Assembly (NCBI GenBank): GCA_028715415.1
Contig: JAQURX010000006.1
Location: forward strand, 8,505 to 72,504
Direction: 5' to 3'
Length of the DNA: 64,000 nt
DNA from: Candidatus Omnitrophota bacterium
GTDB lineage: Bacteria; Omnitrophota; Gorgyraeia; Gygaellales; Profunditerraquicolaceae
Shown: positions 1-64,000 of the stretch, one piece after another
How the letters are laid out: each line of letters begins with the position of its first letter
How positions within the stretch are numbered: position 1 is the first letter of the stretch
Position numbers and translations under genes: made by a program
The notes under the pieces: model-generated
The model's input: the letters and a program-made list of their open reading frames with translations, nothing else
What the model was told of the DNA's origin: nothing
Databases searched by the model: none

Positions 1-50
1 TTTGACACTGGAAGTGAAAAATAAATTGAGTAAGAAGTAAACGGAGAATT

Positions 51-3000
51 ATGATATCAAAATTTTTTCTTGAGCGTCCTGTTTTCGCCTGGGTAATTGC
101 CATTGTTATAATGGTGCTCGGGCTTTTGGCAATTTATACTTTGCCTATTGCTCAATATCCCCCTGTTGCTCCGCCATCAATCAGAATCGGTGGTTTTTAT
201 ACCGGTGCTTCGGCGGAAACAGTGGAAAATAGCGTTACGCAGATTATTGAACAGCAGATGACCGGTTTGGATAGGATGCTTTATATGTCTAGCAGTAGTG
301 ATTCTTCCGGTATGTCTTCCATTGAATTGACATTTGCTCCGGGTACTGATCCGGACATTGCCTGGACCAAGGTACAAAATAAACTTCAGTTGGCAATGCC
401 ACGCCTTCCTGATTCAGTGCAACGCAGGGGAATAACAGTCCAGAAATCCACCAGGAATTATCTGATAATTGTAGGGCTTGTTTCTGAAGACGGCAGTATG
501 AACGAAGTTGATTTGCGTGATTACTTAAGCAGCGTTATACAGCCGGTAATCGCGCGTGTGCCCGGAGTTGGCGAAGCAGAGGCAATGGGCGGTGAATATG
601 CAATGCGTATCTGGTTTGATCCTAAAAAACTGACTAGTTACGGATTGACAGTGGAAGATGTTATTCGGGCATTGCAAGATTATAATGTTGAAGTTTCCGG
701 CGGGCAATTCGGCGGCGCTCCTGCTATAAAGGGACAGCGTTTAAATGCTTCTATTATTGTACAGAGTTTGCTTAAAACTCCTGAAGAGTTTGTCAATGTT
801 CCTATTCGTATCAATCCGGATGGTTCAACTATCCGTGTTAAGGATATTGGCCGTGCCGAATTGGGTAGCGATATTTCCGATACAAAAGTATTTTTTAATA
901 AAGGACAGCCTTCCTCAGCTATTGCAATTCGTCAAGAGCCGGGAGCTAACGCACTTAAGACTGTTGATGCAATCAAAGCAAAAATGGAAGAGTTGAGCCG
1001 TTATTTTCCGCAAGGCGTAAAGGCAACATATCCTTACGATACTACTCCTTTTACCCGTGTAGCTATAAAAGAGGTAGCTAAGACTTTAGTTGTTGCGATT
1101 ATTTTGGTTTTTCTGGTTATGTATTTGTTCATGGGCAATATTCGCGCAACGCTTATTCCGACAATCGCAGTGCCGGTGGTCTTGTTGGGCACTTTTGGGG
1201 TGTTAGCATTGTTTGGGTATTCAATTAATATGTTGACGATGTTTGCCATGGTTTTGGCTATCGGGCTTTTGGTGGATGATGCTATTGTTGTTGTAGAGAA
1301 TGTGGAAAGGCTTATGAGCGAGGAGGGGCTTTTGCCTCGGGAGGCCGCTGCTAAATCTATGGAGCAGATTACCCCTGCGTTAATCGGTATTGGTTTAGTG
1401 CTTTCAGCGGTATTTGGCCCGATGGCATTTTTCTCGGGATCCACAGGTATTATTTACCGGCAGTTTTCAGTAACCGTTATTGCTTCAATGCTTCTTTCAG
1501 TAGTCGTGGCCTTGGTTTTATCTCCGGTTCTCTGCGCTTCAATTCTAAAGCCAGTGCCAAAAGGGCATCAGCCTGCAGAGGGTGGTATTGCGATTTTGCG
1601 CCCTTTCTTCAGTTGGTTCGATAAGAATTTCTTTAAGACCCGCGATTTTTACATACGGCTGGTTGGACGCTCGTTTAACCAGAGTAAACGGTATATCTTT
1701 TACTATTTTTTAATCGTCGCAGTGATGTTGTTTGTTTTCTTAAGGATGCCTACAGGTTATCTGCCGGATGAAGACCAGGGGGTAATGTTGATTATGTGTA
1801 ATTTACCTTCGGGATCAACGCTTGAACAGTCTGAGAAGGTGATGGAAAAAGTCCGACAGTATTTTGTAGACAATGAAAAAGAAGCAGTTGAGTCTATTTT
1901 AACGATTTCCGGTATGAATCATTCCGGCCACGGGCAAAATACCGGTATGGCATTTATTAAGCTTAAGGATTGGGATTTGCGTAATAAGCCAGAGCTTAAA
2001 TCTGACGCTGTATCAAATCGCGCCATGATGGAATTTCTTTCATATAAAGAGGCGATGATTTTTGCTTTTTCTCCACCGGCCATCGTTGAATTGGGTAGTT
2101 CAAAAGGTTTTGAGTTTGAGTTGTTGGATCGAGGCGGCGCCGGGCATGAGAAATTGATGGAAGCCCGTAATCAACTTCTTGGCATGGCATACAAGGATCC
2201 ACGTCTTACTCGCGTGCGAGCTAACGGGCTCGATGATGTTGCTCAATATAAAATAGATTTGGATTGGGATAAGGCGGGAAGTTTGGGTGTTTCTGTTGCT
2301 TCTATCCAGAATACAATTTCTACTACCTTTGGCAGCGCTTATGTCAATGATTTTATTAAAGATGGCAGGATTAAACATGTGGATATCCAGGCTGACGCGC
2401 CTTACCGCATGCTTCCGGATGATTTGAAAAATCTTTATGTGCGGAATACAAAAGGCAAGATGGTGCCTTATTCTGCTTTTGCTACGGGCCACTGGGTCTT
2501 TGGGTCTCCGAGGCTGGAGCGTTACAATGGTTTTCCGTCTATCAATATCTCGGGTGAAGCTGCAAAAGGAAAAAGTTCCGGAGAGGCGATGAATGTTATG
2601 GAGGAGCTTGCTGCGAAACTGCCTCGCGAATTCGGCTATGATTGGACAGGGCTTTCTTATCAGGAGAGGCAAGCCGGTGCCCAGGTAGGCCCGCTTTACG
2701 CTTTTTCCATCTTGATTATCTTTTTGTGTGTTGCGGCATTATACGAAAGCTGGTCGATTCCTATTGTTAATATGTTGATGTTGCCACTGGGTGTTTTTGG
2801 AGCGACGCTGTTAACTTCGTTACGCGGAATGCCAAACGATGTTTACTTCCAGATTGGGTTTCTTACTACCTTGGGTTTGTCCACTAAAAATGCTATCCTG
2901 ATTATTCAGTTTGCACAGCAGCGCTTGGAGCATAAAGAAGAACTTGTTGCGGCAACCCTGGGAGCGGTAAAAACCAGATTCCGTCCGGTTATAATGACTT

Positions 3001-3203
3001 CATTGGCTTTCTTTTTCGGAGTCTTGCCTTTAGCTATATCTACTGGCGCAGGGGCAGGGGCACAGAATGCGATTGGAACAGCAGTTGTCGGAGGTATGCT
3101 CTCTGCTACATTTATTGATCTTATTTTTATTCCGCTATTTTTTATCATTGTAACCCGTTTTTTCGCAAATAAGGGTAAGTTGCAAACTGTAAAAGAAAAA
3201 TAA
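51..3203 (+). CDS. RND multidrug efflux pump, inner-membrane component (HAE1/AcrB family)
   Basis: 1050-aa ORF. The N-terminus MISKFFLERPVFAWVIAIVIMVLGLLAIYTLPIAQYPP is the hallmark AcrB/MexB start. The size and layout (large periplasmic loops plus TM bundles) fit the family. ACGGAG RBS upstream. No membrane-fusion partner is visible because the window begins about 50 nt upstream. Confidence 0.9.
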   Translation: MISKFFLERPVFAWVIAIVIMVLGLLAIYTLPIAQYPPVAPPSIRIGGFYTGASAETVENSVTQIIEQQMTGLDRMLYMSSSSDSSGMSSIELTFAPGTDPDIAWTKVQNKLQLAMPRLPDSVQRRGITVQKSTRNYLIIVGLVSEDGSMNEVDLRDYLSSVIQPVIARVPGVGEAEAMGGEYAMRIWFDPKKLTSYGLTVEDVIRALQDYNVEVSGGQFGGAPAIKGQRLNASIIVQSLLKTPEEFVNVPIRINPDGSTIRVKDIGRAELGSDISDTKVFFNKGQPSSAIAIRQEPGANALKTVDAIKAKMEELSRYFPQGVKATYPYDTTPFTRVAIKEVAKTLVVAIILVFLVMYLFMGNIRATLIPTIAVPVVLLGTFGVLALFGYSINMLTMFAMVLAIGLLVDDAIVVVENVERLMSEEGLLPREAAAKSMEQITPALIGIGLVLSAVFGPMAFFSGSTGIIYRQFSVTVIASMLLSVVVALVLSPVLCASILKPVPKGHQPAEGGIAILRPFFSWFDKNFFKTRDFYIRLVGRSFNQSKRYIFYYFLIVAVMLFVFLRMPTGYLPDEDQGVMLIMCNLPSGSTLEQSEKVMEKVRQYFVDNEKEAVESILTISGMNHSGHGQNTGMAFIKLKDWDLRNKPELKSDAVSNRAMMEFLSYKEAMIFAFSPPAIVELGSSKGFEFELLDRGGAGHEKLMEARNQLLGMAYKDPRLTRVRANGLDDVAQYKIDLDWDKAGSLGVSVASIQNTISTTFGSAYVNDFIKDGRIKHVDIQADAPYRMLPDDLKNLYVRNTKGKMVPYSAFATGHWVFGSPRLERYNGFPSINISGEAAKGKSSGEAMNVMEELAAKLPREFGYDWTGLSYQERQAGAQVGPLYAFSILIIFLCVAALYESWSIPIVNMLMLPLGVFGATLLTSLRGMPNDVYFQIGFLTTLGLSTKNAILIIQFAQQRLEHKEELVAATLGAVKTRFRPVIMTSLAFFFGVLPLAISTGAGAGAQNAIGTAVVGGMLSATFIDLIFIPLFFIIVTRFFANKGKLQTVKEK

Positions 3204-3204
3204 T

Positions 3205-4695
3205 ATGAAACGAATACTTATTTTGATTATAGGAATTGCTATTTTCCTGAGTGGCTGTACTATGGCTCCGAAGTATAAGAAGCCGCAAGCTCCGATTTCC
3301 AGCAATTGGCCTACAGGGGATGCTTATTCTACAGACAAACAGGCAGCTAATGTTAAGGATGTTACTAAATTAAAATGGCGAGAATTTTTTACTGATCCGA
3401 GATTGCAAACGATTATTCAGACGGCTATACATAATAACCGAGACCTGCGGCTTGCTGTTTTGAATGTTGAAAAGGCACGGGCATTATACGGAATTTCGTG
3501 GTCTAAGTTGTTGCCGGTTGTTGATGCCGATGCAGGGTATAGTAAGCAAAAATATTCTTCTGATTTTGTGGCCGCGGGAACTCCGGATACAATCAAACAA
3601 TATAGCGCTAATTTAGGCATAGCTGCTTGGGAGATTGATTTTTTCGGCCGTATTCGTAGCCTTAGTAAGCAGGCATTGGAAGATTATTTTGCTACAGAGG
3701 AGGCCCGTCGCAGCGCGCAGATTACGCTTTTGTCTGAAGTTGCCAGAGCGTATATGATTATTGCTGCAGACCGGGAGAATCTTAAATTAGCTCAGTCCAC
3801 ACTTGAGGCGCAGAAAGGCGTATATAATTTAGTATTGCAAAAATATAAACTTAATCTTGTAAATGAAATTGATTTACAGCGGTCCAGAACCCAGGTGGAT
3901 ACTGCTATGGGAGATGTCGTGCTTTACACGCAACAGTTAGCAAAGGATCAAAACGCGTTAAATCTTCTGGCTGGTTCTGTAGTGCCGGAAAATCTATTGC
4001 CTGCTGGCTTGACAGAAATTACTCCGCTTACCGATATTTTCCCCGGGCTATCTTCCGAGGTATTGCTTAGGCGCCCGGATATTATAAGTGCGGAACACAA
4101 ATTAAAAGGCGCCTATGCTAATATTGGGGCAGCCCGTGCTGCTTTTTTCCCTACTATTTCACTTACAACTACTCTTGGTTCGGCAAGCAATCAATTCTCT
4201 GGTTTATTCTCAGGCGGTAGGGGTACGTGGAGCTATGCGCCACAAGTTGTGATGCCAATTTTTGATCCAAGTATATGGTTTGCATATAGAGTTAGTGAAA
4301 CGTCTCGCAAAATAGCACTGGCTCAATATGAAAAAACCATTCAAACAGCCTTCAAGGAAGTAGCTGATGTCCTTGCTGTGCAAGGCACAGTTAACCAGCA
4401 AATAGTGTTGCAGCAATCTATGGTTGATTCCGCGCAGAAAGTTTATACCCTTTCAAGCAAGCGCTATACAAATGGAATTGATAGCTACTTGAGTGTTCTT
4501 GATGCGCAGCGATCGCTTTACAGGGCACAGCGGGAGCTCATCCTCATGCAGTTATCCAAGTTGGTTAACGAGGTAAAGGCTTATGCGGTATTGGGTGGAG
4601 GAGGATTGGATGATACGGTTGAGCAGAGGCGGGATAACCGTGGTTCCTTTGAGGAAAAGATTCTTTCATTGTTAGATCAAAAGTTTAGAAAATAG
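3205..4695 (+). CDS. RND efflux outer-membrane factor lipoprotein (NodT/OprM family)
   Basis: ATG lies 2 nt after the pump stop codon. Signal peptide with lipobox LSGC. 496 aa with the two-repeat TolC-like layout of this family. Confidence 0.85.
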   Translation: MKRILILIIGIAIFLSGCTMAPKYKKPQAPISSNWPTGDAYSTDKQAANVKDVTKLKWREFFTDPRLQTIIQTAIHNNRDLRLAVLNVEKARALYGISWSKLLPVVDADAGYSKQKYSSDFVAAGTPDTIKQYSANLGIAAWEIDFFGRIRSLSKQALEDYFATEEARRSAQITLLSEVARAYMIIAADRENLKLAQSTLEAQKGVYNLVLQKYKLNLVNEIDLQRSRTQVDTAMGDVVLYTQQLAKDQNALNLLAGSVVPENLLPAGLTEITPLTDIFPGLSSEVLLRRPDIISAEHKLKGAYANIGAARAAFFPTISLTTTLGSASNQFSGLFSGGRGTWSYAPQVVMPIFDPSIWFAYRVSETSRKIALAQYEKTIQTAFKEVADVLAVQGTVNQQIVLQQSMVDSAQKVYTLSSKRYTNGIDSYLSVLDAQRSLYRAQRELILMQLSKLVNEVKAYAVLGGGGLDDTVEQRRDNRGSFEEKILSLLDQKFRK

Positions 4696-4716
4696 AAATA
4701 CTTAAGTTAATAATCA

Positions 4717-4744
4717 TTGACAAACGGTGGATTTGTGATATACT
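4717..4744 (+). promoter_or_regulatory. sigma70-type promoter for cspA (TTGACA, 16 nt spacer, TGaTATACT extended -10)
   Basis: Read directly from the sequence. Sits about 210 nt upstream of the cspA ATG. Confidence 0.45.
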
Positions 4745-4772
4745 AAATAAAGTAAAAGTTTAGAAGTCTTAG

Positions 4773-4807
4773 CCGTAAGGACAGGATATCTGACCTTGCG
4801 GTTTTTT
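4773..4807 (+). promoter_or_regulatory. Terminator-like hairpin plus U6 inside the long cspA 5' leader
   Basis: CCGTAAGGACA/TGACCTTGCGG stem with a G.U pair, followed by TTTTTT. Further GC-rich stems lie at about 4845-4900. Confidence 0.4.
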
Positions 4808-4957
4808 GTTTGTCATTGTTTGTCTAGCTGGGAATCTAAGAATTCGAAGCGGCACCTCGCCTTAAAGGATAGGCGGGTGCGCCCTGTCCGGGCAGGTGAA
4901 GATGATGTGTAGATGTCTAGCAGTTTACTAAATTTCGAGAAAAGGAGGTAACAAACA

Positions 4958-5158
4958 ATGGCAAAAGGAACAGTAAAGTGGTTTAGTGATCAGAAAGGTT
5001 ATGGCTTCGTCACTCCGGAGAACGGAAAAGATGTTTTTGTACATCATTCTGCAATTCAAGGTGAAGGTTATAAGTCTTTAGCTGAAGGTGCTCAGGTCGA
5101 GTTCGACATCGTACAGGGCCCAAAAGGCGAACAGGCTGCTAATTTAGTTAAACTTTAA
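4958..5158 (+). CDS. cspA: Cold-shock protein (CspA family)
   Basis: 66 aa. [34 protein letters not shown] carries the RNP1/RNP2 motifs of the cold-shock domain. AAGGAGG RBS. Confidence 0.92.
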
Positions 5159-5174
5159 ACTATTAGGCTAAACA

Positions 5175-5215
5175 AGGCCCGATATCTTTATTAAGATTCG
5201 GGCCTTTTGTTTTTA
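5175..5215 (+). terminator. Rho-independent terminator after cspA
   Basis: AGGCCCGA ... TCGGGCCT hairpin followed by TTTGTTTTT. Confidence 0.55.
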
Positions 5216-5276
5216 CAAAAAAAACACCGGCCGATCATATACGGCCGGGTGTATCATGTAAGAAAATGGGAAAGAT

Positions 5277-7169
5277 ATGTCTTTAATCAGTATCCAAGAA
5301 GCTACTCTTAGATTCAGCGGCCCGCTTATTTTTGATCATTTGAATCTGCAGCTAGAGCCCGGGGAGCGTATTGCCTTGCTTGGCCGAAACGGCGCAGGCA
5401 AGACTACGCTTATGAAAATAATGACTGGCCAGCTTGAGCTTGATAGCGGGAAAATAATTTTTCAAAAAGGCATTCAGGTTACGCATCTGCCGCAGGAAGT
5501 CCCGGTTGATATGGAAGGAAGTGTTTTTGATATCGTCCTTTCTGGTTTGGGTGCTCGCGCCAATTTATTAAGCCAGTACCATCATGTTACCCATCGTCTT
5601 CATAGGGAACACACTCCGGAATTATTAAAACAACTTGACGATCTCCAGGCAGAGTTGGACCATACCAATAGTTGGGATGTTAACAATCAGGTTGAGAATG
5701 TTATTGGCAAGATGAAACTTGACGGGGATATGGATTTTAAGAGCCTTTCCGGAGGACAAAAACGCAGGGTGTTTTTAGCCCGGGCTCTTGTTTTAAGGCC
5801 TGAAGTTTTGCTCCTTGACGAACCCACCAATCATTTAGATATTGATTCAATTAATTGGCTGGAGGGATTTCTTTCCAGCTATCCGGGAACAATTTTCTTT
5901 GTTACCCATGACCGGTTATTTATGACGCACTTAGCAACAAGGATTGTTGAGCTTGACCGTGGAAGGATTTTTAGCTGGGCATGCGATTATAATACTTTTC
6001 TTGAGCGCAAACAAGCGGCATTGGATATTGAAGAATCAGAGTGGAATCATTTTGATAAAAAATTAGCCGAGGAAGAGATTTGGATTCGTAAAGGAGTTAA
6101 GGCCAGAAGGTGCCGTAATGAAGGCAGGGTTAAGGCTCTGGAACGCTTAAGAGAATTAAAGAAAACTCAGCGTAAGCAGGAAGGCCTTGTGCGTATGCGC
6201 GCACAAAAGTCAGTTCTTTCCGGACACCGGGTGATTAAAGCAGTTCAACTTAATTTTGCTTATGATGATAAGTGTTTGATTAGGGATTTTTCTACCCGGA
6301 TCATGCGGCAGGATAAAATCGGAGTGATTGGCCCTAATGGCAGCGGCAAAACTACACTGCTGCGGATTTTACTTGGGAAGCTTAGCCCCCAAAGAGGAAA
6401 AGTTGTTTTGGGGACAAATCTAGAAATTGCTTATTATGACCAGCTGCGCGAGCAGTTGGATGAAGATAAGACGGTTGCCGAGAATATAAACGGAGAGAGT
6501 GAAACTATAATCATTAACGGCAAACCTAGGCATATCTTGGGATATTTACAGGATTTCCTTTTTGCTCCTGACCGCGCGCGTACGCAGATAAAGGTGCTCT
6601 CTGGAGGGGAACGCAACCGTTTATTTCTTGCAAAGTTATTTTCCAAGCCTTCTAACGTGCTGGTAATGGATGAGCCTACTAATGATTTGGATATTGAGAC
6701 TTTAGAACTTCTGGAAGAATTGCTTCTTGATTATCCCGGAACGCTGCTTTTAGTCAGCCACGACAGGGCATTTCTAAATAACGTGGTAACTTCAACGATT
6801 GTTTTAGAAGGAGAAGGTGTCATTAAGGAATATCCCGGAGGCTATGATGATTGGTTGAATCAGCGGCAGCCAATAGCAAAGCCTACGCCTGTAAAAAATA
6901 AAATCAAGAAAGAACCTGTAATAAAAGCAAAACCTATTGTTCCGCGAAAGCTTAATTTTAAAGAGCAGCAGGAATTAGATAAACTCCCTTTAATGATTGA
7001 GCAGTTGGAAGAGGAACAAAAAACGCTCTACAATTTATTTGAAGATATTTCTTTTTACCAGCGCCCTCCTGAGGAAATCAGCCAAACCAAAGCCAGGTCC
7101 GAATCTCTGTCTGAGCAGCTTCAAGCAGCATATGACCGGTGGGATTATTTGGCAGAATTGGCAGAGTGA
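5277..7169 (+). CDS. ABC-F family ATPase (Uup/EttA-like, two ABC domains plus C-terminal coiled coil)
   Basis: 630 aa. Two Walker A motifs (GRNGAGKTT, GPNGSGKTT) and two LSGG signatures, with no TM segments. C-terminal charged coiled coil as in Uup. Confidence 0.85.
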   Translation: MSLISIQEATLRFSGPLIFDHLNLQLEPGERIALLGRNGAGKTTLMKIMTGQLELDSGKIIFQKGIQVTHLPQEVPVDMEGSVFDIVLSGLGARANLLSQYHHVTHRLHREHTPELLKQLDDLQAELDHTNSWDVNNQVENVIGKMKLDGDMDFKSLSGGQKRRVFLARALVLRPEVLLLDEPTNHLDIDSINWLEGFLSSYPGTIFFVTHDRLFMTHLATRIVELDRGRIFSWACDYNTFLERKQAALDIEESEWNHFDKKLAEEEIWIRKGVKARRCRNEGRVKALERLRELKKTQRKQEGLVRMRAQKSVLSGHRVIKAVQLNFAYDDKCLIRDFSTRIMRQDKIGVIGPNGSGKTTLLRILLGKLSPQRGKVVLGTNLEIAYYDQLREQLDEDKTVAENINGESETIIINGKPRHILGYLQDFLFAPDRARTQIKVLSGGERNRLFLAKLFSKPSNVLVMDEPTNDLDIETLELLEELLLDYPGTLLLVSHDRAFLNNVVTSTIVLEGEGVIKEYPGGYDDWLNQRQPIAKPTPVKNKIKKEPVIKAKPIVPRKLNFKEQQELDKLPLMIEQLEEEQKTLYNLFEDISFYQRPPEEISQTKARSESLSEQLQAAYDRWDYLAELAE

Positions 7170-7228
7170 ATTAAAAGCTTGCAGAAAGTGGTTCTTAGGA
7201 GTAAAGTCAGTAAATAAAGGAGACTATT

Positions 7229-7384
7229 GTGGCCAGAGACAATTATTCTTATAAAAAGTACCAGAAAGAATTAGACAGGAAGAAGAAGACAGAAGAAAAG
7301 AAACAAAGAAAGCTGGAGAAAAAAGCGGCAGAGGCCATTTCTGGCCCTGAGCAAGCCCCTGAAGATCAGGTTGTTTTAGGATAA
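7229..7384 (+). CDS. Small highly basic Lys-rich protein (51 aa), hypothetical
   Basis: GTG start 7 nt after AAGGAG. Sequence ARDNYSYKKYQKELDRKKKTEEKKQRKLEKKAAEAISGPEQAPEDQVVLG. Below the 60-aa cutoff of the ORF track. Confidence 0.35.
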   Translation: MARDNYSYKKYQKELDRKKKTEEKKQRKLEKKAAEAISGPEQAPEDQVVLG

Positions 7385-7466
7385 AGAAACGCTTGCAAGT
7401 TTTGTTAAAAAGACATATAATTACAACTTAAGGCTAAAGCCTTAAACAGAAATAAAAGGAGGAAAC

Positions 7467-7625
7467 ATGGGGTATCAAGGTGGTGGTTTCGGCGGACCAA
7501 GAGAAATGCACAAGGCAGTTTGCTCGGAATGTAAAAAAGAGTGCGAAGTTCCATTTAAGCCTAGAGAAGACCGTCCGATATATTGCAAGGATTGTTATTC
7601 AAAACGTAAAAACGAAGGTCGTTAA
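7467..7625 (+). CDS. Small zinc-ribbon protein (52 aa, CxxC-x17-CxxC, Gly-rich N-terminus)
   Basis: Strong RBS AAAGGAGG. MGYQGGGFGGPREMHKAVCSECKKECEVPFKPREDRPIYCKDCYSKRKNEGR. Followed by a clean terminator. Confidence 0.5.
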   Translation: MGYQGGGFGGPREMHKAVCSECKKECEVPFKPREDRPIYCKDCYSKRKNEGR

Positions 7626-7701
7626 AAGCAAGGAAAGTGTTCCTTGTCCTAAGGGCGAACTGACGGCCTATGTCGTCTAGTTTTAACTTTAAAACTTAAT
7701 A

Positions 7702-7738
7702 AGGGCTCGGCATTGTCAGTGCCGAGCCCTATTTTTTC
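7702..7738 (+). terminator. Rho-independent terminator
   Basis: AGGGCTCGGCA-ttgtca-GTGCCGAGCCCT followed by ATTTTTT. Confidence 0.7.
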
Positions 7739-7755
7739 CTATAAAGGGGGTACAA

Positions 7756-7908
7756 ATGAATAGCTGTATGAGATGTGGTGTAAAAATGTCACATAATTAT
7801 TTGGAAGCAATATTAACGATTATAAATGATAAAATGACAAGAATGATAGTATGTGCAAAATGTAAAGAAATCTTAAGTAAAGAAACAAAGAAAGTTCTTG
7901 CCGTTTAA
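7756..7908 (+). CDS. Small Cys-containing protein (50 aa, CxxC...CxxC), hypothetical
   Basis: RBS AAAGGGGG. MNSCMRCGVKMSHNYLEAILTIINDKMTRMIVCAKCKEILSKETKKVLAV. Confidence 0.4.
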   Translation: MNSCMRCGVKMSHNYLEAILTIINDKMTRMIVCAKCKEILSKETKKVLAV

Positions 7909-7957
7909 TTTTTTTAAGAAGGTTATGGATAGTAAGTAAGGAGGACAGGAGATTAAG

Positions 7958-8593
7958 ATGAATATTTTCGTAGGTAATTTGTCGTTTGACGCCAATGAGA
8001 GTGATGTAAAGAACCTTTTTCAAGGATTTGGGAATGTTGTTTCTGTGACAATCGTGATGGAGAGAGAGAAAAAAGCGCCCAAGTCAAGAGGGTTCGGTTT
8101 TGTGGAGATGCCTGATGAACAGCAGGCGCTTTCCGCGATTACTGCTCTTAACGATAAGGAATTTATGGGGCGTGTTCTTGTTGTGAATCCTTCGCGTCCT
8201 AAAACTAAAGCTCAAGCTGCAAGCAGTTTAAGAGGCAACAGGCAGCCGAAGATTGCAGTTGAAGAAAGAGGACAGAAAAAAAACCGGTTTAATTCAGTCT
8301 TAAACAAACCCGGTACATTCAGGGGCGGCAGGCGCACGAATAGTTATATGAAACGGCAAGGTTTAGTTGGAATTCAGGAAGAAGCTAAGCCATGGCGAAG
8401 TAATCGTCAGGAAAATCCAATGCGCTGGCGTAAAAGAAGAGATCAGCCAAAACCTTGGCAGAAGAGTGCGGGTGAGAGTAAGCCTTGGAAGAAAACTGAG
8501 GGAGAAGCGCGGCCATGGAAGAAAGCAGGCGGTGAGCATTCGCAAAAACCACGGTTTAAAGGACGAAGTAAGCCGGGCGGCTATAAACGATGA
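7958..8593 (+). CDS. RNA-binding protein with N-terminal RRM domain and long basic KPW-repeat tail
   Basis: RNP2 IFVGNL and RNP1 RGFGFVEM motifs. Residues after about 90 are Arg/Lys-rich with four (A/S/P)(K/R)PW(R/Q/K)K repeats. AAGGAGG RBS. Confidence 0.85.
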   Translation: MNIFVGNLSFDANESDVKNLFQGFGNVVSVTIVMEREKKAPKSRGFGFVEMPDEQQALSAITALNDKEFMGRVLVVNPSRPKTKAQAASSLRGNRQPKIAVEERGQKKNRFNSVLNKPGTFRGGRRTNSYMKRQGLVGIQEEAKPWRSNRQENPMRWRKRRDQPKPWQKSAGESKPWKKTEGEARPWKKAGGEHSQKPRFKGRSKPGGYKR

Positions 8594-8838
8594 GATTGAA
8601 ATTGAATGTGTATCCGGTAATTCCGGATATGGAGGAAAAACTCGCAGAGATTATTCAGAAAGCAGTGGATAGCCGCGCAAGGATTGTTGAGATTGCTTAC
8701 GGAGAAGCTGCTGAGAGCATTAAAAAGCGCATTTTGGTTTTTCTGAATAAAAAAGAAATCCGCAAGCTTTATTCTCGTTATGAAAAAACAGATAAGGGCT
8801 GGGGAAGGATTTACGTGCATTTCCGCTGGCAAGATTAA
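8590..8838 (+). CDS. Hypothetical 82-aa protein, possibly a degenerate Smr-like domain
   Basis: ATGA overlap with the RRM gene stop and 3 nt before arfB, so translationally coupled. Resembles the Smr pattern (..RIVEIAYGEA.. for ..RVxIIHGKG..) but lacks the LDLHG and HGxG catalytic residues. The similarity is recalled from memory, not a search. Confidence 0.45.
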   Translation: MRLKLNVYPVIPDMEEKLAEIIQKAVDSRARIVEIAYGEAAESIKKRILVFLNKKEIRKLYSRYEKTDKGWGRIYVHFRWQD

Positions 8839-8841
8839 TTT

Positions 8842-9249
8842 ATGGTTGGATTAGATAAAGAAAAATCACTACAAGGCATTATGGCGCGCTTGGGCGTGCG
8901 TGAGGATGATATTGTAGAAAGATTTGTCCGTGCGCAAGGGCCGGGTGGGCAGAATGTGAATAAAGTCTCTACTTGTGTGCAGCTAATCCATCTTCCTACG
9001 GGCATTGAAGTTAAGTGCCAGGAAGAGCGTTCTCAGGCTCAAAACCGTTATCGTGCCCGGCAGATTCTATTAAAGAAAATTGAGAATTTGATCTTAGGAA
9101 AGCTTTCTGAAGAACAAAAACGCATTGAAAAAATTCGCCGGCAGAAAAGAAGAAGGTCGCGCAGGGCGAAATTAAAGATATTGGAATCAAAACGCCTTCA
9201 TGGCGCAAAGAAAATTTTAAGGGCCCGTGTGCGGGAAACCGGGGAATAA
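8842..9249 (+). CDS. arfB: Ribosome-rescue peptidyl-tRNA hydrolase ArfB (YaeJ)
   Basis: 135 aa with a [15 protein letters not shown]-loop. The C-terminal [11 protein letters not shown] basic tail is typical of ArfB. Confidence 0.85.
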
Positions 9250-9322
9250 AATAAGTAGTTACTCAGCTTAGTGCAGTTTCCGCTGAAGCTATAGTAATAA
9301 ATATTCATAAAGAGGAAAAATA

Positions 9323-9447
9323 TTGATATTATATATAAAATGATATAATAATAAAAACGCAACAGAGGAGATAGTTATGAGTTGCGGAATAAAGAATAAT
9401 TTTAAGGGGCAGATTAAGAGCTAAGTATATCTGCCTCTTATTTTTTT
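9323..9447 (+). promoter_or_regulatory. Promoter (TTGATA ... TGaTATAAT), 15-codon uORF (9377-9424, MSCGIKNNFKGQIKS) and hairpin+U9, an attenuator-like leader
   Basis: Extended -10 at 9341-9349. GAGGAG RBS 6 nt before the uORF ATG. The uORF stop lies in the hairpin loop (GGGCAGAT/ATCTGCCT), which is followed by TTATTTTTTT and then the AGGAGG RBS of the main gene. Confidence 0.4.
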
Positions 9448-9463
9448 AATAGGAGGAACTATT

Positions 9464-10738
9464 TTGAGAAAAGAAAGGATTAATGGTGTTGTCAAAGTAA
9501 AAGAAAAGGTAAACTTTATAAACAAAGTTTCATCTTTTACTGTTCTTGGCGATCCCGGATGTGATGGGCTTGGTGTAGAGATAATGACTACTTTTGCAAA
9601 AGCAATGAGTTGTACGCATACAGATTTTAAGATTATTTTGGGTGATCTTGTCCCATTTGGGCTGGAAGAGTTTTATAAACACATTTACGGAATTATAAAT
9701 AATGTATCTCCAAATCGTGTCTATACTTTATGCGGCAATCATGATACTGATTATTACGTAACATATTTTGGCCTGAAGAATTATATATTGGTAAACGATG
9801 ACTTATTGGTTGTTGTTCTGGATAATTCAAAAAGATTTTTTGAAGCCGAAACTCTCGATTTCCTTGATGAATCTTTAAAAGGCTATAAGCGTAAAAATAT
9901 ACTGATATTATTCCATATCCCTCCTCCGAACAATTTCTCTACCAATAGCATGAAGGTTGAAGAATGGCGGAAGTTAAAACCGATTTTGGATCCCTACAAA
10001 AATAATATCAGGTATATACTCGCAGGGCATGTTCATTCTTTTTTTGAGGATAATTTAGATGGTTATAAGATAATCGTATCAGCCGGAGGCGGGGCAAGGC
10101 TGGAATTTTTTGGCCGTTTACCAGATAAGAATAGTTCATTTCATCATGTATTAAGGTTCTACTTTGATAAGAATTCCAGGTTGCAATATGAATACATGTC
10201 GCTAGCAGATGTATCATATGGCCGCGAGATCAAAAACAAGAAAATTGAAAAATATCTTGATGAGGCTTTTCGAAACGAAGCAATGGCACATATCCGTTAT
10301 CAATTTTTTGCAGATGATGCGCATGAAAAGGGTTTTATCGGGATAGAAAAACTTTTTTTGGCATTATCCAAGTCGGCTTTTTTTCATGCGAAGAATTATT
10401 TTAGTATTCTAAATAATCTGCAGGGTATTGGGCATAATCTTAAATTGAGCCGGAAGATTGAAAAAGCAGATACAGCTGAGCTTCTTTTAAAATATCTACC
10501 GTATTCTATCAAAGCAAATTTGCCTTTAGCCCGGTATGCGTTCGGCGAGGCATATGGTGCAAAAAATAACTATTCCGGATTATTGCCGGAAGCAATTAAA
10601 GCTTATAGTAAAGGAGAAGATATAGGCCAATATGGCTATTATGTATGCACATCTTGTGGCAATACGGGACGGCTTGAGGGTGAACTGGAGCATTGTCCTA
10701 TATGCGGCGCTCCTTTAGACAAGATTATCAGAATGTAA
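9464..10738 (+). CDS. Fusion protein: calcineurin-like metallophosphoesterase + degenerate rubrerythrin-like four-helix domain + rubredoxin-like zinc ribbon
   Basis: TTG start 7 nt after AGGAGG. MPE motifs GDPGCDG, GDLVPFG, GNHD and GHVHSF. Then EAMAHIRYQFFADDAHEKGF (compare [23 protein letters not shown] in the genuine rubrerythrin at 36805), but several diiron ligands are substituted. C-terminal YYVCTSCG ... CPICG. Confidence 0.7.
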   Translation: MRKERINGVVKVKEKVNFINKVSSFTVLGDPGCDGLGVEIMTTFAKAMSCTHTDFKIILGDLVPFGLEEFYKHIYGIINNVSPNRVYTLCGNHDTDYYVTYFGLKNYILVNDDLLVVVLDNSKRFFEAETLDFLDESLKGYKRKNILILFHIPPPNNFSTNSMKVEEWRKLKPILDPYKNNIRYILAGHVHSFFEDNLDGYKIIVSAGGGARLEFFGRLPDKNSSFHHVLRFYFDKNSRLQYEYMSLADVSYGREIKNKKIEKYLDEAFRNEAMAHIRYQFFADDAHEKGFIGIEKLFLALSKSAFFHAKNYFSILNNLQGIGHNLKLSRKIEKADTAELLLKYLPYSIKANLPLARYAFGEAYGAKNNYSGLLPEAIKAYSKGEDIGQYGYYVCTSCGNTGRLEGELEHCPICGAPLDKIIRM

Positions 10739-10753
10739 AATAAGGAGAATAAA

Positions 10754-10879
10754 ATGGCTGTTGAGAAAACAGGAGAGAAGTATAGGTGTAATGTTTGCGG
10801 TAATGAGGTTGTTGTAACAAAGGTTGGCGGCGGAGAACTTGTTTGTTGCGCTCAAGCGATGGAAAAAATCGAAGGGTAA
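10754..10879 (+). CDS. Desulforedoxin-like small Fe(Cys)4 protein (41 aa)
   Basis: MAVEKTGEKYRCNVCGNEVVVTKVGGGELVCCAQAMEKIEG, with the same Cys spacing as D. gigas desulforedoxin (..YKCELCGQVV ... GGGTLVCCGEDM..). AAGGAG RBS. Confidence 0.65.
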   Translation: MAVEKTGEKYRCNVCGNEVVVTKVGGGELVCCAQAMEKIEG

Positions 10880-10901
10880 AATAAGGAAGGAGGTGATTAG
10901 C

Positions 10902-11012
10902 ATGTGCGACTCTTGCGGGTGCTCTCCATGTAAGAAATGCGGTAAGCCAATCAAGAATGGAGTTTGCGAAGGCTGTAAAAAGAAAGCTGATGAATGCGTT
11001 TGTAAGAAATAA
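10902..11012 (+). CDS. Cys-rich metallothionein-like peptide (36 aa, 10 Cys)
   Basis: GGAAGGAGG RBS then ATG. MCDSCGCSPCKKCGKPIKNGVCEGCKKKADECVCKK. Confidence 0.5.
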   Translation: MCDSCGCSPCKKCGKPIKNGVCEGCKKKADECVCKK

Positions 11013-11055
11013 TTTTTAGACATCTTGGTTTAAACATAATATATTTACGTACAAA

Positions 11056-11097
11056 ATAGCCGTAGTTACAAAAAGTAGCTGCGGCTATTTTTTTTTG
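11056..11097 (+). terminator. Rho-independent terminator
   Basis: ATAGCCGTAG ... CTGCGGCTAT stem followed by T9. Confidence 0.6.
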
Positions 11098-11160
11098 AAA
11101 GTATCTCATTGATGCATTAAACCTTGATTATCGTCTTCCCCGGATTTATAATAATTACCT

Positions 11161-11415
11161 ATGGCCTGGCATGTTTATATTATTGAATGCAAAGATGGAA
11201 AGTTTTATACAGGCATAACTAAAGATTTAAAACGTAGATTAAGAGAGCATGATAGCGGTAATGGTTGCAAGTATACCAGTTGTCGCGCTCCGGTTAAATT
11301 AGTACATAGTGAAAAAGCATTAAACAGGTCGCGAGCGCTTAAGAGAGAGGCTCAGATTAAGCAGCTATCAAGGGAAGCGAAGCTCAAGTTGATTAAAAGG
11401 GTAGATGTAGATTGA
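11161..11415 (+). CDS. GIY-YIG nuclease superfamily protein (UPF0213/YhbQ-like)
   Basis: 84 aa. WHVYIIECKDGKFYTGITKDLKRRLREH matches the GIY-(x10)-YTG motif with the Arg and Glu that follow. Confidence 0.8.
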   Translation: MAWHVYIIECKDGKFYTGITKDLKRRLREHDSGNGCKYTSCRAPVKLVHSEKALNRSRALKREAQIKQLSREAKLKLIKRVDVD

Positions 11416-11460
11416 AGGCAGTTCTCTAAAATTAGAGGATTGCCTTTTTTTGTGAGGAGG

Positions 11461-11856
11461 ATGAAAATGCTTAAAAGATTGTTTAGGTTTTTGCTTGTAA
11501 GTTTTACTGCAGTTAATCTTTGCGGTTGTGTTGTGGCTATGGGGGTAATGGCTGAATCAGCGAAAGCAAAACAAAATTTTGATATTCCTTATTCTCAGGC
11601 TTTAGATGTAGTCAAGGGAGCACTCAAGACGCTAGATATAGAATTTGAAAGAGCGGATATAAGGCAGGATATAGCGCAAGTAAAAGGCAAGTATAGCAAT
11701 GGCAGAACAGTCCGGATTTTAATTTCTAAGGTTAGTGATACAGAGTCTGAGATAGCGGTGCGCGCTGGCATGACCGGTGCAGGAAAAAAAGATGCAGAAG
11801 ATATTCTTAAGGCTATTGCTGATTACTACGATTTGACAAAAACAATAACTAAATAA
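11461..11856 (+). CDS. Hypothetical lipoprotein
   Basis: GAGGAGG RBS right before the ATG. Signal peptide MKMLKRLFRFLLVSFTAVNLCGC with a lipobox. No recognisable domain. Confidence 0.55.
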   Translation: MKMLKRLFRFLLVSFTAVNLCGCVVAMGVMAESAKAKQNFDIPYSQALDVVKGALKTLDIEFERADIRQDIAQVKGKYSNGRTVRILISKVSDTESEIAVRAGMTGAGKKDAEDILKAIADYYDLTKTITK

Positions 11857-11892
11857 AGTAGAAACAGTTTCTATCTATAAAGGTATCGGTTT

Positions 11893-14814
11893 ATGATGGT
11901 GCGTTACTTAAAATCTTTCAGCTTTTTTAGTTCTATCCTGGTTCTTCTTTTTAATCCTTCTATGCTCTTCGCTGAGTCGTATGCTGATTCAATCGCAAAC
12001 GCACTAGCCAATATCAAGAATGTATCCGGTACCAATGCCTTTGTCCCTAATTATCCTACACGTGGCAATAAGGCGATGATTACTATTGAAGGCAGCCCGG
12101 CAGCGGAAAATCCTGATTTTGGCTTGACGTATAAGAGTAATTACGGAGATGGAAAAGATTACCTTATAGTTAGGACTCTTACCAATTCGGGTTATTATTG
12201 CAGCAGTAGTACCGGGGCCCTGACAAACGGCACAGGGGATTATACCACTTTCGGAAAAGCTTCTGCATCTGCCACTTGGGTTACTACCGGTAATGATGCC
12301 ACAAATTTTATTAATAATAATGTTTCTTCTGCGGCTAATCTAACCACTTCTATGGAACGCGGTTTAGGTATGAGTGGAGCAGGGACGCATACTGCAGTAG
12401 TGGAATACGGTGTGCTTGCAAATAATAATAAGCTTATCCGTCCGACCAACCTGCTGACTATTAAAAGTCCTTATTCTACAACTAATACTGATTACACTTA
12501 TCATGATTCTTTTACAGCGGTAAACCCCGGAGCTGCGGTTATGGATCCCGAGGTTTTTAGTAATGCGCAGGCTTATTTACGAGCCTGGCAGACTTCTGCA
12601 TTGGTTAATGGCACTTTTCCCTGGACGGAATTGGGCTATACATATTACTGGGGCCAAAGTTCTACGGCTCTTAACAGTATCCAAGGATTAAGCGAATTTA
12701 TTATATTAGGGACTACGGCAGTGAAAATTATCGGTATATATTCTCCGCAGTCTTACTATTATACTAAAAATTCTGGTCAATATGGCAATGGATACGCAAA
12801 TTTTAATGTTACGGGAGGCTGTGATACTGTCTGGGCGGGAAATGCTTTTCAGTCTGAAGCCAGCACAAATTCGGCTAGCCCGAACACGATTACCATCGCC
12901 AGCGGCGCGACGATTTCCGGAGGCCAGGGCATTCTGGTTTGGTCGCCGAATTACACTGTTACTAACTCAGGGACAATCAGCGGAGCGACGGATAATAAGC
13001 TTAAGGATGCTAATGTAAATCCTGTCCGTCCAGGCATGAGCAATACGGTGAATGTGGCACTACTTTTCTTAGGGGATACTACTTACGGCAGTATAGCTGG
13101 CGGTAAAAATATACTTACTAACTCAGGCACGATTTCCAGCCCCGGGACCGCTATAGAGGCAGATGCCGGGAATACAGATATTACTAATAATGGAAGTGGC
13201 ATAATTTATGGAAATAATTATGCAATTCTAACTGCTGCGGGTGATGATACTGTTACGATAAACGGCGGCGAGTTAACCGGAAGCATAGATTTGGGAACCG
13301 GTACAGATACATTTGAGGTAGCAGGAACAGCGACTCTTAATTTTTTTCTTAACCGTGATACGCGCACTTCAGCGCAGCTTGTAAACGCGGAAACAGTTAC
13401 TCTTGCTGATAATAAGGCAACGCTTGCTGTTACTGCAGCAGTGGGTACAAGCAACTTTCGCACTAACGATAGTTTTCTGATTGTTGATGCCAAGACAAAA
13501 CTTAACGCTGATGTGGCTAAAATCTCTGTTGAAAACGATCCTACCCTTCCTATGGTAACTTTTTCAGCGAGTAAAAGCGGGGAAACTCTTTCTCTTATTG
13601 CTACCCGCGACAATACTTATTATAAAAATAATAGTAGTAACAGTTCGTTAGGTTCTGCTCTTGATAGCTTGGCTGATTCTGCAAGCGTTGATATGTCAGA
13701 AATAATCGGGGCGCTTGATGATTCAGGTAATGCGTTGAATACCAAAAAGCTAGAACCGGTGGCAGCCTTACCTATTGTTAATACGGTGATACAAACGTTG
13801 AGTAATTTTGTGAATGCATTTACTTCCCAGATGGCGCGCCTTAATAACGATGATTCTGAAATAGAGGTTTATGCGGTAAATGGCGATAAAGAGATGCTCT
13901 TACCAAATAGTGCTGCGCATAATCTACTTGCTTACAATAGTAATTCAATTCTTGAGAATTCTTATGACCGTCCGCAAAATTGGGAAGTTTTTGCTACCGG
14001 CTTTGGTGTAATGGGTTTTCAGTCTGATCACGATAATGCTGTTGGTTACGAGAGCGGTGGTGGAGGGACTCAATTCGGGTTTTACCGCCGTGCCAATGAT
14101 GAATTTATGTTAGGGTTTCTTGGCGGGTATATGTTTAATAATGTTAAGCTTAATCAGGAAACCGGTTCTCAGGATATTAATTCTGTGCGCATAGGCCCTT
14201 GCGGGAAATGGATGCGCAAGGATTTGTATGCCACGGGGGCTGTTACTTATGGTTATCATGGAGTTAAAGCTAATCGTAAAATAAATATTGGCATAATTAA
14301 CCGGCAGGCAGACGCGGATTACAGTATGCATGATATTTCTCCATTAATTGAAACTGGGTATATTTTCAGGCCTAAGAAAAATCTGGAAATTGTTCCCAAT
14401 ATTTCTTTGCAATATGACTGGATGCATAGCCAGTCATATAATGAATCAGGCGCGGGGTCAGCGGATTTAAGCGTTGACGCGTTTAACTCTAATTCTCTTA
14501 TTTCTGTGCTTGGAGTCCGGTTCAATGGCCGTATAGACTTAAAGAATAGCGTATTTCTTCCGGAATTCAATGTGGGTTGGCAGCATGAGTATTTAGGCCG
14601 TTTAGGCGATGTGAATGCTTCTTTTTCCAGTGAATCTTCAGGAGCTTTCACTACTCACGCAAATGTATTTGACCGCAATGCCGTAAGAGCAGGGGTGGCG
14701 GCAAATTTTATTTACGGAAAGAATCACAATGCTTTATCATTTCAGTATAATGCCGAAGTTTATGATTCTGCTTCCAACCACGTTTTTAGTGTCACCAGTA
14801 GGAATTATTTTTAA
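11893..14814 (+). CDS. Type Va autotransporter (Ser/Thr/Gly/Asn-rich beta-helical passenger + C-terminal beta-barrel translocator)
   Basis: 973 aa. Signal peptide, a repetitive T/S/G/N passenger, about 280 C-terminal aa with alternating hydrophobic beta-strands, and a terminal aromatic (..SRNYF). Confidence 0.8.
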   Translation: MMVRYLKSFSFFSSILVLLFNPSMLFAESYADSIANALANIKNVSGTNAFVPNYPTRGNKAMITIEGSPAAENPDFGLTYKSNYGDGKDYLIVRTLTNSGYYCSSSTGALTNGTGDYTTFGKASASATWVTTGNDATNFINNNVSSAANLTTSMERGLGMSGAGTHTAVVEYGVLANNNKLIRPTNLLTIKSPYSTTNTDYTYHDSFTAVNPGAAVMDPEVFSNAQAYLRAWQTSALVNGTFPWTELGYTYYWGQSSTALNSIQGLSEFIILGTTAVKIIGIYSPQSYYYTKNSGQYGNGYANFNVTGGCDTVWAGNAFQSEASTNSASPNTITIASGATISGGQGILVWSPNYTVTNSGTISGATDNKLKDANVNPVRPGMSNTVNVALLFLGDTTYGSIAGGKNILTNSGTISSPGTAIEADAGNTDITNNGSGIIYGNNYAILTAAGDDTVTINGGELTGSIDLGTGTDTFEVAGTATLNFFLNRDTRTSAQLVNAETVTLADNKATLAVTAAVGTSNFRTNDSFLIVDAKTKLNADVAKISVENDPTLPMVTFSASKSGETLSLIATRDNTYYKNNSSNSSLGSALDSLADSASVDMSEIIGALDDSGNALNTKKLEPVAALPIVNTVIQTLSNFVNAFTSQMARLNNDDSEIEVYAVNGDKEMLLPNSAAHNLLAYNSNSILENSYDRPQNWEVFATGFGVMGFQSDHDNAVGYESGGGGTQFGFYRRANDEFMLGFLGGYMFNNVKLNQETGSQDINSVRIGPCGKWMRKDLYATGAVTYGYHGVKANRKINIGIINRQADADYSMHDISPLIETGYIFRPKKNLEIVPNISLQYDWMHSQSYNESGAGSADLSVDAFNSNSLISVLGVRFNGRIDLKNSVFLPEFNVGWQHEYLGRLGDVNASFSSESSGAFTTHANVFDRNAVRAGVAANFIYGKNHNALSFQYNAEVYDSASNHVFSVTSRNYF

Positions 14815-14864
14815 GTAAAAAAGGTAAGTTTTTTGAGAAAATATGGGCTTGTTTAGGAGCAAAA

Positions 14865-16250
14865 ATGCAAGTAAGATTTAAGCGTTATCTATTTTTATTT
14901 GTGGGATTTCTTGTAATTTTTATTATTTTGTCCTCCAGGGTTTCTGCCGAGACTAAAGAGATTCCTCTTCTTGAGCCATTTACTAAAGAGGATCGCGTTC
15001 TTGTCCTTGCTCCTCATCCTGACGACGAAGATATAGGATGTGGAGGCGTAATTCAGCGTGCCCTTAAATCCGGTTCTCAGGTAAAAGTGGTATACCTGAC
15101 CTGTGGAGACAATAATATATTCTCAATAATATTTTACAATAAATTCTTATTTCCGCTTAAGCTGCTTTTTTTGAAGAAAAAAGATTTTATTGACTTGGGC
15201 CATCAGCGTGTGCATGAGGCAATAGAGGCAATGAAAGTATTGGGGTTGAATGAGAAGGATCTTATATTTTTAGGTTATCCTGATCATGGGACCGATCAGA
15301 TGTTTGTTTATAACTGGAAGCATGAAAAGCCATACAGAAGTTCTTTTAGCGGGCACGCAAATGTTCCTTACGAAGAGAGCATAGGTTATAAAAAAGAATA
15401 TACCGCGGATAATGTCATAGAAGATGTGAAGAGAGTGGTCTCAAATTATAAACCGACTAAAATTTTTGTTTCATCTTCTTCTGATGTTAATGGCGACCAT
15501 TGGGCATACTATTTATATTTAATGGCTTCTCTTGCGGATTTAAACAAGCAGGTTCCCGCTCCAAAAATATACCCATATCTTGTCCATGCCCCCGGCTGGC
15601 CACTTCCGCGGCATTACCACCCTGAGCTTGAAATAGAGCCTTCTTACAAATTCTTTGGAGATGCTTTAGCGCTTGTTAATTGGCGGCAGCTTAGGTTGAC
15701 AAAAGAAGAAATAGAAAAGAAGCATCAGGCTATGTTGGCGTATGATAGCCAGGTTCGCGTTAGTGCCTTTTATCTTATGGCCTTTGTGCGCCAGAATGAA
15801 CTATTCGGAGATTTTCCTAGTATCGTTTTAAAAAGGCAATATCCTATTGACAAGCCGGAACATGATGTGGTTTTTACTTCGGATACGCAATGGTTCGGTT
15901 ACGCAGTTGTTAATGATTATCTTTGGATTAGGTTTAAGAAGCCCAAAGAACTTAAGCATAGGCTTAATGTCACTTTTTCTATTTTTGGCTATAGATATGA
16001 TGTGCCTTTTGCCAAGATGCCGAATACCCTTGTGCGGATTAAATATAATAAGTTTAGTGTTTATAATGCGACAGAAGATAGCAAGGTTTGTGTCGCTGGA
16101 GCATCTTTAGATTTTAATCCGGAGTCGGTAATTTTTAAGATTCCACTTAGTGTATTGGGGAATCCAGAAGGATTTTTATTCGGTTTCGAGACTTCAGAAC
16201 ATTATTTGCCTGTAGGCAGTACTTCTTTCCGGGTGATTTCTATTGAATAG
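14865..16250 (+). CDS. PIG-L/LmbE-family N-acetylglucosaminyl deacetylase, membrane-anchored, with an extra C-terminal beta-rich domain
   Basis: LVLAPHPDDEDIGCGG (the PIG-L zinc motif) and VYLTCGD. N-terminal TM. About 200 aa of unassigned C-terminal extension. Confidence 0.75.
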   Translation: MQVRFKRYLFLFVGFLVIFIILSSRVSAETKEIPLLEPFTKEDRVLVLAPHPDDEDIGCGGVIQRALKSGSQVKVVYLTCGDNNIFSIIFYNKFLFPLKLLFLKKKDFIDLGHQRVHEAIEAMKVLGLNEKDLIFLGYPDHGTDQMFVYNWKHEKPYRSSFSGHANVPYEESIGYKKEYTADNVIEDVKRVVSNYKPTKIFVSSSSDVNGDHWAYYLYLMASLADLNKQVPAPKIYPYLVHAPGWPLPRHYHPELEIEPSYKFFGDALALVNWRQLRLTKEEIEKKHQAMLAYDSQVRVSAFYLMAFVRQNELFGDFPSIVLKRQYPIDKPEHDVVFTSDTQWFGYAVVNDYLWIRFKKPKELKHRLNVTFSIFGYRYDVPFAKMPNTLVRIKYNKFSVYNATEDSKVCVAGASLDFNPESVIFKIPLSVLGNPEGFLFGFETSEHYLPVGSTSFRVISIE

Positions 16251-16300
16251 ACAAGGAAAAAATGATTGCAGCCTGGCGAGATAGGAGGATGGATTAAAAA

Positions 16301-17209
16301 ATGGTTAACTTAACCCAGAAAGAGAAAGATTTACAAGTAAGAGTGATTCGTGTTTCAATGTTTTTTTCAATAGCTATCTTCTTAATTGCTTTAATTGCGG
16401 GGATAATCTCGGATTCAATTACGCTTCTTTTGGATGCTTCCGCGGGATTTATTACAGTATTTATGGCTTTTGTTGTGCATTCCAATATAAAGAAACTTGA
16501 TAGGCCACCGGACAGTTTTTTTAATTTCGGTTACGATAAATTTGAGCCTTTTACCGTGGTAATGCAAGGCGGGATGATAATGTTTTCTTGTGTTGTTGCT
16601 CTGTATTTTGCTATTCAGGATATCGTCCATGCTGAAGATGTGGCGCGTTATGATATCCCGATGATTGCTTCTATGGTTTCTGGTGTTATCGCTTTGATTA
16701 TTGCATTCTTTATCCGTAATGTATCTGTAAGAACGCGTTCGCACATGCTCAAGGCTTCTGCTCTGCACTGGTTTGTGGATAGCTTCTTTTCTTTTGCTAT
16801 GGTTTCTGGTTTTGCTTTCGGTTACTATATGCAACAGAAGGGTTATCATCGTATTACTCCTTATGTTGACCCTGCGATGACGATAATTCTCGCAACTATC
16901 CTTATTTGGACCCCGATAAAACTCATTAAAACAAATTTACGCCAATTACTTGATGCTGCTCCGTCAGATAAAATACGTGCGGAGGTAGAAAAAATAGTTG
17001 ATAGGCACAAGGCGAGGGCTTTTGGAATTCACAGTATTAGAATGAGGGAAGTAAATGAAAAGGTATTTTTATATATTTGTTTTCAGATGCATGGCCATAT
17101 TACTATGCTTCAGGCACAGGAATTTGTTAAGGCTTTTGAAGCCGATGTAGCCGAGCATTTTCCTAAGTACGATGTTATTGTATATTTTTATCCGGTAATA
17201 GCACGGTAA
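16301..17209 (+). CDS. Cation diffusion facilitator (CDF) family metal efflux transporter
   Basis: Six TM helices. DSITLLLDASAGF TM2 motif. C-terminal cytoplasmic dimerisation domain (..LLDAAPSDKIRAEVEKIV ... IVYFYPV). Confidence 0.8.
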   Translation: MVNLTQKEKDLQVRVIRVSMFFSIAIFLIALIAGIISDSITLLLDASAGFITVFMAFVVHSNIKKLDRPPDSFFNFGYDKFEPFTVVMQGGMIMFSCVVALYFAIQDIVHAEDVARYDIPMIASMVSGVIALIIAFFIRNVSVRTRSHMLKASALHWFVDSFFSFAMVSGFAFGYYMQQKGYHRITPYVDPAMTIILATILIWTPIKLIKTNLRQLLDAAPSDKIRAEVEKIVDRHKARAFGIHSIRMREVNEKVFLYICFQMHGHITMLQAQEFVKAFEADVAEHFPKYDVIVYFYPVIAR

Positions 17210-17297
17210 AAGACAGTAGTTAATTAATTAAATCCGTGAGTTTATAAATTACTTGTAATAATAGTAACGAATATTAAAATAACTAAGAGGAATTCAC

Positions 17298-17714
17298 ATG
17301 AAATCATTTACAGAATATTTGTGGTTTAATACGAAACAGAGGCAGGAGTTTATAAATGTAACGGCTCAGGTTGAAGAGGCAGTTAAGAAGAGCGGGGTCA
17401 AAGAAGGACTTTGTTTGGTAAACGCAATGCATATAACCGCTTCAGTATTTATTAATGATGATGAATCAGGATTGCATGATGATTTTAGCCAGTGGCTTGA
17501 AAGGCTCGCACCATACGGTAAAGATAAGTATAGACATAATCTTAGCGGTGAAGATAATGGGGATGCGCATTTAAAAAGAACGATTTTAGGCAGAGAAGTT
17601 GTAGTTGCGATTACTAATAGTAAGCTTGATTTCGGCCCCTGGGAGCAGATATTTTACGCTGAATTTGACGGCAGGCGCAAGAAGAGGGTTTTAATAAAGA
17701 TTATCGGTGAGTAA
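17298..17714 (+). CDS. YjbQ/UPF0047 family protein (secondary thiamine-phosphate synthase)
   Basis: 138 aa with the HITASV (HTTAS-like) core and a G-x2-N-x-H-x2-LK-like segment. Confidence 0.8.
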
Positions 17715-17864
17715 AGAAATATGAACGCAATTAATTAGATTGGAGTAAAGAGCATTTGTTAAGGGGTTTCTAAATTAAAGCGATAAGCTTTTATGTATAA
17801 AAAGTTAAAAAATAAACAAGAAAATTAATTGTTAAGAAGGAAATAAAGTGATAGTATTTAATAC

Positions 17865-19484
17865 ATGAAAATTAGTGAATATTTAATTAAGTCAATTGAG
17901 GATACAGGTACGCGGCACGTATTCGGCATACAGGGAGATTATATTCTTAATTTTTATAATCAGCTTTGTGAAAGTAATCTTAGGGTTGTTAATACTTGCA
18001 CAGAGCAAGGCGCTGGTTTTGCCGCGGATGCTTACGCCCGGATAACAGGGTTTGGGGTGGTATGTGTTACGTATGGCGTCGGTGGCCTTAGTTTAGCTAA
18101 TAGTACGGCACAGGCATTTGCTGAGAGGTCTCCTGTTTTAGTAATTAGCGGTGCACCGGGAGTCTCTGAACGCCAACATAATCCTCTGCTTCATCATAAG
18201 ATCAGTTCTTTTCAGGCACAGCTTAATATTTTTAGAGAGATGACAGTAGCGCAGGCTGTTTTGGAAGATTCTAATACCGCAGGTTCTGAAATTAATCGTG
18301 TAATTAATGCCATTAAGGAAACAAAGCGGCCGGGTTATATTGAGTTGCCCCGGGATATGGTAAATGAAGAAACCTATGAGTTGGTTTTACCTTTGAAAGA
18401 ACCGTTGCCCATAGACCAGAATATTATTGACCAAGCTTGCCACAAGGCATTGGATATGATTGCTAAAGCCAAGCGGCCAATTATAATCGCTGGTGTTGAG
18501 GTTCATCGTTTTGGGTTACAGGAACTTTTGTTAAGATTTATTACGCGCTCAGGATTGCCTTTTGTAACAGGGGTCTTAGGAAAATCGGTAATTGCAGAAA
18601 ACCATCCTCAGTTTATCGGAGTCTATGCCGGAGCTATGAGCCCGGAGAATGTAAGATCTGCAGTAGAAGATTCTGATTGTGTTATTGCTATTGGGCCACT
18701 TATAACTGATTTGGCTACAGGCATGTTTTCATATCATATTAATCCAAATCAAGCTATAGTTTCATCACCGGACAGCCTCTTTGTAGGGTCTCAGTCATAT
18801 CCTGGTATTAGTATGGGGAAATTTCTTGAACTTATAACTTTGCTGCCGCAACCCAAGCTAACTTCTCAGTCATTAAATAATTATGAAATTCCTTCATTTG
18901 TCCCAGAACCTGATAAGGCAGTATCCGTAGAGCGGCTTATTGTTTGTGTTAATTCTTTTATCACTGACGATACTGTTGTGATAGCTGATGTTGGAGATAC
19001 TTTGTTTGCAGGGCTTGATTTGCGTGTTCATGGTAAAACTGAATTTTTTTCTCCTGCTTATTATGCTTCTTTAGGTTTTGCAATCCCGGCAGCTTCTGGT
19101 GTCCAGTTTGCTATGCCTAAAAAGCGCGTAGTTATTCTTGTTGGGGATGGATCTTTTCAAATGTCAGCGGCAGAATTATCTGTCGCCGCGCGTTATCAAT
19201 TAAACCCGGTTGTTATTGTTTTTAACAATGGTGGTTACAGCACATTTCGTTCGATGATAGATGGAGAATTTAATGATGTCCAGCCCTGGCGATACGCGGA
19301 GATTGTTAAAGTTATCGGAGCAGGGGAGGGGTATACTGTTTCAAAGGAAGAAGAGCTATCAGCTGCTCTTTTGGCTGCCAAGAATAATAATTCTTCTCCT
19401 ACTATTATAGATGTAAGACTTGAAAAGAATGATTGTTCTGAAAGATTAAGAAAGCTGACAGATAAACTTAAAAAGCGGGTATAG
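17865..19484 (+). CDS. Thiamine-diphosphate-dependent 2-keto-acid decarboxylase (IpdC/PDC-like)
   Basis: 539 aa in three domains. TPP-binding GDGSFQM ... NNGGY. The N-terminal pyrimidine-binding domain begins MKISEYLIKSIEDTGTRHVFGIQGD. Confidence 0.8.
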   Translation: MKISEYLIKSIEDTGTRHVFGIQGDYILNFYNQLCESNLRVVNTCTEQGAGFAADAYARITGFGVVCVTYGVGGLSLANSTAQAFAERSPVLVISGAPGVSERQHNPLLHHKISSFQAQLNIFREMTVAQAVLEDSNTAGSEINRVINAIKETKRPGYIELPRDMVNEETYELVLPLKEPLPIDQNIIDQACHKALDMIAKAKRPIIIAGVEVHRFGLQELLLRFITRSGLPFVTGVLGKSVIAENHPQFIGVYAGAMSPENVRSAVEDSDCVIAIGPLITDLATGMFSYHINPNQAIVSSPDSLFVGSQSYPGISMGKFLELITLLPQPKLTSQSLNNYEIPSFVPEPDKAVSVERLIVCVNSFITDDTVVIADVGDTLFAGLDLRVHGKTEFFSPAYYASLGFAIPAASGVQFAMPKKRVVILVGDGSFQMSAAELSVAARYQLNPVVIVFNNGGYSTFRSMIDGEFNDVQPWRYAEIVKVIGAGEGYTVSKEEELSAALLAAKNNNSSPTIIDVRLEKNDCSERLRKLTDKLKKRV

Positions 19485-19504
19485 AAAGAAAGGAGGGCGT
19501 ATCA

Positions 19505-20494
19505 ATGTTACTTAGAGTAAAATTGTTTGTGTTAATGGTCTTATGTGTTCCTTTATTGGCTTCTGCAGCAGATGCCGATATTAGTGCTGTTGAAACAAAA
19601 GAACAGTCTTCAGCCGGGCCTTTTAAAAGCTTTACTCAGACATTCAAATCAAATGGAGGGTATTTAGATTTGGGGATGCGTTTTGGGTATATCTATGGGC
19701 AGAATTCATACGATATGAATCACCATGTTAGCGAACTCGAGTTTCCTTTTAGGACATACATGGGGGGCGGAAAAATTAATATAGGTTATAAAGATTTATC
19801 AATCAATGCTGAGGCTTGGTCATCTTTGTTTGATGATCCAAGTGCCGGATGGCATACTAAAGATAAAGATTGGGATTCTGCAGGGAACTTGGAATCTGAT
19901 ACTAAATCGTATTCGGATATGAATGCAATTATCTGGGATTTAAGTATGCGTTATAATCTTCTTAAATTTTCTTTTGGTAAGAAGAGTTCCGCAGAGGAAT
20001 GTAAAAGATCCGAAAATATAAAATTAGGGTTCTTGATGGGGTATCGTTTTGAAAGGTTCGGTTATAAAGACTATGGCTTGTATCAGACAAATGGTTCTGA
20101 CAGTAGTTATGGAGATGGTGAGTTGGTTTCTGAATATAAAGTAAAATATAATTTGCCTTATTTTGGTTTGGCTATGGATGTTGGCAATGAAAAAATGGGC
20201 GTTCAAATGAATGCAAAATATGGTTTTAAGCCTCACGCCAAGGATTATGATAACCATTATTTAAGAAAGCTCAACTTTTATGCGGATTACAAAAAGAAGC
20301 CGAATGTCTTTATGGCTAATTTTGTCCTCTTTTATAAATTTCTTAAAAATTGGGAAGCAAACTTAGGTGCTGATGCTGCTCTTATCAGGATGGATGGAAG
20401 GACTTGGGAGAATAGCTCTTCTAATTGGGATTTAGACCAAAGCATAGATACCAAGCAGTTTATTTACTGGATGGGAGTGGGGTACAAGTTTTAA
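19505..20494 (+). CDS. Omptin-family outer-membrane aspartyl protease (peptidase A26-like)
   Basis: Signal peptide. KDKDWDS aligns with the OmpT D83/D85 pair (VDQDWMDS). LGFLMGYRFERFGY aligns with LGLMAGYQESRYSF, YKVKYNLPYFGL with YKQRFKMPYIGL, and YDNHY with the D210/H212 pair. C-terminal ..GYKF. The alignment is from memory. Confidence 0.65.
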   Translation: MLLRVKLFVLMVLCVPLLASAADADISAVETKEQSSAGPFKSFTQTFKSNGGYLDLGMRFGYIYGQNSYDMNHHVSELEFPFRTYMGGGKINIGYKDLSINAEAWSSLFDDPSAGWHTKDKDWDSAGNLESDTKSYSDMNAIIWDLSMRYNLLKFSFGKKSSAEECKRSENIKLGFLMGYRFERFGYKDYGLYQTNGSDSSYGDGELVSEYKVKYNLPYFGLAMDVGNEKMGVQMNAKYGFKPHAKDYDNHYLRKLNFYADYKKKPNVFMANFVLFYKFLKNWEANLGADAALIRMDGRTWENSSSNWDLDQSIDTKQFIYWMGVGYKF

Positions 20495-20522
20495 CAGGAA
20501 GTAAAGAAGAATAGTTGTAATA

Positions 20523-20561
20523 AAAGCATTGGGAGAGTATAATACTTTCTCAATGCTTTTA
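20523..20561 (+). terminator. Probable terminator
   Basis: AAAGCATTGGGAGAG ... CTTTCTCAATGCTTT hairpin followed by TTTT. Confidence 0.4.
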
Positions 20562-20576
20562 TAGAAAAGAGAAGAG

Positions 20577-20930
20577 ATGAAAAAAATTGATTGTGTTAAA
20601 TGCAAAAAACAACATGCCTGTTGTGATTTTGGAGCTTGGGTTGATTTGGAAGAAGCAAAGAAAATTGCAACTCTTGGGTTAAAAGGGATTTTTTATCATC
20701 TTGAAAATGACGATAGTTTCCCTTCCGGATTTAAAGTAGGAACGAGCTATGAGGATAACAGGTGTTCTTTCCTCACCAAGGACGGTTTATGTTCTATCCA
20801 TAAAGTTGATTATAAATTAAAGCCAAGGTATTGTAAGGAATTCCCTTATGAACACGGAAAGTTATCCCCGTTAGCAGAGGCATTGTGCCATCTAGCCAAA
20901 CCAAAAAGAAAGACTAAGAAAAGAAAATAG
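20577..20930 (+). CDS. YkgJ-family Cys-cluster protein (UPF0153, putative Fe-S/Zn-binding)
   Basis: CVKCKKQHACC (CxxCx5CC) N-terminal cluster, with further Cys residues at the positions typical of the family. Confidence 0.65.
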   Translation: MKKIDCVKCKKQHACCDFGAWVDLEEAKKIATLGLKGIFYHLENDDSFPSGFKVGTSYEDNRCSFLTKDGLCSIHKVDYKLKPRYCKEFPYEHGKLSPLAEALCHLAKPKRKTKKRK

Positions 20931-20934
20931 TAAT

Positions 20935-21645
20935 ATGAAACAAGCAATTCAGTCGGTTTTAATATGGGCTGTTGGGATTTTTTTGATTGTGCTATTATTT
21001 TTTGTTATGTTGCTTCTTTCCATAATCCTTTATCCATTCGATAGGAAGCGTAAGATTGTGCACGCGCAGTGTTTCTGGTGGACAGATGCCGTAACAGCCT
21101 TAAATCCTTATTGGGATGTAAAAGTAAGCGGCCTTGAGAACATAGACCATAGTAAGACGTATGTTGCCGTGTCTAATCATCAGAGTTTGGCTGATATTGT
21201 ATTAATGTATAAAACAAAGATGCAGTTTAAGTGGGTGGCAAAAGAAAGCCTTTTTAAGATCCCTATCTTAGGGTGGAATATGATGCTTGCCAAGCATATA
21301 CAGCTTAAGCGCGGGGATTTCTCAAGCATAAGAAAAGTTTATAGACAGGCTGGCGATTGGTTGCATCAAGGCGTATCAGTCCTGTTTTTTCCTGAAGGAA
21401 CCAGAAGTGATAACCACGAAATGGGAGAGTTCCAGAATGGGGCGTTTAAACTTGCTATCAAAGAGCAGGTACCAATCTTGCCAATCTTAATTGAAGGGAC
21501 CAAGAATGCTATCCCGAAAGGTGATTGGAAATTCACAACAAAGATTTCCTGTGTTATAAAAGTCCTTCCACCGATAGAAACCTCGGGTTTGCTTATGCGT
21601 GATTTTGGGCGTTTGCGCGATTTAACAAAAGCACAGCTGTCTTAA
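20935..21645 (+). CDS. plsC: 1-acyl-sn-glycerol-3-phosphate acyltransferase
   Basis: N-terminal TM. NHQSLADI (the H-x4-D motif) and FPEGTRS. Confidence 0.85.
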   Translation: MKQAIQSVLIWAVGIFLIVLLFFVMLLLSIILYPFDRKRKIVHAQCFWWTDAVTALNPYWDVKVSGLENIDHSKTYVAVSNHQSLADIVLMYKTKMQFKWVAKESLFKIPILGWNMMLAKHIQLKRGDFSSIRKVYRQAGDWLHQGVSVLFFPEGTRSDNHEMGEFQNGAFKLAIKEQVPILPILIEGTKNAIPKGDWKFTTKISCVIKVLPPIETSGLLMRDFGRLRDLTKAQLS

Positions 21646-21731
21646 TTTCAATATTTGTTGTATAATTTTTATTTAGGCTTATAATTATTTTGCTAGCTGT
21701 TGCGTCCCTATGGGATTAAAATGGAGGAGAC

Positions 21732-22142
21732 ATGGGGGGAAAAATACTAATTGTTGATGACGAGTTAGATTTTATTAAATTGCTGACTATCAGGCTTGAG
21801 CATGCAGGTTATGGGGTTGAATTTGCAGTTAACGGAAAAGAGGCAGTTGGGGCATATGTCAAATCTTTGAATGACGAAGAACCGATTTCTCTTATTCTTT
21901 TGGATATTGTGCTTCCGGATATAAACGGGATAGAAGTTTTAACGATAATTAGGAAAGAAGAGCAATCTAGGGGGATAAAAAATGAGGAAGGTGTGCCTAT
22001 TTTTATGCTTACCGGTTATGACAGGCCGTGGATGGACCCTTCTGAACTTATAGGAACAGATGACTATATAGTAAAACCTATCAACGCCGAAGAATTGCTT
22101 AAAAAGATAGAAAATCGTTTGAATGAAAAGGAACTAAAATAA
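21732..22142 (+). CDS. Single-domain response regulator (CheY-like receiver)
   Basis: KILIVDDE ... LLDIVLPD ... K motif set. 136 aa with no output domain. Confidence 0.8.
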   Translation: MGGKILIVDDELDFIKLLTIRLEHAGYGVEFAVNGKEAVGAYVKSLNDEEPISLILLDIVLPDINGIEVLTIIRKEEQSRGIKNEEGVPIFMLTGYDRPWMDPSELIGTDDYIVKPINAEELLKKIENRLNEKELK

Positions 22143-22167
22143 TCCAAAATCATCTGTGCTTTTTGAT

Positions 22168-22200
22168 ATCCCAAGCTTTAAAAATGCTTGGGATTTTTTA
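22168..22200 (+). terminator. Rho-independent terminator
   Basis: ATCCCAAGC-tttaaaaat-GCTTGGGAT followed by TTTTTT. Confidence 0.7.
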
Positions 22201-22241
22201 TGGCTGGGGTATAATAATGCCTGAAGATATTTTTAATTCTT

Positions 22242-22478
22242 ATGGATAATAAAATTGAACGTGATTTAGGAGAGCAGCCGATTGCAGGAATCATGGCTGA
22301 ATATGGACTTAAGCCAAATGATTTAGTAAATAATTCATCAGAACAGATTACGCATAAGATGGTCTCCCGAGCAGTTAAGGGCAGGCGCCTGACTCCTAAA
22401 ATTCAGCAAAAGATTCTTAATGCTTTGAATAAGGCCTTAGATAAGCAGTTTGTACTTAAGGATCTCTTCAATTATTGA
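22242..22478 (+). CDS. Hypothetical protein (78 aa), possibly DNA-binding
   Basis: ORF only, no confident domain. The basic segment ITHKMVSRAVKGRRLTPKIQQKILNAL looks like an HTH. Confidence 0.35.
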   Translation: MDNKIERDLGEQPIAGIMAEYGLKPNDLVNNSSEQITHKMVSRAVKGRRLTPKIQQKILNALNKALDKQFVLKDLFNY

Positions 22479-22493
22479 TGTGGAGATATAGGC

Positions 22494-22841
22494 ATGAAAA
22501 CTGGTGATTCTCGTTTAGTCTATTCAACTCAAGTTGGCGCAGTATGTCCTGACTGCGGCAAGCCGAAGAATAGTTGTATTTGCCGGCAATTAAAAAGAAA
22601 AGCTGTGCCGCAAGCAAGTGGTAATGTGCGCATACGCTATGAGACTGCAGGCCGTAAAGGAAAGGGGATGACTTTGATTACAGGTTTACCTTTAAGCCAA
22701 GAGGCTCTTTTAGATTTGGCTAAAAAATTAAAGCAGCAGCTTGGTACGGGTGGAGCAGTAAAAGATTATGTGATTGAATTGCAGGGTGACCATTGTAAGA
22801 AAGTTAGCCTATCTTTGCGTAAGCTGGGGTATTCGATTTAG
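22494..22841 (+). CDS. yciH: SUI1/YciH-family translation initiation factor
   Basis: N-terminal CPDCGKP ... CIC zinc knuckle. GKGMTLITGL ... ELQGDHCKKV core of SUI1. Confidence 0.85.
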   Translation: MKTGDSRLVYSTQVGAVCPDCGKPKNSCICRQLKRKAVPQASGNVRIRYETAGRKGKGMTLITGLPLSQEALLDLAKKLKQQLGTGGAVKDYVIELQGDHCKKVSLSLRKLGYSI

Positions 22842-22853
22842 AGGAGGAGAGGT

Positions 22854-24092
22854 ATGATGAAGGATATTAAAATGAAACAGTTCTCCGCAGGCAGTTGTTA
22901 TTCTTATATTCTGCATTCTAAAGGCGAAGCTTTAATAATTGACCCGCATATTAGCCTGCTTGATGAATACAAAGCATATTTAGAGAAGAATACTTTAAAT
23001 TTAAAATATATTATTGATACCCATACTCATGCAGACCATTTTTCTTTAGCAGCAGTTCTTAAAAAAGAATTAAATGCTCCAGTTTTAATGTACGAAAAAG
23101 CAATTTCAGGCGTAGTTGACAAGCGGCTTAAGGATAATGAAGAAATTAAACTTGGGGAATCTATTGTAAAAATATTATATAGCCCCGGGCATACGGACGA
23201 TGCAATTAGTATCCTTGCAGATGGAATGCTTTTTACCGCAGATGTGCTTTTGATAGGAAGCGTTGGCCGCACCGATTTCCAGAATGGCTCACCCGAGTCA
23301 ATGTTTGATACTCTGCAGCGTATTAAATCTTTGCCAGAAAATACAATTATTTATCCGGGGCATGATTACCATGGAAAATATTCTTCTACTCTCAAGTCTG
23401 AGCTTAAATCAAACCCTTTTTTAATGGAAATTGACAAGGGTATATTTGTTGCCAATATGCGTTCTAAGCAGATTCCTAAACCGTTTAATATTGATAATAT
23501 TATTCGTGTTAACCAGAAGGGAGAAGCTGCGGTTTTAGAGATGATTTCAGTAAAAGAGGCTCAGGAAGATTTAGTGAGAAACCCGAAGGTTAAATTGTTA
23601 GATGTCCGATCAGTGCTGGAGTTTTCTCAGGAACATATAAAAGGAGCATTAAATGTTCCTATTGATATGCTTAAGTTGAGGCTGGCTGAATTTAGCCAGC
23701 CGGATTTATCTTATATTGTGCTTTGCCGGACGGGGAATCGTTCTCCGATGGCTGCTGATATGCTTATTCAGTCGGGAATCAAGGGCGTCAAAATCATGAA
23801 AGGTGGGATGACTGAATGGAAAAAAGAACATCTGCCGGTTGAAAAAGGAGAGGGCGGGATCTCTCTTGAGCGGCAAGTGCGTTTGATTGCAGGGGCAATT
23901 ATTTTGTCAGGCATTTTATTGTCTTTATTCTTGCATCCGGGATTTATTGCAATATCAATATTTGTGTGCTGCGGCCTAATCTATTCCGGGATTACCGACA
24001 ATTGTTACATGGGTATGCTTTTGATGAAGCTTCCTTACAATAAGAAACTTTATAAAACTAAGCTTGGCGGCGGCACTTGTGCAATGGGCTAA
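22854..24092 (+). CDS. Metallo-beta-lactamase-fold persulfide dioxygenase-like domain fused to a rhodanese domain and a C-terminal DUF2892/YgaP-like membrane segment
   Basis: HTHADH and GHTDD metal ligands. Rhodanese active-site loop CRTGNRS. Two C-terminal TM helices with ..YSGITDNCYMGMLL.. Confidence 0.8.
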   Translation: MMKDIKMKQFSAGSCYSYILHSKGEALIIDPHISLLDEYKAYLEKNTLNLKYIIDTHTHADHFSLAAVLKKELNAPVLMYEKAISGVVDKRLKDNEEIKLGESIVKILYSPGHTDDAISILADGMLFTADVLLIGSVGRTDFQNGSPESMFDTLQRIKSLPENTIIYPGHDYHGKYSSTLKSELKSNPFLMEIDKGIFVANMRSKQIPKPFNIDNIIRVNQKGEAAVLEMISVKEAQEDLVRNPKVKLLDVRSVLEFSQEHIKGALNVPIDMLKLRLAEFSQPDLSYIVLCRTGNRSPMAADMLIQSGIKGVKIMKGGMTEWKKEHLPVEKGEGGISLERQVRLIAGAIILSGILLSLFLHPGFIAISIFVCCGLIYSGITDNCYMGMLLMKLPYNKKLYKTKLGGGTCAMG

Positions 24093-25195
24093 AACATATG
24101 AATAATAAATTTGATAAAATTGAGAGGTTATTAGGAAGAATTTTTATTTCCATTATTGCCGTTGTTATTGTCTTTACTTTTTGTGAAATACTAGCAAGGG
24201 TTAGGTTTAGTTCTTATCCGATAATGGAAAGATTCTCTTCTGCCTACTTAACTCTTAAGCCATACGTAATGGTTGGTTGTACTAAGAACATACAAATAGA
24301 AGATAATGAGTATTTGAACAGCTTAGGCTATAGAGGTAAGCTTCCGGAAAAAGAAAAAAAGCCCGGGGAATATAGAATATTTATGCTTGGGGGGTCAACG
24401 GTATTTGAAGGTAAACCGCCCATTCCAGCTCTTTTAGAAAACGAGTTTAAAAAGTCCGGTTTTAAGGGCGTTAATGTTTATAACTTTGGAATAATTGCCG
24501 GGGCATCTTCTCAGGAATTAGCTTCAATTCTTTTTGAGATATCTGATTTTAAGCCGGATTTAATAATCATGTATGACGGAAATAACGACATGAATATATC
24601 TAAGGGTTTTGATCCCCGTCCAGGGTATCCTTTTAATTTCTTGGTTTATGAGAATAATCCGTTGATAAAAGATAATTTAAAAGGTTATCCTGCTTTTACT
24701 TATTTTATCTTTGGCAGCACATTATTGAGGCATTCATTTCCTTCTTATTTTGTGCACACTCTTGTCCCTCTGGATAAATTAAGAAAGCAGGTTAATTATC
24801 TTTCTTCTGAATGGAAGGATGCTATTGTGACTACATATGTTAATAATTTGATAAAAGCAGAAAAGGTCTCCGGTGCTTTTGGGGCAGATTTTATTGCTTT
24901 TTTTCAACCCACGCTTGCCTTTAAAAATATTCTTTCTCCTAATGAAAAGAAGAATTCTGAAGTGGAAGATCGACTTTTTGAATTTGATATGCGCAAAAGA
25001 TTATTTTTAGAACTAAAAAATAATAATTTTGGTAAATTAATAGACTTAAGTGATATCTATAAAGATTATCCTGATTGGGTTTTTACTGATACGGTTCATA
25101 CCCGTCAGGAAGCAAAGCAGTTAGTCACAAAAGAGATTTATAAACACGTTTTACCGTTAATTGAAAAAACAGTCAAACCAGATTCTGGCGGATGA
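24077..25195 (+). CDS. Membrane-anchored SGNH/GDSL-family hydrolase
   Basis: N-terminal TM. Block I MLGGSTV, block III YDGNNDM (GxND) and block V DTVHT (DxxH). Confidence 0.6.
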   Translation: MCNGLKHMNNKFDKIERLLGRIFISIIAVVIVFTFCEILARVRFSSYPIMERFSSAYLTLKPYVMVGCTKNIQIEDNEYLNSLGYRGKLPEKEKKPGEYRIFMLGGSTVFEGKPPIPALLENEFKKSGFKGVNVYNFGIIAGASSQELASILFEISDFKPDLIIMYDGNNDMNISKGFDPRPGYPFNFLVYENNPLIKDNLKGYPAFTYFIFGSTLLRHSFPSYFVHTLVPLDKLRKQVNYLSSEWKDAIVTTYVNNLIKAEKVSGAFGADFIAFFQPTLAFKNILSPNEKKNSEVEDRLFEFDMRKRLFLELKNNNFGKLIDLSDIYKDYPDWVFTDTVHTRQEAKQLVTKEIYKHVLPLIEKTVKPDSGG

Positions 25196-26445
25196 AATTT
25201 AAAAAATCTATTATTTTTTTAGGATTTATTCTTTTACCTGTATCCGTAAATGCACAGGATATGCATATGGCTCATGGAATGAAGCCGATGTTAAGTTTTT
25301 ATGGAAGCTATCCTGAAACTCGCGAGGCAAGCGGGACAAGCTGGCAGCCGGAGACTTCTCCAATGGAAGGCAAGCATTTTGTCTCTCATGATTGGAATAT
25401 TATGTTACACGGTTATGTGTTTGGGATTTACGATAATCAGGGAGGCAAGAGGGGGAAAGATAAGGGTTTTAGCTCTAGCATGTTTATGTTGATGGCTGAT
25501 AGAAAATTAGGGCCCGGAACATTTGGATATCGCAGTATGTATTCGCTTGATCCTTTGATGGGAAAGAAGGGGTACCCTTTGTTATTCCAGACTGGAGAAA
25601 CTTATGATGGAATTCATCCTTTGATAGATCGCCAGCATCCGCACGATTTTTTTATGGAGGAGGCTTTGACATATAGTTTGCCGCTTTCCGGGGAAAATTC
25701 TTTGTTTGGATATTTTGGCTTACCTGGTGAGCCGGCATTAGGCCCACCTGCTTTTATGCATCGTTTTTCAGCGATGGATAATCCTGAAGCGCCGCTCGGG
25801 CATCATTGGCTGGATTCAACGCATATTACTTACGGAGTTATTACTTTTGGATGTATTTTAGATAAGTTTAAGATGGAAGGTTCTGCTTTTCGAGGAAGAG
25901 AGCCTAATGAAAATCGCTGGGATATTGAATCACCTAAATTTGATTCATATTCTGGTAGAGTTACATTTAACCCCGACAAGAATCTGTCTTTTCAGGCAAG
26001 CTATGGTTATCTGGACAGTCCGGAGCAGCTTGAGCCAAATATAAATGTCGGAAGAGTTACGGTTTCTGCGATGTATAACCGTAATTTTCAAGATGGAAAC
26101 TGGCAGACTACATTTGCCTGGGGGCGTAATGATAAGAAGCCAGGCCTTGCTACGAACGCATTTTTACTTGAGTCCGCAATCAAATTTCTGGAATCACATA
26201 CAATCTTTAGTCGATTTGAATATGTTGAAAAAGATGAGCTTTTTGAAGATGGTGAGCCGTTGGCAGGGAAAAGTTATGATGTTAAAAAGTTTTCCATAGG
26301 TTATATATATGATTTCTTAAGTTTAAAAGGTATTGATGCGGGTATAGGGAGTTCATTCAGTACGCATTTTATAGCAAGTAGTTTAGAAGATGTTTATTCG
26401 CATACTCCTAAATCTTTTTTAGTGTTTATTCGGGTTAAAATATAA
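25192..26445 (+). CDS. Exported His-rich hypothetical protein, possible beta-barrel
   Basis: Signal peptide. HMAHGM, HPLIDRQHPHDF and LGHHWLDSTH. Alternating hydrophobic beta-strand patterns in the C-terminal half. Confidence 0.5.
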   Translation: MKFKKSIIFLGFILLPVSVNAQDMHMAHGMKPMLSFYGSYPETREASGTSWQPETSPMEGKHFVSHDWNIMLHGYVFGIYDNQGGKRGKDKGFSSSMFMLMADRKLGPGTFGYRSMYSLDPLMGKKGYPLLFQTGETYDGIHPLIDRQHPHDFFMEEALTYSLPLSGENSLFGYFGLPGEPALGPPAFMHRFSAMDNPEAPLGHHWLDSTHITYGVITFGCILDKFKMEGSAFRGREPNENRWDIESPKFDSYSGRVTFNPDKNLSFQASYGYLDSPEQLEPNINVGRVTVSAMYNRNFQDGNWQTTFAWGRNDKKPGLATNAFLLESAIKFLESHTIFSRFEYVEKDELFEDGEPLAGKSYDVKKFSIGYIYDFLSLKGIDAGIGSSFSTHFIASSLEDVYSHTPKSFLVFIRVKI

Positions 26446-26447
26446 TT

Positions 26448-27374
26448 ATGAGAAAAATCTTGCTTATATTTGTTTTTTTAATGTTGTTATCCGGATGTGA
26501 TGATTTAAAACTTTCCAGCGATTGGCGTGAATGCCCGGTAACTATTGACGCTAAATATTCGGACTGGGGAAGCTCGCAGTCATATTATAATGAAAAAGAA
26601 AGAGTGGTTATTAATCTTCTTAACGATAGTGATTATCTGTATATCTGTTTGATTACCAAAAACCGTAAGATAGAAAGCAAACTGATGGAATCGGGCTTTG
26701 TGGCGTGGTTTGATCCTCAGGGAGGGAAAAATAAAATATTTGGGATACGTTTCCCAATTGGTTTAAGAAGTATGGGGATTGCTCTATCGGAAGATAAAAG
26801 GGATGAGAGCAGGGATTGGCGCAATCAGGAAGATATGAGTGGTTTAATTGATAGAGACAAAGAAAGATTGACAGATATAAAATTCAACAAACGCCTTGAG
26901 GCTCTTGAAGGTTTGCAGGAAAGATTGGAAATTCTAAAAGGCCCTCTTATGGATGGTAAGGGTAAAGGTAAGCATGACAGGCCGCCGCATCCGGTAGAAG
27001 CTGGCAAAGAACGCGATACTAAAAAGAAAGAAGGATTCTTAAAGGATGATCCTAAAGAATTATCTTTGGAGGAAGCTTGTAAATTGGGCATTGAAGCAAA
27101 GGTCGGGAGAGAAAATGATTATTTTGTTTATGAGCTGAAAGTCCCGCTTGTTAAATCAGCTAATCGGCCGTATGCTATAGAGATAAAACCGGATAAGCCT
27201 ATAGGCTTAGGATTGGAAATAACAATGGCTGGTATGGGTGGAATGAAAGAAGAGTTTCGGGGGCCAGTGCCCGGTGGCGATATGGAACCTTCCGGAAGGT
27301 ATCATGGAGACAGATTTCAATTATGGGCAACAGTAGTGCTTAGTTCAAATCAGGTTAATCAGAAAGAAGAATAA
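26448..27374 (+). CDS. Hypothetical lipoprotein with highly charged central region
   Basis: Lipobox LLSGC. K/E/D-rich middle segment (GKGKGKHDRPPHP..). Confidence 0.55.
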   Translation: MRKILLIFVFLMLLSGCDDLKLSSDWRECPVTIDAKYSDWGSSQSYYNEKERVVINLLNDSDYLYICLITKNRKIESKLMESGFVAWFDPQGGKNKIFGIRFPIGLRSMGIALSEDKRDESRDWRNQEDMSGLIDRDKERLTDIKFNKRLEALEGLQERLEILKGPLMDGKGKGKHDRPPHPVEAGKERDTKKKEGFLKDDPKELSLEEACKLGIEAKVGRENDYFVYELKVPLVKSANRPYAIEIKPDKPIGLGLEITMAGMGGMKEEFRGPVPGGDMEPSGRYHGDRFQLWATVVLSSNQVNQKEE

Positions 27375-27385
27375 GTTTATAGAAA

Positions 27386-28408
27386 ATGGTTATTGTCGGG
27401 TTATTTATTATTTTAGCTCTTGTTTTATTCGCTCCTTTTTCGGTAAAAATTATTGAGGAGGAGCTCGAGGTTTTTCTTTTTATTATGGGATGTATTGCGG
27501 TTACGGTTACATCGCAATGGAGCATCCCTTTGGTTAAAGAGGCTTTGGTTGAGCCGATAAAGATAACTCTTGCGGTTTTTCTTGCCGGTTTAGTTTTTTT
27601 TGTCCTTAAGAAATTTATTAAAAATAAGGTAAATAAGATTGCCGATAAAATTGGCATAAAACTTTTTTCTTTCCTTTTGATAATTTCTCTTGGGTTCTTA
27701 TCAAGTATTATCACCGCTATCATCGCAGCTCTTATCCTTGTTGAAATAGTTACTTTTTTGATATTGGATAGGAAGAACGAGATTTTGTTAGTGGTTCTTG
27801 CTTGTTTTGCTATCGGTTTAGGCGCCGCTTTAACTCCGATAGGAGAGCCGCTCTCAACTATTACCGTATCAAAGCTTAAGGGAGCTCCTTATTATGCCGG
27901 CTTCTTATTTTTATTCCAGCACCTTAAGTTTATTATAATTCCGGGGATTCTTTTATTTGGTATTTCAGGCTTTATTTTAATGCCAAAAAAGCGCCAAAAT
28001 AAATATGGTTTAAAAGAGGACAAGGAAGAAGATGTGCAGGATATCTTAATAAGAACGGTTAAGGTTTATTTTTTTGTTGTAGCTCTAATTTTTCTCGGGC
28101 AGGGATTTAAGCCCATAGTTGATACCTATATTGTAAGGATGCCTTATCAGGGGCTTTATTGGTTTAATGTTGTTTCAGCTGTTTTGGATAATGCAACTTT
28201 GGCTGCTGCTGAAATAAGCCCAAGCTTAAGTTTGGTTCAATTAAAGTCAATTCTGTTGGGCTTATTGATAGCAGGTGGGATGCTTATACCGGGTAATATT
28301 CCAAATATTATTGCTGCAGGTAAGCTTAAGATAAAAAGCTCGGAATGGGCTAAAATTGGTGTTCCACTCGGCTTGCTGGTAATGTTTATATGTTTCTTCT
28401 TGTTGTAA
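27386..28408 (+). CDS. Polytopic integral membrane protein (DUF1646-like, predicted transporter)
   Basis: About 10 TM helices. Motifs LTPIGEPLS, VLDNATLAAAE and GNIPNI, recalled as DUF1646-like. Confidence 0.55.
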   Translation: MVIVGLFIILALVLFAPFSVKIIEEELEVFLFIMGCIAVTVTSQWSIPLVKEALVEPIKITLAVFLAGLVFFVLKKFIKNKVNKIADKIGIKLFSFLLIISLGFLSSIITAIIAALILVEIVTFLILDRKNEILLVVLACFAIGLGAALTPIGEPLSTITVSKLKGAPYYAGFLFLFQHLKFIIIPGILLFGISGFILMPKKRQNKYGLKEDKEEDVQDILIRTVKVYFFVVALIFLGQGFKPIVDTYIVRMPYQGLYWFNVVSAVLDNATLAAAEISPSLSLVQLKSILLGLLIAGGMLIPGNIPNIIAAGKLKIKSSEWAKIGVPLGLLVMFICFFLL

Positions 28409-28490
28409 AGCCTCAACTTAAGAATAAAATCTATTGTCGGCTCTCTATCATAGTGGTAAAATAATCTATTAATACGCTTGCTTGAGTTTT

Positions 28491-28592
28491 TTGACAAATA
28501 ATTCTAAAAAAATATATTGTGAGATAAACATGCAGGCAGTTAAATTAAAAATTAACCCAAGTTCTGTAAGAATACAGAATTTGGGTTTTTTA
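28491..28592 (+). promoter_or_regulatory. Promoter (TTGACA, 16-17 nt spacer, TATATT) followed by a strong hairpin+U-tract ending at the RBS of the next gene
   Basis: 14-bp stem ACCCAAGTTCTGTA/TACAGAATTTGGGT with an AGAA loop, then TTTTTTAT, then GGAGGA and the ATG. Confidence 0.45.
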
Positions 28593-28605
28593 TTTGGAGG
28601 ATGGT

Positions 28606-31600
28606 ATGAAAGGTAAAATAGTGCCGTTTTTTCCAATAGTTGGCATTGGGGCATCTGCAGGAGGGCTTGAAGCCTCCGAAGATTTACTAAAGAATCTTTC
28701 TGATAAACCGGGAATGGCGTTTGTCTTTATTATGCATTTATCTCCGAATCATAAAAGTCTGTTGCCGGAATTGTTTGCCCGGACAACAAAAATGCCGGTA
28801 AAAGAAATAAAAAACGGTATGCTTATTGAAGTTAATCATGTTTATGTGAAGCCTCCGGATACAAATCTTGCTATCCAAGGCAGAAAATTAATACTTAGCA
28901 AGAGGAGCAATAATGATTTTAAGCATATGCCTATAGATTATTTCTTCCGTTCTTTGGCAGAGGAGTTAGGCAATAGGAGCATTGGAGTTATTCTTTCAGG
29001 GACAGCTTCAGATGGTACTCTGGGAGCCGAAGCCATAAAAGCTGAAGGTGGTATTGTTTTTGCTCAGGATGAGAAAAGCTCAAGATATAGCGGAATGCCG
29101 CAAAGTGCTGTTGTTGCCGGATGCGTTGATTTTGTCCTTTCGCCCAAAAAAATAGTCCTTGAGCTAAGGCGTATAGTAAAGCATCCTTTTATGTCGTCCG
29201 TTAAAATTATTAAAGCAAATAAATTAGCTTTGTCGCAAGATAAAGGTTTTGTAAGTATTTTTGCCTTATTACGCCAAAACTTTGGCCTTGATTTTACACA
29301 TTATAAAGCCACTACTATTAGTAGGAGAATATCGCGCAGGATGCTTTTATTAGGGCTAAAGAATATTAAAGATTACATAAAGTTACTAAGTGATGATAAA
29401 AAAGAGTTAAGTAATCTTTACGAAGACTTATTGTTGAAGGTTACCGGATTTTTTAGGGATGAGAAAGCCTTTGAAGTATTAAAGAAAAAGGTATTGCCGT
29501 TAATCCTTAAAAATCAGGCAAAAAATCAACAGATAAGAATTTGGATTCCGGGTTGTTCTACGGGAGAGGAAGTTTATTCAATTGCTATGTGTTTTGTGGA
29601 GTTGATTGGGGATAAATCAAGCACGGCAAGAATCAAGATTTTTGCTACTGATGTAAGCGAAATTTGTATTAATAAGGCACGCCGCGGTATCTATAGCGAA
29701 AACATAAAAGGCGCAGTTAGCTCTGAGCGCTTAAAACGTTTTTTTTCTAAACAAGGCAATTTTTATAAGATCTCAAAGAACTTGAGAGATATGTGTATCT
29801 TTTCTAAACAGAATGTCTTTAGCGACCCTCCTTTTTCAAATTTAGACCTTATTAGTTGTAGGAACCTACTAATATATTTCCAGCCGGTTTTACAGAAAAA
29901 AGCTTTCCATAATTTTCATTATGGCTTAAAGCCCGGAGGTTTTCTTTTCCTGGGAAGCTCAGAATCGGTGGGAGGCTATTTAAATTTATTTAAGCCGTTG
30001 GATAGGAAAGAGAAAATTTTTATAAAAAAATATGTATCAATAGGGCCTGAGCTTCAATTGGAGGAAAGATTTTATCCGCTAAAGAAAGTCGAAATTAAGA
30101 AAAGCGTTAGCATTAAGAAAGAAAAAGAAACTGATTTCGAGAGCTTAATAGAACAGGCAATGCTTAGAGAGTATGCTCCTTGCGGGGTGCTGATAGATAG
30201 CGATATGGAAGTTGTTTCTTTCCGCGGACACACTGGTAGTTTCCTTGAGTCAGCGGTAGGTAAGCCAAGCCATAATGTATTTAAGCTGGTGCGAGATGGA
30301 CTGTTTTTACCTTTACGAGCTGCAATCACACAGGCAAGGCAAACAAAGCATACAGTAAAAAAAGTAGCGCAGGATGTAAAACATAATGGCCATAGGAGGC
30401 AAGTTCAGATAACTGTTATTCCTATAAAATATGGAATTCCAAAAGAAGAATTTTTCCTGGTGTTCTTTGATGAGGTTATTAAAACTGAAGAGTTTAGGAA
30501 TTTGCCAAAAGCGCGTAGCAATGATAAAAACGCAAACCTGCAAAAAGAGCTTCTGGAAACAAAAGAATACCTTCAGACAGTTATAGAAGAACAAGAGAGC
30601 GCTAATGAAGAAGTAAAAACCGCAAATGAAGAAATATTATCAAGTAATGAAGAATTGCAAAGCACTAATGAGGAGCTGGAAACTGCTAAAGAGGAATTGC
30701 AGTCTGCGAATGAAGAGTTGATTACTTCTAACGAGGAACTGCAGAATCGTAACGCCGAAGTTTCTTTATTAAATAATGATTTAGTAAATTTGCTTAGCAG
30801 TATCAATATGCCGGTAGTAATGATGGGGACAGACTTGTCAATTCGCAGGATAACCCCTCAGGCAGAGAAGGTGCTTAATGTAGCCTCTTCTGATATCGGC
30901 AAGCCGATTACAAGTATTAAACTTAATATAAATATCCCTGATTTAGAAAATATGCTTTTAGAAGTTGTAGATACTTTCCATTCTAAATCCCTTCAGATAA
31001 AAAGCAAAGATATGCGTTGGTATTCGGTATATATAAGGCCGTATCGTACCTTAGATAATAAGATTGATGGCGTAGTTATGATTTTTGTTGATATTACAGA
31101 CCGTAAGTATGTCGAGGATGAATTGGCCCGCGTAAAGGAGCGGGAATACAGGGCGCTTGTTGAAAATTTACCTCAAATGATATTTCTTAAAGACATAAAT
31201 TCAAATTACATATCTTGTAACGAAAATTTCGCAAAAAATTTGAAGATTAAGCCAAAGGATATTTTTGGGAAGACAGATTTTGATTTTTTCCCAAAAGAAT
31301 TAGCTGATAAATACAAAGCAGATGACCAGCGGGTTATGTCAGCTGGCAAAACAGAGGAAATTGAAGAAAAATACATTCAGGAAGGCAAAGAGGTTTTTGT
31401 TCATACTCTTAAAGCACCTCTTAAAGATGATCATGGTAATGTTATAGGATTATTTGGGCTTTTTTGGGATATAACTGAGCTTAAGCAGGCAGAAGAGGCA
31501 TTGCGTTTAAGCGAAAGCAAGGTTCGCGCTATTTTTGACCAGTCTTTTCAGTTTATCGGCTTGATGACACTCGATGGCGTACTTATTGAGGCAAATAATA

Positions 31601-32988
31601 CTGCGATGCAGTTTGCCGGAATTAAGAAATCTGATTGTTTAGGGAAGTTTTTTTGGGATACCCCTTGGTGGACACATTCGGCAGAAATGCAGAATAAATT
31701 ACGCAAGGCAATAACAAAAGCCGCAAGTGGAGAATCTGTAAGTTTTGAGGCAACTAATATTGCTGCTGATAAAAACCTTCATTATATAGATTTTTCGCTT
31801 AAGCCCGTTAAGGATAAGAATGGTAAAGTAACTTTTCTTGTTCCTGAAGGAAGAGATATTACTGATCGTAAAAAAAGCGAAATAGCCTTAAGGGAATCCG
31901 AAGAAAAGTTTAGAACCATATTTGATAATGCTGTGGATGGGATTATTTTAGCCGATAAGGTTAGCCAGAAGTTCTTTTTGGCTAATAATGCAATTTGTAA
32001 GATGCTTGGTTATAGCAATGAGGAAATCAAAGATTTGACTGTTATGGATATTCATCCTGAAAAGGATATTTCTTATGTTATTGAGCAATTTAAGAAGCAG
32101 GCAAAAGGAGAAATTTCTTTGGCACGGGAAATACCGGTAAAAAGAAAAGATGGAAGTATTTTTTATGCCGATATAAATTCTTCACCTATCGTAATTTCCG
32201 GCAAGGAATATCTTATGGGATTTTTTCATGATGTCACTGAATTGAAGCTGGCAGAGGAAGATAGAAGGCGCGTAATGGATGAAAAAACTTCCTCCGAACT
32301 AAGAACAAAGTTTACCTCTATGGTTTCTCATGAATTGAGAAGCCCGCTTACGGTTATTAAGGAAGGTATCAACTTGGTTATTGAAGGGCTAACAGGAAGC
32401 ATTAATCCTGAACAGAAAGAACTGCTTGAAACTGCCAAAAATAATATTGATAGGCTGGGAAGGCTGATTAATAATGTATTGGATTTTCAGAAAATAGAAG
32501 CTGGAAAAATGGTGTTTAATATTCGGATAGATGATATTAATAATGTCGTATTAGAAATTCATAAAAGCATGGATTTAATAGCAAAAGAAAAAAACTTGTT
32601 TTTTATCTTGGATTTAGATAATAATGTGCCAAAGATAAGGTTTGATAGGGATAGAATTATTCAGGTTATTACTAATTTGGTGAGCAATGCTATTAAATAT
32701 ACTGAAAAAGGAAGTATTAAGATTAGCACTAAGTATGTAAACAACTCGGTAATTGTAGCGGTCCAGGATACCGGGCCGGGTGTTGATGCTAAAGATTTGA
32801 ATAGGCTTTTTCATGCTTTTGAGCAGTTGGATAGCCCGAGGGATAAGAAAAAAGGCGGCACAGGCTTAGGATTAGCAATTTCAAAAGATATAATTTTAGC
32901 GCATAAAGGAAAAATCTGGGCGGATTCTGAGCTTGGCAAAGGGGCTACATTTTATTTTGCTTTGCCTGTTAAAGAGCGCAGAGGTTAA
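28606..32988 (+). CDS. Multidomain signalling protein: CheB methylesterase + CheR methyltransferase + coiled coil + multiple PAS + HisKA/HATPase histidine kinase
   Basis: N-terminal CheB-like methylesterase region (GIGASAGGLEA near the start). CheR SAM-binding IRIWIPGCSTGEEVYSIAMCF. (S/T)ANEEL heptad run. H-box SHELRSPL and a C-terminal G1/G2 ATPase. ATG at 28606 chosen over the in-frame TTG at 28594. Confidence 0.85.
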   Translation: MKGKIVPFFPIVGIGASAGGLEASEDLLKNLSDKPGMAFVFIMHLSPNHKSLLPELFARTTKMPVKEIKNGMLIEVNHVYVKPPDTNLAIQGRKLILSKRSNNDFKHMPIDYFFRSLAEELGNRSIGVILSGTASDGTLGAEAIKAEGGIVFAQDEKSSRYSGMPQSAVVAGCVDFVLSPKKIVLELRRIVKHPFMSSVKIIKANKLALSQDKGFVSIFALLRQNFGLDFTHYKATTISRRISRRMLLLGLKNIKDYIKLLSDDKKELSNLYEDLLLKVTGFFRDEKAFEVLKKKVLPLILKNQAKNQQIRIWIPGCSTGEEVYSIAMCFVELIGDKSSTARIKIFATDVSEICINKARRGIYSENIKGAVSSERLKRFFSKQGNFYKISKNLRDMCIFSKQNVFSDPPFSNLDLISCRNLLIYFQPVLQKKAFHNFHYGLKPGGFLFLGSSESVGGYLNLFKPLDRKEKIFIKKYVSIGPELQLEERFYPLKKVEIKKSVSIKKEKETDFESLIEQAMLREYAPCGVLIDSDMEVVSFRGHTGSFLESAVGKPSHNVFKLVRDGLFLPLRAAITQARQTKHTVKKVAQDVKHNGHRRQVQITVIPIKYGIPKEEFFLVFFDEVIKTEEFRNLPKARSNDKNANLQKELLETKEYLQTVIEEQESANEEVKTANEEILSSNEELQSTNEELETAKEELQSANEELITSNEELQNRNAEVSLLNNDLVNLLSSINMPVVMMGTDLSIRRITPQAEKVLNVASSDIGKPITSIKLNINIPDLENMLLEVVDTFHSKSLQIKSKDMRWYSVYIRPYRTLDNKIDGVVMIFVDITDRKYVEDELARVKEREYRALVENLPQMIFLKDINSNYISCNENFAKNLKIKPKDIFGKTDFDFFPKELADKYKADDQRVMSAGKTEEIEEKYIQEGKEVFVHTLKAPLKDDHGNVIGLFGLFWDITELKQAEEALRLSESKVRAIFDQSFQFIGLMTLDGVLIEANNTAMQFAGIKKSDCLGKFFWDTPWWTHSAEMQNKLRKAITKAASGESVSFEATNIAADKNLHYIDFSLKPVKDKNGKVTFLVPEGRDITDRKKSEIALRESEEKFRTIFDNAVDGIILADKVSQKFFLANNAICKMLGYSNEEIKDLTVMDIHPEKDISYVIEQFKKQAKGEISLAREIPVKRKDGSIFYADINSSPIVISGKEYLMGFFHDVTELKLAEEDRRRVMDEKTSSELRTKFTSMVSHELRSPLTVIKEGINLVIEGLTGSINPEQKELLETAKNNIDRLGRLINNVLDFQKIEAGKMVFNIRIDDINNVVLEIHKSMDLIAKEKNLFFILDLDNNVPKIRFDRDRIIQVITNLVSNAIKYTEKGSIKISTKYVNNSVIVAVQDTGPGVDAKDLNRLFHAFEQLDSPRDKKKGGTGLGLAISKDIILAHKGKIWADSELGKGATFYFALPVKERRG
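30598..30750 (+). repeat. Tandem 21-nt (7-aa) coding repeats (S/T-A/S-N-E-E-L/I-x) forming a coiled coil
   Basis: ANEEVKTANEEILSSNEELQSTNEELETAKEELQSANEELITSNEELQNRNAE, read directly from the sequence. Confidence 0.8.
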
Positions 32989-32990
32989 TT

Positions 32991-33353
32991 ATGAGAAAGA
33001 AGATTATAATTATTGATGATGAGCCTGATGTCCTTAGGGTTTTAGAAATCAGGCTTAAAAAATCAGGTTATGAAGTTTTTACCGGTTTAAACGGACAGGA
33101 GGCTTTAAATTTAGCGCACCAAATTAAGCCGGATTTGATAATCCTTGATGTGTATTTACCTCTAATAAATGGTGATGAGGTAGCTAAAATATTGAAAAAT
33201 GATTTAAAGCTAAAACATATAGCTATAATTTTAATCTCTGCTACTACCCAGTCTCTTGCCCAAAAAACTAAAGAAAGCGGAGCTGATGGGTTTCTTGTTA
33301 AGCCTTTTGAGTCGGTTGAGTTAATTGAAATGATAGAGAAAGCTCTTAAATGA
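32991..33353 (+). CDS. Single-domain response regulator (CheY-like)
   Basis: Starts 3 nt after the kinase stop. KIIIIDDEPD ... LILDVYLP receiver motifs. Confidence 0.85.
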   Translation: MRKKIIIIDDEPDVLRVLEIRLKKSGYEVFTGLNGQEALNLAHQIKPDLIILDVYLPLINGDEVAKILKNDLKLKHIAIILISATTQSLAQKTKESGADGFLVKPFESVELIEMIEKALK

Positions 33354-33361
33354 AATTATCC

Positions 33362-33506
33362 TTGACTCTTAAGCCAAACCCTAATATAATACTGCAAATC
33401 AATTAATGTAGGGAAACAAAGGTTTGGTTTAATGTATGTATTAACGAAGCTAAATGAAGCAGTTTCTAGGCAGCTCTCAAAAATTTGAGGGCTGCCTATT
33501 TTTTTT
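33362..33506 (+). promoter_or_regulatory. Near-consensus promoter (TTGACT, 17 nt spacer, TATAAT), about 70-nt leader, strong terminator hairpin + T9, lying upstream of carB
   Basis: Hairpin AGGCAGCTCTCAAA-aat-TTTGAGGGCTGCCT followed by ATTTTTTTT. Possible 18-codon uORF at 33432-33488 (MYVLTKLNEAVSRQLSKI). Confidence 0.5.
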
Positions 33507-33549
33507 GCATAATGCTGCTTAAATTTTAATCACTTGAAAGGGGTTTTCA

Positions 33550-36500
33550 ATGCCAAGAAGAAATGATATTAAAAAGGTTTTGATTATCGGTTCCGGCCCA
33601 ATAATTATCGGACAGGCGTGTGAATTTGATTATTCAGGTACACAGGCATGTAAGGCGCTGCGTGAGGAAGGTTATGAGGTTGTGTTGGTTAATTCTAATC
33701 CGGCGACTATTATGACTGACCCGGGTATGGCGGACCGCACTTATATTGAGCCTTTAACAGTTGAAAGCGTAACTAAGATAATTGCCAAAGAAAAACCAGA
33801 CGCGCTTTTGCCTAACTTGGGTGGGCAAACAGGATTAAACCTCGCCTCAGCTTTAAATAAGGCAGGGGTTTTAGAGAAATATAAAGTAAAGATTATTGGA
33901 GTAAAGGCTGATGCGATTGAGCGCGGAGAAGACCGGGAGGCATTTAAGGCTACGATGAAGAAGCTTGGTATCCCAGTGCCTCTTTCAGAGATTTGTCTTT
34001 CTGTTGAAGAAGCTCTTAAGGTTGCACAAAAAATGGGTTATCCTGTAGTAATCCGGCCTGCATATACTTTGGGAGGTACTGGCGGCGGCATTGCCTATAA
34101 TAATGAAGACTTAAGCACATTAACCACTCGTGGTTTAAATGCCAGTCTTATACATCAAATTTTAATTGAAGAAGCTGTTATTGGTTGGGAAGAGCTTGAG
34201 CTTGAAGCAGTGCGTGATGAAAAGAATCAGATGATAACTGTTTGTTTTATTGAGAATATTGACGCGATGGGAGTGCATACGGGGGATAGTTTTTGTGTTG
34301 CTCCCATGCAGACTGTTCCTGAGGAATTGCAAAAGAAAATGCAGGATTATTCTTATAGAATAGTTGAAGCTATCGGGGTCGTGGGTGGGACAAATATCCA
34401 GTTTGCCCATAATCTTAAGGATGATCGACTGGTGGTTATTGAAATCAATCCCCGTACTTCACGATCCTCGGCACTTGCTTCAAAGGCAACGGGTTTCCCC
34501 ATTGCCCGCGTTTCTACAAAATTAGCTGCAGGTTTAAATCTTGACGAAATCCCTTATTGGAGAAAAGGTACATTGGAGAAATATGAGCCATGGGGGGAAT
34601 ATGTAGTAATTAAATTTGCGCGCTGGGCTTTTGAGAAATTCCCTAAAGCAAAAGATATTCTTGGTACTCAGATGAAGGCGGTAGGCGAGGTAATGAGTAT
34701 TGCTAAGAATTTCAAAGAAGCGTTTCAGAAATCCATCCGTTCGCTTGAAATAGGAAGGTATGGTTTAGGTTTCGCAAAAGATTTTAATAGCTTACCTTTG
34801 GAAGATCTAAAAATGAAGCTTTCTTTCCCATCCAGCCAGCGCTTGTTTATCATGTATGAAGCGTTACGTAAAGGTATGGGTGTAGACGAGCTTTATGGCC
34901 TAACATATATAGGTAAGCCATTTATTCAGGAAATGGAGGAGATGGTAGAACTTGAAGAAGAGATGCTTAAATGCGGATGGAGTAAATTATCGGATGATGT
35001 TTTAAAGAAAGCAAAAGCATGGGGCTTTAGCGATAAGTATCTTGCGAAAATCTTTAAATTAGAGGAAAAGGATGTAAGGGCACGCAGGAAAAAGGTTGTC
35101 GGTAACGCGCGTTTCGAGCCAGTCCCTGTAAGCGGGGTTGAAAACGCAGCATATTATTATTCTACTTATACTCCGGGTAAAGATTTGGTCCCTGTTTCCG
35201 ATAAAAAGAAGATTTTGATTTTAGGCGGTGGGCCTAATCGGATCGGGCAGGGAATTGAATTTGACTATACTTGCGTCCACGCTGCATTCGCTTTACGAGA
35301 TGAGGGTTTAGAGTCAATTATGATTAACTGTAATCCCGAAACAGTTTCAACGGATTATGATACTTCCAATAAATTATATTTTGAACCATTGACGGTTGAA
35401 GATGTTTTGGCAATTTGGGAGAAAGAGAAGCCAATAGGCGCTATTGTCCAGTTTGGAGGGCAAACGCCGCTTAATATTGCCTCCGAACTTGAACAAAATG
35501 GCGTAAAAATATTAGGAACCAGCACAAAAAGCATTGCTTTTGCAGAAGACCGCGAACTTTTCCGCCAGAAAATGATTGAGCTCGGGATCCGGCAGACTGA
35601 GGGAGCGACGGCATTTTCTCTGGAGGAAGCTGTAAAGATTGCTAAAAAGATAGGTTATCCGGTAATGGTCAGGCCTTCTTTTGTTTTGGGCGGCCGCGGC
35701 ATGGAAGTTATTTACGATGAAGGAATGCTTGTTAAATATGCCAAAGAAGCGATACAGGTGAGCCCGGAGTATCCGATGCTTATTGATAGATTCCTGGAAA
35801 AAGCAGTTGAGTGTGAAGTGGATGCGCTTTGCGACGGGAAGGATACATTTGTTGCAGCGGTTATGGAGCATATTGAGCATGCCGGGATTCATTCTGGAGA
35901 TTCGGCTTGTACTATTCCAACGCGTACATTAAAGCCGGAGCATTTAAAAACAATTGACGAATGGACAAAGAAAATTGCCGCTGAATTAAAAGTAGCGGGT
36001 TTGATTAATATTCAATTCGCTATTTGTGACGATAAAGTATATATCCTTGAGGCAAATCCGCGCGCTTCTAGAACAGTGCCGGTAGTATCAAAAGTAGTCG
36101 GGATTCCGATTGCCCGCATTGCTACACTTTTAATGTTGGGTAAAAAATTAAGCGATTTTCCCGAGCTTGTGCATAAAAAACTTCCTTACGTCGCTGTTAA
36201 AGAAGCAGTTTTTCCCTTTAACATGTTCCCGGAGGTTGATCCTGTTTTAGGCCCGGAGATGCGCGCAACCGGAGAGGTAATGGGAATTGATGAAGATTTT
36301 GGTTTGGCATTTTTTAAGGCCGAGGAATCGTCTGGTACGAAGCTTCCTGTAGAGGGAAATTGTTTGGTGACAGTAAGAGATGCTGATAAGCCAGAGCTTT
36401 TCCCGATTGCTGCTAAATTGTCAAAGTTGGGGTTTAAAATATTTGCTACGGAAAATACTCAGCGCTTTTTAAAAGAAAAAGGGGTGGATTCGGTTTTGGC

Positions 36501-36786
36501 AAAGAAATTACACGAAGGCCGCCCAAATATTTCTGATAGTATCAAAAATAGAGAAATTAATTTGATTATTAATACTCCTGTTGGACGTATGAGTGTCCAC
36601 GATGATAGTTATATTCGTATGCTTGCAATTCAATATAAGATTCCTTATGTAACAACAATGTCTGCAGCCCGTGCAACTGTGGATGGTATTGAAGCTGTAA
36701 AGAAAAAGCAGAGCCAGCCAAAGTCTTTGCAGGAGTATCACGCGCTATTAAAGGAAAGTGAAGTAGAAAAAAGCATTGCATGTTAA
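33550..36786 (+). CDS. carB: Carbamoyl-phosphate synthase large subunit
   Basis: 1078 aa with a duplicated ATP-grasp architecture. VLIIGSGPIIIGQACEFDYSGTQA N-terminus and the MGS-like C-terminal domain. Confidence 0.95.
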   Translation: MPRRNDIKKVLIIGSGPIIIGQACEFDYSGTQACKALREEGYEVVLVNSNPATIMTDPGMADRTYIEPLTVESVTKIIAKEKPDALLPNLGGQTGLNLASALNKAGVLEKYKVKIIGVKADAIERGEDREAFKATMKKLGIPVPLSEICLSVEEALKVAQKMGYPVVIRPAYTLGGTGGGIAYNNEDLSTLTTRGLNASLIHQILIEEAVIGWEELELEAVRDEKNQMITVCFIENIDAMGVHTGDSFCVAPMQTVPEELQKKMQDYSYRIVEAIGVVGGTNIQFAHNLKDDRLVVIEINPRTSRSSALASKATGFPIARVSTKLAAGLNLDEIPYWRKGTLEKYEPWGEYVVIKFARWAFEKFPKAKDILGTQMKAVGEVMSIAKNFKEAFQKSIRSLEIGRYGLGFAKDFNSLPLEDLKMKLSFPSSQRLFIMYEALRKGMGVDELYGLTYIGKPFIQEMEEMVELEEEMLKCGWSKLSDDVLKKAKAWGFSDKYLAKIFKLEEKDVRARRKKVVGNARFEPVPVSGVENAAYYYSTYTPGKDLVPVSDKKKILILGGGPNRIGQGIEFDYTCVHAAFALRDEGLESIMINCNPETVSTDYDTSNKLYFEPLTVEDVLAIWEKEKPIGAIVQFGGQTPLNIASELEQNGVKILGTSTKSIAFAEDRELFRQKMIELGIRQTEGATAFSLEEAVKIAKKIGYPVMVRPSFVLGGRGMEVIYDEGMLVKYAKEAIQVSPEYPMLIDRFLEKAVECEVDALCDGKDTFVAAVMEHIEHAGIHSGDSACTIPTRTLKPEHLKTIDEWTKKIAAELKVAGLINIQFAICDDKVYILEANPRASRTVPVVSKVVGIPIARIATLLMLGKKLSDFPELVHKKLPYVAVKEAVFPFNMFPEVDPVLGPEMRATGEVMGIDEDFGLAFFKAEESSGTKLPVEGNCLVTVRDADKPELFPIAAKLSKLGFKIFATENTQRFLKEKGVDSVLAKKLHEGRPNISDSIKNREINLIINTPVGRMSVHDDSYIRMLAIQYKIPYVTTMSAARATVDGIEAVKKKQSQPKSLQEYHALLKESEVEKSIAC

Positions 36787-36804
36787 AACAAAGGGGATGT
36801 TACT

Positions 36805-37383
36805 ATGTCAGCTTCAATTAAAGGGACTAAAACCGAAAAGAATCTTTTAAAGGCTTTTGCCGGAGAATCTCAAGCTCGTAATAGGTATACTTATTTTGCT
36901 TCTGCTGCAAAAAAAGAGGGTTTTGAGCAGATTGCCAATATATTCACTGAAACTGCGGAAAACGAGAAAGAACACGCTAAGGTTTTTTTTAAGCATCTTG
37001 AGGGCGGAGATGTAGAGATTACTGCAACTTACCCTGCAGGCATGATTAAGGATACTAAAACTAACCTCGAAGAGGCTGCTGCCGGAGAGAATATGGAGTG
37101 GACAACTCTTTATTCAGATTTTGCAAAAACAGCACGTGATGAGGGCTTCCCTGAAGTGGCGCGTTCTTTTGAGCAGATTTCAAAGGTTGAGAAATACCAT
37201 GAATCAAGATACAGAAAATTAATTAATAATATTGTTAATGGTGAAGTGTTTAAGAAGAAAGAAACAGTAAAATGGCATTGTATTAATTGTGGTTATGTAG
37301 TAGAAGGGGAGGCAGCTCCTAAAGAATGCCCTGCTTGTAAACATCCTCAAGCGTATTTTGAAGTTCTTGCTGAGAATTATTGA
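36805..37383 (+). CDS. rbr: Rubrerythrin (diiron four-helix domain + C-terminal rubredoxin-like domain)
   Basis: [15 protein letters not shown] ... EKEHAK ... E..E..H ligands, and WHCINCG ... CPACKHP. Confidence 0.9.
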
Positions 37384-37476
37384 TACCCTTGGGAGCATTG
37401 ACACTTTTTTAAAAGCAAGTATAATAAATATATTAATTAGCATTGCTTTATCGAATCCTTACACAATGGAGGGTGG

Positions 37477-39027
37477 ATGAAAGCACGCTTAATGAAATTG
37501 GTAACTGTTTTTGTATTCCAGTCCTTTTTTCTCCTCGTAGTTTTCTCGTCAGTTTTCGCGCAAGCCGTATCAGATGATATCTCAGCTTTAAAAAATGAAG
37601 TTGATTCCCTGCGAAAAGAATGCCAGCAGTATAAGGAGCTAAACTCTAAATTAGAGTCACGCCTTGAACAGCTGGAAAAAAGAATAAATGCTGTGCAGCC
37701 TAACCTAACAGCATCTTCTGTCTGTAAGATACAAAGCTCCAGAGATTGTATATCTCCTCAGCCTCCGGCTCCTGCAAGAAGCGTAAGCGGGGGAGAAGAA
37801 AGGCAAGGCCCTTTTGGATTATCTAACGATGATATTTTAAAGATTACAAAAGGATTTGAATTTGGAGGCTTTTACAGGGCTGGCTATGGAACTAACGCCC
37901 GCGGTGGAAAAATGGGAGCATTCCAGGCTCCATTAGCACCTGCAAAATACAGGTTAGGCAATGAACAGGATACCTACTTAGAAGCAATATTCGCGCAAAA
38001 CAACTGGAATCCGGACCCCACTGGAGTTGCATTCCGGACCCAGATGCGTGTTTCCTACCAAACGCAGCAGAATAAATCAGAAGATAATACCAATAGCGTA
38101 TGTTTGCGCGAATTATATGCGCAGATGGGGAATTTCATTGATAGCGATCCCGATTTGAAGGTTTGGGCTGGAGAAAGATTCTACCGTCTTCCGGAATTAG
38201 ACCTTAATGATTTTTGGTGGTATGACTTAAGCGGTTACGGCGGAGGTTTTGAAGATATCAGGGTAGGCAATTTAGGAAAATTGGATATCGCTTATATCGG
38301 ATATTCTGATAAAGACGTTAATCTTTCAACTAACCATGGAAGAATTGAAAAGAATAATTTAAGCGCAATTCTTAAACAAGTTAAAGTCCCCGGAGGATTT
38401 GGTACATTTTGGATTAATGGTGGCTATATTAAAGGAGGTAGCTACCAGAGTACCACTTATCCAAGCGTACCGGGAGTTGATTTTGGTTTTATGCATAATA
38501 CTCCCGATGATACTAATAATAACCAGTTTGCTTTTCAGGCAGGTTTTGGTGCTTGTACCTCTTTATCAGCAGGAGGCAATATTCCGACAGCGACCAATGA
38601 TAAGAATTCATGGACAATCCGGCTTACAGATATGTTAACCAGAAGGATTAATAACAGGCTTTCTTTGCAGGCAGATGGTGTTTACCAATTTACTGATACC
38701 GGTTTTGCCACAAACTCAAAGCAAATCTGGGGGAGCTTTGGTATTAGGCCGGTTATCGGAATTACAAAACATTTGGCCTTAGAAATTGAGCCGGGTATTG
38801 ATTACATCAATTCTCCAAGAAATAATTATGATACTTTTCTTATGAAGTTTACTACTGCTCTTCGCCTTGCTCCGGGAACTGATATTGGAAGCCATCCGAG
38901 GTTTAGGCTCTATGCGACTTATGGCAGATGGGGAGATGATTTTAAGGGAGTTCCCATAGGAGGGGAAGGTTACCGTGATAAAACAAATGGTTTAAATTTT
39001 GGAGTTCAGGCAGAGCATTGGTGGTAA
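37477..39027 (+). CDS. Carbohydrate-selective porin (LamB/ScrY family) with N-terminal coiled-coil extension
   Basis: Signal peptide. Heptad coiled coil at about residues 30-75, as in ScrY. The beta-barrel ends ..GVQAEHWW, like the LamB ..MEIWW terminus. Confidence 0.65.
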   Translation: MKARLMKLVTVFVFQSFFLLVVFSSVFAQAVSDDISALKNEVDSLRKECQQYKELNSKLESRLEQLEKRINAVQPNLTASSVCKIQSSRDCISPQPPAPARSVSGGEERQGPFGLSNDDILKITKGFEFGGFYRAGYGTNARGGKMGAFQAPLAPAKYRLGNEQDTYLEAIFAQNNWNPDPTGVAFRTQMRVSYQTQQNKSEDNTNSVCLRELYAQMGNFIDSDPDLKVWAGERFYRLPELDLNDFWWYDLSGYGGGFEDIRVGNLGKLDIAYIGYSDKDVNLSTNHGRIEKNNLSAILKQVKVPGGFGTFWINGGYIKGGSYQSTTYPSVPGVDFGFMHNTPDDTNNNQFAFQAGFGACTSLSAGGNIPTATNDKNSWTIRLTDMLTRRINNRLSLQADGVYQFTDTGFATNSKQIWGSFGIRPVIGITKHLALEIEPGIDYINSPRNNYDTFLMKFTTALRLAPGTDIGSHPRFRLYATYGRWGDDFKGVPIGGEGYRDKTNGLNFGVQAEHWW

Positions 39028-39100
39028 GAGACATATAAGGCACAAGTCACAAGGAACAAGGTCACAAGAATATAGAATTTGATTAATTAAGGAGGAATGT

Positions 39101-40105
39101 ATGCGTAGATTTGTAGGTTTGTTATTTGTTAGTTTATTTTTTGTATTAGCAGCGAATAATCTGGTTTGGGCAAAGCAAATGCGTATCGGTGTTTCACTTC
39201 CTACGCAAAGAGATGAAAGATGGGTAAGAGATGCTGATAAAATGCGGGAGATTGCTAAAGCAGAAAATATCCAGCTTCTTTTACAGGTTTCAGATAATGA
39301 TGCTTCAAAACAAATGTCGCAATGCGAGAATCTGCTTGCTCAAGGAATTGATATTTTAATCTTAGCTCCTCATGATGCAACTAGTGCCGCGGCTATCGTG
39401 GATAATGCGCGCGCAGCAGGTATAAAAGTTATCTCTTATGATCGTTTAGTTTTAAATGCCGATGTTAACCTTTATATTTCTTTTAATAACTTGCAGGTTG
39501 GCCGGCTTCAGGGAGAGTATCTTACAAAAATGGTGCCTAAAGGAAATTATGCCATTTTTGGCGGAGCTCCAACTGATAACAATGCTAAATTATTTAAACA
39601 AGGGGCAATGGAAATTATAAAGCCTTTTGTTGATAAAGGGGATGTTAAAATAGTAATGGAGCAATGGATTACTGATTGGCAGCCGACAGTTGCAATGAAT
39701 TTAATGCAGAATGCGCTTACTATGTCTAATAATAAAATTGACGGAGTTTTAGCGCCTAACGATAATACGGCAGGAGGCATTATTCAGGCTTTAACGCAGG
39801 TCGGCTTAGCAGGCAAGGTTCCTGTTACTGGCCAGGATGCGGAGCTTACCGGAGCACAAAGGATTGTTAAAGGAACCCAGGCAATGACTGTTTTTAAAGA
39901 TACTCGCGCTTTAGCTACAGAGGCAATTCATGCCGCAATAAAAATGGTTAATGGGCAGGACCCCGGTATAACTTCGCACGTCAGTAATAATAAACTTGAA
40001 GTTCCTTCAATTTTACTTACACCTATTGTAGTTGATAAGAATAATATTGATGAAGTCTTGATTAATAGCGGATATTTAAAGAAAGCAGACGTTTATAAAA
40101 AATAG
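39101..40105 (+). CDS. xylF: ABC sugar transporter periplasmic binding protein (XylF/D-xylose-binding-like)
   Basis: Signal peptide. Aligns with E. coli XylF over long stretches (..YISFNNLQVGRLQGEYL .. GNYAIFGGAPTDNNAKLFKQGAMEIIKPFVDKGDVKIV ..). The comparison is recalled, not searched. Confidence 0.8.
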   Translation: MRRFVGLLFVSLFFVLAANNLVWAKQMRIGVSLPTQRDERWVRDADKMREIAKAENIQLLLQVSDNDASKQMSQCENLLAQGIDILILAPHDATSAAAIVDNARAAGIKVISYDRLVLNADVNLYISFNNLQVGRLQGEYLTKMVPKGNYAIFGGAPTDNNAKLFKQGAMEIIKPFVDKGDVKIVMEQWITDWQPTVAMNLMQNALTMSNNKIDGVLAPNDNTAGGIIQALTQVGLAGKVPVTGQDAELTGAQRIVKGTQAMTVFKDTRALATEAIHAAIKMVNGQDPGITSHVSNNKLEVPSILLTPIVVDKNNIDEVLINSGYLKKADVYKK

Positions 40106-40115
40106 AGTTTAAAAT

Positions 40116-41645
40116 ATGAGCGAGTACATCTTAGAAATGAGGGGAATTAATAAAGATTTCCCCGGGGTAAGAGCGCTGGATAATGTTACGTTTAGCGTTC
40201 GGACCGGAGAGATCCATGCTCTTGTCGGTGAGAATGGTGCTGGGAAATCTACACTCATGAAAATTTTAAGCGGGGTGTATCCTGCTGGAACTTATGGCGG
40301 GGATATTATTATTGATGGTAAAGAGCAGTTATTTAGGGCTACCAAAGACAGTGAATCCAGAGGAGTTGCCATTATATATCAGGAACTTGCTCTTGTCAGG
40401 CAAATGAGCATTGCGGAGAATATATTTTTAGGAGATGAAATTGCAAAGTATGGAGTTATCAATTGGGATGTTTCTTATGTCAAGTCGCGCGAGGTGTTAA
40501 TCCTTGTTGGGCTCAATGTAAATCCAGCGCTTCCAATTTCATATTTAGGCGTAGGTGAGCAGCAGTTAGTTGCAATTGCAAAAGCATTGTCTAAGAATGC
40601 AAAGATTCTTGTGTTGGATGAGCCAACCGCATCATTATCCGAAGGAGAAGCTGAAAAGTTATTAGGGATTTTGAAGAATTTAAAAGAAAAAGGGGTAACT
40701 TGTATTTATATTTCACACAGGTTAAAAGAAGTTTTTAATATCGCTGACCGGATTACTATTTTGCGTGATGGCAAAACAGTAGCAACGCATAATAAAACTG
40801 ATCTAAATGAGAATAAATTAATTGCGTTAATGGTTGGCAGGGAGTTAACTAATATTTATCCGCGCAAGTCTCATGCTTTGGATGGAGTGCTTCTTGAAAT
40901 AAAGAATTGGACAGTATTTGATCCAGCGATTAATAAAACAATCGCTGATGTTAATCTAACTTTACGAAAAGGTGAGGTATTGGGTATTACCGGCTTGGTA
41001 GGAGCAGGGCGCACAGAATTGATGATGAGCTTGTTTAATGTTTGGGGGCGTGTAATTTCCGGTAAGATCTTTCTTGAGGGTAAGCAGTTAAGATTGCGCG
41101 ACGCAAGAGACGCGATAAACGCAGGGATAAGCCTTGCTTCAGAAGATAGGAAGCGTTTTGGGCTTGTGCTTGAGGAAGATGTAAAAAAGAATATTTCGCT
41201 AGCCAGCCTTGAGAGAATATCTAATCATAGCATCGTTAATCAGAATGAAGAGGTGAGGTCTGCCGAGCAATATGTAACCGAATTAAAGATCAAGACTCCT
41301 TCTATTGAGCAGAAAGCGGGAAATTTAAGCGGCGGAAATCAGCAAAAAGTTGTCATCGGCAAATGGCTGATGACGTTGCCTAAAGTATTAATACTTGATG
41401 AGCCTACCCGCGGCATTGACGTGGGGGCCAAGTCCGAAATATATAACATTATCAATGAATTAGTGGATAAGGGCGTTGGAGTCATTGTTATTTCTTCGGA
41501 TCTTCCGGAGGTTTTAGGGATAAGTGACCGGGTTTTGATCATGCATGAAGGTAGGTTTAGCGGAGAGCTTATGATTGAAGAAGCAACGCAGGAAAAAATA
41601 ATGTTTTTTGCTACAGGAGGAAGTTATAGCCATGGAGAAAGATAA
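40116..41645 (+). CDS. xylG: ABC sugar transporter ATPase with duplicated ABC domains (XylG-like)
   Basis: 509 aa. Two Walker A/LSGG sets. LEMRGINKDFPGVRALDNV resembles the XylG N-terminus. Confidence 0.88.
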   Translation: MSEYILEMRGINKDFPGVRALDNVTFSVRTGEIHALVGENGAGKSTLMKILSGVYPAGTYGGDIIIDGKEQLFRATKDSESRGVAIIYQELALVRQMSIAENIFLGDEIAKYGVINWDVSYVKSREVLILVGLNVNPALPISYLGVGEQQLVAIAKALSKNAKILVLDEPTASLSEGEAEKLLGILKNLKEKGVTCIYISHRLKEVFNIADRITILRDGKTVATHNKTDLNENKLIALMVGRELTNIYPRKSHALDGVLLEIKNWTVFDPAINKTIADVNLTLRKGEVLGITGLVGAGRTELMMSLFNVWGRVISGKIFLEGKQLRLRDARDAINAGISLASEDRKRFGLVLEEDVKKNISLASLERISNHSIVNQNEEVRSAEQYVTELKIKTPSIEQKAGNLSGGNQQKVVIGKWLMTLPKVLILDEPTRGIDVGAKSEIYNIINELVDKGVGVIVISSDLPEVLGISDRVLIMHEGRFSGELMIEEATQEKIMFFATGGSYSHGER

Positions 41646-42783
41646 GAAGACATATCTAAAAACGCTTTTTTCCGGAAATATCAGGCAATATACAATGCTT
41701 ATAGCTCTTATTGGTATCTGGCTGATTTTTTCCGTTCTTACCAAGGGAGTTTTTATTTCTCCGCGTAATCTTTCCAATTTGTTTTTGCAGTCAGTTGCTG
41801 TGGCTATTGTTGCTGTCGGGATGACTTTTATAATTGTAACAAGAAATATTGATTTATCTGTTGGTTCTGTTGCGGCATTTACCGGAGCGGTAGCTGCTTT
41901 CTTGCAGGTAAAGCTCGGTTGGCCCACGGGATTTGCCCTACTTGCTTCGGTTTTGTCGGGTTTGCTCATCGGCGTTTGGCATGGTTTCTGGTCGGGATAC
42001 CGGCTTGTTCCTTCATTTATCGTTACTTTGGCTAGTATGATGATTTTTCGCGGTGCGGTTTTAGGGATTACTAAAGGTGAAACCATCGCCCCGCTTTCCG
42101 ATACTTTTAGGCTTATCGGCCAGCATTATCTTTCGCATAAGTTTAGTATTGCCGTAGGAGTATTGACAATAATTTGTTTTATAATTTATGATTTGAACCG
42201 CAGGAGGCAGAGAGTTAAATATGGTTTTGCGGTTTCTTCAATATTCCGTCAAAGCTTAAGAATATTATTTGTTGTGGCAGCGATTGTAGCATTTTTTACT
42301 ATTCTTATCTCAAACCGTGGAGTTCCTTACTCAGTTTTGTTGCTTATGCTTTTAGCTTTTATCTTCCATTTTATTGCCAAGAATACAGTCTTTGGCAGGC
42401 AGCTTTATGCAATAGGAGGAAACCCTGACGCAGCTACTCTTTCAGGTGTTAATATTAATAAAAAAATCATGTTCATGTTTATGATTTTTGGAGTAATAAC
42501 CGCTGTTTCAGGGATTGTTTTGACTTCTCGTCTTAACGCAGCTACAACTTCTGCCGGACAAGGCATGGAATTGGATGTGATTGCTGCAGTTGTTATCGGA
42601 GGCACAAGCCTTTTAGGCGGAGAGGGCACGGTTTTAGGTTCGGTAATTGGAGCTCTCATTATGGCCAGCCTTGATAATGGGATGAGCCTTATGGATACTG
42701 AAATTACCTACCAGTATATAATCAAGGGCATGATTCTTCTTTTGGCTGTTTGGATGGATATTGCTACAAAAAAAAGAACATAA
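41632..42783 (+). CDS. xylH: ABC sugar transporter permease (XylH-like)
   Basis: AGGAGG RBS then ATG at 41632, overlapping the ATPase 3' end. About 10 TM helices of the branched-chain/monosaccharide permease family. Confidence 0.82.
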   Translation: MEKDKKTYLKTLFSGNIRQYTMLIALIGIWLIFSVLTKGVFISPRNLSNLFLQSVAVAIVAVGMTFIIVTRNIDLSVGSVAAFTGAVAAFLQVKLGWPTGFALLASVLSGLLIGVWHGFWSGYRLVPSFIVTLASMMIFRGAVLGITKGETIAPLSDTFRLIGQHYLSHKFSIAVGVLTIICFIIYDLNRRRQRVKYGFAVSSIFRQSLRILFVVAAIVAFFTILISNRGVPYSVLLLMLLAFIFHFIAKNTVFGRQLYAIGGNPDAATLSGVNINKKIMFMFMIFGVITAVSGIVLTSRLNAATTSAGQGMELDVIAAVVIGGTSLLGGEGTVLGSVIGALIMASLDNGMSLMDTEITYQYIIKGMILLLAVWMDIATKKRT

Positions 42784-42797
42784 GTTAAAGGATATAT

Positions 42798-43181
42798 ATG
42801 AAGCGAAAGCTTGGGTTTTCAATAATTTTCCTATGTTTGGCATTAGTTTTTTCTTTAAGAGCTTTAGCGCAGGAAGAAATGGCTGTTAATAGCTTGCAAA
42901 GCGAAAAGAAGCGTAAGCAAGAAGCAGTCGGGAAGCTGCGCAAAGAATTACAACAAAAGATTAAAGCCTACCAACAGGAAGAGCAGCAATTATATCATCA
43001 GGTTAAGCTGGCCATGGACAAAGTAAGTGAGTTAAAGAAAGAATTTCGTTTGATGCGCCAGAAGCATAGGCAGTATATTCTTATAGAACGCGAGAAGATC
43101 AAATTTGCTAATCAGGGGACGCGCGCAGAATTGCCTGATCCCAATAAGACATGGAAACAGCTTAATAAACAACAGCAATAA
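42798..43181 (+). CDS. Secreted coiled-coil protein, hypothetical
   Basis: Signal peptide, then a Q/K/E-rich heptad sequence. 127 aa. Confidence 0.5.
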   Translation: MKRKLGFSIIFLCLALVFSLRALAQEEMAVNSLQSEKKRKQEAVGKLRKELQQKIKAYQQEEQQLYHQVKLAMDKVSELKKEFRLMRQKHRQYILIEREKIKFANQGTRAELPDPNKTWKQLNKQQQ

Positions 43182-43210
43182 ATTTTTTCTGCTTTCGGCC
43201 GATTTTTTTA

Positions 43211-43243
43211 GGACCCTTACGCTGTCTGCGTAAGGGTCTTTTA
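43211..43243 (+). terminator. Rho-independent terminator
   Basis: GACCCTTACGC-tgtc-TGCGTAAGGGTC followed by TTTT. Confidence 0.75.
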
Positions 43244-43317
43244 GAATAGATATAAAGGTGTTGCAGGGAATTTTCCTTTGGAGTAGAATAAATAGTATTG
43301 ATTAAAGGAGAGCTTAA

Positions 43318-43704
43318 ATGGCTAAAGAGGTAAGAGAGCGTAGAAAATACCCAAGGGCTAGTTTAAAATATAAGATAAATATTATCTGCGAAGGAACGGT
43401 TGTTTCAGGCAGGCCGAAGGATTACATATTCCATGCTTATACCGAGAATTTGAGCGAAGGGGGCATAAGGGTAATCTTAGAAAAGGAATTAAGCAAAGCT
43501 TCTATAGTAAGGTTAGAATTATTTATTACAAGTAAAAAGACTGCTCCGATTGTTTCGGATGGGCTTGTAATATGGACTAAAAAAGTAAATCCTGATGGCA
43601 CTAAACCGGATTTATTTAATACAGGCATACAGTTTATTGGCCTTGGTGAGATTGAGCAGAAGATTATACGTGGAGTAGTCCAGCATTGCCTTCAGCAGGA
43701 ATGA
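43318..43704 (+). CDS. PilZ-domain c-di-GMP-binding protein
   Basis: RERRKYPRASL (RxxxR) and TENLSEGGI (DxSxGG-type) PilZ motifs. Confidence 0.7.
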   Translation: MAKEVRERRKYPRASLKYKINIICEGTVVSGRPKDYIFHAYTENLSEGGIRVILEKELSKASIVRLELFITSKKTAPIVSDGLVIWTKKVNPDGTKPDLFNTGIQFIGLGEIEQKIIRGVVQHCLQQE

Positions 43705-43731
43705 ATTCTTTAATAAATAATAAGAGGTATA

Positions 43732-44457
43732 ATGAAAGTGTATAGGGATTTTAAGAATGGTTATTCTTTGAAGCATATTTTTTCTTTGTTGGTATTTTTT
43801 TGCTTCTTCTGTTTAAGAAATATTCCTGCCGCAGAGGTCCCTTTAGAAAAGATTATTTATGATATCAGTCCTATTGGCTATTCTGATTATCAAGATTTTG
43901 GTTTGGTGCCTTTTAGTGGCAGCAAAGCCAATCTGGTAATATTTAAAACAAGTGTTGCTGGTTTTGATGATACGGAGAGGATTTACAGCCATGCGGTTTC
44001 CGGGTTGCCTCTTAAGGTTGAGCGGGACGTTTCTATGTGGTTTCATAAGGAAAATATAGTAGAAGATTATTCTCCTAGTGATAATAAGGTAGAAATAACG
44101 AAATTTGAAAGCGGCAAGGAAACCGAAAAACATATATTTAAGAGTGATAGCGGGCCTATTAATAACGGTGTTTTGCTCCCGTTTTCTCTGCGTAAAGTGC
44201 CTAATCTTAAGATAGGCTGGTCAACTGAGATTAGGCTTCCTGAAAAATTTACAGTAAAGCTTGTTTCTAAGGAGGAAATTGAAGTTCCCGCTGGAAAATT
44301 TAAAACACTGTATTTTACAAGTACTCCGCATAAATTTGATATCTGGATCAGCGATGATGATTTGCGTCTTCCTGTAAAAATCCGCGGGGATGGGGTCTTT
44401 TCGTATACTCTGTCCATGAAAGAACGCATTACAGAATCAAAGAAAGAAAACAATTGA
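43732..44457 (+). CDS. Exported hypothetical protein
   Basis: Signal peptide. 241 aa with no recognised domain. Confidence 0.45.
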   Translation: MKVYRDFKNGYSLKHIFSLLVFFCFFCLRNIPAAEVPLEKIIYDISPIGYSDYQDFGLVPFSGSKANLVIFKTSVAGFDDTERIYSHAVSGLPLKVERDVSMWFHKENIVEDYSPSDNKVEITKFESGKETEKHIFKSDSGPINNGVLLPFSLRKVPNLKIGWSTEIRLPEKFTVKLVSKEEIEVPAGKFKTLYFTSTPHKFDIWISDDDLRLPVKIRGDGVFSYTLSMKERITESKKENN

Positions 44458-44918
44458 AGTGGAAGATTAAGAAGGTTTTAGTTAAGTTACTGCGGTTAAA
44501 TAACACCCCGCATGAAATTGCACTCGGAGTTGCGCTTGGAGTTTTTATCGCAATAATGCCGCTTTATGGCTTGCATACGGTAATGGTTGTTATCGCGGCA
44601 ATCCTTGTCAAGAAATCTAACAAAATTGCGATTTTGCTTGGGACGAATATTTCTCTTCCTCCAACAGTTCCTTTTATTACTTGGGCAGGGTATGAGATTG
44701 GGAAGTTTATTTTAAGAGACGACTTGCCTTCCTTGGCATGGTCTGATTTTAAGGGCATTACTTTCAAAAAAATAGCCGATCTTTATCCGCCTTTATTTTT
44801 AGGTAGCATAGTCTTAGGATTGGTTTGCGCGGTGATTTTTTATTTTCTGACTTATTTTATCATTAAAAGCGTTATGAAAAGAAGATACAACAAAAAACAA
44901 GGAGGGTTGAATGGGTAG
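44454..44918 (+). CDS. DUF2062-family membrane protein
   Basis: PHEIALGVALGVFIAIMPLYGLHTV matches the DUF2062 signature. ATGA overlap with the upstream gene. Confidence 0.6.
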   Translation: MKWKIKKVLVKLLRLNNTPHEIALGVALGVFIAIMPLYGLHTVMVVIAAILVKKSNKIAILLGTNISLPPTVPFITWAGYEIGKFILRDDLPSLAWSDFKGITFKKIADLYPPLFLGSIVLGLVCAVIFYFLTYFIIKSVMKRRYNKKQGGLNG

Positions 44919-45330
44919 GTTTATTAGTACGCTGGGAGTATTATTTGTTTTGTCCTGTATGTTCAATTGTTCAGCTTATTCGCAGGAAGTTCTAGTTGTG
45001 CCAAACTCTGCGGTAAGTATGCAAAAGGCAGCAACCAAATCGGTTGATGTTAATAAAGACGGTAAACCTGATATTGTGTATCATAGCTCTGATGGCAAGA
45101 AGATTGATAAAATAGAAGCTGATACCAATTACGATGGGAAGGTTGATGTAGTAGTCAATGTTTTTGAAGGAAAGTTCATGTCAGCTGATGTTGATGAGAA
45201 CCACGATGGAAAGATGGATAAAAAAATCACCAAAGAGAGCGAATACGTGCAATGGCTGAATAAAAATAATTCTGATTTTTCTGATTCATTGTACCGGCCG
45301 AATTGGGAATTTGGAATGGTTACTTTCTAG
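44911..45330 (+). CDS. Secreted protein with three EF-hand-like D-x-D/N-x-DGK Ca-binding loops
   Basis: Signal peptide. DVNKDGKPD, DTNYDGKVD and DENHDGKMD. Confidence 0.5.
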   Translation: MGRFISTLGVLFVLSCMFNCSAYSQEVLVVPNSAVSMQKAATKSVDVNKDGKPDIVYHSSDGKKIDKIEADTNYDGKVDVVVNVFEGKFMSADVDENHDGKMDKKITKESEYVQWLNKNNSDFSDSLYRPNWEFGMVTF

Positions 45331-45338
45331 GTTTTTAT

Positions 45339-45704
45339 ATGAAGACAATACTGGTTGCAGAAGATGACCCGATTAATATGCAGCTAACCTCTGATTATCT
45401 CCAGTTTAACGGGTTTAATGTTTTAAAATGCTCAGATGGCAAGGATGCCTTGGAGGCTCTAAAACAAACTACTCCAGACCTTATAATCCTTGATATGAAT
45501 ATGCCTGGATTAAACGGGTTTGAAGTTTTTAAATTGATTAAGCAGGATAACTCGTTAAAGGGTATTAAGGTTGTTGCAGTTTCCGCTTCGGTAATGAAAG
45601 AAGATGAGAAAAAAGTAAGGCTTGCAGGTTTTGATGATTTTATTCCGAAGCCTTATGATTTAAAGAGTTTCCTTGTTAAAATTAAAAATCTCTCCGGAGA
45701 GTAA
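45339..45704 (+). CDS. Single-domain response regulator (CheY-like)
   Basis: MKTILVAEDDP ... LIILDMNMPGLNG ... receiver motifs. ATG at 45339 chosen over the overlapping upstream ATG at 45303. Confidence 0.75.
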   Translation: MKTILVAEDDPINMQLTSDYLQFNGFNVLKCSDGKDALEALKQTTPDLIILDMNMPGLNGFEVFKLIKQDNSLKGIKVVAVSASVMKEDEKKVRLAGFDDFIPKPYDLKSFLVKIKNLSGE

Positions 45705-45706
45705 TC

Positions 45707-46846
45707 ATGTGGGGAAATCAAAAAAGTAAATTGCAAATTGAAAAGGACTATCGTACCCTTGTTGAGGACGCGAATAGCATTATTTTGCGAATGGACGTGA
45801 AAGGAAATATTACTTTCTTTAATAATTTTGCGCAGAAATTCTTCGGGTTTAAAGAAGAAGATATCTTGGGGAAAAACGTGATAGGTTCGATTGTCCCTTT
45901 GAAGGATACATCCGGGCAGGACCTTACAAAAATGATTGACGATATAATGATCCATCCTGAGCGCTACGTTAATAACGAGAATGAAAATATGCTTTCAAAC
46001 GGCAGCCGGGTTTGGATTGCTTGGACTAATAGGGCTATTGTTGATAGTAATAAGCGCCTTAAAGAAATACTCTGCATTGGAAATGATATTACGAGGCTTA
46101 AAGAGGCAGAGGTAGAAATATTAAACGCGAAAGAAGCAGCAGAGGCGGCAAATAAGACAAAGAGCGCATTTTTAGCGAATATGTCGCACGAATTAAGGAC
46201 CCCGCTTAATGGGGTAATCGGTTTTTCAGAAATGATGAAGGATCAGGTGATCGGCCCGGTTAATGAAAAACAGAAGGAGTATCTTGGTTTAATTAACGAG
46301 AGTGGCAAGCATCTTCTTTCTTTGATAAACGATATTCTTGATTTGTCTAAAGTTGAAGCAGGCAAGATGGAGCTGGATTTAAGTGAATTTGATTTAAAAG
46401 AGCTTCTCAAGAACAGTTCTCTATTTGTAAAAGATAAAATGAGGGAGCATCAGATTAATTTTTCTGAAACCATTAATGATGATATCGGATTAATTGTTGC
46501 TGATGAGAGGAAAATTAAGCAAATAATATTCAATCTTTTCTCCAATGCATTGAAGTTTACTCCGGATGGGCGCAATATTGGTATTGAAGCCAAAAAGACC
46601 AATGAGAATGAAGTCTTAGCTTGTGTATGGGATAATGGTATAGGCATTGAAGAAAAAGACAAGAAAAAAGTTTTCTCGGAATTTGAGCAGATAGACAGTG
46701 AATATTCACGTAAATATTCTGGAACCGGTTTAGGTATGCCTTTAAGCAAAAAGTTCGTTGAGATGCATGGTGGAAAGATGTGGTTTGAGAGTGAAGGTAA
46801 AGACAAAGGAACAAAGTTTTATTTTACCCTGCCAGTTAAAAAATAA
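45707..46846 (+). CDS. Cytoplasmic PAS-domain sensor histidine kinase
   Basis: Starts 3 nt after the response-regulator stop. PAS fold, H-box MSHELRTPLNGV, N/G1/G2 ATPase boxes, no TM. Confidence 0.85.
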   Translation: MWGNQKSKLQIEKDYRTLVEDANSIILRMDVKGNITFFNNFAQKFFGFKEEDILGKNVIGSIVPLKDTSGQDLTKMIDDIMIHPERYVNNENENMLSNGSRVWIAWTNRAIVDSNKRLKEILCIGNDITRLKEAEVEILNAKEAAEAANKTKSAFLANMSHELRTPLNGVIGFSEMMKDQVIGPVNEKQKEYLGLINESGKHLLSLINDILDLSKVEAGKMELDLSEFDLKELLKNSSLFVKDKMREHQINFSETINDDIGLIVADERKIKQIIFNLFSNALKFTPDGRNIGIEAKKTNENEVLACVWDNGIGIEEKDKKKVFSEFEQIDSEYSRKYSGTGLGMPLSKKFVEMHGGKMWFESEGKDKGTKFYFTLPVKK

Positions 46847-46864
46847 AAACAAGGAGTTGTAAAA

Positions 46865-47896
46865 ATGAATAATAAAGTCGTGAAAACCGCTTTATTACTG
46901 CTTGTTTTTTTATTAGGAGGGCATATGAAAGATTTTGCTAAAGATATAGAGAAGGTTAAAATCTTTGATGCCGCAACGGGAGAGGTTAGAGAGGTTGAGA
47001 AAGTCGTGAAAACTGATGCTGAATGGAGGAAGATTTTAACTCCTGAGCAGTTTAAAATTACGAGGCTTAAAGAGACAGAAAAGCCCTTTAGTGGCACTTG
47101 CCCGATTCCTAAAAAGGGCGAAGAAGGGGTGTATCAGTGTGTTTGTTGCGGGACGGATTTATTTAAAGTGGGTTCAAAATTTGAATCTGGTACTGGTTGG
47201 CCTTCTTTCTGGGAAGTGGTTTCAGATTTAAATGTCAAAACACAATCCGATGATAGTTTTGGTATGCATAGGGTTGAAGTTTTATGTGCAAGATGCGATG
47301 CACATTTAGGCCATGTTTTTGATGATGGGCCTCCTCCAACAGGTAAGCGTTATTGTATTAATTCGGTTGCCCTTAAGTTTAAAAAAATAGATAAACACAA
47401 AGCCGATAAAACGGAATTAGCTACATTTGCAGCTGGTTGTTTTTGGGGAGTAGAAGCGTCTTTTAGGGGAGTAAATGGAGTTAAGGAAGTAATTTCCGGA
47501 TATACAGGAGGAAAATTAAGAAATCCTACCTATGAAGATGTGTGCACTAATAAAACCGGGCATGCGGAGTCGGTGCAGATAGAATACAATCCTAAGGTTG
47601 TTTCATATGAGGATTTGTTGAATGTTTTTTGGAGTATACACGATCCAACTACTCTTAATAAGCAAGGCCCGGACATCGGCAGCCAGTATCGTTCGGTGAT
47701 TTTTTATCATACCCCGGAGCAGGAAAAATTAGCAAAGGAAGCTAAGAAAAAACTTGAAGAATCAAAGAAATTTAAAGGTAGGATTGTGACTGAAATTATT
47801 CCCGCTGGCGATTTTTTCAAAGCAGAAGAATATCACCAGCGTTATTATGAAAAACACGGATTAAAACCAGCTTGTCAATTACCCACAAAGAGGTAG
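46865..47896 (+). CDS. msrAB: Exported bifunctional methionine sulfoxide reductase MsrB-MsrA
   Basis: Signal peptide. MsrB with a CxxC ... CxxC zinc site and HLGHVFDDGP. MsrA GCFWG active site. Confidence 0.9.
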   Translation: MNNKVVKTALLLLVFLLGGHMKDFAKDIEKVKIFDAATGEVREVEKVVKTDAEWRKILTPEQFKITRLKETEKPFSGTCPIPKKGEEGVYQCVCCGTDLFKVGSKFESGTGWPSFWEVVSDLNVKTQSDDSFGMHRVEVLCARCDAHLGHVFDDGPPPTGKRYCINSVALKFKKIDKHKADKTELATFAAGCFWGVEASFRGVNGVKEVISGYTGGKLRNPTYEDVCTNKTGHAESVQIEYNPKVVSYEDLLNVFWSIHDPTTLNKQGPDIGSQYRSVIFYHTPEQEKLAKEAKKKLEESKKFKGRIVTEIIPAGDFFKAEEYHQRYYEKHGLKPACQLPTKR

Positions 47897-47898
47897 GA

Positions 47899-48351
47899 AT
47901 GAAAAAACTAACTATTCTTTTATTATTATTGCTCGTTGTGTTAAACGCGCCTATTTGTGCGCAATCATTGGATGATAGCCGAATGAAAACAATATTAGGT
48001 GTAGTAGTTGACCCTAAATTACTTTATCCGGTTAATGATGAAGTTGACCTTACGGATAAAGATTTCCTGGAGTTTCATTGGGCTATGTACGCTACGGATT
48101 TAGTGAACAGGCGGCATTCAGTATTTAGGTTATACGAAGGAGAAGATGCTAAGGAGATAAATTTGATTTTTCAAAAAAGGCTGCCACCTAACATTACAAA
48201 GATAAAGATTGATACAGCTTTACTTGATGATGCAAAGACGTATACTTGGTCTGTTGAGCAGTTTTATTTAAAAGATCAGGGACGAGGAACTGCCTCTGCA
48301 TTTTTTAAAGTAACAAAGAAGAAGATAGAAAAGAGCTCTTATGAATATTAA
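47899..48351 (+). CDS. Secreted hypothetical protein (150 aa)
   Basis: ATG with signal peptide MKKLTILLLLLLVVLNAPICAQ, in frame with the track ORF beginning 47872. Confidence 0.5.
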   Translation: MKKLTILLLLLLVVLNAPICAQSLDDSRMKTILGVVVDPKLLYPVNDEVDLTDKDFLEFHWAMYATDLVNRRHSVFRLYEGEDAKEINLIFQKRLPPNITKIKIDTALLDDAKTYTWSVEQFYLKDQGRGTASAFFKVTKKKIEKSSYEY

Positions 48352-48404
48352 AGATAAGTAAATAAAAGTAATAATAAGTAAGTTATGATTAAAATATATT
48401 ATTA

Positions 48405-48545
48405 TAAAAGTAAAATAAAGTAAGTTTGAGTAAGTAGAAATTTAAAGAATAGGTAGTTTAAAGTAAGTTTGAGTAAATCTAGTGATACATAAGTATATGA
48501 AAATAGGTAACTATGAGTAAGTTTGAGTAAGTATTGAAAACTAGC
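48405..48545 (+). repeat. Three degenerate tandem units (about 45-55 nt), each beginning AGTAAGTTTGAGTAA(G/A)T and containing AATAGGTA
   Basis: Read directly from the sequence: copies at about 48418, 48461 and 48516 in an AT-rich spacer with no ORF. Confidence 0.6.
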
Positions 48546-48593
48546 GAAATGCAGATTAGGAATTATAATTTGATTTCTACCGTTAAATAAACA

Positions 48594-48622
48594 TTGACAA
48601 GTTTTTCTTAAGCTGATAAAGT
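48594..48622 (+). promoter_or_regulatory. sigma70-type promoter (TTGACA, 17 nt spacer, TAAAGT) driving the riboswitch/btu-cob operon
   Basis: Sequence match only. Confidence 0.4.
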
Positions 48623-48635
48623 AGCAATTGACAAC

Positions 48636-48896
48636 TTGAGATTATAGGACAAGGGAAATCAGTAAATGCTGATGCGGTCCCGCCGCTGTAACCTAAGTAC
48701 TTTTTGAAAGAAAAGTAAACTTTTGGCAAGAGATAAAGCCACTGTCAAAAAATTTGATGGGAAGGTAAGCCAAAAGTGTTTAGGAAGCCAGAAGACCTGC
48801 CTATAAAAAAGTAACTCCTCGTGGAAAGGGCTAAGAATAATATTAGGGTGAAGCCTTTGATGACAAATTTAGTCGTCAGAGGCTTTCTTTTTTAAG
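48636..48896 (+). promoter_or_regulatory. Cobalamin (AdoCbl) riboswitch with terminator expression platform
   Basis: AAGGGAA, GCGGTCCCGCCGCTGTAA, GCCACTG, GGGAAGG and the B12 box AGCCAGAAGACCTGCC all present in the canonical order. GAAGCCTTTGATGAC ... GTCGTCAGAGGCTTT hairpin plus T6 at 48849-48896. Confidence 0.9.
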
Positions 48897-48918
48897 AGCA
48901 CAACTCATTAGGTTTATT

Positions 48919-49755
48919 ATGAAGAAGCTATTAATATTATTGATTCCGTTGGTTTTTTTAGTATCAAAGGCACAAGCTGGAGAAAGATATATTTCTCTAG
49001 CGCCTTCAACAACAGAAATTCTTTTTGCGCTTGGCCTTGAATCAGAAATCGTTGGAGTAAGCACTTTTTGCAATTATCCTCCGGAGGCTAAGAATAAAGA
49101 AAAGGTAGGAGATTTTAGTTATCCTAATCTGGAAAAAATAGCTTCTTTAAATCCGGATTATGTTTTTTGCACCGGATTAGAACAGGCACCGGTTATTAAT
49201 GAATTAAAAAGGCTAAAATTAAATTTTTATGTTGCTGATCCGGTAAATATTCAGGAGCTTTTTGAAACGATTAACGATATCGGTAAAATTACGGGAAAGC
49301 ATAATGAAGCAGCTAAGCTGATTGAGAAAATGAAATCTGAAGTTGATGGGGTGATTGCTCAATCAAAGAATATCCCGCAGGAAAAGAGGCTCGGAGTTTT
49401 TGTTGAGATTTGGCATGAACCGCTTATGACCGCGGGGAAAGGCTCCTTAGTTGACGAATTAATTACGCTTGCAGGTGGAATTAATATTGCGCATGATGTA
49501 CCGCGGCCATATTGTATTTTTAGTGCTGAGAAAGTAATTAGTTTTAATCCCCAATGCATTATATTGGCTTACATGGATAAAGAATCCCCGATAAAACTTG
49601 TTGAATCGCGGTTTGGCTGGAAGAATATAGATGCTGTTAAGAATAAAAGAGTGTTTAATGACATTGACCCAGATTTATTCCTGCGGCCCGGCCCAAGGAT
49701 TACTATTGGCTTAAAAGCTTTGTTTAATAAATTATATCCCAATGAAAAAAATTAA
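48919..49755 (+). CDS. btuF: Periplasmic cobalamin/siderophore-type substrate-binding protein (BtuF-like)
   Basis: Signal peptide. 278 aa, class III SBP. Context: the riboswitch and cob genes. Confidence 0.8.
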   Translation: MKKLLILLIPLVFLVSKAQAGERYISLAPSTTEILFALGLESEIVGVSTFCNYPPEAKNKEKVGDFSYPNLEKIASLNPDYVFCTGLEQAPVINELKRLKLNFYVADPVNIQELFETINDIGKITGKHNEAAKLIEKMKSEVDGVIAQSKNIPQEKRLGVFVEIWHEPLMTAGKGSLVDELITLAGGINIAHDVPRPYCIFSAEKVISFNPQCIILAYMDKESPIKLVESRFGWKNIDAVKNKRVFNDIDPDLFLRPGPRITIGLKALFNKLYPNEKN

Positions 49756-50698
49756 ATTAAAATTCAGCATTATTTTCTTGTTTCTAATATTGGTTATTGT
49801 AATTATCCTTGGTTTAGTTAAAGGCGCGGTGGATATCCCGTTAACCAAGTTATTGTTTAAGGAGAATCAAGCTATTTTGAACATGCGTTTATTGCGGGTT
49901 TTAACAGCGCTTCTTGTGGGAAGCGGACTTGCTGTCTCGGGGATTGCTTTACAGGCAGTTTTAAGGAACCCTTTGGCAGAGCCATATCTGTTGGGCACTT
50001 CAAGTGGAGCGGGCCTTGCTGCAGTGATTGCGGTTATTTTGGGGATTTCAAGAATCTATATGCCTTTAGCTGCTTTTTTGGGGGCAGTTGTAAGTATAGT
50101 AATTGTCTATAATCTGGCAAGCGAAGGCAAGAGAATCTCCAGCAATTCTTTAATCCTTTCCGGAGTGATTATCTCTATAGCATTTTCCGCGGTTATCGTT
50201 TTTCTTGTTTCAATATTCGGTAATGAGGCTATGCATGAGGTGTCTTGGTGGCTCTGGGGAAGTTTACAGGTCTATGATTATAAATTAATCCTTTTAGTTT
50301 CTTTTCCGGTGTTATTGGGGATAGCTGCGATTTACTTCTTTGCTCAGGATTTAAACGCAATCAGCATGGGCGAAGAAGAGGCAATGCATCTTGGTATAGA
50401 TGCGCAAAATATAAAGAAGATTTTAATTTTGATAACTGCTTTGATAACTGCAAGCTTGATTTGTATATGCGGGATTATCGGTTTTGTTGGTTTGATTGTC
50501 CCCCATATGATGCGTAGGGTTGTTGGGCCTAATCATAAGGTGCTTATCCCGATTACTTGTTTGGCTGCGGCGATTTTTATGGTTGTCTGCGACCTTTTGT
50601 CGCGGACTATTTTTGCTCCGATTGAAATTCCTATAGGAGTTATTACTGCTATCATCGGGACGCCTGTATTTGTTGTTTTGTTGAAGAAGAGAGTTTAA
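49742..50698 (+). CDS. btuC: FecCD-family ABC permease (BtuC-like)
   Basis: About 9-10 TM helices. Overlaps the btuF end. Confidence 0.85.
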   Translation: MKKIKLKFSIIFLFLILVIVIILGLVKGAVDIPLTKLLFKENQAILNMRLLRVLTALLVGSGLAVSGIALQAVLRNPLAEPYLLGTSSGAGLAAVIAVILGISRIYMPLAAFLGAVVSIVIVYNLASEGKRISSNSLILSGVIISIAFSAVIVFLVSIFGNEAMHEVSWWLWGSLQVYDYKLILLVSFPVLLGIAAIYFFAQDLNAISMGEEEAMHLGIDAQNIKKILILITALITASLICICGIIGFVGLIVPHMMRRVVGPNHKVLIPITCLAAAIFMVVCDLLSRTIFAPIEIPIGVITAIIGTPVFVVLLKKRV

Positions 50699-50706
50699 TA
50701 TTCATC

Positions 50707-50898
50707 TTAATGTTTCGGCATTTTTGCTGTAGGCGCATTAGAAAATTTTTGGCACAGCTATTAACATTAGTGCGCAAGGATTTACGAGCAGCGAAGGACA
50801 GCTATATAAGAACGCTAAGCCGTAGCGACGAAGTAAACCGCAGCGCACGGCAAAAATTTTCAGCGCCGGAAGCGAAAATGCCGAAACACAACATCAGT
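50707..50898. repeat. About 190-bp intergenic element bounded by 14-nt perfect inverted repeats (TGTTTCGGCATTTT / AAAATGCCGAAACA), MITE-like
   Basis: Inverted repeats at 50711-50724 and 50885-50898. Internal AGCGAAG-type motifs. Begins TTAATGTTTCGGCATTTTT, which resembles the ends of the element at 52811-53340. No credible ORF. Confidence 0.55.
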
Positions 50899-50906
50899 TT
50901 AATATT

Positions 50907-51707
50907 ATGGAATCTTTATTAAAAATTAAGAATCTTACCGGTGGATATTACAAAGAAGATATTGTCAGGGATATATCTTTGGAAGTTAACCGCCGTGATT
51001 TTGTAGGGATTATCGGGCCGAACGGAAGCGGGAAGACTACGCTTCTTAGGTTTGCAACAAGGATTCTGGCTCCAAGAAGCGGAGAGATTACTTTTGAAGA
51101 TAAAAACATCTTTGATATGAATTTAAAGGAATTCTGTCAAAAGGTCGCATTTGTTTCTCAGGATATTCCCATTGATTTCTCTTATAGCGTAATGGAGTTT
51201 GTGCTGATGGGAAGAATCCCGCATTTGCAACGCCTGCAGTTTGAGACAAAAAAAGATTTTGAGATTGTTCAAAACGCCCTTGAATTAACTGATGCGGTTT
51301 ATTTGAAAGATAAAAGAATTGATGAGTTAAGTTCAGGAGAACGCCAGCGTTTAATTATCGCAAGAGCGCTTGCGCAAGAACCAACCCTTTTATTCCTGGA
51401 TGAGCCGACATCGCATCTGGATATTGGACATCAGATACAGGTGTTAGATCTTTTAAAGAGGCTCAACCAGAAAAACAATTTAACAATTATAATTGTTTTG
51501 CATGATCTTAATCTTGCAAGTGCATATTGTAACCGTATTGTTCTGCTTGATAGCGGCAAAACTTTTAAAATTGGTCCTCCCGAAGAAGTGTTAACTTATC
51601 AGAATATCGAAGCAGTTTATAAAACAGTGGTTTTGGTAAACGATAACCCTTTGACACATAAACCAAATGTTGTTTTGGTGCCGGGAGATGTTAAACGTGG
51701 CAACTAA
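50907..51707 (+). CDS. btuD: ABC transporter ATPase (BtuD/FecE-like)
   Basis: Walker A GPNGSGKTT, LSSGERQR signature and Walker B LLFLDEPT. No SD upstream, since the element abuts the start. Confidence 0.85.
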   Translation: MESLLKIKNLTGGYYKEDIVRDISLEVNRRDFVGIIGPNGSGKTTLLRFATRILAPRSGEITFEDKNIFDMNLKEFCQKVAFVSQDIPIDFSYSVMEFVLMGRIPHLQRLQFETKKDFEIVQNALELTDAVYLKDKRIDELSSGERQRLIIARALAQEPTLLFLDEPTSHLDIGHQIQVLDLLKRLNQKNNLTIIIVLHDLNLASAYCNRIVLLDSGKTFKIGPPEEVLTYQNIEAVYKTVVLVNDNPLTHKPNVVLVPGDVKRGN

Positions 51708-52293
51708 AATAGTCTTAATTAGGCACGGTGTCACCAGATGGAATAAAGAAAAGCGTTATTGTGGGTGTATGGATATAGGTTTGAGCAAAGAAGGCAAAGC
51801 TCAGGCTGAAAAATTAAAAAAGCATCTTTCCGGAAATAAATTCCATAAAATATATTCCAGTGACCGAAAACGCGCACTTCAAACCGCAAAGATAATCTTT
51901 AAAGGTTTAAAGCTTATACAAGTTAAGGGTTTGCGCGAAATGAGCTTTGGCGTCATGGAGGGGTTAAGGCATGATGATATTCTAAAGAAGTATCCAAAAG
52001 AATACAGCCGTTGGTTAGAGAATCCTTTTAAATATAATATTCCTAAAGCAGAAGCACTGGTTGATTTCAAAAAAAGGGTAAACTGTGCTATTAGAAAGAT
52101 TGTTGATTCTAACCGGGGGAAGACTGTTGCTGTTGTTTGTCACGGAGGAGCAATCGGAATATTTGTTACAGGAATCCTAAAGAAGAAAGATTTTTGGCGC
52201 CATGTCCCCAAGACTACTAGTGTTACCATTGTTGAATTTATGAAAAATAAACCAAAGATAAAATTATTTAATGCTGCAAGCCATTTGGAGTAA
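51688..52293 (+). CDS. cobC: Alpha-ribazole-5'-phosphate phosphatase (histidine phosphatase family)
   Basis: LIRHGVTRWN (the RHG motif). GGGAG RBS before the ATG at 51688. Sits inside the cob cluster. Confidence 0.75.
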   Translation: MLNVATKIVLIRHGVTRWNKEKRYCGCMDIGLSKEGKAQAEKLKKHLSGNKFHKIYSSDRKRALQTAKIIFKGLKLIQVKGLREMSFGVMEGLRHDDILKKYPKEYSRWLENPFKYNIPKAEALVDFKKRVNCAIRKIVDSNRGKTVAVVCHGGAIGIFVTGILKKKDFWRHVPKTTSVTIVEFMKNKPKIKLFNAASHLE

Positions 52294-52299
52294 TTAATA

Positions 52300-52815
52300 A
52301 TGAGCAAAATTATTTTAATTTTAGGCGGGGCAAGGAGCGGAAAGAGCTCTTATGCTGTGAGTTTAGCGAAAAAGTTTAAAAAGATAGCTTTTGTTGCTAC
52401 ATGCGAAGGATTGGATAGGGAAATGAGAAAACGCATTGAGCTGCATAAGAAAGATAGGCCTAAAAATTGGAAGACTTATGAAGAGCCAAGAAATGTTTCA
52501 GAAGCAATAAAGAAAATTGACAATTCATTCGATTGTATCCTTATAGATTGCTTGACGCTTTTAGTTTCAAATTTAGTTTTAAATAAATTTAATCAGGAAA
52601 AAATCATTAAAGCAATTCAGGAGATGTTGGTTGATTTAAAGAAAAAGAAAGCAACTGTGATAATTGTTTCCAATGAAGTCGGATTAGGAATTGTCCCTGC
52701 AACTAAATTAGGAAGAGAGTTTCGTGATATAGCCGGCAGGGTTAATCAGGTTGTAGCAAAAGAAGCTGACAAAGTGTTCTTTACGGTTTCCGGAATAGCA
52801 ACATGTATTAAATGA
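52300..52815 (+). CDS. cobU: Adenosylcobinamide kinase / adenosylcobinamide-phosphate guanylyltransferase
   Basis: P-loop ILILGGARSGKSSYA. 171 aa, as for CobU/CobP. Confidence 0.85.
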   Translation: MSKIILILGGARSGKSSYAVSLAKKFKKIAFVATCEGLDREMRKRIELHKKDRPKNWKTYEEPRNVSEAIKKIDNSFDCILIDCLTLLVSNLVLNKFNQEKIIKAIQEMLVDLKKKKATVIIVSNEVGLGIVPATKLGREFRDIAGRVNQVVAKEADKVFFTVSGIATCIK

Positions 52816-53340
52816 ATCTGCCGTCTTTAAAGCTTGAATTTTAGTGTTTGCTTTCGGCGCTGAAAATTTTTGCCGTGTGTTCTTTAATGAATCTGTCGTT
52901 TTTCTCGCTCAGGTCGATTTTTTAACGGCAAAGGTCTCTCGTATTTTGGCGGCTGCTGAACTCGTCGCATTTGCTCTAGCAAATGCTCCTCGGACAGCAT
53001 CGCCGTCCCGATATTGTCCCGCCCTGTCGGTCGGGACATCGGGATTCCCAAAATACTCGAGCATGCTTTGCCTAAAATCGACATTCGCTCGAATAAGCGA
53101 CAGATTCATTTATAATAGTAAGAGTTTCAGCAGATGGCTTGGCTTTTGTTTTATCGGGGCCTCCGAGGATGCCGAGCGGGCACGGATGCCCAGCTAAATA
53201 GAAAGTAGGCAGAGCGAGGCACCGCAGGGGAGCGAAATTTTGCCTCGCAGGGGCAAAATAAGCGTCCCCGAGAAAACAAAAGACAAGACAGACGCGTAAG
53301 AAATAAGTTGAATTAATCAAGAAGAATAATAAATAGTCAA
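52811..53340. mobile_element. About 530-bp non-coding insert, noticeably G+C-richer than its flanks: three copies of AATGAATCTGYCG (two direct, one inverted) bounding a 226-bp unit with nested GC-rich hairpins, plus a second structured about 230-nt segment
   Basis: Motif copies at 52811-52828 (overlapping the cobU stop), 52885-52903 and inverted at 53097-53110. Hairpin TCCCGAT-att-GTCCCG-ccctgtcggt-CGGGAC-ATCGGGA at about 52999-53044. GCGAGG ... CCTCGC and GGGCA ... TGCCC stems at 53170-53270. No RBS-supported ORF. Confidence 0.5.
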
Positions 53341-53355
53341 AATATAGGAGATTAA

Positions 53356-54414
53356 ATGAAGGTAATTAATGAGATAATTTCAAATATAAGCGGTATTGAT
53401 CAAGAGTTGGTCAAGAAGACTCAAGCGAGATTAGATAACCTAACTAAGCCTCTTGGAAGCTTAGGCAGGTTAGAAGAATTAGCAAAACAGATTTGCGGGA
53501 TTACAGGTAAGGATTATCCGGTATTGGGGAATAAAGTTATTTTTACTCTTGCTGCTGATCATGGAGTTACTGATGAGGGAGTAAGCGCGTATCCAAAAGA
53601 AGTTACGGCACAGATGGTTTACAATTTTCTTGCAAATGGAGCAGCAATAAATGTTTTGGCAAACCATGTTGGTGCCCGCGTTGTGGTAGCTGATGTTGGA
53701 GTTGTAAGTGAGCTTAAGCCAAACCCAAGGTTACTAATTAAGAAAGTAAATAATGGCACTAAGAATATGGCAAAAGGCCCTGCTATGACAAAAGAAGAGG
53801 CGATCAAAGCAATAACTACCGGAATAGGAATATTTGAAGATGAATTTAAGCGCGGAGCAGACATAGTTGGAACAGGCGAGATGGGGATAGGGAACACTAC
53901 GGCAGCAAGTGCAATTACTGCTTGTTTTATAAAGCAGTCGATTGAAGAGATAACAGGCCGTGGTGCGGGCTTAGATGATAAAGGGTTAAAAAATAAAGTT
54001 GAAATCATTAAAAAAGCGCTTTTAGTAAACAAGCCTGATTCCAGTGACGCAATTGATGTTTTATCAAAGGTAGGAGGTTTTGAGATTGGAGGGCTTGTAG
54101 GAATAATTCTCGCTGCTTCTTCTAAAAAGATACCGATAGTAATTGATGGGTTTATTTCGGGAGCTGCCGCACTTATTGCTTATAAGCTTGAGCCTAAAGT
54201 TAAAGATTATATGATAGCTGCGCATAAATCAGTTGAAGGGGGGCATAGGTTTATTCTGGATTATATCGGATTAAAACCTCTCATTGATTTGGATTTAAGG
54301 TTAGGCGAGGGAACCGGAGGGGCGCTTGGTATAGGATTAGCTGATGCTGCAATCAAGATCCTTACTCAAATGGCGACCTTTGAAAGCGCTAATGTTTCCG
54401 AAAGGGGTAAGTAA
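53356..54414 (+). CDS. cobT: Nicotinate-nucleotide--dimethylbenzimidazole phosphoribosyltransferase
   Basis: 352 aa with GTGEMGIGNTT and the family-typical glycine-rich segments. AGGAG RBS. Confidence 0.88.
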   Translation: MKVINEIISNISGIDQELVKKTQARLDNLTKPLGSLGRLEELAKQICGITGKDYPVLGNKVIFTLAADHGVTDEGVSAYPKEVTAQMVYNFLANGAAINVLANHVGARVVVADVGVVSELKPNPRLLIKKVNNGTKNMAKGPAMTKEEAIKAITTGIGIFEDEFKRGADIVGTGEMGIGNTTAASAITACFIKQSIEEITGRGAGLDDKGLKNKVEIIKKALLVNKPDSSDAIDVLSKVGGFEIGGLVGIILAASSKKIPIVIDGFISGAAALIAYKLEPKVKDYMIAAHKSVEGGHRFILDYIGLKPLIDLDLRLGEGTGGALGIGLADAAIKILTQMATFESANVSERGK

Positions 54415-55169
54415 TGAGTAGATTTTTATTAGCTTTACAGTTTTTGACTATTTTCCCCATAAAGATCAAAAGTGTTTCTGTGAAAAAACTGTCAGGGTCT
54501 CTTATTTATTTCCCGGTTGTAGGTTTAGTAATCGGATTGATGCTTGCGGCGTTATATACTCTGTTGATTAATTTAGATTTTACTTCATTTGCAACAAGTG
54601 TTATCACAGTGATTGCGCTAATTATTATTACCGGAGGAATGCATTTTGATGGCCTTGCTGATACTTTTGATGCTTTATTAAGCGTAAGATCAAAGGAAGA
54701 AATGTTGCGTATTATGCGTGATCCTCATATTGGAGTTATGGGGGTGTTAAGTATTATAAGTATTGTTATTCTAAAGATCGGATTGTTATCTTCAATTGAT
54801 GTTGAAAATACAATCAAAGCTATTATTTTGATGTGTGCACTTGGCAGGTGGTCGGCAGTATTCCTCATGTTTAATTTTCCATATGCGCGCAGTGAAGGGA
54901 AAGCAAAAGTTTTTATTGATGGGATGAATTTAAATATCTTTACGCTTTCTGCAGCTATAGTTATTTTAATTTCCGCGGCAATCTGGCAGGCAAAAGGATT
55001 ATTAATTTTATTAGTTATGACAGGGGTTGTCTATTTATTCGGCTTGCTGACTAAGAAAAAAATAGGAGGAATTACCGGAGATACATTAGGCGCTGGGATT
55101 GAATTGGCTGAGTGCGCCATTTTATTTAGTTTTATAATATTGGAAAGGAATTGCCAATGGATAAATTAA
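54414..55169 (+). CDS. cobS: Cobalamin-5'-phosphate synthase (adenosylcobinamide-GDP ribazoletransferase)
   Basis: Polytopic membrane protein with a GGMHFDGLADTFDAL motif. Confidence 0.85.
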   Translation: MSRFLLALQFLTIFPIKIKSVSVKKLSGSLIYFPVVGLVIGLMLAALYTLLINLDFTSFATSVITVIALIIITGGMHFDGLADTFDALLSVRSKEEMLRIMRDPHIGVMGVLSIISIVILKIGLLSSIDVENTIKAIILMCALGRWSAVFLMFNFPYARSEGKAKVFIDGMNLNIFTLSAAIVILISAAIWQAKGLLILLVMTGVVYLFGLLTKKKIGGITGDTLGAGIELAECAILFSFIILERNCQWIN

Positions 55170-55831
55170 CAGCAATATCGTCTTGGAGCGGGGGAAAGGA
55201 TAGTTGTTTAGCTTGTTATAAAGCAATTAAACAAGGCTACAAGATAAAGTGCCTCCTTAATTTTATCTCACGGGAATCCCAGCGTGGCTGTTTTCATGGG
55301 ATTGAAGGAAGGCTTCTTAAGCATCAGGCGGATTTGGTGGGGATTCCTTTGGTGCAAAAAGAAGTTAGCCCTGACATGAAAGAATATGAGGAAGAATTTA
55401 AAGAGGCGGTTAATGATATAAGAGGAAGTGAAATTGCCTCAATGGTATTCGGGGATATCTATCTTCTTGAACATGAGAGTTGGGTGGAGCGTGTTTGTGG
55501 AGATTTAAAAATTAATGCTGTTGAGCCGTTATGGGAAAATAATCCCGAGAAAATAATTGATGAATTTTTGGATGCTGGGTTTAAGGCGGTTATTGTAAGT
55601 TGTAAAGCGGATATCATGGGAAAAGAATTCCTTGGCCGCCAAATTGATAAAAAACTAGTTGAGGAATTAAAAAAGAAAGGAGCGTGCCCTTGTGGTGAGA
55701 ATGGGGAATATCATACATTAGTAATTGACGGGCCTATATTTAAAAAGCCAATTGAAATAGTTGAGGCCCAACCAATTTTAAAAGAAGGGTTTTGGAAACA
55801 CTGGTTTTTGGATATTAAAAAATTCAATTAA
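55151..55831 (+). CDS. PP-loop ATP pyrophosphatase of the Dph6/MJ0570 (ATP_bind_4, diphthine-ammonia ligase-like) family
   Basis: SWSGGKDSCLA PP-loop. About 226 aa. Overlaps the cobS end, so it is translationally coupled inside the cob operon. Confidence 0.65.
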   Translation: MPMDKLTAISSWSGGKDSCLACYKAIKQGYKIKCLLNFISRESQRGCFHGIEGRLLKHQADLVGIPLVQKEVSPDMKEYEEEFKEAVNDIRGSEIASMVFGDIYLLEHESWVERVCGDLKINAVEPLWENNPEKIIDEFLDAGFKAVIVSCKADIMGKEFLGRQIDKKLVEELKKKGACPCGENGEYHTLVIDGPIFKKPIEIVEAQPILKEGFWKHWFLDIKKFN

Positions 55832-55981
55832 CTTTTTTTGAGAAGAAAAGCCGGATAGATGAAGGAAGTCTTGGTGTAAGCCCAAGCGCTGTCGCGCAAC
55901 GGTAAATCTCTTTTAGGGATAAGCCCGGTCGATCATCTATCATAAGGAAAGTACTCTCGCATGAAGAGAAAGGATTTAAGA

Positions 55982-57832
55982 ATGAAAAAATATTTAATAG
56001 CGCTGGTAGTGTCTTGCATTTTATCCCTCCCTGGTTATCTAAAGGCAGAAGATGTTAATCTAAATAAGATTGTTGTAACTGCTTCAAGGATTGAAGAGTC
56101 TTCCGGAGATATCGGACGCACTATTGATGTGGTCACTTCAAAGGATATAGAAAAAAGCGGGTCGCAAGACTTGGCAGACGCCATTACTAACCTTACTTCT
56201 GTTGATATAAGTAATTATGGCGGGCCTAATGCTACAAAGACAATTAGGATGCGAGGATCTACTGGTGCCCAGGTCCTAGTTTTGATGGACGGCAGGCCGA
56301 TAAATAATCCTAGGGATGGCGAAGTTGATTTTTCAACTATACCATTAGACAATGTATCCAGGGTTGAGGTCATGCATGGCCCCGGTTCAAGCCTATACGG
56401 AAGTTCTGCTATGGGAGGAGTGGTTAATATTATTACTAAGAATCCGCCTAGAGAAGGGCAGAAGGCTGAAATTTACTCTAGTTTTGGCACCCGCCGGACG
56501 TATATTGAACGTATGCTTTATGGGGCAAAGGCTCCAAAATTAGGCTTTCTTATCAGTGGAGGCTATCAAAGCTCTGAGGGTTTCCGTGAGAATTCCACGC
56601 TTAATGCCAAAGATTGCAATCTTAAATTAGGGTATGATTTAAACAGTGAAAATAATTTAAGCCTGAATTCCGGTTTTTATAAAAGCAGGGTGGGTGTGCC
56701 CTATAAGGTTTCTACTCCTGATTTAGAAGATAAGCAAAATACCTTGAATCGTTTTTTTGATTTTAGCTGGAATTTTAAGCCTGATACCAAGACTACTTTA
56801 TTAGCTAAGGTTTATCAGAATTATGATAGATTGGAATTTTTGGATTTTTCATCAGGCTATAGCAATAAAAGTATCCATGGAACCACGGTAAGAGGGGGAG
56901 ACTTACAGTTTGAAAAACAATTATTAGATTTATACCGTTTGGTCTGCGGGTTTAATTATGTCAAGAATATGAATGATAGTACTGCCACTGCAAAACATAA
57001 ATATGATGTTACGGCAGGGTATTTGCAGAACCATTTTGATCTTTTTGATAAACTAAAGATTAATTTGGGTGCCAGAATAGATAATTATTCTAACTTTGGC
57101 ACGCAATTTAACCCTAACCTCGATTTTCTTTATACCTTAAACGAAGCTATAAAACTGCATGGTTTAGTAAGCCGTTCATTCCGCGCCCCCACTTTTAATG
57201 ATTTATATTGGCCAAGGACAGATTACTATTACTATGGGTTTTGGGTTGGAGGAGAGGAAGGAGACCCGAATTTAAAGCCGGAAAAAGGGGTAACTGAAGA
57301 ACTCGGGGTTGAAACAAAATTAAATAAATATATCACTTCGGGTTTGACTTATTACCATAGCGATTATGACCAACTTATCCAGTGGTCAGATGATGGAAGC
57401 GGAATGTGGAGGCCACAGAATGTAAGCTCTGCTTCAATCAATGGTATAGAATTTGAAAACTTGGTAGATATTTCTGATAAGTTTGGATTGGGTATTAATT
57501 ATACATTTTTAATGGCAAGAGATAAGAAAACCCATAAGTACCTTGTCTACCAGCCAGAGAATAAAATTGACTCTTCTTTGAAGTATAATGACCATAATGG
57601 GCTGACTGCTGAACTAAAGAGCCAATTTACAGGCGTGAGATTTAATGATGCTAACAATACAGGTAAGGTAAAGAGTTTTTTTGTTTTGGGGCTAAATGTA
57701 TCAAAGAAGTTTAAGTCAGGCTTAACTTATTTTGCATACATAGATAATCTTTTAAACCGTAAATATCAGGTTCAATCTGGTTTTCCTATGCCCGGATTTT
57801 CCTTTACTGGTGGGGTTAAAGCCGAATTTTAG
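55982..57832 (+). CDS. btuB: TonB-dependent outer-membrane receptor (BtuB-like)
   Basis: AAAGGA RBS then ATG at 55982. Signal peptide. TonB-box-like NKIVVTASR. Plug plus 22-strand barrel length. C-terminal ..KAEF. Confidence 0.85.
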   Translation: MKKYLIALVVSCILSLPGYLKAEDVNLNKIVVTASRIEESSGDIGRTIDVVTSKDIEKSGSQDLADAITNLTSVDISNYGGPNATKTIRMRGSTGAQVLVLMDGRPINNPRDGEVDFSTIPLDNVSRVEVMHGPGSSLYGSSAMGGVVNIITKNPPREGQKAEIYSSFGTRRTYIERMLYGAKAPKLGFLISGGYQSSEGFRENSTLNAKDCNLKLGYDLNSENNLSLNSGFYKSRVGVPYKVSTPDLEDKQNTLNRFFDFSWNFKPDTKTTLLAKVYQNYDRLEFLDFSSGYSNKSIHGTTVRGGDLQFEKQLLDLYRLVCGFNYVKNMNDSTATAKHKYDVTAGYLQNHFDLFDKLKINLGARIDNYSNFGTQFNPNLDFLYTLNEAIKLHGLVSRSFRAPTFNDLYWPRTDYYYYGFWVGGEEGDPNLKPEKGVTEELGVETKLNKYITSGLTYYHSDYDQLIQWSDDGSGMWRPQNVSSASINGIEFENLVDISDKFGLGINYTFLMARDKKTHKYLVYQPENKIDSSLKYNDHNGLTAELKSQFTGVRFNDANNTGKVKSFFVLGLNVSKKFKSGLTYFAYIDNLLNRKYQVQSGFPMPGFSFTGGVKAEF

Positions 57833-57871
57833 AAATAAATAGGATAGTCTGTTTCTTAGCGATAAATTCAC

Positions 57872-58012
57872 TTGATAATTTGAAGAATCAAAATATAATA
57901 AAGAAGAAAGATAACGGGATTTAAAGAAATTATCAGGCGGATATTATTTGATGTCAGGTAAAACTGAAGTAGTCCAGAAAACAGCTTCTATGAAAATAGG
58001 GGCTGTTTTTTT
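57872..58012 (+). promoter_or_regulatory. Promoter (TTGATA, 16 nt spacer, TATAAT) + about 120-nt leader ending in hairpin AAAACAGC ... GCTGTTTTTTTT immediately before the kinase start
   Basis: Possible 26-codon uORF from 57951 running through the hairpin and overlapping the main ATG out of frame. Confidence 0.4.
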
Positions 58013-58026
58013 TGCGGGCAGGATAT

Positions 58027-60840
58027 ATGATTAAATTCTTCTTAAGTCAGATGGATTACATCCTTTTTGTTTACGGCTTAAGTTTTATCGTTATAGCCGT
58101 AATTTCGCTGCTGTTGTTTGTCTCCCATAAAGAAAAATGGCTTTGGAAATGGCTTGCGTGGTTTGGTTTTTTCCAAGGGATATATGCCTGGCTCAATTTG
58201 TTGACATTGCATACCATTAGCAATGAAATATTCAATGTTGTTACTATTTTTTTCTTGATAGTTTCTTTAGTCTGTTTTTTTGAATCTGGAAGATGGTATA
58301 TAGAAAAAAGTTATGGACGTTTGTTCAGCAGGTGGGTTTATATTCCAGCATTTCTATTGCTTATTTTAGGCTGGCATCTTGATGGTATAACAGGTGTCAA
58401 TGTATTTTCCCGGTATATTTTTGGTGCAATAGGAGGCCTTTTAGTTGCTTTTGTATTTTTCAAGGTTTCTAAAACGAATATATTTAAAAGGACAAGAAGC
58501 AGTTTTGTATTGCCTCAAGTAATTATTTTGGTGCTATTTTCTTTGAGCCAAATTATTGTCCCTTATGCGAAGTTCCCTCCGGCAAATTTTATTAATCAGG
58601 ATGCTTTCTTTCAGGTCACAGGTATACCTATACAGTTAATTAGGGCACTAGTTATTTTAATTTCCGCTTTGTTCCTGTGGTTATATTTTCGTTCAGCAGA
58701 AGTATTACCCGTTGCTTCCAAATCCAAGAAGGAGAAATACATAATTGCAGGATTGGTTTACGTTATATTATTCTTTGGTTGGATAATTACTGAGCAGATC
58801 GGAGAGTATTACAAGAAGGAAATCAATCACAACTTGCTTAGAGACGCAAAAATTGTATCTAGCGCTGTTAATCCCCGGCGCATAAAGAATCTCAGCGGTT
58901 CAGATGCTGATATAGGAAAAGAAGATTATGAAAGAATCAAAGAACAGCTTTTTGAAGTCCTTAAGAGTTCTCCTGAGCAAAGATATGCTTATTTGTTAGG
59001 CTACAAAGATGGGAAAATTTTCTTTTATGTTGATGCTGAGCCTGTTGATTCTTCTGGCTTTGCTCCTCCGGGAGAAAGCTATAAGGATTTCCCACTGGAA
59101 TTAATCAGTTGTTTTGTGAAAGGTGATAGTAAGGTTATAGGCCCTTATAAAGATAAATGGGGTGATTGGGTTTCTGCTTTTGTCCCAGTCAGGGATTTTC
59201 AGACTAAAGAAATACTCGCGGTGTTAGGCGTGGATACCATGGTGTCAAAATGGGAAAACCTCGTATATAATTACAGGCTTTCCGGTATAGCGATTTCTTT
59301 CATTCTATTCGTATTTTTCGGAGTTTTTGTACTTATTATTCAGCTGCGAATTATTTCTGCAGAGGCTTTAGTTGAAAATGAAATTAAATTCCGTAAATTG
59401 TTTGAAAATTCCTTTGACGCGGTAATGATGCTTGATAGTAGGGGAATTTTTGATTTCAATCCCGCGGCTTTAAGAATGTTTCGTATTACCGATAAAAATA
59501 AGATAATTGGCTTAAATCCCGGAATACTTTCTCCACCTCATCAGCCTGATGGCATGGATTCGGTTGCATTAGCTTCTCGGCGTATTAATGAAGCAATGGA
59601 GAATGGTTCTTGCCAGTTTGAGTGGTTGCATCAGAGGTCAGATGGGAGTAATTTTATAACAGAAGTAAGGCTTTCAGCTTTTGATTTATTCGGCCGCAGT
59701 GTTGTCCAGGCAATTGTTCTTGATATCAGTGAGCGCAAGCGCCAGGAAGAAAAGATAAGGCAGGCAGCGGAAGAATGGCAGCGCACATTTGATTCTATAC
59801 CTGACCTTGTTTTTATTATGGATACAGAATCGCACATTGTTAAGGCAAATAAAGCTTTTATTGATATTTTTGGCGAAAATGGCAAGCCTGATAATTTTAT
59901 CGGGAAGAAATGTTATGAGATTATTCATAAATCCACGGAACATTGGCCGACTTGCCCTTTAAAGGGCACTATTGATAGTAGAAAATCTGTTACGGCTGAA
60001 GTGGATGATTTACAGATAGGCAGGCCTTTGTTAGTTACAACAGCAGCTGTGTTGGATGATGCTGGCAATGTTATAAATATAGTACATTCCGCAAAAGATA
60101 TTACCGAGATTAAAAAAGCACAGGTTGCCTTGCAGGAGGCGAACAAGAAGCTTGAGGAGATTAATTTGCGCAAATCAATCTTTGTGGCAAATGTATCGCA
60201 TGAATTTAAGAATCCTCTTGCTATAATCAACGAATCATTGGGGCTTATCATTGATAGAATCGCCGGAGAAATAAGCCAAAAGCAGGAAAGCTTGATAAGG
60301 ACTGCGAAAGAAAATATTGAACGCCTGACGCGTTTAGTAACTGACCTTTTGGATGTTTCTAAGATTGAATCAGGGAAGATGGGATTAAGAAAAGAACAGC
60401 TCGATATATCAGTATTATTGAAAGAAATCCTGCCTGTTTATGAGAGGGAGATTTGGAAGAAACAGCTTAGCCTTAAGGAGGAAGTTGCAGCAGGCGCAGG
60501 GTTAGTTTGGGCTGATAGGGACAAGTTGACAGAAGTTATAATAAATCTTTTAAACAACGCGATTAAATATACTCTCCCTGGAGGAAGCATTGATATAAAA
60601 CTAAGCGGGGTTGAAAAAGAAATACGTTTTGAGATTTTTAATTCCGGTGAAGGGATACCGGATGAATACAAAGAAAAAATATTTGATAAGTTTGAAAGGA
60701 TTACTTCGGAAAAAGAAGAAGGAACAGGCCTTGGCCTTCCAATAGCCAAGGATATAATTGAACTTCATAAGGGAAAACTTTGGGTAGAGAGCGAATTTGG
60801 TAAAGGCAGTAAGTTTATATTTACCCTTCCAAGAGCTTGA
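58027..60840 (+). CDS. Membrane sensor histidine kinase: N-terminal multi-TM domain, periplasmic/extracytoplasmic region, two PAS domains, HisKA + HATPase
   Basis: About 7 N-terminal TM helices. PAS folds (one with C-x-x-x-H-W-P-T-C). H-box VSHEFKNPL. G1/G2 boxes. ATG at 58027 chosen over the in-frame TTG at 58012 that starts the track ORF. Confidence 0.85.
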   Translation: MIKFFLSQMDYILFVYGLSFIVIAVISLLLFVSHKEKWLWKWLAWFGFFQGIYAWLNLLTLHTISNEIFNVVTIFFLIVSLVCFFESGRWYIEKSYGRLFSRWVYIPAFLLLILGWHLDGITGVNVFSRYIFGAIGGLLVAFVFFKVSKTNIFKRTRSSFVLPQVIILVLFSLSQIIVPYAKFPPANFINQDAFFQVTGIPIQLIRALVILISALFLWLYFRSAEVLPVASKSKKEKYIIAGLVYVILFFGWIITEQIGEYYKKEINHNLLRDAKIVSSAVNPRRIKNLSGSDADIGKEDYERIKEQLFEVLKSSPEQRYAYLLGYKDGKIFFYVDAEPVDSSGFAPPGESYKDFPLELISCFVKGDSKVIGPYKDKWGDWVSAFVPVRDFQTKEILAVLGVDTMVSKWENLVYNYRLSGIAISFILFVFFGVFVLIIQLRIISAEALVENEIKFRKLFENSFDAVMMLDSRGIFDFNPAALRMFRITDKNKIIGLNPGILSPPHQPDGMDSVALASRRINEAMENGSCQFEWLHQRSDGSNFITEVRLSAFDLFGRSVVQAIVLDISERKRQEEKIRQAAEEWQRTFDSIPDLVFIMDTESHIVKANKAFIDIFGENGKPDNFIGKKCYEIIHKSTEHWPTCPLKGTIDSRKSVTAEVDDLQIGRPLLVTTAAVLDDAGNVINIVHSAKDITEIKKAQVALQEANKKLEEINLRKSIFVANVSHEFKNPLAIINESLGLIIDRIAGEISQKQESLIRTAKENIERLTRLVTDLLDVSKIESGKMGLRKEQLDISVLLKEILPVYEREIWKKQLSLKEEVAAGAGLVWADRDKLTEVIINLLNNAIKYTLPGGSIDIKLSGVEKEIRFEIFNSGEGIPDEYKEKIFDKFERITSEKEEGTGLGLPIAKDIIELHKGKLWVESEFGKGSKFIFTLPRA

Positions 60841-60978
60841 AAATAATTCTAAAGAATATGCCAAATCTTTAAAAATATTGATAATTTATGTTTATAGTTT
60901 ATAATAACACCATGTAAATTAATTTGCCTCTAATTCTATCCGGTGGATTAGGGAAAACTTGTGTTTAAGGAGACCAAT

Positions 60979-61605
60979 ATGATTTTAAATTTTTTCCCAA
61001 GAGAAATTAGTTTTTTTGATTTGTTTGATAAGCAAATTGGTTATGCGGTTGATGCCGCGAAGCTTTTTAATCAAATAGTCTCTAAAGGCGAGATTAACGA
61101 AGAGTCGCATAAGAAAATAAGAGAGCTCGAACATCTGGGAGACGAAGCAGCGCATTCTATTATAGACCAGCTGAATAAGACTTTTATTACTCCTTTTGAC
61201 CGGGAAGATATACATACTTTGACGAAGGAGATTGATGACGTCATTGATATGATTAATACAATTATGAACCGTTTAGTTATTTATAAAATATCAGGTAAGG
61301 ATAAAAATCTTATTGAGTTTGCTTCGGTTATTGAAAATTCAGTTATTGCTGTTGCTTGTGCGGTGAATGGTTTAAGGAATATGAAGAATTTTAAATCTGT
61401 TTCTGAGTCTTGCGTTGAGATTAACCGTCTTGAGAATGTAGGGGACTCTATGAGAGATAAGGCGCTCGCCGAACTTTTTGAAAAAGAAAAAAATCCCATA
61501 GCGGTAATTAAATGGAAAGAGATTTATCAAGATGCAGAAACAGTCCTTGATATCTGCGAAGACGTTGCGCATGTAGTTGAATCTTTGTTTGTAAAACAGG
61601 CTTAA
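60979..61605 (+). CDS. DUF47 (PhoU-like) protein paired with the Pit phosphate transporter
   Basis: AAGGAG RBS 6 nt before the ATG at 60979. MILNFFPREISFFDLF is the typical DUF47 start. Helical bundle. Context: pit. Confidence 0.75.
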   Translation: MILNFFPREISFFDLFDKQIGYAVDAAKLFNQIVSKGEINEESHKKIRELEHLGDEAAHSIIDQLNKTFITPFDREDIHTLTKEIDDVIDMINTIMNRLVIYKISGKDKNLIEFASVIENSVIAVACAVNGLRNMKNFKSVSESCVEINRLENVGDSMRDKALAELFEKEKNPIAVIKWKEIYQDAETVLDICEDVAHVVESLFVKQA

Positions 61606-61610
61606 GTTAA

Positions 61611-62603
61611 ATGACATTAAGTATTATTTTTCTGATATTGTTAGCTTTAGTTTTTGATTTCTTGAATGGTTTCCATGATTCAGCAAATTCTATAGCTACG
61701 ATTGTTTCAACAAGAGTTTTATCCCCTCGTTTAGCGGTTTTTTGGGCGGCTTTCTTTAATTTCATCGCTTTTTTATTTTTTGGCCTGCATGTTGCAAATA
61801 CTATCGGAAAAGGCATTATTGATATCGCGATTATTGATAAGGGTATCATTTTTGGAACACTTATTGGAGCTTGTGGTTGGAATATAATTACTTGGTATTT
61901 TGGGCTGCCTACCAGTTCTTCTCATGCTTTAATCGGAGGGATGATTGGTTCTGCTTTGGTTAAGGCCGGGCCCAAATCTCTTGTTTGGAGCGGGATATTA
62001 AAGACAGTGACTTTTATAATTATTTCTCCTTTAGCAGGGCTTATCCTCGGCCTCTTATTAGGTGTGATTGTTTATACTTTATTCCGAAAGAGCTCTCCTT
62101 TAAAAGTAGACCACATTTTTAGAAAGGGGCAGTTGGTATCTGCCGCATTTTACAGTATAGGCCATGGAGGTAATGATGCGCAAAAAACCATGGGTATTAT
62201 TGCAAGTTTGCTTTTTAGCGCAGGGCTTCTCGGAGGTAAATTCTATATTCCTAATTGGGTTGTAATTGCCTGTTATTCTGCGATATCAGTAGGTACTATG
62301 TTAGGGGGATGGCGCATTGTAAAGACGATGGGGCAGAAGATAGCCAAGCTTAAGCCGGTAGATGGGTTTTGCGCGGAATTTGGCGCTGCAATTACACTGT
62401 TTGTTTCCTCTGCTTTTGGTATACCGGTAAGCACAACACATACTATTACCGGCTCAATTATGGGGGTTGGTTCAATCCGCAGGCTTAGCGCTGTAAAGTG
62501 GGGAGTTGCAGGAAATATTATTTGGGCTTGGGTACTAACTATTCCTTGCTCGGCAGCTATTTCGGCTTTAGCTTATAGTTTAACCAAATTTAAGCATTTT
62601 TAG
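61611..62603 (+). CDS. pit: Low-affinity inorganic phosphate transporter (PiT/PHO4 family)
   Basis: GFHDSANSIAT N-terminal signature repeated as GGNDAQKTMG in the second half. About 10 TM helices. Confidence 0.9.
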   Translation: MTLSIIFLILLALVFDFLNGFHDSANSIATIVSTRVLSPRLAVFWAAFFNFIAFLFFGLHVANTIGKGIIDIAIIDKGIIFGTLIGACGWNIITWYFGLPTSSSHALIGGMIGSALVKAGPKSLVWSGILKTVTFIIISPLAGLILGLLLGVIVYTLFRKSSPLKVDHIFRKGQLVSAAFYSIGHGGNDAQKTMGIIASLLFSAGLLGGKFYIPNWVVIACYSAISVGTMLGGWRIVKTMGQKIAKLKPVDGFCAEFGAAITLFVSSAFGIPVSTTHTITGSIMGVGSIRRLSAVKWGVAGNIIWAWVLTIPCSAAISALAYSLTKFKHF

Positions 62604-62688
62604 AGTTTCGGAGTATATTAAAAGAAGGTTTGACAAAAATAGAAAAGGAAGGTATAATAAATTCAAATAAAGATTAGAAAATCTTAGG

Positions 62689-62726
62689 CCGTAAAGGGAA
62701 GACAACTAACCTTTACGGTTTTTTGT
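62689..62726 (+). terminator. Rho-independent terminator
   Basis: CCGTAAAGG ... CCTTTACGG followed by TTTTTTG. Confidence 0.7.
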
Positions 62727-62776
62727 TTCTTTGAGGATATTTTAGTGCAAAAAAAGGAGTAATTATTAAAAAAGTA

Positions 62777-62923
62777 ATGACTTCATATAAAGGCCGGGTT
62801 TGCAAGTATCGCGGATGCAAACATATTTTAAGTATATATAATCATGAACAGTATTGCCATGTTCATTTAAGTAAATTATTGCAGGAGGATCGAGTAGGAG
62901 TTTCCAGCTTGAAAAAGAGATGA
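62777..62923 (+). CDS. Possible 48-aa zinc-finger-like ORF, overlapping the helicase start by ATGA
   Basis: MTSYKGRVCKYRGCKHILSIYNHEQYCHVHLSK.. (C-x4-C ... C-H-x-H). Weak SD (GGAG 17 nt upstream). Confidence 0.3.
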   Translation: MTSYKGRVCKYRGCKHILSIYNHEQYCHVHLSKLLQEDRVGVSSLKKR

Positions 62924-64000
62924 CAAATAATATTGTGCCACAAGAGGTGAAAAAGCAACAAAGTGCAACTTTTTATGGTTTAGGAATAGCACCTAAGATC
63001 CTGGAGGTTCTAAGCCACTTGAAGTTTTTTGTGCCTACTCCGATTCAGGAAAAAGCCATACCCGGAGCTATTGAAGGCAAGGATGTTATAGGTATTGCTC
63101 AAACCGGGACAGGCAAAACGCATTCTTTTGCTATCCCTATGGTGCAGAGGCTTGCACAAAAGAAAGGTATCGGATTAGTGCTTGCTCCTACAAGGGAATT
63201 AGCTTTGCAGATTGATGAAGCCTTTAAGCCGCTTACTAATGCCTTTGGTATAAAAACAGCCTGTCTTATCGGAGGCGCTCCTATGCAGGAACAGATTAGG
63301 GCGCTTCATAAGAATCCTCGGGTAATAGTTGCAACTCCCGGTCGTTTAATTGACCACATGAGCCAGTGGAATGTCTCGATAGAAGAGGCAAATATGCTTG
63401 TTTTGGATGAGGCTGATAGAATGCTTGATATGGGTTTTGCCCCTCAACTTGATAAAATTTTCCATTTCCTACCTAAAGACAGGCAGACAATGCTTTTTTC
63501 TGCGACTATGCCCAAAGAAATTATGAAAATTGCGTCAACACATATGAAGCTTCCTGTTTGTGTTGAGATTGCTCCTTCAGGCACTGCTGCGGAGTTTGTT
63601 ACGCAGGAATTATTTATCGTTAAAAAGGAAGCAAAGGCACGGTTATTGGTAAAATTAATTTCTAAATATAAGGGTGCGGTTCTTTTGTTCTCCAGGACAA
63701 AGCATAATGCAAAGAAATTAACCCAGCATCTTAGGGAATTGGGAGTTAATGCTGCTGAAATGCATTCAAATCGTTCTCTTGCTCAACGCCGCCAGGCATT
63801 AGATGGTTTTAAATCAGGACGGTATAAGGTTTTGGTTGCAACTGACATTGCTGCAAGGGGCATTGATGTTACGGGTATAGAAGTAGTTATTAATTACGAT
63901 CTTCCTGAGGACGCGGAAAATTATGTCCATCGTATTGGCAGGACAGGAAGGGCAGGCCAAAAGGGGCATGCGATTTCTTTTGCTACGCCAGACCAGAGCA
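62920..64000 (+). CDS. DEAD-box ATP-dependent RNA helicase (RhlE/CshA-like), 3' end beyond window
   Basis: AQTGTGKT, PTRELA, DEAD, SAT and HRIGRTGRAG motifs in order. No stop codon before position 64000. Confidence 0.9.
   Translation, partial: MTNNIVPQEVKKQQSATFYGLGIAPKILEVLSHLKFFVPTPIQEKAIPGAIEGKDVIGIAQTGTGKTHSFAIPMVQRLAQKKGIGLVLAPTRELALQIDEAFKPLTNAFGIKTACLIGGAPMQEQIRALHKNPRVIVATPGRLIDHMSQWNVSIEEANMLVLDEADRMLDMGFAPQLDKIFHFLPKDRQTMLFSATMPKEIMKIASTHMKLPVCVEIAPSGTAAEFVTQELFIVKKEAKARLLVKLISKYKGAVLLFSRTKHNAKKLTQHLRELGVNAAEMHSNRSLAQRRQALDGFKSGRYKVLVATDIAARGIDVTGIEVVINYDLPEDAENYVHRIGRTGRAGQKGHAISFATPDQS

Follow-up and report, generated by a model that had tools for sequence, protein, structure and literature searches.

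Organization of the Locus

The window analyzed here is a 64,000-nt stretch of DNA from a Candidatus Omnitrophota bacterium, and the region of interest lies at positions 7958-9249. Three genes follow one another on the plus strand. The first (7958..8593) encodes an RRM protein of 211 aa, the second (8590..8838) encodes a basic protein of 82 aa (pI 9.7) that consists of a stand-alone, catalytically degenerate Smr domain, and the third (8842..9249) encodes a putative GGQ peptidyl-tRNA hydrolase of 135 aa with an RF-1 domain. A preliminary description of this DNA placed an ATGA overlap at the first junction and a 3-nt spacer at the second, and the sequence agrees to the nucleotide. At 8590..8593 the RRM stop codon and the Smr start codon overlap, and the spacer TTT (8839..8841) separates the TAA stop codon of the Smr gene (8836-8838) from the ATG of the GGQ gene (8842). 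No Shine-Dalgarno sequence is visible before the GGQ start codon, and the sole strong ribosome-binding site among the three genes is that of the RRM gene, AAGGAGG at 7938..7944 on the plus strand, 13 nt upstream of the start codon. Further upstream on the same strand, a terminator-like hairpin at 7702..7730, with a 13-bp stem containing 8 G-C pairs and a T-run, likely terminates an upstream CxxC-x17-CxxC gene and forms the 5' boundary of the transcription unit. This hairpin, taken together with the single strong Shine-Dalgarno sequence, makes co-transcription and reinitiation-type coupling of the three genes plausible.

Between the hairpin and the RRM gene lies a small zinc-ribbon-like ORF with a CxxC...CxxC pattern (7756..7908, plus strand; 50 aa), which may be the first gene of the transcription unit. 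Its matches to zinc-ribbon profiles are weak, and it is found near the RRM-Smr pair in about nine relatives, with tblastn matches at loci L004, L005, L009, L011, L012, L016, L076, and L078. An ABC-F gene is also present in the window, at 5277-7169. Scans with Rfam and for tRNAs gave no match in or near 7958-9249, and a PADLOC search for defense systems with five proteins gave none either. Antisense ORFs inside the region, such as an 83-aa frame on the minus strand at 8581..8832, were rejected as genes because the substitution pattern suits the plus-strand frame.

The RRM Protein

The first gene had been read as encoding an RRM RNA-binding protein, and this reading holds. Residues 3-74 match the Pfam family RRM_1 (PF00076) at E = 1.1e-18, and the domain (residues 1-82) carries both RNP motifs, IFVGNL as RNP2 and RGFGFVEM as RNP1. 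Against the NCBIfam model Rbp_regulator, the protein reaches 94.8 bits relative to a cut-off of 100. The long, basic, Trp-containing tail has a pI of 11.6 and the whole protein one of 10.9, and the length of the tail ranges from 133 to 452 aa across loci. Alignment of the tails reveals the conserved motifs PGT(F/Y)(R/K)GGRRTxSY and (E/D)NPMRWRK and a C-terminal KPGGYKR, along with (K/R)PW repeats of varying copy number. No tandem repeats were found in the DNA encoding the tail, and the KPW repeats are thus confined to the protein level. The tail is unstructured in an AF2 model of low confidence, and the short conserved motifs within it would point to specific binding sites. Homologues of the RRM protein number 1136, and among the matches listed, those with a named source come from Omnitrophota.

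A Degenerate Smr Domain

The preliminary description likened the 82-aa ORF to an Smr domain and proposed a profile comparison, which bears the likeness out. The protein matches Pfam Smr (PF01713) with 28.0 bits, above the gathering score of 25.7, over profile positions 11-77 only, so that the DLHG start is not covered. All 20 of the 20 family members compared match Smr at E<=0.01. When the family is aligned by hhalign to 84-aa Smr proteins with intact DLH and GKGSG, the probability is 99.65% (E = 4e-25), and these bridging proteins match Pfam Smr over its full length with 48-55 bits. The order of secondary structure elements, beta-alpha-beta-alpha-beta-beta, is that of the Smr fold, and the 82-aa chain begins directly at the first beta-strand (residues 2-6). 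Sequence searches of the PDB with the single protein or the family profile gave no Smr match, and the tie to Smr runs solely through the fold comparison and the bridging 84-aa family. In public records the gene is labeled "DNA mismatch repair protein MutS," which is misleading and is corrected here to a stand-alone degenerate Smr domain. Natural fusions of an RRM and an Smr domain were found neither among 150 representatives listed of 255 and 120 close homologues listed of 282 for the Smr protein, nor among 120 homologues listed of 1136 for the RRM protein. An apparent fusion at locus L078 (a 318-aa ORF) is an artifact of a run of 100 N bases.

Relative to its nearest motif-keeping Smr relatives, the protein shows the replacements D6 to N, H8 to Y, and GKGSG to GEAAE. 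The DxH motif of active Smr nucleases of the SmrB, Cue2, and NONU-1 type is therefore absent, with N6-V7-Y8 at its place, and so is the (H)GxG loop, where P-G-K-G-S-G is replaced by Y37-G38-E-A-A-E. Loss of the D/H catalytic residues had been noted before from the window alone, and it extends to the whole clade. Among 159 unique sequences, position 8 is Tyr in 85%, Phe in 15%, and His in none, while N6 is conserved in 97%, E34 and Y37 in 100%, and G38 in 99%. Compared with its relatives, the ORF has a dN/dS ratio of 0.03-0.12, synonymous sites being close to saturated, and on this basis the ORF is a genuine gene under strong purifying selection. Across the 80 species loci, the Smr protein retains 59-91% identity and the adjoining RRM protein roughly 36-62%. 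As judged from these alignments, the predicted catalytic residues of the Smr domain have been lost without decay of the gene.

The GGQ Factor

The third gene product matches the RF-1 domain (PF00472) at E = 1.9e-26, carries GGQ at residues 35-37, contains no codon-recognition domains, and ends in a basic tail (residues 85-135) with a pI of 11.9. It had been named ArfB. The assignment stands insofar as the protein is a stand-alone GGQ factor and fails for ArfB of the E. coli type, as the NCBIfam ArfB model (NF006718) gives 59.4 bits where the cut-off is 100. Of 51 PDB matches, the strongest is to human C12orf65/mtRF-R (7a5h_C), with E = 2.6e-20 over residues 15-119, whereas alignments to ArfB structures cover residues 19-48 only, at E of about 1e-5 (1.6e-5). 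RF1, RF2, and C12orf65 all align through about residues 104-119, and the ArfB alignments end at 48. These alignment ends would fit the absence of alpha-i, the helical insert between the last two beta-strands of ArfB class 1 (PMC6514570). Burroughs and Aravind (2019) grouped C12orf65, which lacks the alpha-i insert of ArfB class 1/ICT1, with a "classical ArfB" clade (PMC6514570). From sequence, the third gene product is predicted to be of this C12orf65/mtRF-R or "classical ArfB" type, to which it is much closer than to E. coli ArfB.

No S4 domain was found in the six neighboring genes that were scanned, although an S4-type partner could equally be encoded elsewhere in the genome. An ABC-F gene was considered as a conserved partner of the GGQ gene and rejected: a plausible ABC-F gene adjoins it only at locus L089, and the other 11 ABC-F matches near GGQ genes, with 24-30% identity and a single ATPase domain, are probably generic ABC ATPases.

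Gene Neighborhood Across Omnitrophota

Synteny was assessed in 80 species-level Omnitrophota loci carrying the Smr gene. The RRM gene lies directly upstream in 61 of them, and in two more only the RRM tail is visible, at a contig end. At the RRM/Smr junction, 42 of these 61 loci show the ATGA overlap, and another 8 have a gap of <=20 nt. An unrelated gene, for example one of the PTS EIIA-like or phosphorylase type, lies upstream in 14 of the 80, and the Smr gene can thus occur without the RRM gene beside it. The RRM gene is nevertheless its constant partner, a point missing from the preliminary description. A conserved gene upstream of the RRM gene was sought and rejected, as the 53 loci concerned are heterogeneous (glycosyltransferases, ABC/MacB, acyltransferases, and many genes without a Pfam match), and the outer flanks of the pair turn over on both sides.

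Downstream of the Smr gene, glucan phosphorylase is found in 39 of 80 loci, a DEAD-box helicase in 7, the GGQ gene in 5, RmlD in 2, and others in the rest. The RmlD genes belong to the two closest relatives of the window locus, L002 and L003, whose Smr proteins are 91% and 85% identical to the one described here. The order RRM-Smr-GGQ occurs at L009, L010, L019, L021, and L078 with junctions of -1 to +7 nt, and at L081 the GGQ gene instead precedes the RRM gene by about 440 nt. These six GGQ-adjacent loci, with their two gene orders, occupy at least two distinct places in a rough NJ tree. In the reverse direction, 80 metagenomic loci encoding GGQ homologues (36-77% identity) were examined, and none had an RRM or Smr-like gene within 4 kb. 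The junction between Smr and phosphorylase genes is as tight as those of the window, with gaps of 1-9 nt or a 10-nt overlap; tight spacing at this locus is therefore no sign of shared function. A CxxC-x17-CxxC zinc protein neighbors the pair in about 10 loci.

The three genes had been proposed to form a ribosome-rescue operon. That arrangement is not conserved, given the GGQ gene downstream in 5 of 80 loci and the absence of the pair from all 80 GGQ-homologue loci, and across the species loci the 82-aa ORF is largely not kept beside arfB. With an upstream RRM gene in 61 loci and a downstream GGQ gene in so few, the stable unit is the RRM gene with the dead Smr gene, and the GGQ gene is an occasional, variable neighbor.

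Comparison With Known Smr and Release Factor Systems

The closest counterparts of the Smr protein are the actinobacterial 84-aa "Smr/MutS family proteins" (e.g., from Jatrophihabitans sp. DSM 45814, P0365), which likewise consist of a basic Smr domain alone (pI 9.7). The two are 40-45% identical and have an N-terminal MKLKL and a C-terminal GR..VHFRW in common. Unlike the Omnitrophota protein, the actinobacterial ones retain both DLH and GKGSG, with three additional residues following DLH, and their coupled upstream partner, seen in one genome (L083), is a P-loop kinase-like gene rather than an RRM gene. In a preprint by Saito et al., Smr domains were found to be under-represented in the PVC group and actinobacteria (10.1101/2021.08.16.456513).

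Three Smr architectures have been described in bacteria, namely SmrB-like, MutS2, and KOW-SMR (PMC10897456). Set beside E. coli SmrB, a collision-activated mRNA endonuclease, and its paralogue SmrA/YdaL, the protein described here has no N-terminal extension or uS2-binding hook, has lost both DxH and GxG, and has its accessory RNA-binding element in a separate RRM protein. MutS2 of B. subtilis and T. thermophilus, an ABC ATPase of 87 kDa, also carries KOW and Smr domains and keeps HGxG, whereas here the domain stands alone, with no ATPase for splitting ribosomes. Catalytic loss has precedent, since the non-catalytic Smr domain of MutS2 is a binder of collided ribosomes and SmrA is without nuclease residues (PMC10897456). 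KOW-SMR of Bacteroidota and plant PPR-SMR follow a common logic with the present pair, in which an Smr domain is paired with a module that binds RNA or the ribosome, and Smr domains have repeatedly been fused to RNA-binding domains (bioRxiv 10.1101/2021.08.16.456513). In contrast to these single-chain fusions, of which KOW-SMR keeps DxH, the RRM and Smr proteins are encoded by separate, probably coupled genes and the Smr domain is catalytically dead.

Like E. coli ArfB (YaeJ), the GGQ factor lacks codon-recognition domains and consists of a stand-alone GGQ domain followed by a basic C-terminal tail. C12orf65/mtRF-R is its best solved relative, and the likeness covers the GGQ domain and basic tail. 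mtRF-R acts with MTRES1 on split mitochondrial large subunits (PMC8786322). MTRES1 is S4-like, whereas no S4-domain gene adjoins the GGQ gene.

A Proposed Two-Subunit, Non-Cutting Factor

The interpretation that we favor, at a probability of roughly 45%, is that the RRM and Smr proteins constitute an Omnitrophota-specific two-gene module that works as one non-cutting RNA- or ribosome-binding factor. The two proteins would probably be co-produced by translation coupled through the ATGA overlap. The Smr protein would supply an Smr-type docking surface whose former active-site face has been rebuilt around the invariant aromatic residues Y/F8 and Y37, and the RRM domain and tail would supply RNA affinity in trans. 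The RRM protein could then be regarded as a split counterpart of the fused accessories of other Smr proteins, such as the N-terminal hook of SmrB and the KOW domain of KOW-SMR and MutS2. The factor would most likely work on mRNA under translation or on ribosomes that have stalled, as a sensor or recruiter that does not cleave. The C12orf65-like GGQ hydrolase, presumably co-expressed with the pair here and in a few relatives, may act downstream and is not an obligate partner. We infer a physical complex of the two proteins, its association with ribosomes, and any link to peptide release. An AF2 model of the RRM and Smr proteins joined end to end, predicted from single sequence, has a pLDDT of 44 and is therefore uninformative about their interface. 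RNA and translation genes recur as neighbors, with the DEAD-box helicase in 7 loci, an adjacent GGQ gene in 6, and ABC-F in the window. Counting against the favored reading, the commonest downstream gene, glucan phosphorylase, has no evident link to translation, 14 of the 80 loci have an unrelated gene upstream of the Smr gene, and the homologues listed include no natural RRM-Smr fusion.

High-affinity binding of B. subtilis MutS2 to ribosomes depends on its DLR and HGxG residues (PMC10897456); both of these motifs are replaced in the Omnitrophota protein, and canonical docking on collided ribosomes may thus be lost. The loss of these residues is in line with a reading in which the pair is a general RNA chaperone or post-transcriptional regulator acting on free RNA, with the Smr protein as an RNA-binding subunit comparable to Alba or IF3-C, which have the same fold class. 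The basic character of both proteins also suits this reading, as do the helicase and zinc-protein neighbors. The pair would then be comparable to small RRM proteins known from cyanobacteria and Bacteroidota; bacterial proteins of this kind are induced by cold or bind RNA globally. Nevertheless, a role on free RNA seems rather unlikely to us. The bacterial and cytoplasmic Smr proteins known to act on RNA (SmrB, MutS2, Cue2, and NONU-1) work at collided ribosomes, the very high conservation of the Smr protein over its full length suggests a fixed macromolecular partner, and GGQ and ABC-F genes are among the neighbors.

A dedicated rescue module, in which the inactive Smr domain senses stalled or collided ribosomes and passes them to the co-translated release factor, is improbable. 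It draws on the tight joining of all three genes in the window, on the five loci with the same order and the sixth with the GGQ gene upstream, on their scatter over the tree, which suggests recurrence or ancient adjacency, and on the use of an RNA-binding partner by mtRF-R. Against it stand the rarity of the GGQ gene downstream of the pair, its replacement by RmlD in the closest relatives, the lack of the pair near GGQ homologues, and the equally tight phosphorylase genes.

Similarly doubtful is an endonuclease that has adopted non-canonical residues (e.g., N6, Y8, E34, and E39), with the RRM protein targeting it to RNA substrates. The high conservation of the replacement residues N6, E34, and Y37 would agree with this, and the literature describes nuclease activity for PPR-SMR and for other proteins in which an Smr domain is fused to an RNA-binding one. 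However, because 15% of the clade has Phe at position 8, a hydroxyl is dispensable there, and a variable E/T/P-A-A/G/S-E/D stretch stands in place of the GxG loop, which has been implicated in both binding and cutting RNA. Metal-independent catalysis is, moreover, described as requiring the His of DxH, and in MutS2 the absence of this residue accompanies the absence of cleavage (PMC10897456). Finally, it is very unlikely that the two genes are mere neighbors with an unrelated role for the Smr protein, as compact packing in these genomes and the loci without an upstream RRM gene might suggest, given that the two genes stay adjacent in 61 of 80 species against changing genes on either side and that the ATGA overlap is kept in 42 despite the great variation in RRM tail length.

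A bolder reading of the pair as a non-cutting factor is a long shot. The pair would sense ribosomes that have stalled or collided, or would act on split 50S subunits as an anti-association or escort factor, and in some Omnitrophota it would be wired directly to the mtRF-R-like hydrolase. If so, these bacteria would possess a branch of ribosome quality control that relies on a release factor, a counterpart of the mitochondrial mtRF-R-MTRES1 system with the RRM protein as the RNA-binding partner.

Implications

From bacteria to humans, ribosome collisions are sensed by conserved Smr domains. The protein described here is the smallest nuclease-dead Smr case found, an 82-aa pseudo-nuclease that strong selection has preserved across an uncultivated phylum. 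A separate RRM gene, probably coupled to it in translation, encodes its RNA-binding accessory, and this architecture lies outside the three bacterial Smr architectures of PMC10897456. If the pair binds ribosomes, it would represent a minimal system in which collision sensing is separated from cleavage; if it does not, the Smr fold would have been reused in Omnitrophota as a general RNA-binding subunit.

Gene organization and synteny

Three same-strand genes in the window encode an RRM protein (7958..8593, +, 211 aa), a stand-alone Smr-like protein, Smr* (8590..8838, +, 82 aa), and a GGQ protein (8842..9249, +, 135 aa). This layout is exactly as first described, with an ATGA common to the first two genes at 8590-8593 and a 3-nt spacer (TTT) before the third at 8839-8841. 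Among the three, a strong Shine-Dalgarno sequence (AAGGAGG, 7938-7944) precedes only the RRM gene, and a strong terminator-like hairpin at 7702-7730 ends the preceding gene; thus, co-transcription with reinitiation-type coupling is plausible. No clear intrinsic terminator was seen in the spacer sequence directly past the GGQ stop codon. Promoter-like hexamers (9304-9352) and an AT-rich spacer (9360-9445) lie past the GGQ gene, and a terminator-like hairpin (9434-9456) stands immediately ahead of the gene that follows.

The preliminary description had proposed a three-gene ribosome-rescue operon, but synteny shows that this is not a conserved system and that the constant unit is the RRM-Smr* pair. 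Sampling one genome per GTDB species gave 80 Smr* loci, in which every record naming a phylum names Omnitrophota; 17 records carry the title 'uncultured Planctomycetales' and one is called just 'bacterium'. The RRM gene lies directly upstream of Smr* in 61/80 loci. Two further loci show only the KPW tail at a contig end, three are undeterminable for the same reason, and 14 have an unrelated gene. The RRM-Smr* junction is an ATGA overlap in 42 of the 61 linked loci and a gap of ≤20 nt in eight. The genes preceding the RRM gene vary from locus to locus. Downstream of Smr*, the GGQ gene is found in only 5/80 loci; the remainder have a DEAD-box helicase (7), an RmlD-like gene (the two closest relatives, L002 and L003), other genes or none (26), a contig end (1), or a glucan phosphorylase (39). 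In the reverse direction, neither an RRM nor a Smr-like gene lay within 4 kb of GGQ homologues (36-77% identity) in any of 80 metagenomic loci. The GGQ adjacency is nonetheless not a one-off, as it occurs in at least two separated places in a rough, poorly resolved NJ tree (about 165 residues), and in one locus (L081) the GGQ gene instead precedes the RRM gene by about 440 nt. The pattern points either to an ancient adjacency that was lost many times or to recurrent juxtaposition. The phosphorylase gene sits as close to Smr* as the GGQ gene does, with gaps of 1-9 nt or an overlap of 10 nt, and therefore tight spacing here is no evidence of shared function. This glycogen-metabolism gene (~669 aa; e.g., L014:4255-6261) is the commonest directly downstream of Smr*.

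Several other genes surround the pair. A 52-aa CxxC-x17-CxxC zinc-finger protein (7467-7625; PF23477, E=3e-19; TIGR04272) precedes the 7702-7730 terminator, and about 10 relatives have a homologue close to the pair; in L025, a longer, basic-tailed form replaces the RRM gene directly upstream of Smr*. A 50-aa Cys-pair, zinc-ribbon-like ORF (7756-7908) separates this terminator from the RRM gene and is conserved near the pair in about eight relatives at 51-73% identity. A 630-aa protein (5277-7169) is 75% identical to an L002 neighbour with two ABC_tran domains, ABC_tran_Xtn and ABC_tran_CTD, an ABC-F translation-factor architecture; in L002 and L003 the gene for this neighbour and the RRM gene are divergently arranged. 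A 424-aa protein at 9464-10738 has an unusual domain combination, a calcineurin-like metallophosphoesterase being fused to a rubrerythrin/ferritin-like domain, with a rubredoxin-like zinc ribbon at the C-terminus. Further along the + strand are two cobalamin riboswitches (48593-48818 and 55836-55980; RF00174, 65.6 bits, and RF01482, 53.2 bits).

The RRM protein and Smr*

The first gene product is an RRM protein as claimed (RRM_1, E=1.1e-18), with canonical RNP2 and RNP1 motifs, and an identical sequence is recorded from the same phylum. Its 126-residue tail is basic (pI 11.6) and, judging from an alignment of 16 homologues, is not featureless: PGT(F/Y)(R/K)GGRRTxSY, (E/D)NPMRWRK and a C-terminal KPGGYKR are kept, and (K/R)PW repeats vary in copy number.

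Smr* belongs to the Smr domain family by sequence and fold, which bears out the proposed relationship. It scores 28.0 bits against Pfam Smr, just above the gathering score of 25.7, over profile positions 11-77 only, so that the DLHG start is not covered. Smr was matched by 20/20 family members tested, and an exhaustive profile search gave 255 family representatives; PDB sequence searches alone found no match. The closest outgroup consists of proteins built on an ~84-aa Smr core, in called ORFs of 84-171 aa (MKLKLDLHDIYNRG...IIPGKGSGQLKK). Against the full-length Smr profile they score 48-55 bits; their identity to Smr* is 40-45%, and hhalign gives a probability of 99.65% (E=4e-25). An 82-aa protein identical to Smr*, from a Candidatus Omnitrophica assembly, is labelled 'DNA mismatch repair protein MutS'.

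The loss of the D/H catalytic residues likewise holds, and Smr* lacks the features that define active Smr nucleases (DxH, GxG). Relative to motif-bearing relatives, D6 is replaced by N, L7 by V and H8 by Y, the three residues after DxH are deleted, and P-G-K-G-S-G is replaced by Y-G-E-A-A-E. None of the 159 unique clade sequences has H at position 8, which is Y in 85% and F in 15%; N6 (97%), Y37 (100%) and G38 (99%) are conserved. Since Phe is tolerated at position 8, a hydroxyl there is dispensable, which argues against a substitute catalytic role for this residue. Smr* is 59-91% identical across the 80 species-level loci, compared with roughly 36-62% for the neighbouring RRM protein; in comparisons with 12 relatives, its dN/dS is 0.03-0.12 and synonymous sites are close to saturation. 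Motif replacement combined with strong conservation and low dN/dS indicates that the former active-site face was rebuilt and then held fixed, a pattern that fits a new function better than relaxed drift. Outside the Omnitrophota clade, five homologues (P0222, P0223, P0244, P0251 and P0270) have independently lost DxH and/or GKGSG; thus, loss of catalysis recurs in this small stand-alone Smr family.

Actinobacterial 84-aa Smr proteins that retain DLH and GKGSG share about 90% identity across several families. In Jatrophihabitans sp. DSM 45814 (CM132445.1; L083:4345-5255), a 219-aa gene with a weak match to PRK (P-loop kinase) lies upstream of the Smr gene and shares 4 nt with it, and the N-terminal regions of two homologues (P0142 and P0169) appear kinase-like by sequence. 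This kinase-like and Smr arrangement resembles the P-loop kinase and Smr architecture of eukaryotic N4BP2/NONU-1.

The GGQ factor

The third gene product is a stand-alone RF-1 catalytic domain (E=1.9e-26); its GGQ motif occupies residues 35-37 and its tail is basic (pI 11.9). The domain identities in the preliminary description stand, whereas its operon logic is not conserved and its 'ArfB' is better called a C12orf65-like GGQ factor. An E. coli-type ArfB is ruled out, as the protein scores 59.4 bits against the NCBIfam ArfB equivalog model (cut-off 100) and aligns with ArfB structures only over residues 19-48 (E about 1e-5), while human C12orf65/mtRF-R (7a5h_C) is matched over residues 15-119 (E=2.6e-20). 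Because of these scores and alignments, the protein is grouped by sequence with the 'classical ArfB' of Burroughs and Aravind, a clade that has C12orf65 among its members and is without the alpha-i insert (PMC6514570). In vitro, mtRF-R was inactive in release on both 70S and 55S non-stop complexes. It acts on split large subunits bearing peptidyl-tRNA, together with the RNA-binding protein MTRES1 (PMC8786322). Thus, the rescue of non-stop ribosomes proposed for this gene is an unsafe inference.

Possible function of the RRM-Smr* pair

Known bacterial Smr proteins carry accessory ribosome- or RNA-binding elements, such as the N-terminal hook of SmrB and the KOW of MutS2 and KOW-SMR, and several Smr domains, including those of MutS2 and SmrA, have lost catalysis and kept a role in binding collided ribosomes (PMC10897456). 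Fusions of Smr domains to RNA-binding domains recur across life (bioRxiv 10.1101/2021.08.16.456513). Given these precedents, the pair may be read as a split version of the same design. The RRM protein would be made together with a non-cutting Smr module, its conserved tail motifs being candidate docking sites, and the two would act jointly on RNA, most probably on a translating or stalled ribosome. A physical RRM-Smr* complex, ribosome binding and any hand-off to the GGQ factor are putative; a single-sequence model of the two proteins joined as one chain was uninformative (pLDDT 44). The main caveat is that the DLR and HGxG residues that MutS2 needs for high-affinity ribosome binding (PMC10897456) are exactly those replaced in Smr*. 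A serious alternative is that RRM-Smr* targets free RNA, serving as a chaperone or regulator, which is favoured by the same replacements and by the DEAD-box and zinc-finger neighbours.

Smr* lacks the N-terminal hook of SmrB and is not among the three bacterial Smr architectures described in PMC10897456. Smr domains are reported to be under-represented in the PVC group and actinobacteria (Saito et al. preprint, 10.1101/2021.08.16.456513). No account of an RRM-Smr gene pair turned up in the literature searched. Taken together, although its function is entirely inferred, RRM-Smr* is a clean, conserved and uncharacterised module that bears on an active field.

Follow-up and report, generated by a model that had tools for sequence, protein, structure and literature searches.

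A stand-alone desulforedoxin and a conserved nine-cysteine mini-protein encoded side by side in a putative Omnitrophota operon

The stretch of DNA analysed here (hereafter the window; 64 kb of an Omnitrophota genome) contains two small genes that follow one another immediately downstream of a gene for a larger fusion protein (Table 1). The first encodes a desulforedoxin and the second a cysteine-rich mini-protein, hereafter the peptide. The positions, the spacing and the ribosome-binding site given for both ORFs in a preliminary description of the region are correct by sequence. The desulforedoxin gene starts 15 nt past the stop codon of the fusion gene, behind an AAGGAG, and a 22-nt spacer containing the Shine-Dalgarno sequence of the peptide gene separates the two small genes. 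TATAAT-like boxes occupy the position equivalent to the promoter-like site in three related loci (L094, L095 and L097). The terminator downstream of the peptide gene folds at -29.7 kcal/mol (z = -6.8), and the peptide genes of L095 and L097 are likewise trailed by intrinsic terminators. Because the spacers are so short, because only one promoter-like site precedes the genes and only one strong terminator follows them, and because the gene order in L095 is identical, the three genes look co-transcribed. We infer that the region forms the 3' part of a single transcription unit, presumably co-regulated, which would run from the promoter through a leader ORF with a Cys codon and a terminator-like hairpin to the fusion gene, the desulforedoxin gene, the gene for the nine-Cys peptide and the terminator. 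No Rfam family scored above threshold within positions 9150-11200 of the window.

Table 1. Features of the putative operon, in window coordinates
Feature	Position	Strand	Basis
Promoter-like site TTGATA-18-AATAAT, upstream of the operon	9323..9352	+	consensus scan, 10/12 matches; predicted
Leader mini-ORF MSCGIKNNFKGQIKS with its own SD, AGAGGAG	9377..9424	+	sequence reading
Attenuator-like hairpin (12-bp stem) and U-run, just 5' of the fusion SD	9403..9449	+	RNA fold
Fusion gene, 424 aa: metallophosphoesterase, degenerate rubrerythrin-like domain, rubredoxin-like C-terminus	9464..10738	+	Pfam profiles, alignment
Stand-alone desulforedoxin, 41 aa, MAVEKTGEKYRCNVCGNEVVVTKVGGGELVCCAQAMEKIEG	10754..10879	+	PF06397, TIGR00319, PDB match
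Shine-Dalgarno sequence GGAGGTGA of the peptide gene	10889..10896	+	sequence reading
Nine-Cys mini-protein, 36 aa, MCDSCGCSPCKKCGKPIKNGVCEGCKKKADECVCKK, unnamed family	10902..11012	+	homologue scans, selection, AF2
Intrinsic terminator, 17-bp stem and T9, end of the operon	11053..11100	+	terminator scan

The fusion protein combines a calcineurin-like metallophosphoesterase, a rubrerythrin-like helical domain (rubrerythrin-type part at residues of about 255-424) and a rubredoxin-like CxxC...CxxC end. It scored 36 bits with PF00149, 32 bits with PF02915 and 20 bits with PF21349, the last being below the cut-off of that model, and the rubrerythrin model NF045767 gave 38.5 against a cut-off of 200. 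Compared with canonical rubrerythrin, whose seven diiron ligands include two ExxH motifs, the first ExxH motif reads AFFH, so that its Glu is lost, and the segment with the second ExxH is deleted in the window as well as in L095 and L097. With this Glu and the whole second motif absent, the fusion protein probably does not function as a diiron peroxidase. Orthologues are encoded in L095 (79% identity) and in L097/L098 (82% identity).

The 41-aa protein had been described as a stand-alone desulforedoxin on account of its C-x2-C...C-C spacing and GGG turn, and profile searches confirmed this assignment. It scored 60 bits with PF06397 (cut-off 23) and 40 bits with TIGR00319 (cut-off 36.05), and its best match in PDB was the desulforedoxin of Desulfovibrio gigas (1DXG/1CFW; E 3e-6), with 4/4 Cys aligned. 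The predicted ligands are C12-x2-C15, followed by the GGG turn, and the adjacent pair C31-C32; these four cysteines are invariant across 38 homologues, and pN relative to its relatives is 0.06-0.11 at saturated pS. The full desulfoferrodoxin model TIGR00320 matched at only positions 4-37 of 125 (35.6 bits, cut-off 146.9). The ORF ends without a superoxide-reductase domain and gives way to the 22-nt spacer and the peptide gene, and no remnant of such a domain was found in the roughly 280 nt, the entire distance, between the desulforedoxin and the next gene. The protein, already annotated by NCBI (P0001, 100% identical), thus reads as an ordinary stand-alone desulforedoxin, a small predicted Fe(Cys)4 protein. 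Typical desulforedoxins are homodimers with one Fe per chain in a distorted tetrahedral site.

Stand-alone desulforedoxin had been considered rare outside Desulfovibrio, a view that our searches contradict. A word-index search returned 375 clusters of homologous proteins at 90% identity; the 120 of these that were listed measure 40-72 aa and have PF06397 as their sole domain. A scan of genomes, one per species, identified a relative in at least 560 species genomes from many phyla. The best 80 of these genomic relatives are all stand-alone, ending after about 40 aa, and their hosts include Omnitrophota, Chloroflexota, Nitrospirota, Aminicenantes and Thermodesulfobacteriota as well as an Asgard (Hodarchaeaceae) MAG. 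A rubrerythrin gene lies within 3 kb of desulforedoxin in 34 of these 80 best loci. In 25 of the 80, a canonical rubrerythrin gene on the same strand comes immediately 3' of desulforedoxin, typically with 4-30 nt between the two. Rubrerythrin is the normal genetic partner of desulforedoxin in this lineage. Desulforubrerythrin of Campylobacter jejuni is described, in the part of PMC7482061 that cites Pinto 2011, as a fusion of desulforedoxin and rubrerythrin domains. Adjacent desulforedoxin and rubrerythrin genes are a split-gene version of this protein. The window has a canonical rubrerythrin gene of its own (36805-37383), 26 kb away and right after carB, whose product is 85% identical to the rubrerythrin of locus L017; no desulforedoxin gene lies in front of it. 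The window desulforedoxin would most likely pass electrons to a rubrerythrin-type or related partner.

The peptide had been credited with ten cysteines. It has nine (positions 2, 5, 7, 10, 13, 22, 25, 32 and 34). Its description as Cys-rich and encoded behind a strong ribosome-binding site stands, and it is a real, conserved protein. Nine Cys and nine Lys make up 25% each of its 36 residues, F, W, Y and H being absent. Among the remaining ATG-initiated ORFs of 20-90 aa in the window, none exceeds seven Cys. An exhaustive phmmer search against 1.84 billion representative proteins produced 21 matches at E <= 1e-3. A profile built from these matches collected 155 clusters, none of which has a Pfam domain; every name given by the sources is 'hypothetical protein'. 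A metagenome scan detected at least 231 loci of the family. Wherever sources name the host, it belongs to Planctomycetota (including Phycisphaerae and Sedimentisphaerales) or Omnitrophota. A word-index search with the peptide padded to a 40-aa query found no shared words.

Members of the family share the core motif M-C-x2-C-G-C-x-P-C-x2-C-G-x7-C-x-G-C-x6-C-x-C. Among 70 members, no substitution occurs at C5, C13, C22, C25, C32 or C34, and conservation reaches at least 90% at C2, C7 and C10. The conservation always begins at Met-Cys, and the longer entries in databases represent upstream mis-starts. An apparent CsbD-peptide fusion (P0261) was rejected as a single-contig read-through of an intergenic spacer. 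Two types of tail occur: a short basic one, as in the window, and a poly-acidic one of 30-50 residues ending in DW, DYS or DYN. In one subfamily C-K-C replaces C-x2-C at C10/C13. The Shine-Dalgarno sequence aGGAGGTGAt, 7-8 nt 5' of the ATG, is kept in homologues from unrelated contexts, and so is the intrinsic terminator. The peptide gene differs from its nearest homologue, in L094, by 20 synonymous and 3 non-synonymous changes; it is under strong purifying selection. The expectation that the two small ORFs would be conserved in related genomes was borne out, as both genes have pN of 0.03-0.15 against saturated synonymous sites in comparisons with close relatives, and hundreds of homologues exist.

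We found no description of this family in Pfam, NCBIfam, PDB or the literature. No Pfam family matched the window peptide at E <= 1 and no NCBIfam model matched it at all, and scans of the 70 members against both collections returned nothing significant. Literature searches for sequence strings of the family found no paper, and a general search on bacterial metallothioneins and small Cys-rich proteins gave nothing relevant. An exact-sequence look-up in a gene-position index returned no record for the peptide or for the desulforedoxin; for the peptide this says little, because the NCBI-annotated desulforedoxin is missing equally. The peptide belongs to a genuine, conserved and widespread family of mini-proteins that is as yet undescribed.

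We asked how closely the peptide is linked to desulforedoxin and to other genes, using 94 peptide loci with 65 distinct peptides. Desulforedoxin adjoins the peptide in two of the 94, the window and L095. Conversely, when small Cys-rich ORFs were sought beside desulforedoxin homologues elsewhere, the peptide lay 3' of desulforedoxin in none of the 80 best desulforedoxin loci. At that position one locus (L030) has an unrelated second desulforedoxin-like ORF and another (L061) a 6-Cys ORF. L095 repeats the order of the window: leader, fusion gene, desulforedoxin, peptide. L097/L098 show synteny with the window, having an RRM protein upstream and a GIY-YIG protein downstream, and there the leader and the fusion gene are followed directly by the peptide. 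Since desulforedoxin is present in L095 and absent in L097/L098, it is best regarded as an optional insert in a fusion-peptide unit; it is the fusion gene with which the peptide is linked in this Omnitrophota clade. In L094 the leader is followed directly by the peptide, which lies beside a tRNA gene and frr. The proposal that the genes form a compact metal/redox module therefore holds only in part. They do look co-transcribed and recur in the same order in L095, but the two small genes are paired in just 2 of the 94 peptide loci and in none of the 80 desulforedoxin loci, L097/L098 do without desulforedoxin, and the adjoining fusion protein lacks diiron ligands.

Elsewhere the peptide is found mostly in contexts that are unrelated to stress or of unknown function (DUF378, fasciclin, GH130, leuA, frr). 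A gene for a DUF378 protein is adjacent on the same strand in 11 of the 94 loci. A CsbD gene lies on the same strand, always about 86 nt upstream of the peptide, in eight loci. A WrbA-like FMN reductase is adjacent on the same strand in six, and in four of these six the string extends to rubredoxin and flavodiiron genes. The rubrerythrin-like fusion is a neighbour in four loci and a ferritin-like protein, on the same strand, in three. Judged from these raw locus counts, an association of the peptide with genes for oxidative or general stress is suggestive.

The leader mini-ORF of the window has homologues in L094 (MSCGKCGTSRR), L095 (MSCGKCGTKKKAKKKKK) and L097/98 (MSCRRCGRKQRTD), all sharing M-S-C-x2-C-G. 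Among 174 loci, the leader pattern ATGAGTTGC-N6-TGCGG occurs only in these four. Positions 9353-9480 of the window fold at -28.7 kcal/mol (z = -4.0), and the 3' end of the leader ORF overlaps the hairpin. An equivalent hairpin with a U-run, built from different sequence, is present in L095 and L097/98, so that the placement of leader ORF and hairpin is kept in three lineages. This arrangement looks like a translation-coupled attenuator, and it could possibly sense cysteine supply; the leader ORF of the window has a single Cys codon, and no alternative antiterminator fold was identified. An inverted repeat around the start of the leader, CGCAAC-N17-GTTGCG, looked like an operator; of the loci compared at that stage, the window and L094 have one copy each. 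It was rejected because L097 has no such repeat, which makes the leader ORF the conserved unit.

AF2 modelling of the peptide with an alignment of 70 sequences gave a mean pLDDT of 80, with an average of 63 for residues 1-10 and 83-89 for the remainder. The model has a β-hairpin at residues 17-22, between C13 and C22. A fold search with it returned no match. A profile search against PDB gave only sub-threshold C4 zinc ribbons, namely eL37 (E 0.07), MutM and RecR, aligned on C10...C25, and there was further weak similarity to two-zinc cross-brace domains. None of the metallothionein, rubredoxin and zinc-finger profiles matched the peptide or the 70 members significantly. Kinship with desulforedoxin was rejected (hhalign probability 1.7%). 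Most likely, the peptide is a cytoplasmic mini-protein whose nine Cys would hold two or three metal ions. One site is probably zinc-ribbon-like, of the C4 type, formed by C10, C13, C22 and C25, although C-K-C at C10/C13, as in one subfamily, is at odds with a classical zinc knuckle. The second site, for which C2, C5, C7, C32 and C34 are the candidates, is a guess, given that residues 1-10 are modelled with low confidence.

Taking these results together, we favour, if by no wide measure, an explanation in three parts: an operon ending in the two small genes, an ordinary desulforedoxin, and a nine-Cys peptide acting as a metal-thiolate stress protein. The peptide would probably serve as a buffer or donor of Zn or Fe, or as a thiol sink for oxidants. 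It would not be the main electron carrier, since the operons in which it is found already encode a dedicated Fe(Cys)4 carrier, either desulforedoxin or rubredoxin. Its family, then, is new and yet probably of a familiar kind. A bolder version of this explanation, which we put forward tentatively, would make the nine-Cys family an unrecognised class of bacterial metal-thiolate stress proteins, from Planctomycetota and Omnitrophota wherever the host is named. They would act in O2/peroxide defence together with rubrerythrin-like and flavodiiron proteins and with desulforedoxin or rubredoxin. A cysteine-sensing leader-peptide attenuator would control their expression in this Omnitrophota clade and block synthesis of a Cys-rich protein when cysteine is scarce.

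It is also conceivable, if unlikely, that the peptide carries electrons by means of bound iron. With a small Fe-S cluster, or with one or two Fe(Cys)4 centres of the rubredoxin type, it would then do the work of a rubredoxin or desulforedoxin and feed rubrerythrin-like or flavodiiron enzymes. The CxxCG-type knuckles would suit such a protein, and the segment C7-x2-C10-x2-C13 resembles a ferredoxin motif. The peptide is moreover co-located with FMN reductase, rubredoxin and flavodiiron genes in some loci, and with desulforedoxin and a rubrerythrin-like protein in others. However, those operons already encode rubredoxin or desulforedoxin as a dedicated carrier. No rubredoxin (PF00301) or ferredoxin profile matches the peptide, which is free of the aromatic residues that usually form the core of a rubredoxin. 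For a carrier, the poly-acidic and poly-basic tails and the CxC variants are unusual, and most members of the family have no redox enzyme nearby.

Somewhat less probable again is that the peptide is a classical metallothionein for buffering or detoxification of Zn, Cu or Cd, unrelated to redox stress, with its position next to desulforedoxin being incidental. The mammalian metallothionein β-domain binds three metals with nine Cys, and the composition of the window peptide is similar: nine Cys within 34 residues, a quarter each of Cys and Lys, and neither His nor aromatic residues. The family is also found mostly as a stand-alone monocistronic gene in variable contexts. PF12749, a eukaryotic metallothionein model, gave sub-threshold matches in 9 of the 70 members (best E 0.13) and was the sole metallothionein model to do even that in the Pfam-A scan. 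Against this reading, no metal-efflux pump and no regulator of the ArsR/SmtB or MerR type recurs among the 94 loci, AF2 predicts a defined hairpin fold, and several clades have stress or redox genes as neighbours on the same strand.

Far less probable is a role as a basic zinc ribbon bound to ribosomes or nucleic acids, in the manner of small ribosomal zinc-ribbon proteins. The best similarity, non-significant as it is, was to the zinc ribbon of eL37, the window peptide is very rich in Lys, and its closest homologue lies beside a tRNA gene and frr. Yet RNA binding cannot be reconciled with the poly-acidic tails of 30-50 residues in many members, a ribbon needs fewer than nine conserved Cys, and there is no linkage to ribosomal operons. 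We also disfavour, as very improbable, a RiPP precursor such as a SCIFF-like ranthipeptide. The ORF is short and Cys-rich, and in one locus (L099) a radical-SAM-like gene sits on the other strand at a distance of about 0.6 kb, but no maturase, protease or exporter recurs beside the gene in the 94 loci, conservation from residue 1 leaves no split into leader and core, and no SCIFF or other RiPP profile of NCBIfam matches. Finally, the two ORFs, or one of them, might be spurious, the peptide arising by chance and the desulforedoxin as the remnant of a disrupted desulfoferrodoxin, but this reading can be dismissed: the missing gene-position record for the exact peptide sequence is shared by the desulforedoxin and carries little weight, while purifying selection on both ORFs, hundreds of homologues of the same length, the conserved start, Shine-Dalgarno sequence and terminator, and the failure of TIGR00320 and of the DNA 3' of desulforedoxin to reveal any superoxide-reductase remnant refute it.

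As to the significance of the locus, the desulforedoxin makes two points: the stand-alone form is widespread in uncultured anaerobes, and rubrerythrin is its usual gene partner. The peptide exemplifies a conserved, unannotated family of 36-85 aa with hundreds of metagenomic loci and the appearance of strong expression, which is absent from Pfam, NCBIfam and the literature that we found and whose genes are often mis-started by gene callers. Should the peptide prove to be a metal-thiolate stress protein, Planctomycetota and Omnitrophota would have one more component in their oxygen-tolerance toolkit, and the peptide would constitute a compact new metal-binding scaffold. The Cys-codon leader, in turn, would represent a rare candidate for cysteine-responsive attenuation.

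Among known systems, the closest counterpart of the 41-aa protein is D. gigas desulforedoxin, which it resembles in length class, in the C-x2-C...C-C ligands, in the GGG turn and in being stand-alone. It differs from that protein in having a five-residue N-terminal extension and an Omnitrophota host, and its gene follows a phosphoesterase/rubrerythrin-like fusion gene instead of lying near the redox genes of sulfate reducers. In C. jejuni desulforubrerythrin, desulforedoxin, rubrerythrin and rubredoxin domains are united in one chain, according to what PMC7482061 relates in the part citing Pinto 2011. The window has the same types of parts in separate genes, and the rubrerythrin-like domain next to its desulforedoxin is fused to a metallophosphoesterase and is without diiron ligands.

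The spacing C10-x2-C13-x8-C22-x2-C25 of the peptide, with a predicted hairpin between the knuckles, recalls the C4 zinc ribbons of eL37, MutM/Fpg and RecR, but the matches are non-significant (E >= 0.07) and five further conserved Cys lie outside the ribbon. Metallothioneins, both the mammalian β-domain and the bacterial SmtA/BmtA and MymT, are similar to the peptide in size, in a Cys content of 25%, in CxC and CxxC motifs, in richness in Lys, in the lack of aromatic residues and His, and in being cytoplasmic. The peptide stands apart from them in having strictly conserved spacing, a predicted β-hairpin and, in many members, long acidic tails; it shows no relationship to them by sequence or profile, and no metal-responsive regulators occur near it. 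The remaining parallel is with the O2-detoxifying operons of anaerobes that encode rubredoxin and flavodiiron proteins of the rubredoxin:oxygen oxidoreductase type. In four loci the peptide heads such a string of genes, as an extra component that has not been described for these operons.

The operon that encodes the metallophosphoesterase–rubrerythrin-like fusion, desulforedoxin and the nine-Cys peptide is preceded by a leader mini-ORF, homologs of which were found in three related loci carrying the peptide (see table). In the window, L095 and L097, a terminator-like hairpin with a U-run comes after the mini-ORF, close to the 5′ side of the fusion gene. At L094, the stop of the upstream ORF directly overlaps the Shine–Dalgarno (SD) sequence of the peptide gene. 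From this sequence arrangement, the leader is a candidate attenuator, which would be cysteine- or translation-coupled. Further upstream, synteny around the RRM protein gene is shared with L097/L098 and L042.

Within the fusion protein, the first ExxH motif reads AFFH, lacking the Glu, and the second is wholly absent from the rubrerythrin-like half, both in the window and in two orthologs. The rubredoxin-like CxxC...CxxC terminus is retained, and the phosphoesterase motifs (GDxG, GD, GNHD, H and GHxH) seem intact upon visual inspection.

Features of the window and of related loci
Feature	Location	Strand	Remark
52-aa CxxC...CxxC zinc-ribbon-like ORF	window 7467-7625	+	close 5′ of RRM protein gene
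RRM-domain RNA-binding protein	window 7958-8593	+	long basic tail
Leader mini-ORF and hairpin/U-run	window 9377-9449	+	conserved M-S-C-x2-C-G... start
Leader mini-ORF region, relatives	L095 3448-3545; L097 3604-3675; L094 990-1025		homologous M-S-C-x2-C-G...
Rubrerythrin-like half of 424-aa fusion	window 10196-10735	+	first ExxH degenerate, second absent
carB	window 33550-36786		directly 5′ of canonical rubrerythrin gene
Canonical rubrerythrin, 192 aa	window 36805-37383	+	immediately 3′ of carB
Desulforedoxin, 82% identity to that of the window	L063 3001-3135		contig labeled Candidatus Hodarchaeaceae (Asgard archaeon)
Poly-Asp/Glu-tailed nine-Cys members	L085 4001-4204; L113 979-1179		among many such proteins
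Nine-Cys peptide, WrbA-like FMN reductase, canonical rubredoxin, flavodiiron protein	L103 1204-3577		gene string, in this order

The window also encodes a canonical rubrerythrin, whose gene has no desulforedoxin gene directly 5′. L017, L021 and L024 are examples of relatives in which desulforedoxin is located immediately 5′ of the corresponding rubrerythrin, with a GIY-YIG gene 1–1.6 kb past the latter. In the window's lineage, the desulforedoxin gene has apparently moved to another place. The desulforedoxin on the Hodarchaeaceae contig is due either to lateral transfer or to erroneous binning. At two other loci desulforedoxin is followed by a further ORF. In a Clostridia-labeled MAG (L030), this is a second, longer desulforedoxin-like ORF with additional cysteines, ~62 nt downstream (MEKPKKGSRYTCRVCGLVVTVDNVCGCVEACDIICCGEQMKPKK); in one Omnitrophota MAG (L061), it is an unrelated 6-Cys ORF, ~107 nt downstream, terminating in CCCCK (MYKIVASKIFGVKPSGKDPDICNKCIDKPEKRNCCCCK).

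As for the nine-Cys family, a large subfamily bears a poly-Asp/Glu tail of 30–50 residues with a terminal aromatic residue (DW, DYS, DYN). One database protein, P0261 (cluster of P0175), was called on a 1.3-kb contig as a single 127-aa protein combining CsbD and the peptide. Since its linker corresponds to the translated intergenic spacer, SD included, it probably reflects a sequencing error or a lost stop, not a true fusion. Finally, the gene string of L103, in which the peptide comes first, recurs at three other loci (L102, L111 and L123).

Follow-up and report, generated by a model that had tools for sequence, protein, structure and literature searches.

Known families of small palindromic repeats

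MITEs are defined as elements of less than 500 bp that lack a transposase gene, with terminal inverted repeats (TIRs) of 4-30 bp and flanking direct repeats, located in AT-rich intergenic targets and giving transcripts with stable stem-loops (PMC10969869). Prokaryotic examples are QMITE2 of Coxiella and MIC231 of Bacillus cereus, with QMITE2 having direct repeats of 7-9 bp, TIRs of 23-29 bp and a core of 113-145 bp (PMC10969869). BIMEs of enterobacteria are mosaics that combine REP units of 20-40 bp (PMC3733652) with other motifs. In BIMEs, different short palindromic modules recur in a fixed order. ERIC (enterobacterial repetitive intergenic consensus, 127 bp) is an imperfect palindrome present in either orientation in transcribed intergenic regions of operons, with a core that is conserved across genera, locations that differ, and size variants produced by internal inserts at fixed points. 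Correia elements (CREE/NEMIS, Neisseria) have a TA duplication, inverted repeats of ~26 bp, IHF sites and promoter-forming ends; PATEs, which derive from IS200/IS605, contain subterminal hairpins without terminal inverted repeats or a target duplication; and integron attC sites (57-141 nt) have terminal RYYYAAC ... GTTRRRY boxes and separate gene cassettes in the vicinity of an integrase gene. Some of these traits are described in PMC10969869 for ERIC, and in PMC2649163 for Correia elements. The same two sources describe an RNA hairpin of Correia elements that is cut by RNase III, with altered expression of neighboring genes (PMC2649163, PMC10969869).

In the 64,000-nt stretch of Candidatus Omnitrophota DNA that we analyzed (the 64-kb window), we identified a 193-bp hairpin repeat, element A (50703-50895), between btuC and btuD, which is likely to belong to a family of MITE/ERIC-like interspersed repeats in Omnitrophota that form hairpins and are not autonomous. 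The family is new, and the kind of small selfish DNA that it represents is known. Element A matches the definition of MITEs (PMC10969869) in size, lack of a transposase gene, TIRs, direct repeats, AT-rich intergenic target and stable stem-loop, and its dimensions are very close to those of QMITE2. Unlike in MITEs, a parent insertion sequence was not found, conservation is lower at the termini than in the core, the duplication ranges from 7 to 11 bp, and extra nucleotides are present between the TIR and the duplication. With ERIC, element A shares the traits listed above apart from the length, but it has no sequence similarity to ERIC, occurs in a different phylum and has an 11-bp duplication; our blastn search of 5,426 complete E. 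coli genomes (E <= 0.01) returned no match to element A. Correia elements are likewise small inverted-repeat inserts beside genes with which they are co-transcribed, and may be the best functional analogy for an effect of element A on the btu message, although element A differs in its 11-bp duplication, its unrelated ends and its lack of a promoter-like site. The fixed order of BIME modules is also seen in the composite insertion described below, where the modules are larger (170-230 bp) and the whole mosaic has a 10-nt direct repeat. Element A does not fit the description of PATEs or attC sites: it forms a single long hairpin (~178 nt) with an 11-bp duplication, has the ends TGTTTCGGC / GCCGAAACA, and is part of a conserved B12 operon that has no integrase in its vicinity.

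Insertion of element A at the btuC-btuD junction

The btuC (Pfam FecCD) and btuD (Pfam ABC_tran) genes of the window are separated by a 208-nt spacer, with the following features in and around it:

50692-50702, + strand: left 11-nt copy of the target-site duplication (AGTTTAATATT), containing the btuC stop TAA (50696-50698); identical to 50896-50906 at 11 of 11 positions
50703-50895, + strand: element A, 193-bp hairpin repeat between the duplication copies; nhmmer family profile 50709-50889, E = 2e-47; absent from the same junction in relatives
50710-50922, + strand: through-ORF of 70 codons that spans the whole of element A, starting 11 nt after the btuC stop and ending 13 nt past the btuD ATG
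50711-50728, + strand: 5' arm of basal stem P1, with the 14-nt perfect repeat 50711-50724 (inverted-repeat search, fold)
50732-50754, + strand: 5' subterminal box GGCGCATTAGAAAATTTTTGGCA, invariant columns, the same in 9 of 9 aligned copies
50755-50768, + strand: 14-nt insert CAGCTATTAACATT, optional and confined to the 5' side (family alignment)
50770-50848, + strand: inner part of the hairpin, with P4 (GTGCGC, 50770-50775, paired with GCGCAC, 50843-50848), P5 (GG.TTTAC with GTAAACC), then internal loops rich in purines and a tip that varies (fold, family alignment)
50847-50867, + strand: 3' subterminal box ACGGCAAAAATTTTCAGCGCC, pairing with the 5' box; inverted occurrence at 52850-52877
50871-50888, + strand: 3' arm of P1, with the perfect repeat 50875-50888 (inverted-repeat search, fold, family alignment)
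50896-50906, + strand: right 11-nt copy of the duplication, its last base at -1 of the btuD ATG (50907) (direct-repeat search)

A shared word as long as the 11-nt direct repeat occurred in 41 of 20,000 shuffles of the flanks. This repeat had been overlooked in the initial annotation of the locus. Excising the insert together with one repeat copy leaves the btuC stop, 4 nt and the btuD ATG. In relatives, all eight places that we surveyed (L001, L002, L033, L034, L035, L036, L037, and one without DNA) have the FecCD and ABC ATPase genes directly adjoining or sharing 1 or 4 nt; these homologous junctions lack the insert, and the gene order of the operon is otherwise unchanged. These eight places represent 4-5 BtuD proteins that are ~75% identical, with L033/L034 and L035/L036 forming pairs that each share one BtuD protein, and the comparison is not one of strain-level polymorphism. 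Because a target duplication flanks element A, and because the same site is empty in the relatives, element A is an insertion.

The inverted repeat of element A consists of 14 nt of perfect complementarity, TGTTTCGGCATTTT (50711-50724) with AAAATGCCGAAACA (50875-50888), within a longer stretch of 26 nt at 85% (50711-50736 / 50863-50888), and no other inverted repeat of the window, searched within 600 nt, is longer. The perfect repeat had been correctly recognized at the outset, but it ends 18 nt before the btuD ATG rather than the 9 nt first given; between the terminal repeat and the duplication lie 7-8 non-repeat nucleotides. The 208-nt spacer is predicted to fold into a single long hairpin of ~56 base pairs (-71.3 kcal/mol, z = -6.99), spanning 178 nt and starting 12 nt past the btuC stop codon, and none of 200 shuffled spacers folded equally well.

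No promoter-like or terminator-like site was found inside element A on the + strand. The through-ORF has no Pfam match and is probably not a gene; with an open frame through the element in only 2 of the 54 frames of the family copies, it is not conserved, and we rejected it as a feature of the family. The initial annotation also pointed to the absence of a Shine-Dalgarno (SD) sequence before btuD, which is true but unremarkable, as a strict SD is present at only 16 of the 40 long ORFs of the window and missing from 24.

A dispersed family and the cobU-cobT composite insertion

A metagenome scan identified nine homologues of element A, all intergenic, with 76-82% identity over ~157 nt, in a sample that is biased to close relatives and in which conservation is partly forced, since retrieval relied on an exact 19-mer. 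Their neighbors are mutually unrelated (purD, metF, trpF/ribF, tmk/cysS, an ahpF-like gene, ORF6N genes and a GIY-YIG gene), and the copies occur in both orientations relative to the neighboring genes, with a 6:4 split relative to GC skew. The earlier suggestion of MITE-like spread is supported by the target duplication, the empty sites and at least nine homologues on other metagenome contigs. Flanking proteins at L019, L028, L025 and L029 carry the name Candidatus Omnitrophica, and those at L019, L028 and L029 belong to a single NCBI MAG accession series, so that at least three copies appear to be in one MAG. The window itself contains one full copy of the family and one 40-nt fragment.

Two of the homologues have readable duplications. 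In L032 this is AAGAATAT (8 nt), and removal of the element restores AGGAAAG, 5 nt and ATG, i.e., a normal purD start; in L024 it is TATCATA (7 nt), which includes the tmk start codon. Both are weak when taken alone (800 and 2,077 of 20,000 shuffles, respectively). With the 11-bp duplication at btuC-btuD and a 10-nt repeat at cobU-cobT, lengths thus range from 7 to 11 bp (7, 8, 10, 11), and the non-conserved stretch from the base of the hairpin to the duplication varies from 2 to ~20 nt. A conserved core with less conserved termini, spacer nucleotides and a duplication of variable length are together atypical for a transposase that recognizes terminal repeats.

The family alignment shows that the core is better conserved than the termini, with a terminal repeat that is recognizable in most copies (AAGCTTTATGG / CCATAAAGCT). 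The side of the 5' subterminal box is not fixed by the pattern used for retrieval, whereas the invariance of the 3' box is partly forced, as 19 of its bases are that pattern. The purine-rich internal loops of the core are GAGGAGCG / GCGACGAAG. At the position of the optional insert of element A, L019, L023 and L028 carry a related one of 14-16 nt (CTATTGAC type), which L031, L032, L006, L025 and L024 lack; a further 48-nt insert follows TTGGCA. Across the alignment 96.1% of cells are paired, and 16 pairs have changes on both sides, a number reached in none of 500 shuffles and compared with at most 5 pairs in slid controls. Both-sided changes affect 12 of the 18 pairs of P1, and P4 (alignment columns 118-119 / 193-194) shows compensated switches among CG, GC and UA. 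The hairpin is upheld by compensatory changes, a structural covariation that indicates selection on the fold.

The second long spacer of the operon, between cobU and cobT, is a 534-bp composite insertion with the following features:

52807-52816, + strand: left copy of the 10-nt direct repeat ATTAAATGAA, with the cobU stop TGA; 48 of 20,000 shuffles
52840-52879, - strand: 40-nt fragment of an A-type 3' arm, inverted relative to element A; nhmmer E = 3e-7, profile positions 128-167
52884-53112, + strand: module B, an inverted-repeat element of its own with 13-nt perfect ends AATGAATCTGTCG (52886-52898 / 53098-53110)
53125-53295, + strand: module C, a conserved hairpin with arms at 53135-53159 and 53266-53290 and core GCCGAGCGGGCA..GCTAAA..GAGCGAGGC (inverted-repeat pair)
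53351-53360, + strand: right copy of the 10-nt direct repeat, with the cobT ATG (53356) (direct-repeat search)

Element A and this spacer were at first taken for two members of one family on the basis of their ends. As described, that kinship is not supported: the end motif TTAATG-N8-9-TTTTT occurs twice where 0.86 is expected, with at least two occurrences in 22 of 100 shuffles, TTAATG is not conserved among the homologues of element A, and the AGCGAA..GCC resemblance appears in no alignment. The cobU-cobT insertion is a different composite in which modules B and C are unrelated to element A, and what survives of the claim is the 40-nt A-type fragment within it, together with the presence of B and C modules beside A-type elements elsewhere. 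By BLAST, 50846-50873 matches 52850-52877 over 28 nt in inverted orientation (96%, E = 4e-8). This match had been missed previously.

The end of module B occurs a third time at 52811-52823, giving three matches where 0.15 are expected, and B-like arms flank the A-type copies in L019, L023, L006, L028 and L029. Module C is ~70-74% identical to sequence beside the A copies of L025, L006 and L019, and the order [B-left][A inverted][B-right][C] is shared by the window and these same three loci. The 10-nt direct repeat overlaps the end motif of module B by 5 nt. The whole mosaic is flanked by this direct repeat, as if it had moved as one unit.

Our searches for a source or a described relative of the family covered several collections. 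No transposase, reverse transcriptase, HUH nuclease or integrase gene is present beside any copy, and nothing related to the DDE transposase of L042 is encoded in the window or at the loci that carry the element. ORF6N genes are directly beside the element in L019 and L031, but this association is not general, because three more Omnitrophota ORF6N proteins (five loci, L038-L042) are without A, B or C modules. Using GTTTCGGCATT-N130-160-AATGCCGAAAC, a query made from the window's own ends, a scan of a species-representative collection (one genome per species) gave three matches, which we attribute to chance since all are within coding sequence, in unrelated phyla and without further similarity. 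The invariant 23-mer had no match in viral contigs, plasmid and phage records searched in distant mode gave none, and Rfam, at both gathering and E <= 10 thresholds, returned only noise over both spacers. Our literature search found no paper on Omnitrophota repeats or MITEs.

Origin, role and significance of element A

Based on these findings, we propose that the original junction was ...AGAGTTTAATATTATGG..., with the TAA stop 4 nt ahead of the ATG, and that an enzyme acting in trans would have made a staggered cut, the repair of which duplicated 11 bp. The left copy would then retain the btuC stop and the right copy the native sequence upstream of the btuD ATG, and both genes remain intact because the duplication copies keep the stop and start contexts. 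We infer transposition via a transposase with 7-11-bp staggered cuts; that it was IS4-like is only a guess from the length of the duplication. The absence of a consensus promoter and of a sense-strand intrinsic terminator implies that element A is most likely co-transcribed with the operon, i.e., within a riboswitch-controlled btuF-btuC-btuD-cobC-cobU-cobT-cobS message, in which it would extrude as a hairpin. For the operon, the insert is probably neutral or has a mild modulating effect: the hairpin could loosen btuC-btuD translational coupling or, by analogy with Correia and ERIC elements, could offer a double-stranded RNase target.

A more specific proposal, and one that we put forward tentatively as it is improbable, is that A-type hairpins target translation start regions as 'stealth' inserts. 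The four insertions with a readable duplication (btuD, cobT, purD and tmk) all overlap or adjoin a start codon, and in L032 the element parts the purD ATG from its SD sequence. Extrusion of the covarying hairpin may make such an insertion tolerable, bringing the upstream stop or SD near the start again, and in the window copy the 50710-50922 through-ORF could relay ribosomes. Under this proposal, a conserved core with loose termini would reflect mobilization that reads structure and not terminal sequence.

The function of element A could instead lie mainly in its structure, as RNA or single-stranded DNA (for example a small RNA, a scaffold for protein binding or a module for mRNA processing), with a conserved core that is selected for an activity of its own and with mobility as the mode of spread. 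We consider this unlikely, although the conservation of the core (subterminal boxes, P4/P5 and loops) above the termini and the preservation of the helix by compensatory changes would agree with it, as would an identity of 76-82% that is maintained across host contigs of 38-49% GC. One strand folds better than the other by 5.5-14 kcal/mol in 9 of 9 copies, but this asymmetry may descend from a common ancestor, and the choice of a functional strand is not settled by G-U pairs against A-C mismatches (8 vs. 4) or by the 6:4 split in GC skew. Orientation is mixed relative to both flanking genes and GC skew, there is no associated promoter or terminator and no Rfam family match, and the conservation of the 3' box was forced by the retrieval pattern. 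ERIC, which is conserved across genera to the same degree, is not known to have an RNA function of its own.

Mobility by a non-classical route, in which the folded hairpin is read as single-stranded DNA or insertion is primed by microhomology or reverse transcription, is very unlikely. The variable duplication length, the non-conserved nucleotides between hairpin and duplication, and an internal structure that is conserved and covarying where the termini are not are all consistent with such a route, and the 5-nt overlap at cobU-cobT suggests homology between element end and target. Against this, genes for the enzymes that it would need (reverse transcriptase, HUH nuclease or integrase) are missing beside every copy, an A-rich tail is absent and most copies have a recognizable terminal repeat. 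Mechanisms of the IS200/IS605 and integron attC types leave no target duplication. The remaining alternative, that element A and the cobU-cobT spacer are a B12-specific cis-regulatory RNA of the operon, as in the shared regulatory module first suggested, is close to refuted: the two insert-bearing junctions are 2.1 kb apart in one riboswitch-controlled operon, share the 28-nt segment and have no further copy in the remaining 60 kb of the window, but the inserts are absent from the same junctions of every relative's operon examined, the homologues have neighbors unrelated to B12 and lie in both orientations, no Rfam match was found at E <= 10, and a cobalamin riboswitch is already present at 48593-48818.

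Read as a non-autonomous interspersed repeat, element A indicates that the uncultivated phylum Omnitrophota has families of small, mobile, palindromic repeats of its own, of which we found no description in Rfam or the literature searched. Such repeats can enter tight operon junctions without gene loss, since both the stop and the start are regenerated by the long target duplication. Annotation of this operon should treat its two long spacers, btuC-btuD and cobU-cobT, as insertions and not as small genes or regulatory regions. Modules A, B and C could be used to type strains of Omnitrophota MAGs and to detect recent changes in their genomes, and the start-codon-proximal insertions provide a natural case of tolerating a hairpin of ~190 nt between the ribosome-binding context and the ATG.

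Element A and the btuC-btuD junction

We find that element A, the 193-bp hairpin repeat between btuC and btuD, is a real insertion rather than a B12 regulatory module, and that it represents a new, MITE/ERIC-like family of Omnitrophota palindromic repeats. The operon in which it sits is laid out as follows, with the genes assigned by Pfam:

48593-48818, Cobalamin riboswitch (65.6 bits), upstream of btuF
48919-49755, Peripla_BP_2 (btuF-like)
49742-50698, FecCD (btuC)
50703-50895, plus strand, element A
50907-51707, ABC_tran (btuD)
after btuD, His_Phos_1 (cobC)
52300-52815, CobU (cobU)
53356-54414, DBI_PRT (cobT)
last, after cobT, CobS

In its longest form, the cobC ORF shares 41 nt with btuD (51667-51707), against 4 nt in relatives, and cobC probably begins at a codon downstream of the first possible start. 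A second B12 riboswitch, of the AdoCbl type, is located at 55836-55980 (53.2 bits), upstream of an ORF at 55961-57832.

The 14-nt perfect inverted repeat described in the initial annotation is present, with arms at 50711-50724 and 50875-50888, and extends to 26 nt at 85%, the longest inverted repeat with a spacing of up to 600 nt anywhere in the window. The 208-nt spacer folds as one long hairpin (-71.3 kcal/mol, z = -6.99, matched by 0 of 200 shuffles), with a weaker fold on the opposite strand (-66.9 kcal/mol). The gap from the repeat to the btuD ATG is 18 nt rather than 9 nt; btuD does lack a Shine-Dalgarno (SD) sequence, as had been noted, and this is not peculiar to it, as 24 of the 40 long ORFs in the window also lack one. 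Elsewhere, the window contains a near-perfect palindrome with 21-nt arms (20520-20562), directly after an ORF ending at 20494, and an AT-rich 24-nt inverted-repeat pair, 157 nt apart, at 25015-25219.

Element A is flanked by a perfect 11-nt direct repeat, AGTTTAATATT, at 50692-50702 and 50896-50906, which was overlooked in the initial annotation; a shared word of this length occurred in 41 of 20000 flank shuffles. Removing 50703-50906 in silico joins ...AAGAGAGTTTAATATT directly to ATGGAATCT..., i.e., the btuC TAA, 4 nt, and the btuD ATG. The insertion carries an 11-bp duplication, and neither the stop of btuC nor the start context of btuD was disrupted.

BtuD (50907-51707) matches one NCBI protein, from a Candidatus Omnitrophica MAG, at 100% identity, and its next relatives are only ~76% identical. 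On the contigs encoding five relatives (72-76% identical), this gene order was found at eight places: seven loci (L001, L002, L033, L034, L035, L036, and L037, with L033/L034 and L035/L036 each sharing one BtuD protein) and one without DNA. The insert is absent from this junction in all eight places, where the FecCD and ABC ATPase genes adjoin directly or share 1 or 4 nt, with these empty-site relatives being distant (~75% BtuD identity). Since the relatives' genes abut or overlap, the 204 bp between btuC and btuD represent an insertion specific to this lineage, accompanied by a target-site duplication; since the BtuD N-terminus is alike in the window (MESLLKI) and L001 (MEALLKI), the start codon has not moved.

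A 70-codon ORF (50710-50922) crosses element A, beginning 11 nt past the btuC stop and terminating 13 nt past the btuD ATG, and could therefore relay ribosomes between the two genes, a post hoc observation that we regard as a curiosity. Among the family copies, open frames are uncommon, with 2 found in 54.

The composite cobU-cobT insertion

The cobU-cobT spacer is also an insertion, a 534-bp composite located at 52807-53360 including flanks. Here, a perfect 10-nt direct repeat, ATTAAATGAA, at 52807-52816 and 53351-53360 (48 of 20000 shuffles), contains the cobU TGA and the cobT ATG and rebuilds the cobU stop and cobT start, with the AGGAG before the cobT ATG coming from the insert's right end. 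In L001, L002, and L037, cobU adjoins or overlaps cobT, and other genes are present between them in L035 and L036, so that this junction accepts insertions repeatedly. Of the intervening genes, one is of the radical-SAM/SPASM type and the other is a 53-aa ORF (L035 11990-13489; L036 8622-10121).

This spacer had been described as a second member of the element A family; our analysis demonstrated that it is instead a four-part mosaic, which includes two further palindromic modules, B and C:

52811-52823, copy of the module B end
52840-52879, 40-nt A-type 3' arm fragment, inverted orientation
52884-53112, complete module B, 13-nt perfect ends AATGAATCTGTCG
53125-53295, module C

The only other match to element A within the window is found here, 28 nt at 96% in inverted orientation (52850-52877). 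The end motif said to be shared by the two spacers occurs at chance frequency, and alignment did not recover their supposed AGCGAA resemblance. L025, L006, and L019 also have B-left, A inverted, B-right, and C in that order, each time in an unrelated gene context, and in the window mosaic the inner ~130 nt of A are swapped for ~200 nt resembling L024 5021-5205.

A dispersed family with a conserved hairpin

Scanning species-representative genomes with the window's own element ends gave only chance matches in coding sequence. Our scan of metagenome contigs with a shared exact 19-mer, GGCAAAAATTTTCAGCGCC, identified 27 loci, of which 18 show similarity barely exceeding the 19-mer (maximum ~34 nt). 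The other nine contain full homologues, with 76-82% identity to element A over ~157 nt and nhmmer E values of 1e-46 to 4e-54, a sample that is small and biased toward close relatives because it was retrieved via one exact 19-mer. All nine are intergenic, on contigs of 38-49% GC, and the genes beside them are unrelated to one another:

L032, beside purD and DUF1780
L006, beside DMT_6 and metF
L028, beside TPR and metF
L025, beside trpF and ribF
L024, beside tmk and cysS
L029, beside an ahpF-like gene
L023, beside a GIY-YIG gene
L019 and L031, beside ORF6N genes

Orientation is mixed relative to neighbouring genes, and 6:4 relative to GC skew. Proteins flanking the L019, L028, L025, and L029 copies are named Candidatus Omnitrophica by NCBI. 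The L019, L028, and L029 proteins belong to one accession series, so that at least three separate loci within one MAG appear to carry a copy. Upstream of metF, an A/B composite is present in two different genomes (L006 2584-2999; L028 4199-4521), in a similar DMT_6...metF neighbourhood and in opposite orientations, which an inversion, or independent insertions into a hot spot, could explain. The ORF6N genes (L019 8030-8539; L031 1588-2103; 54% mutual identity) lie directly upstream of the A-type copy on the opposite strand. The ORF6N family is very large, and we rejected a general association, as three further Omnitrophota ORF6N proteins (5 loci) are without any A, B, or C module. In L031, a Shedu SduA_C fragment is located near the ORF6N gene and the A-type copy.

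A nine-sequence alignment supports a single hairpin of 50 pairs, with 96.1% of cells paired and 16 pairs changed on both sides, which 0 of 500 shuffles reach; sliding the partner by 1-3 columns as a control gave 36-46% paired cells and at most five such pairs. Covariation is concentrated in the basal stem (both-side changes in 12 of 18 pairs), and the inner helix P4 also covaries (GTGCGC/GCGCAC, GTCGGC/GCCGAC, GTCTGC/GCAGAC). In the window copy, the basal stem reads TTTCGGCATT / AATGCCGAAA, which differs from the TTTATGGTT / AACCATAAA of most other copies. Two subterminal boxes are invariant: ACGGCAAAAATTTTCAGCGCC, where invariance is partly forced because the box contains the retrieval 19-mer, and GGCGCATTAGAAAATTTTTGGCA, which lies outside the 19-mer and was free to vary. 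Size variants are due to inserts at a single point after TTGGCA, i.e., 14-16 nt in the window, L019, L023, and L028, and an additional 48-nt hairpin in L028 and L029. The plus strand, whose internal loops are purine-rich, outfolds its complement by 5.5-14 kcal/mol in all nine copies; G-U versus A-C counts (8 versus 4) were not decisive as to the functional strand.

Gene starts, mechanism and known repeats

Duplications also flank copies elsewhere. The L032 element (4361-4556, minus strand) is flanked by AAGAATAT and splits the purD ATG from its SD; taking it out gives AGGAAAGAATATG, with normal SD-ATG spacing. The L024 element (4726-4948) is flanked by TATCATA, with the tmk start codon within (encoded N-terminus MIKKGKFITF). 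Weak taken alone (800 and 2077 of 20000 shuffles, respectively), these duplications gain weight because gene starts are rebuilt. All four readable duplications overlap or adjoin a start codon, namely those of purD, tmk, btuD (50896-50909), and cobT (53351-53360). This may represent a preference for AT-rich initiation regions, or mere survivorship of insertions in compact genomes.

Insertion of element A would involve a staggered cut by a putative transposase supplied in trans, and duplications of 10-12 bp are typical of IS4-type elements. A simple transposase model fits poorly, in that the duplications range from 7 to 11 bp, hairpin and duplication are separated by non-conserved nucleotides, and the A-type core is better conserved than the termini. 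One Omnitrophota MAG contig (L042 1-1452) ends in a DUF772/DDE_Tnp_1 transposase gene adjoining an ORF6N gene; this region has no similarity to anything in the window, and we rejected its DDE transposase as a partner, as neither the window nor the element-carrying loci contain a relative of it. Since no promoter-like or terminator-like site was found on the sense strand of element A, transcription should continue across it and its RNA should extrude as a hairpin, which, by analogy with Correia and ERIC elements (PMC2649163; PMC10969869), could be an RNase target or alter btuD-btuC coupling. The net effect on the operon is probably small.

Element A had no sequence relation to E. coli genomes, phage or plasmid records, or viral contigs, an Rfam search returned nothing related, and our literature search found no paper on such elements in Omnitrophota. 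In its features it agrees with prokaryotic MITEs as described in the literature: these are <500 bp, have TIRs of 4-30 bp and direct repeats on either side, insert into AT-rich intergenic DNA, and give transcripts that form stable stem-loops (PMC10969869; PMC11602168). Closest in behaviour is ERIC, which, like the A-type family, consists of imperfect palindromes in transcribed spacers, in either orientation, with cross-genus conservation and internal-insert variants. The points worth pursuit are the insertions close to start codons and the core of the A-type family, which is well conserved and covaries.
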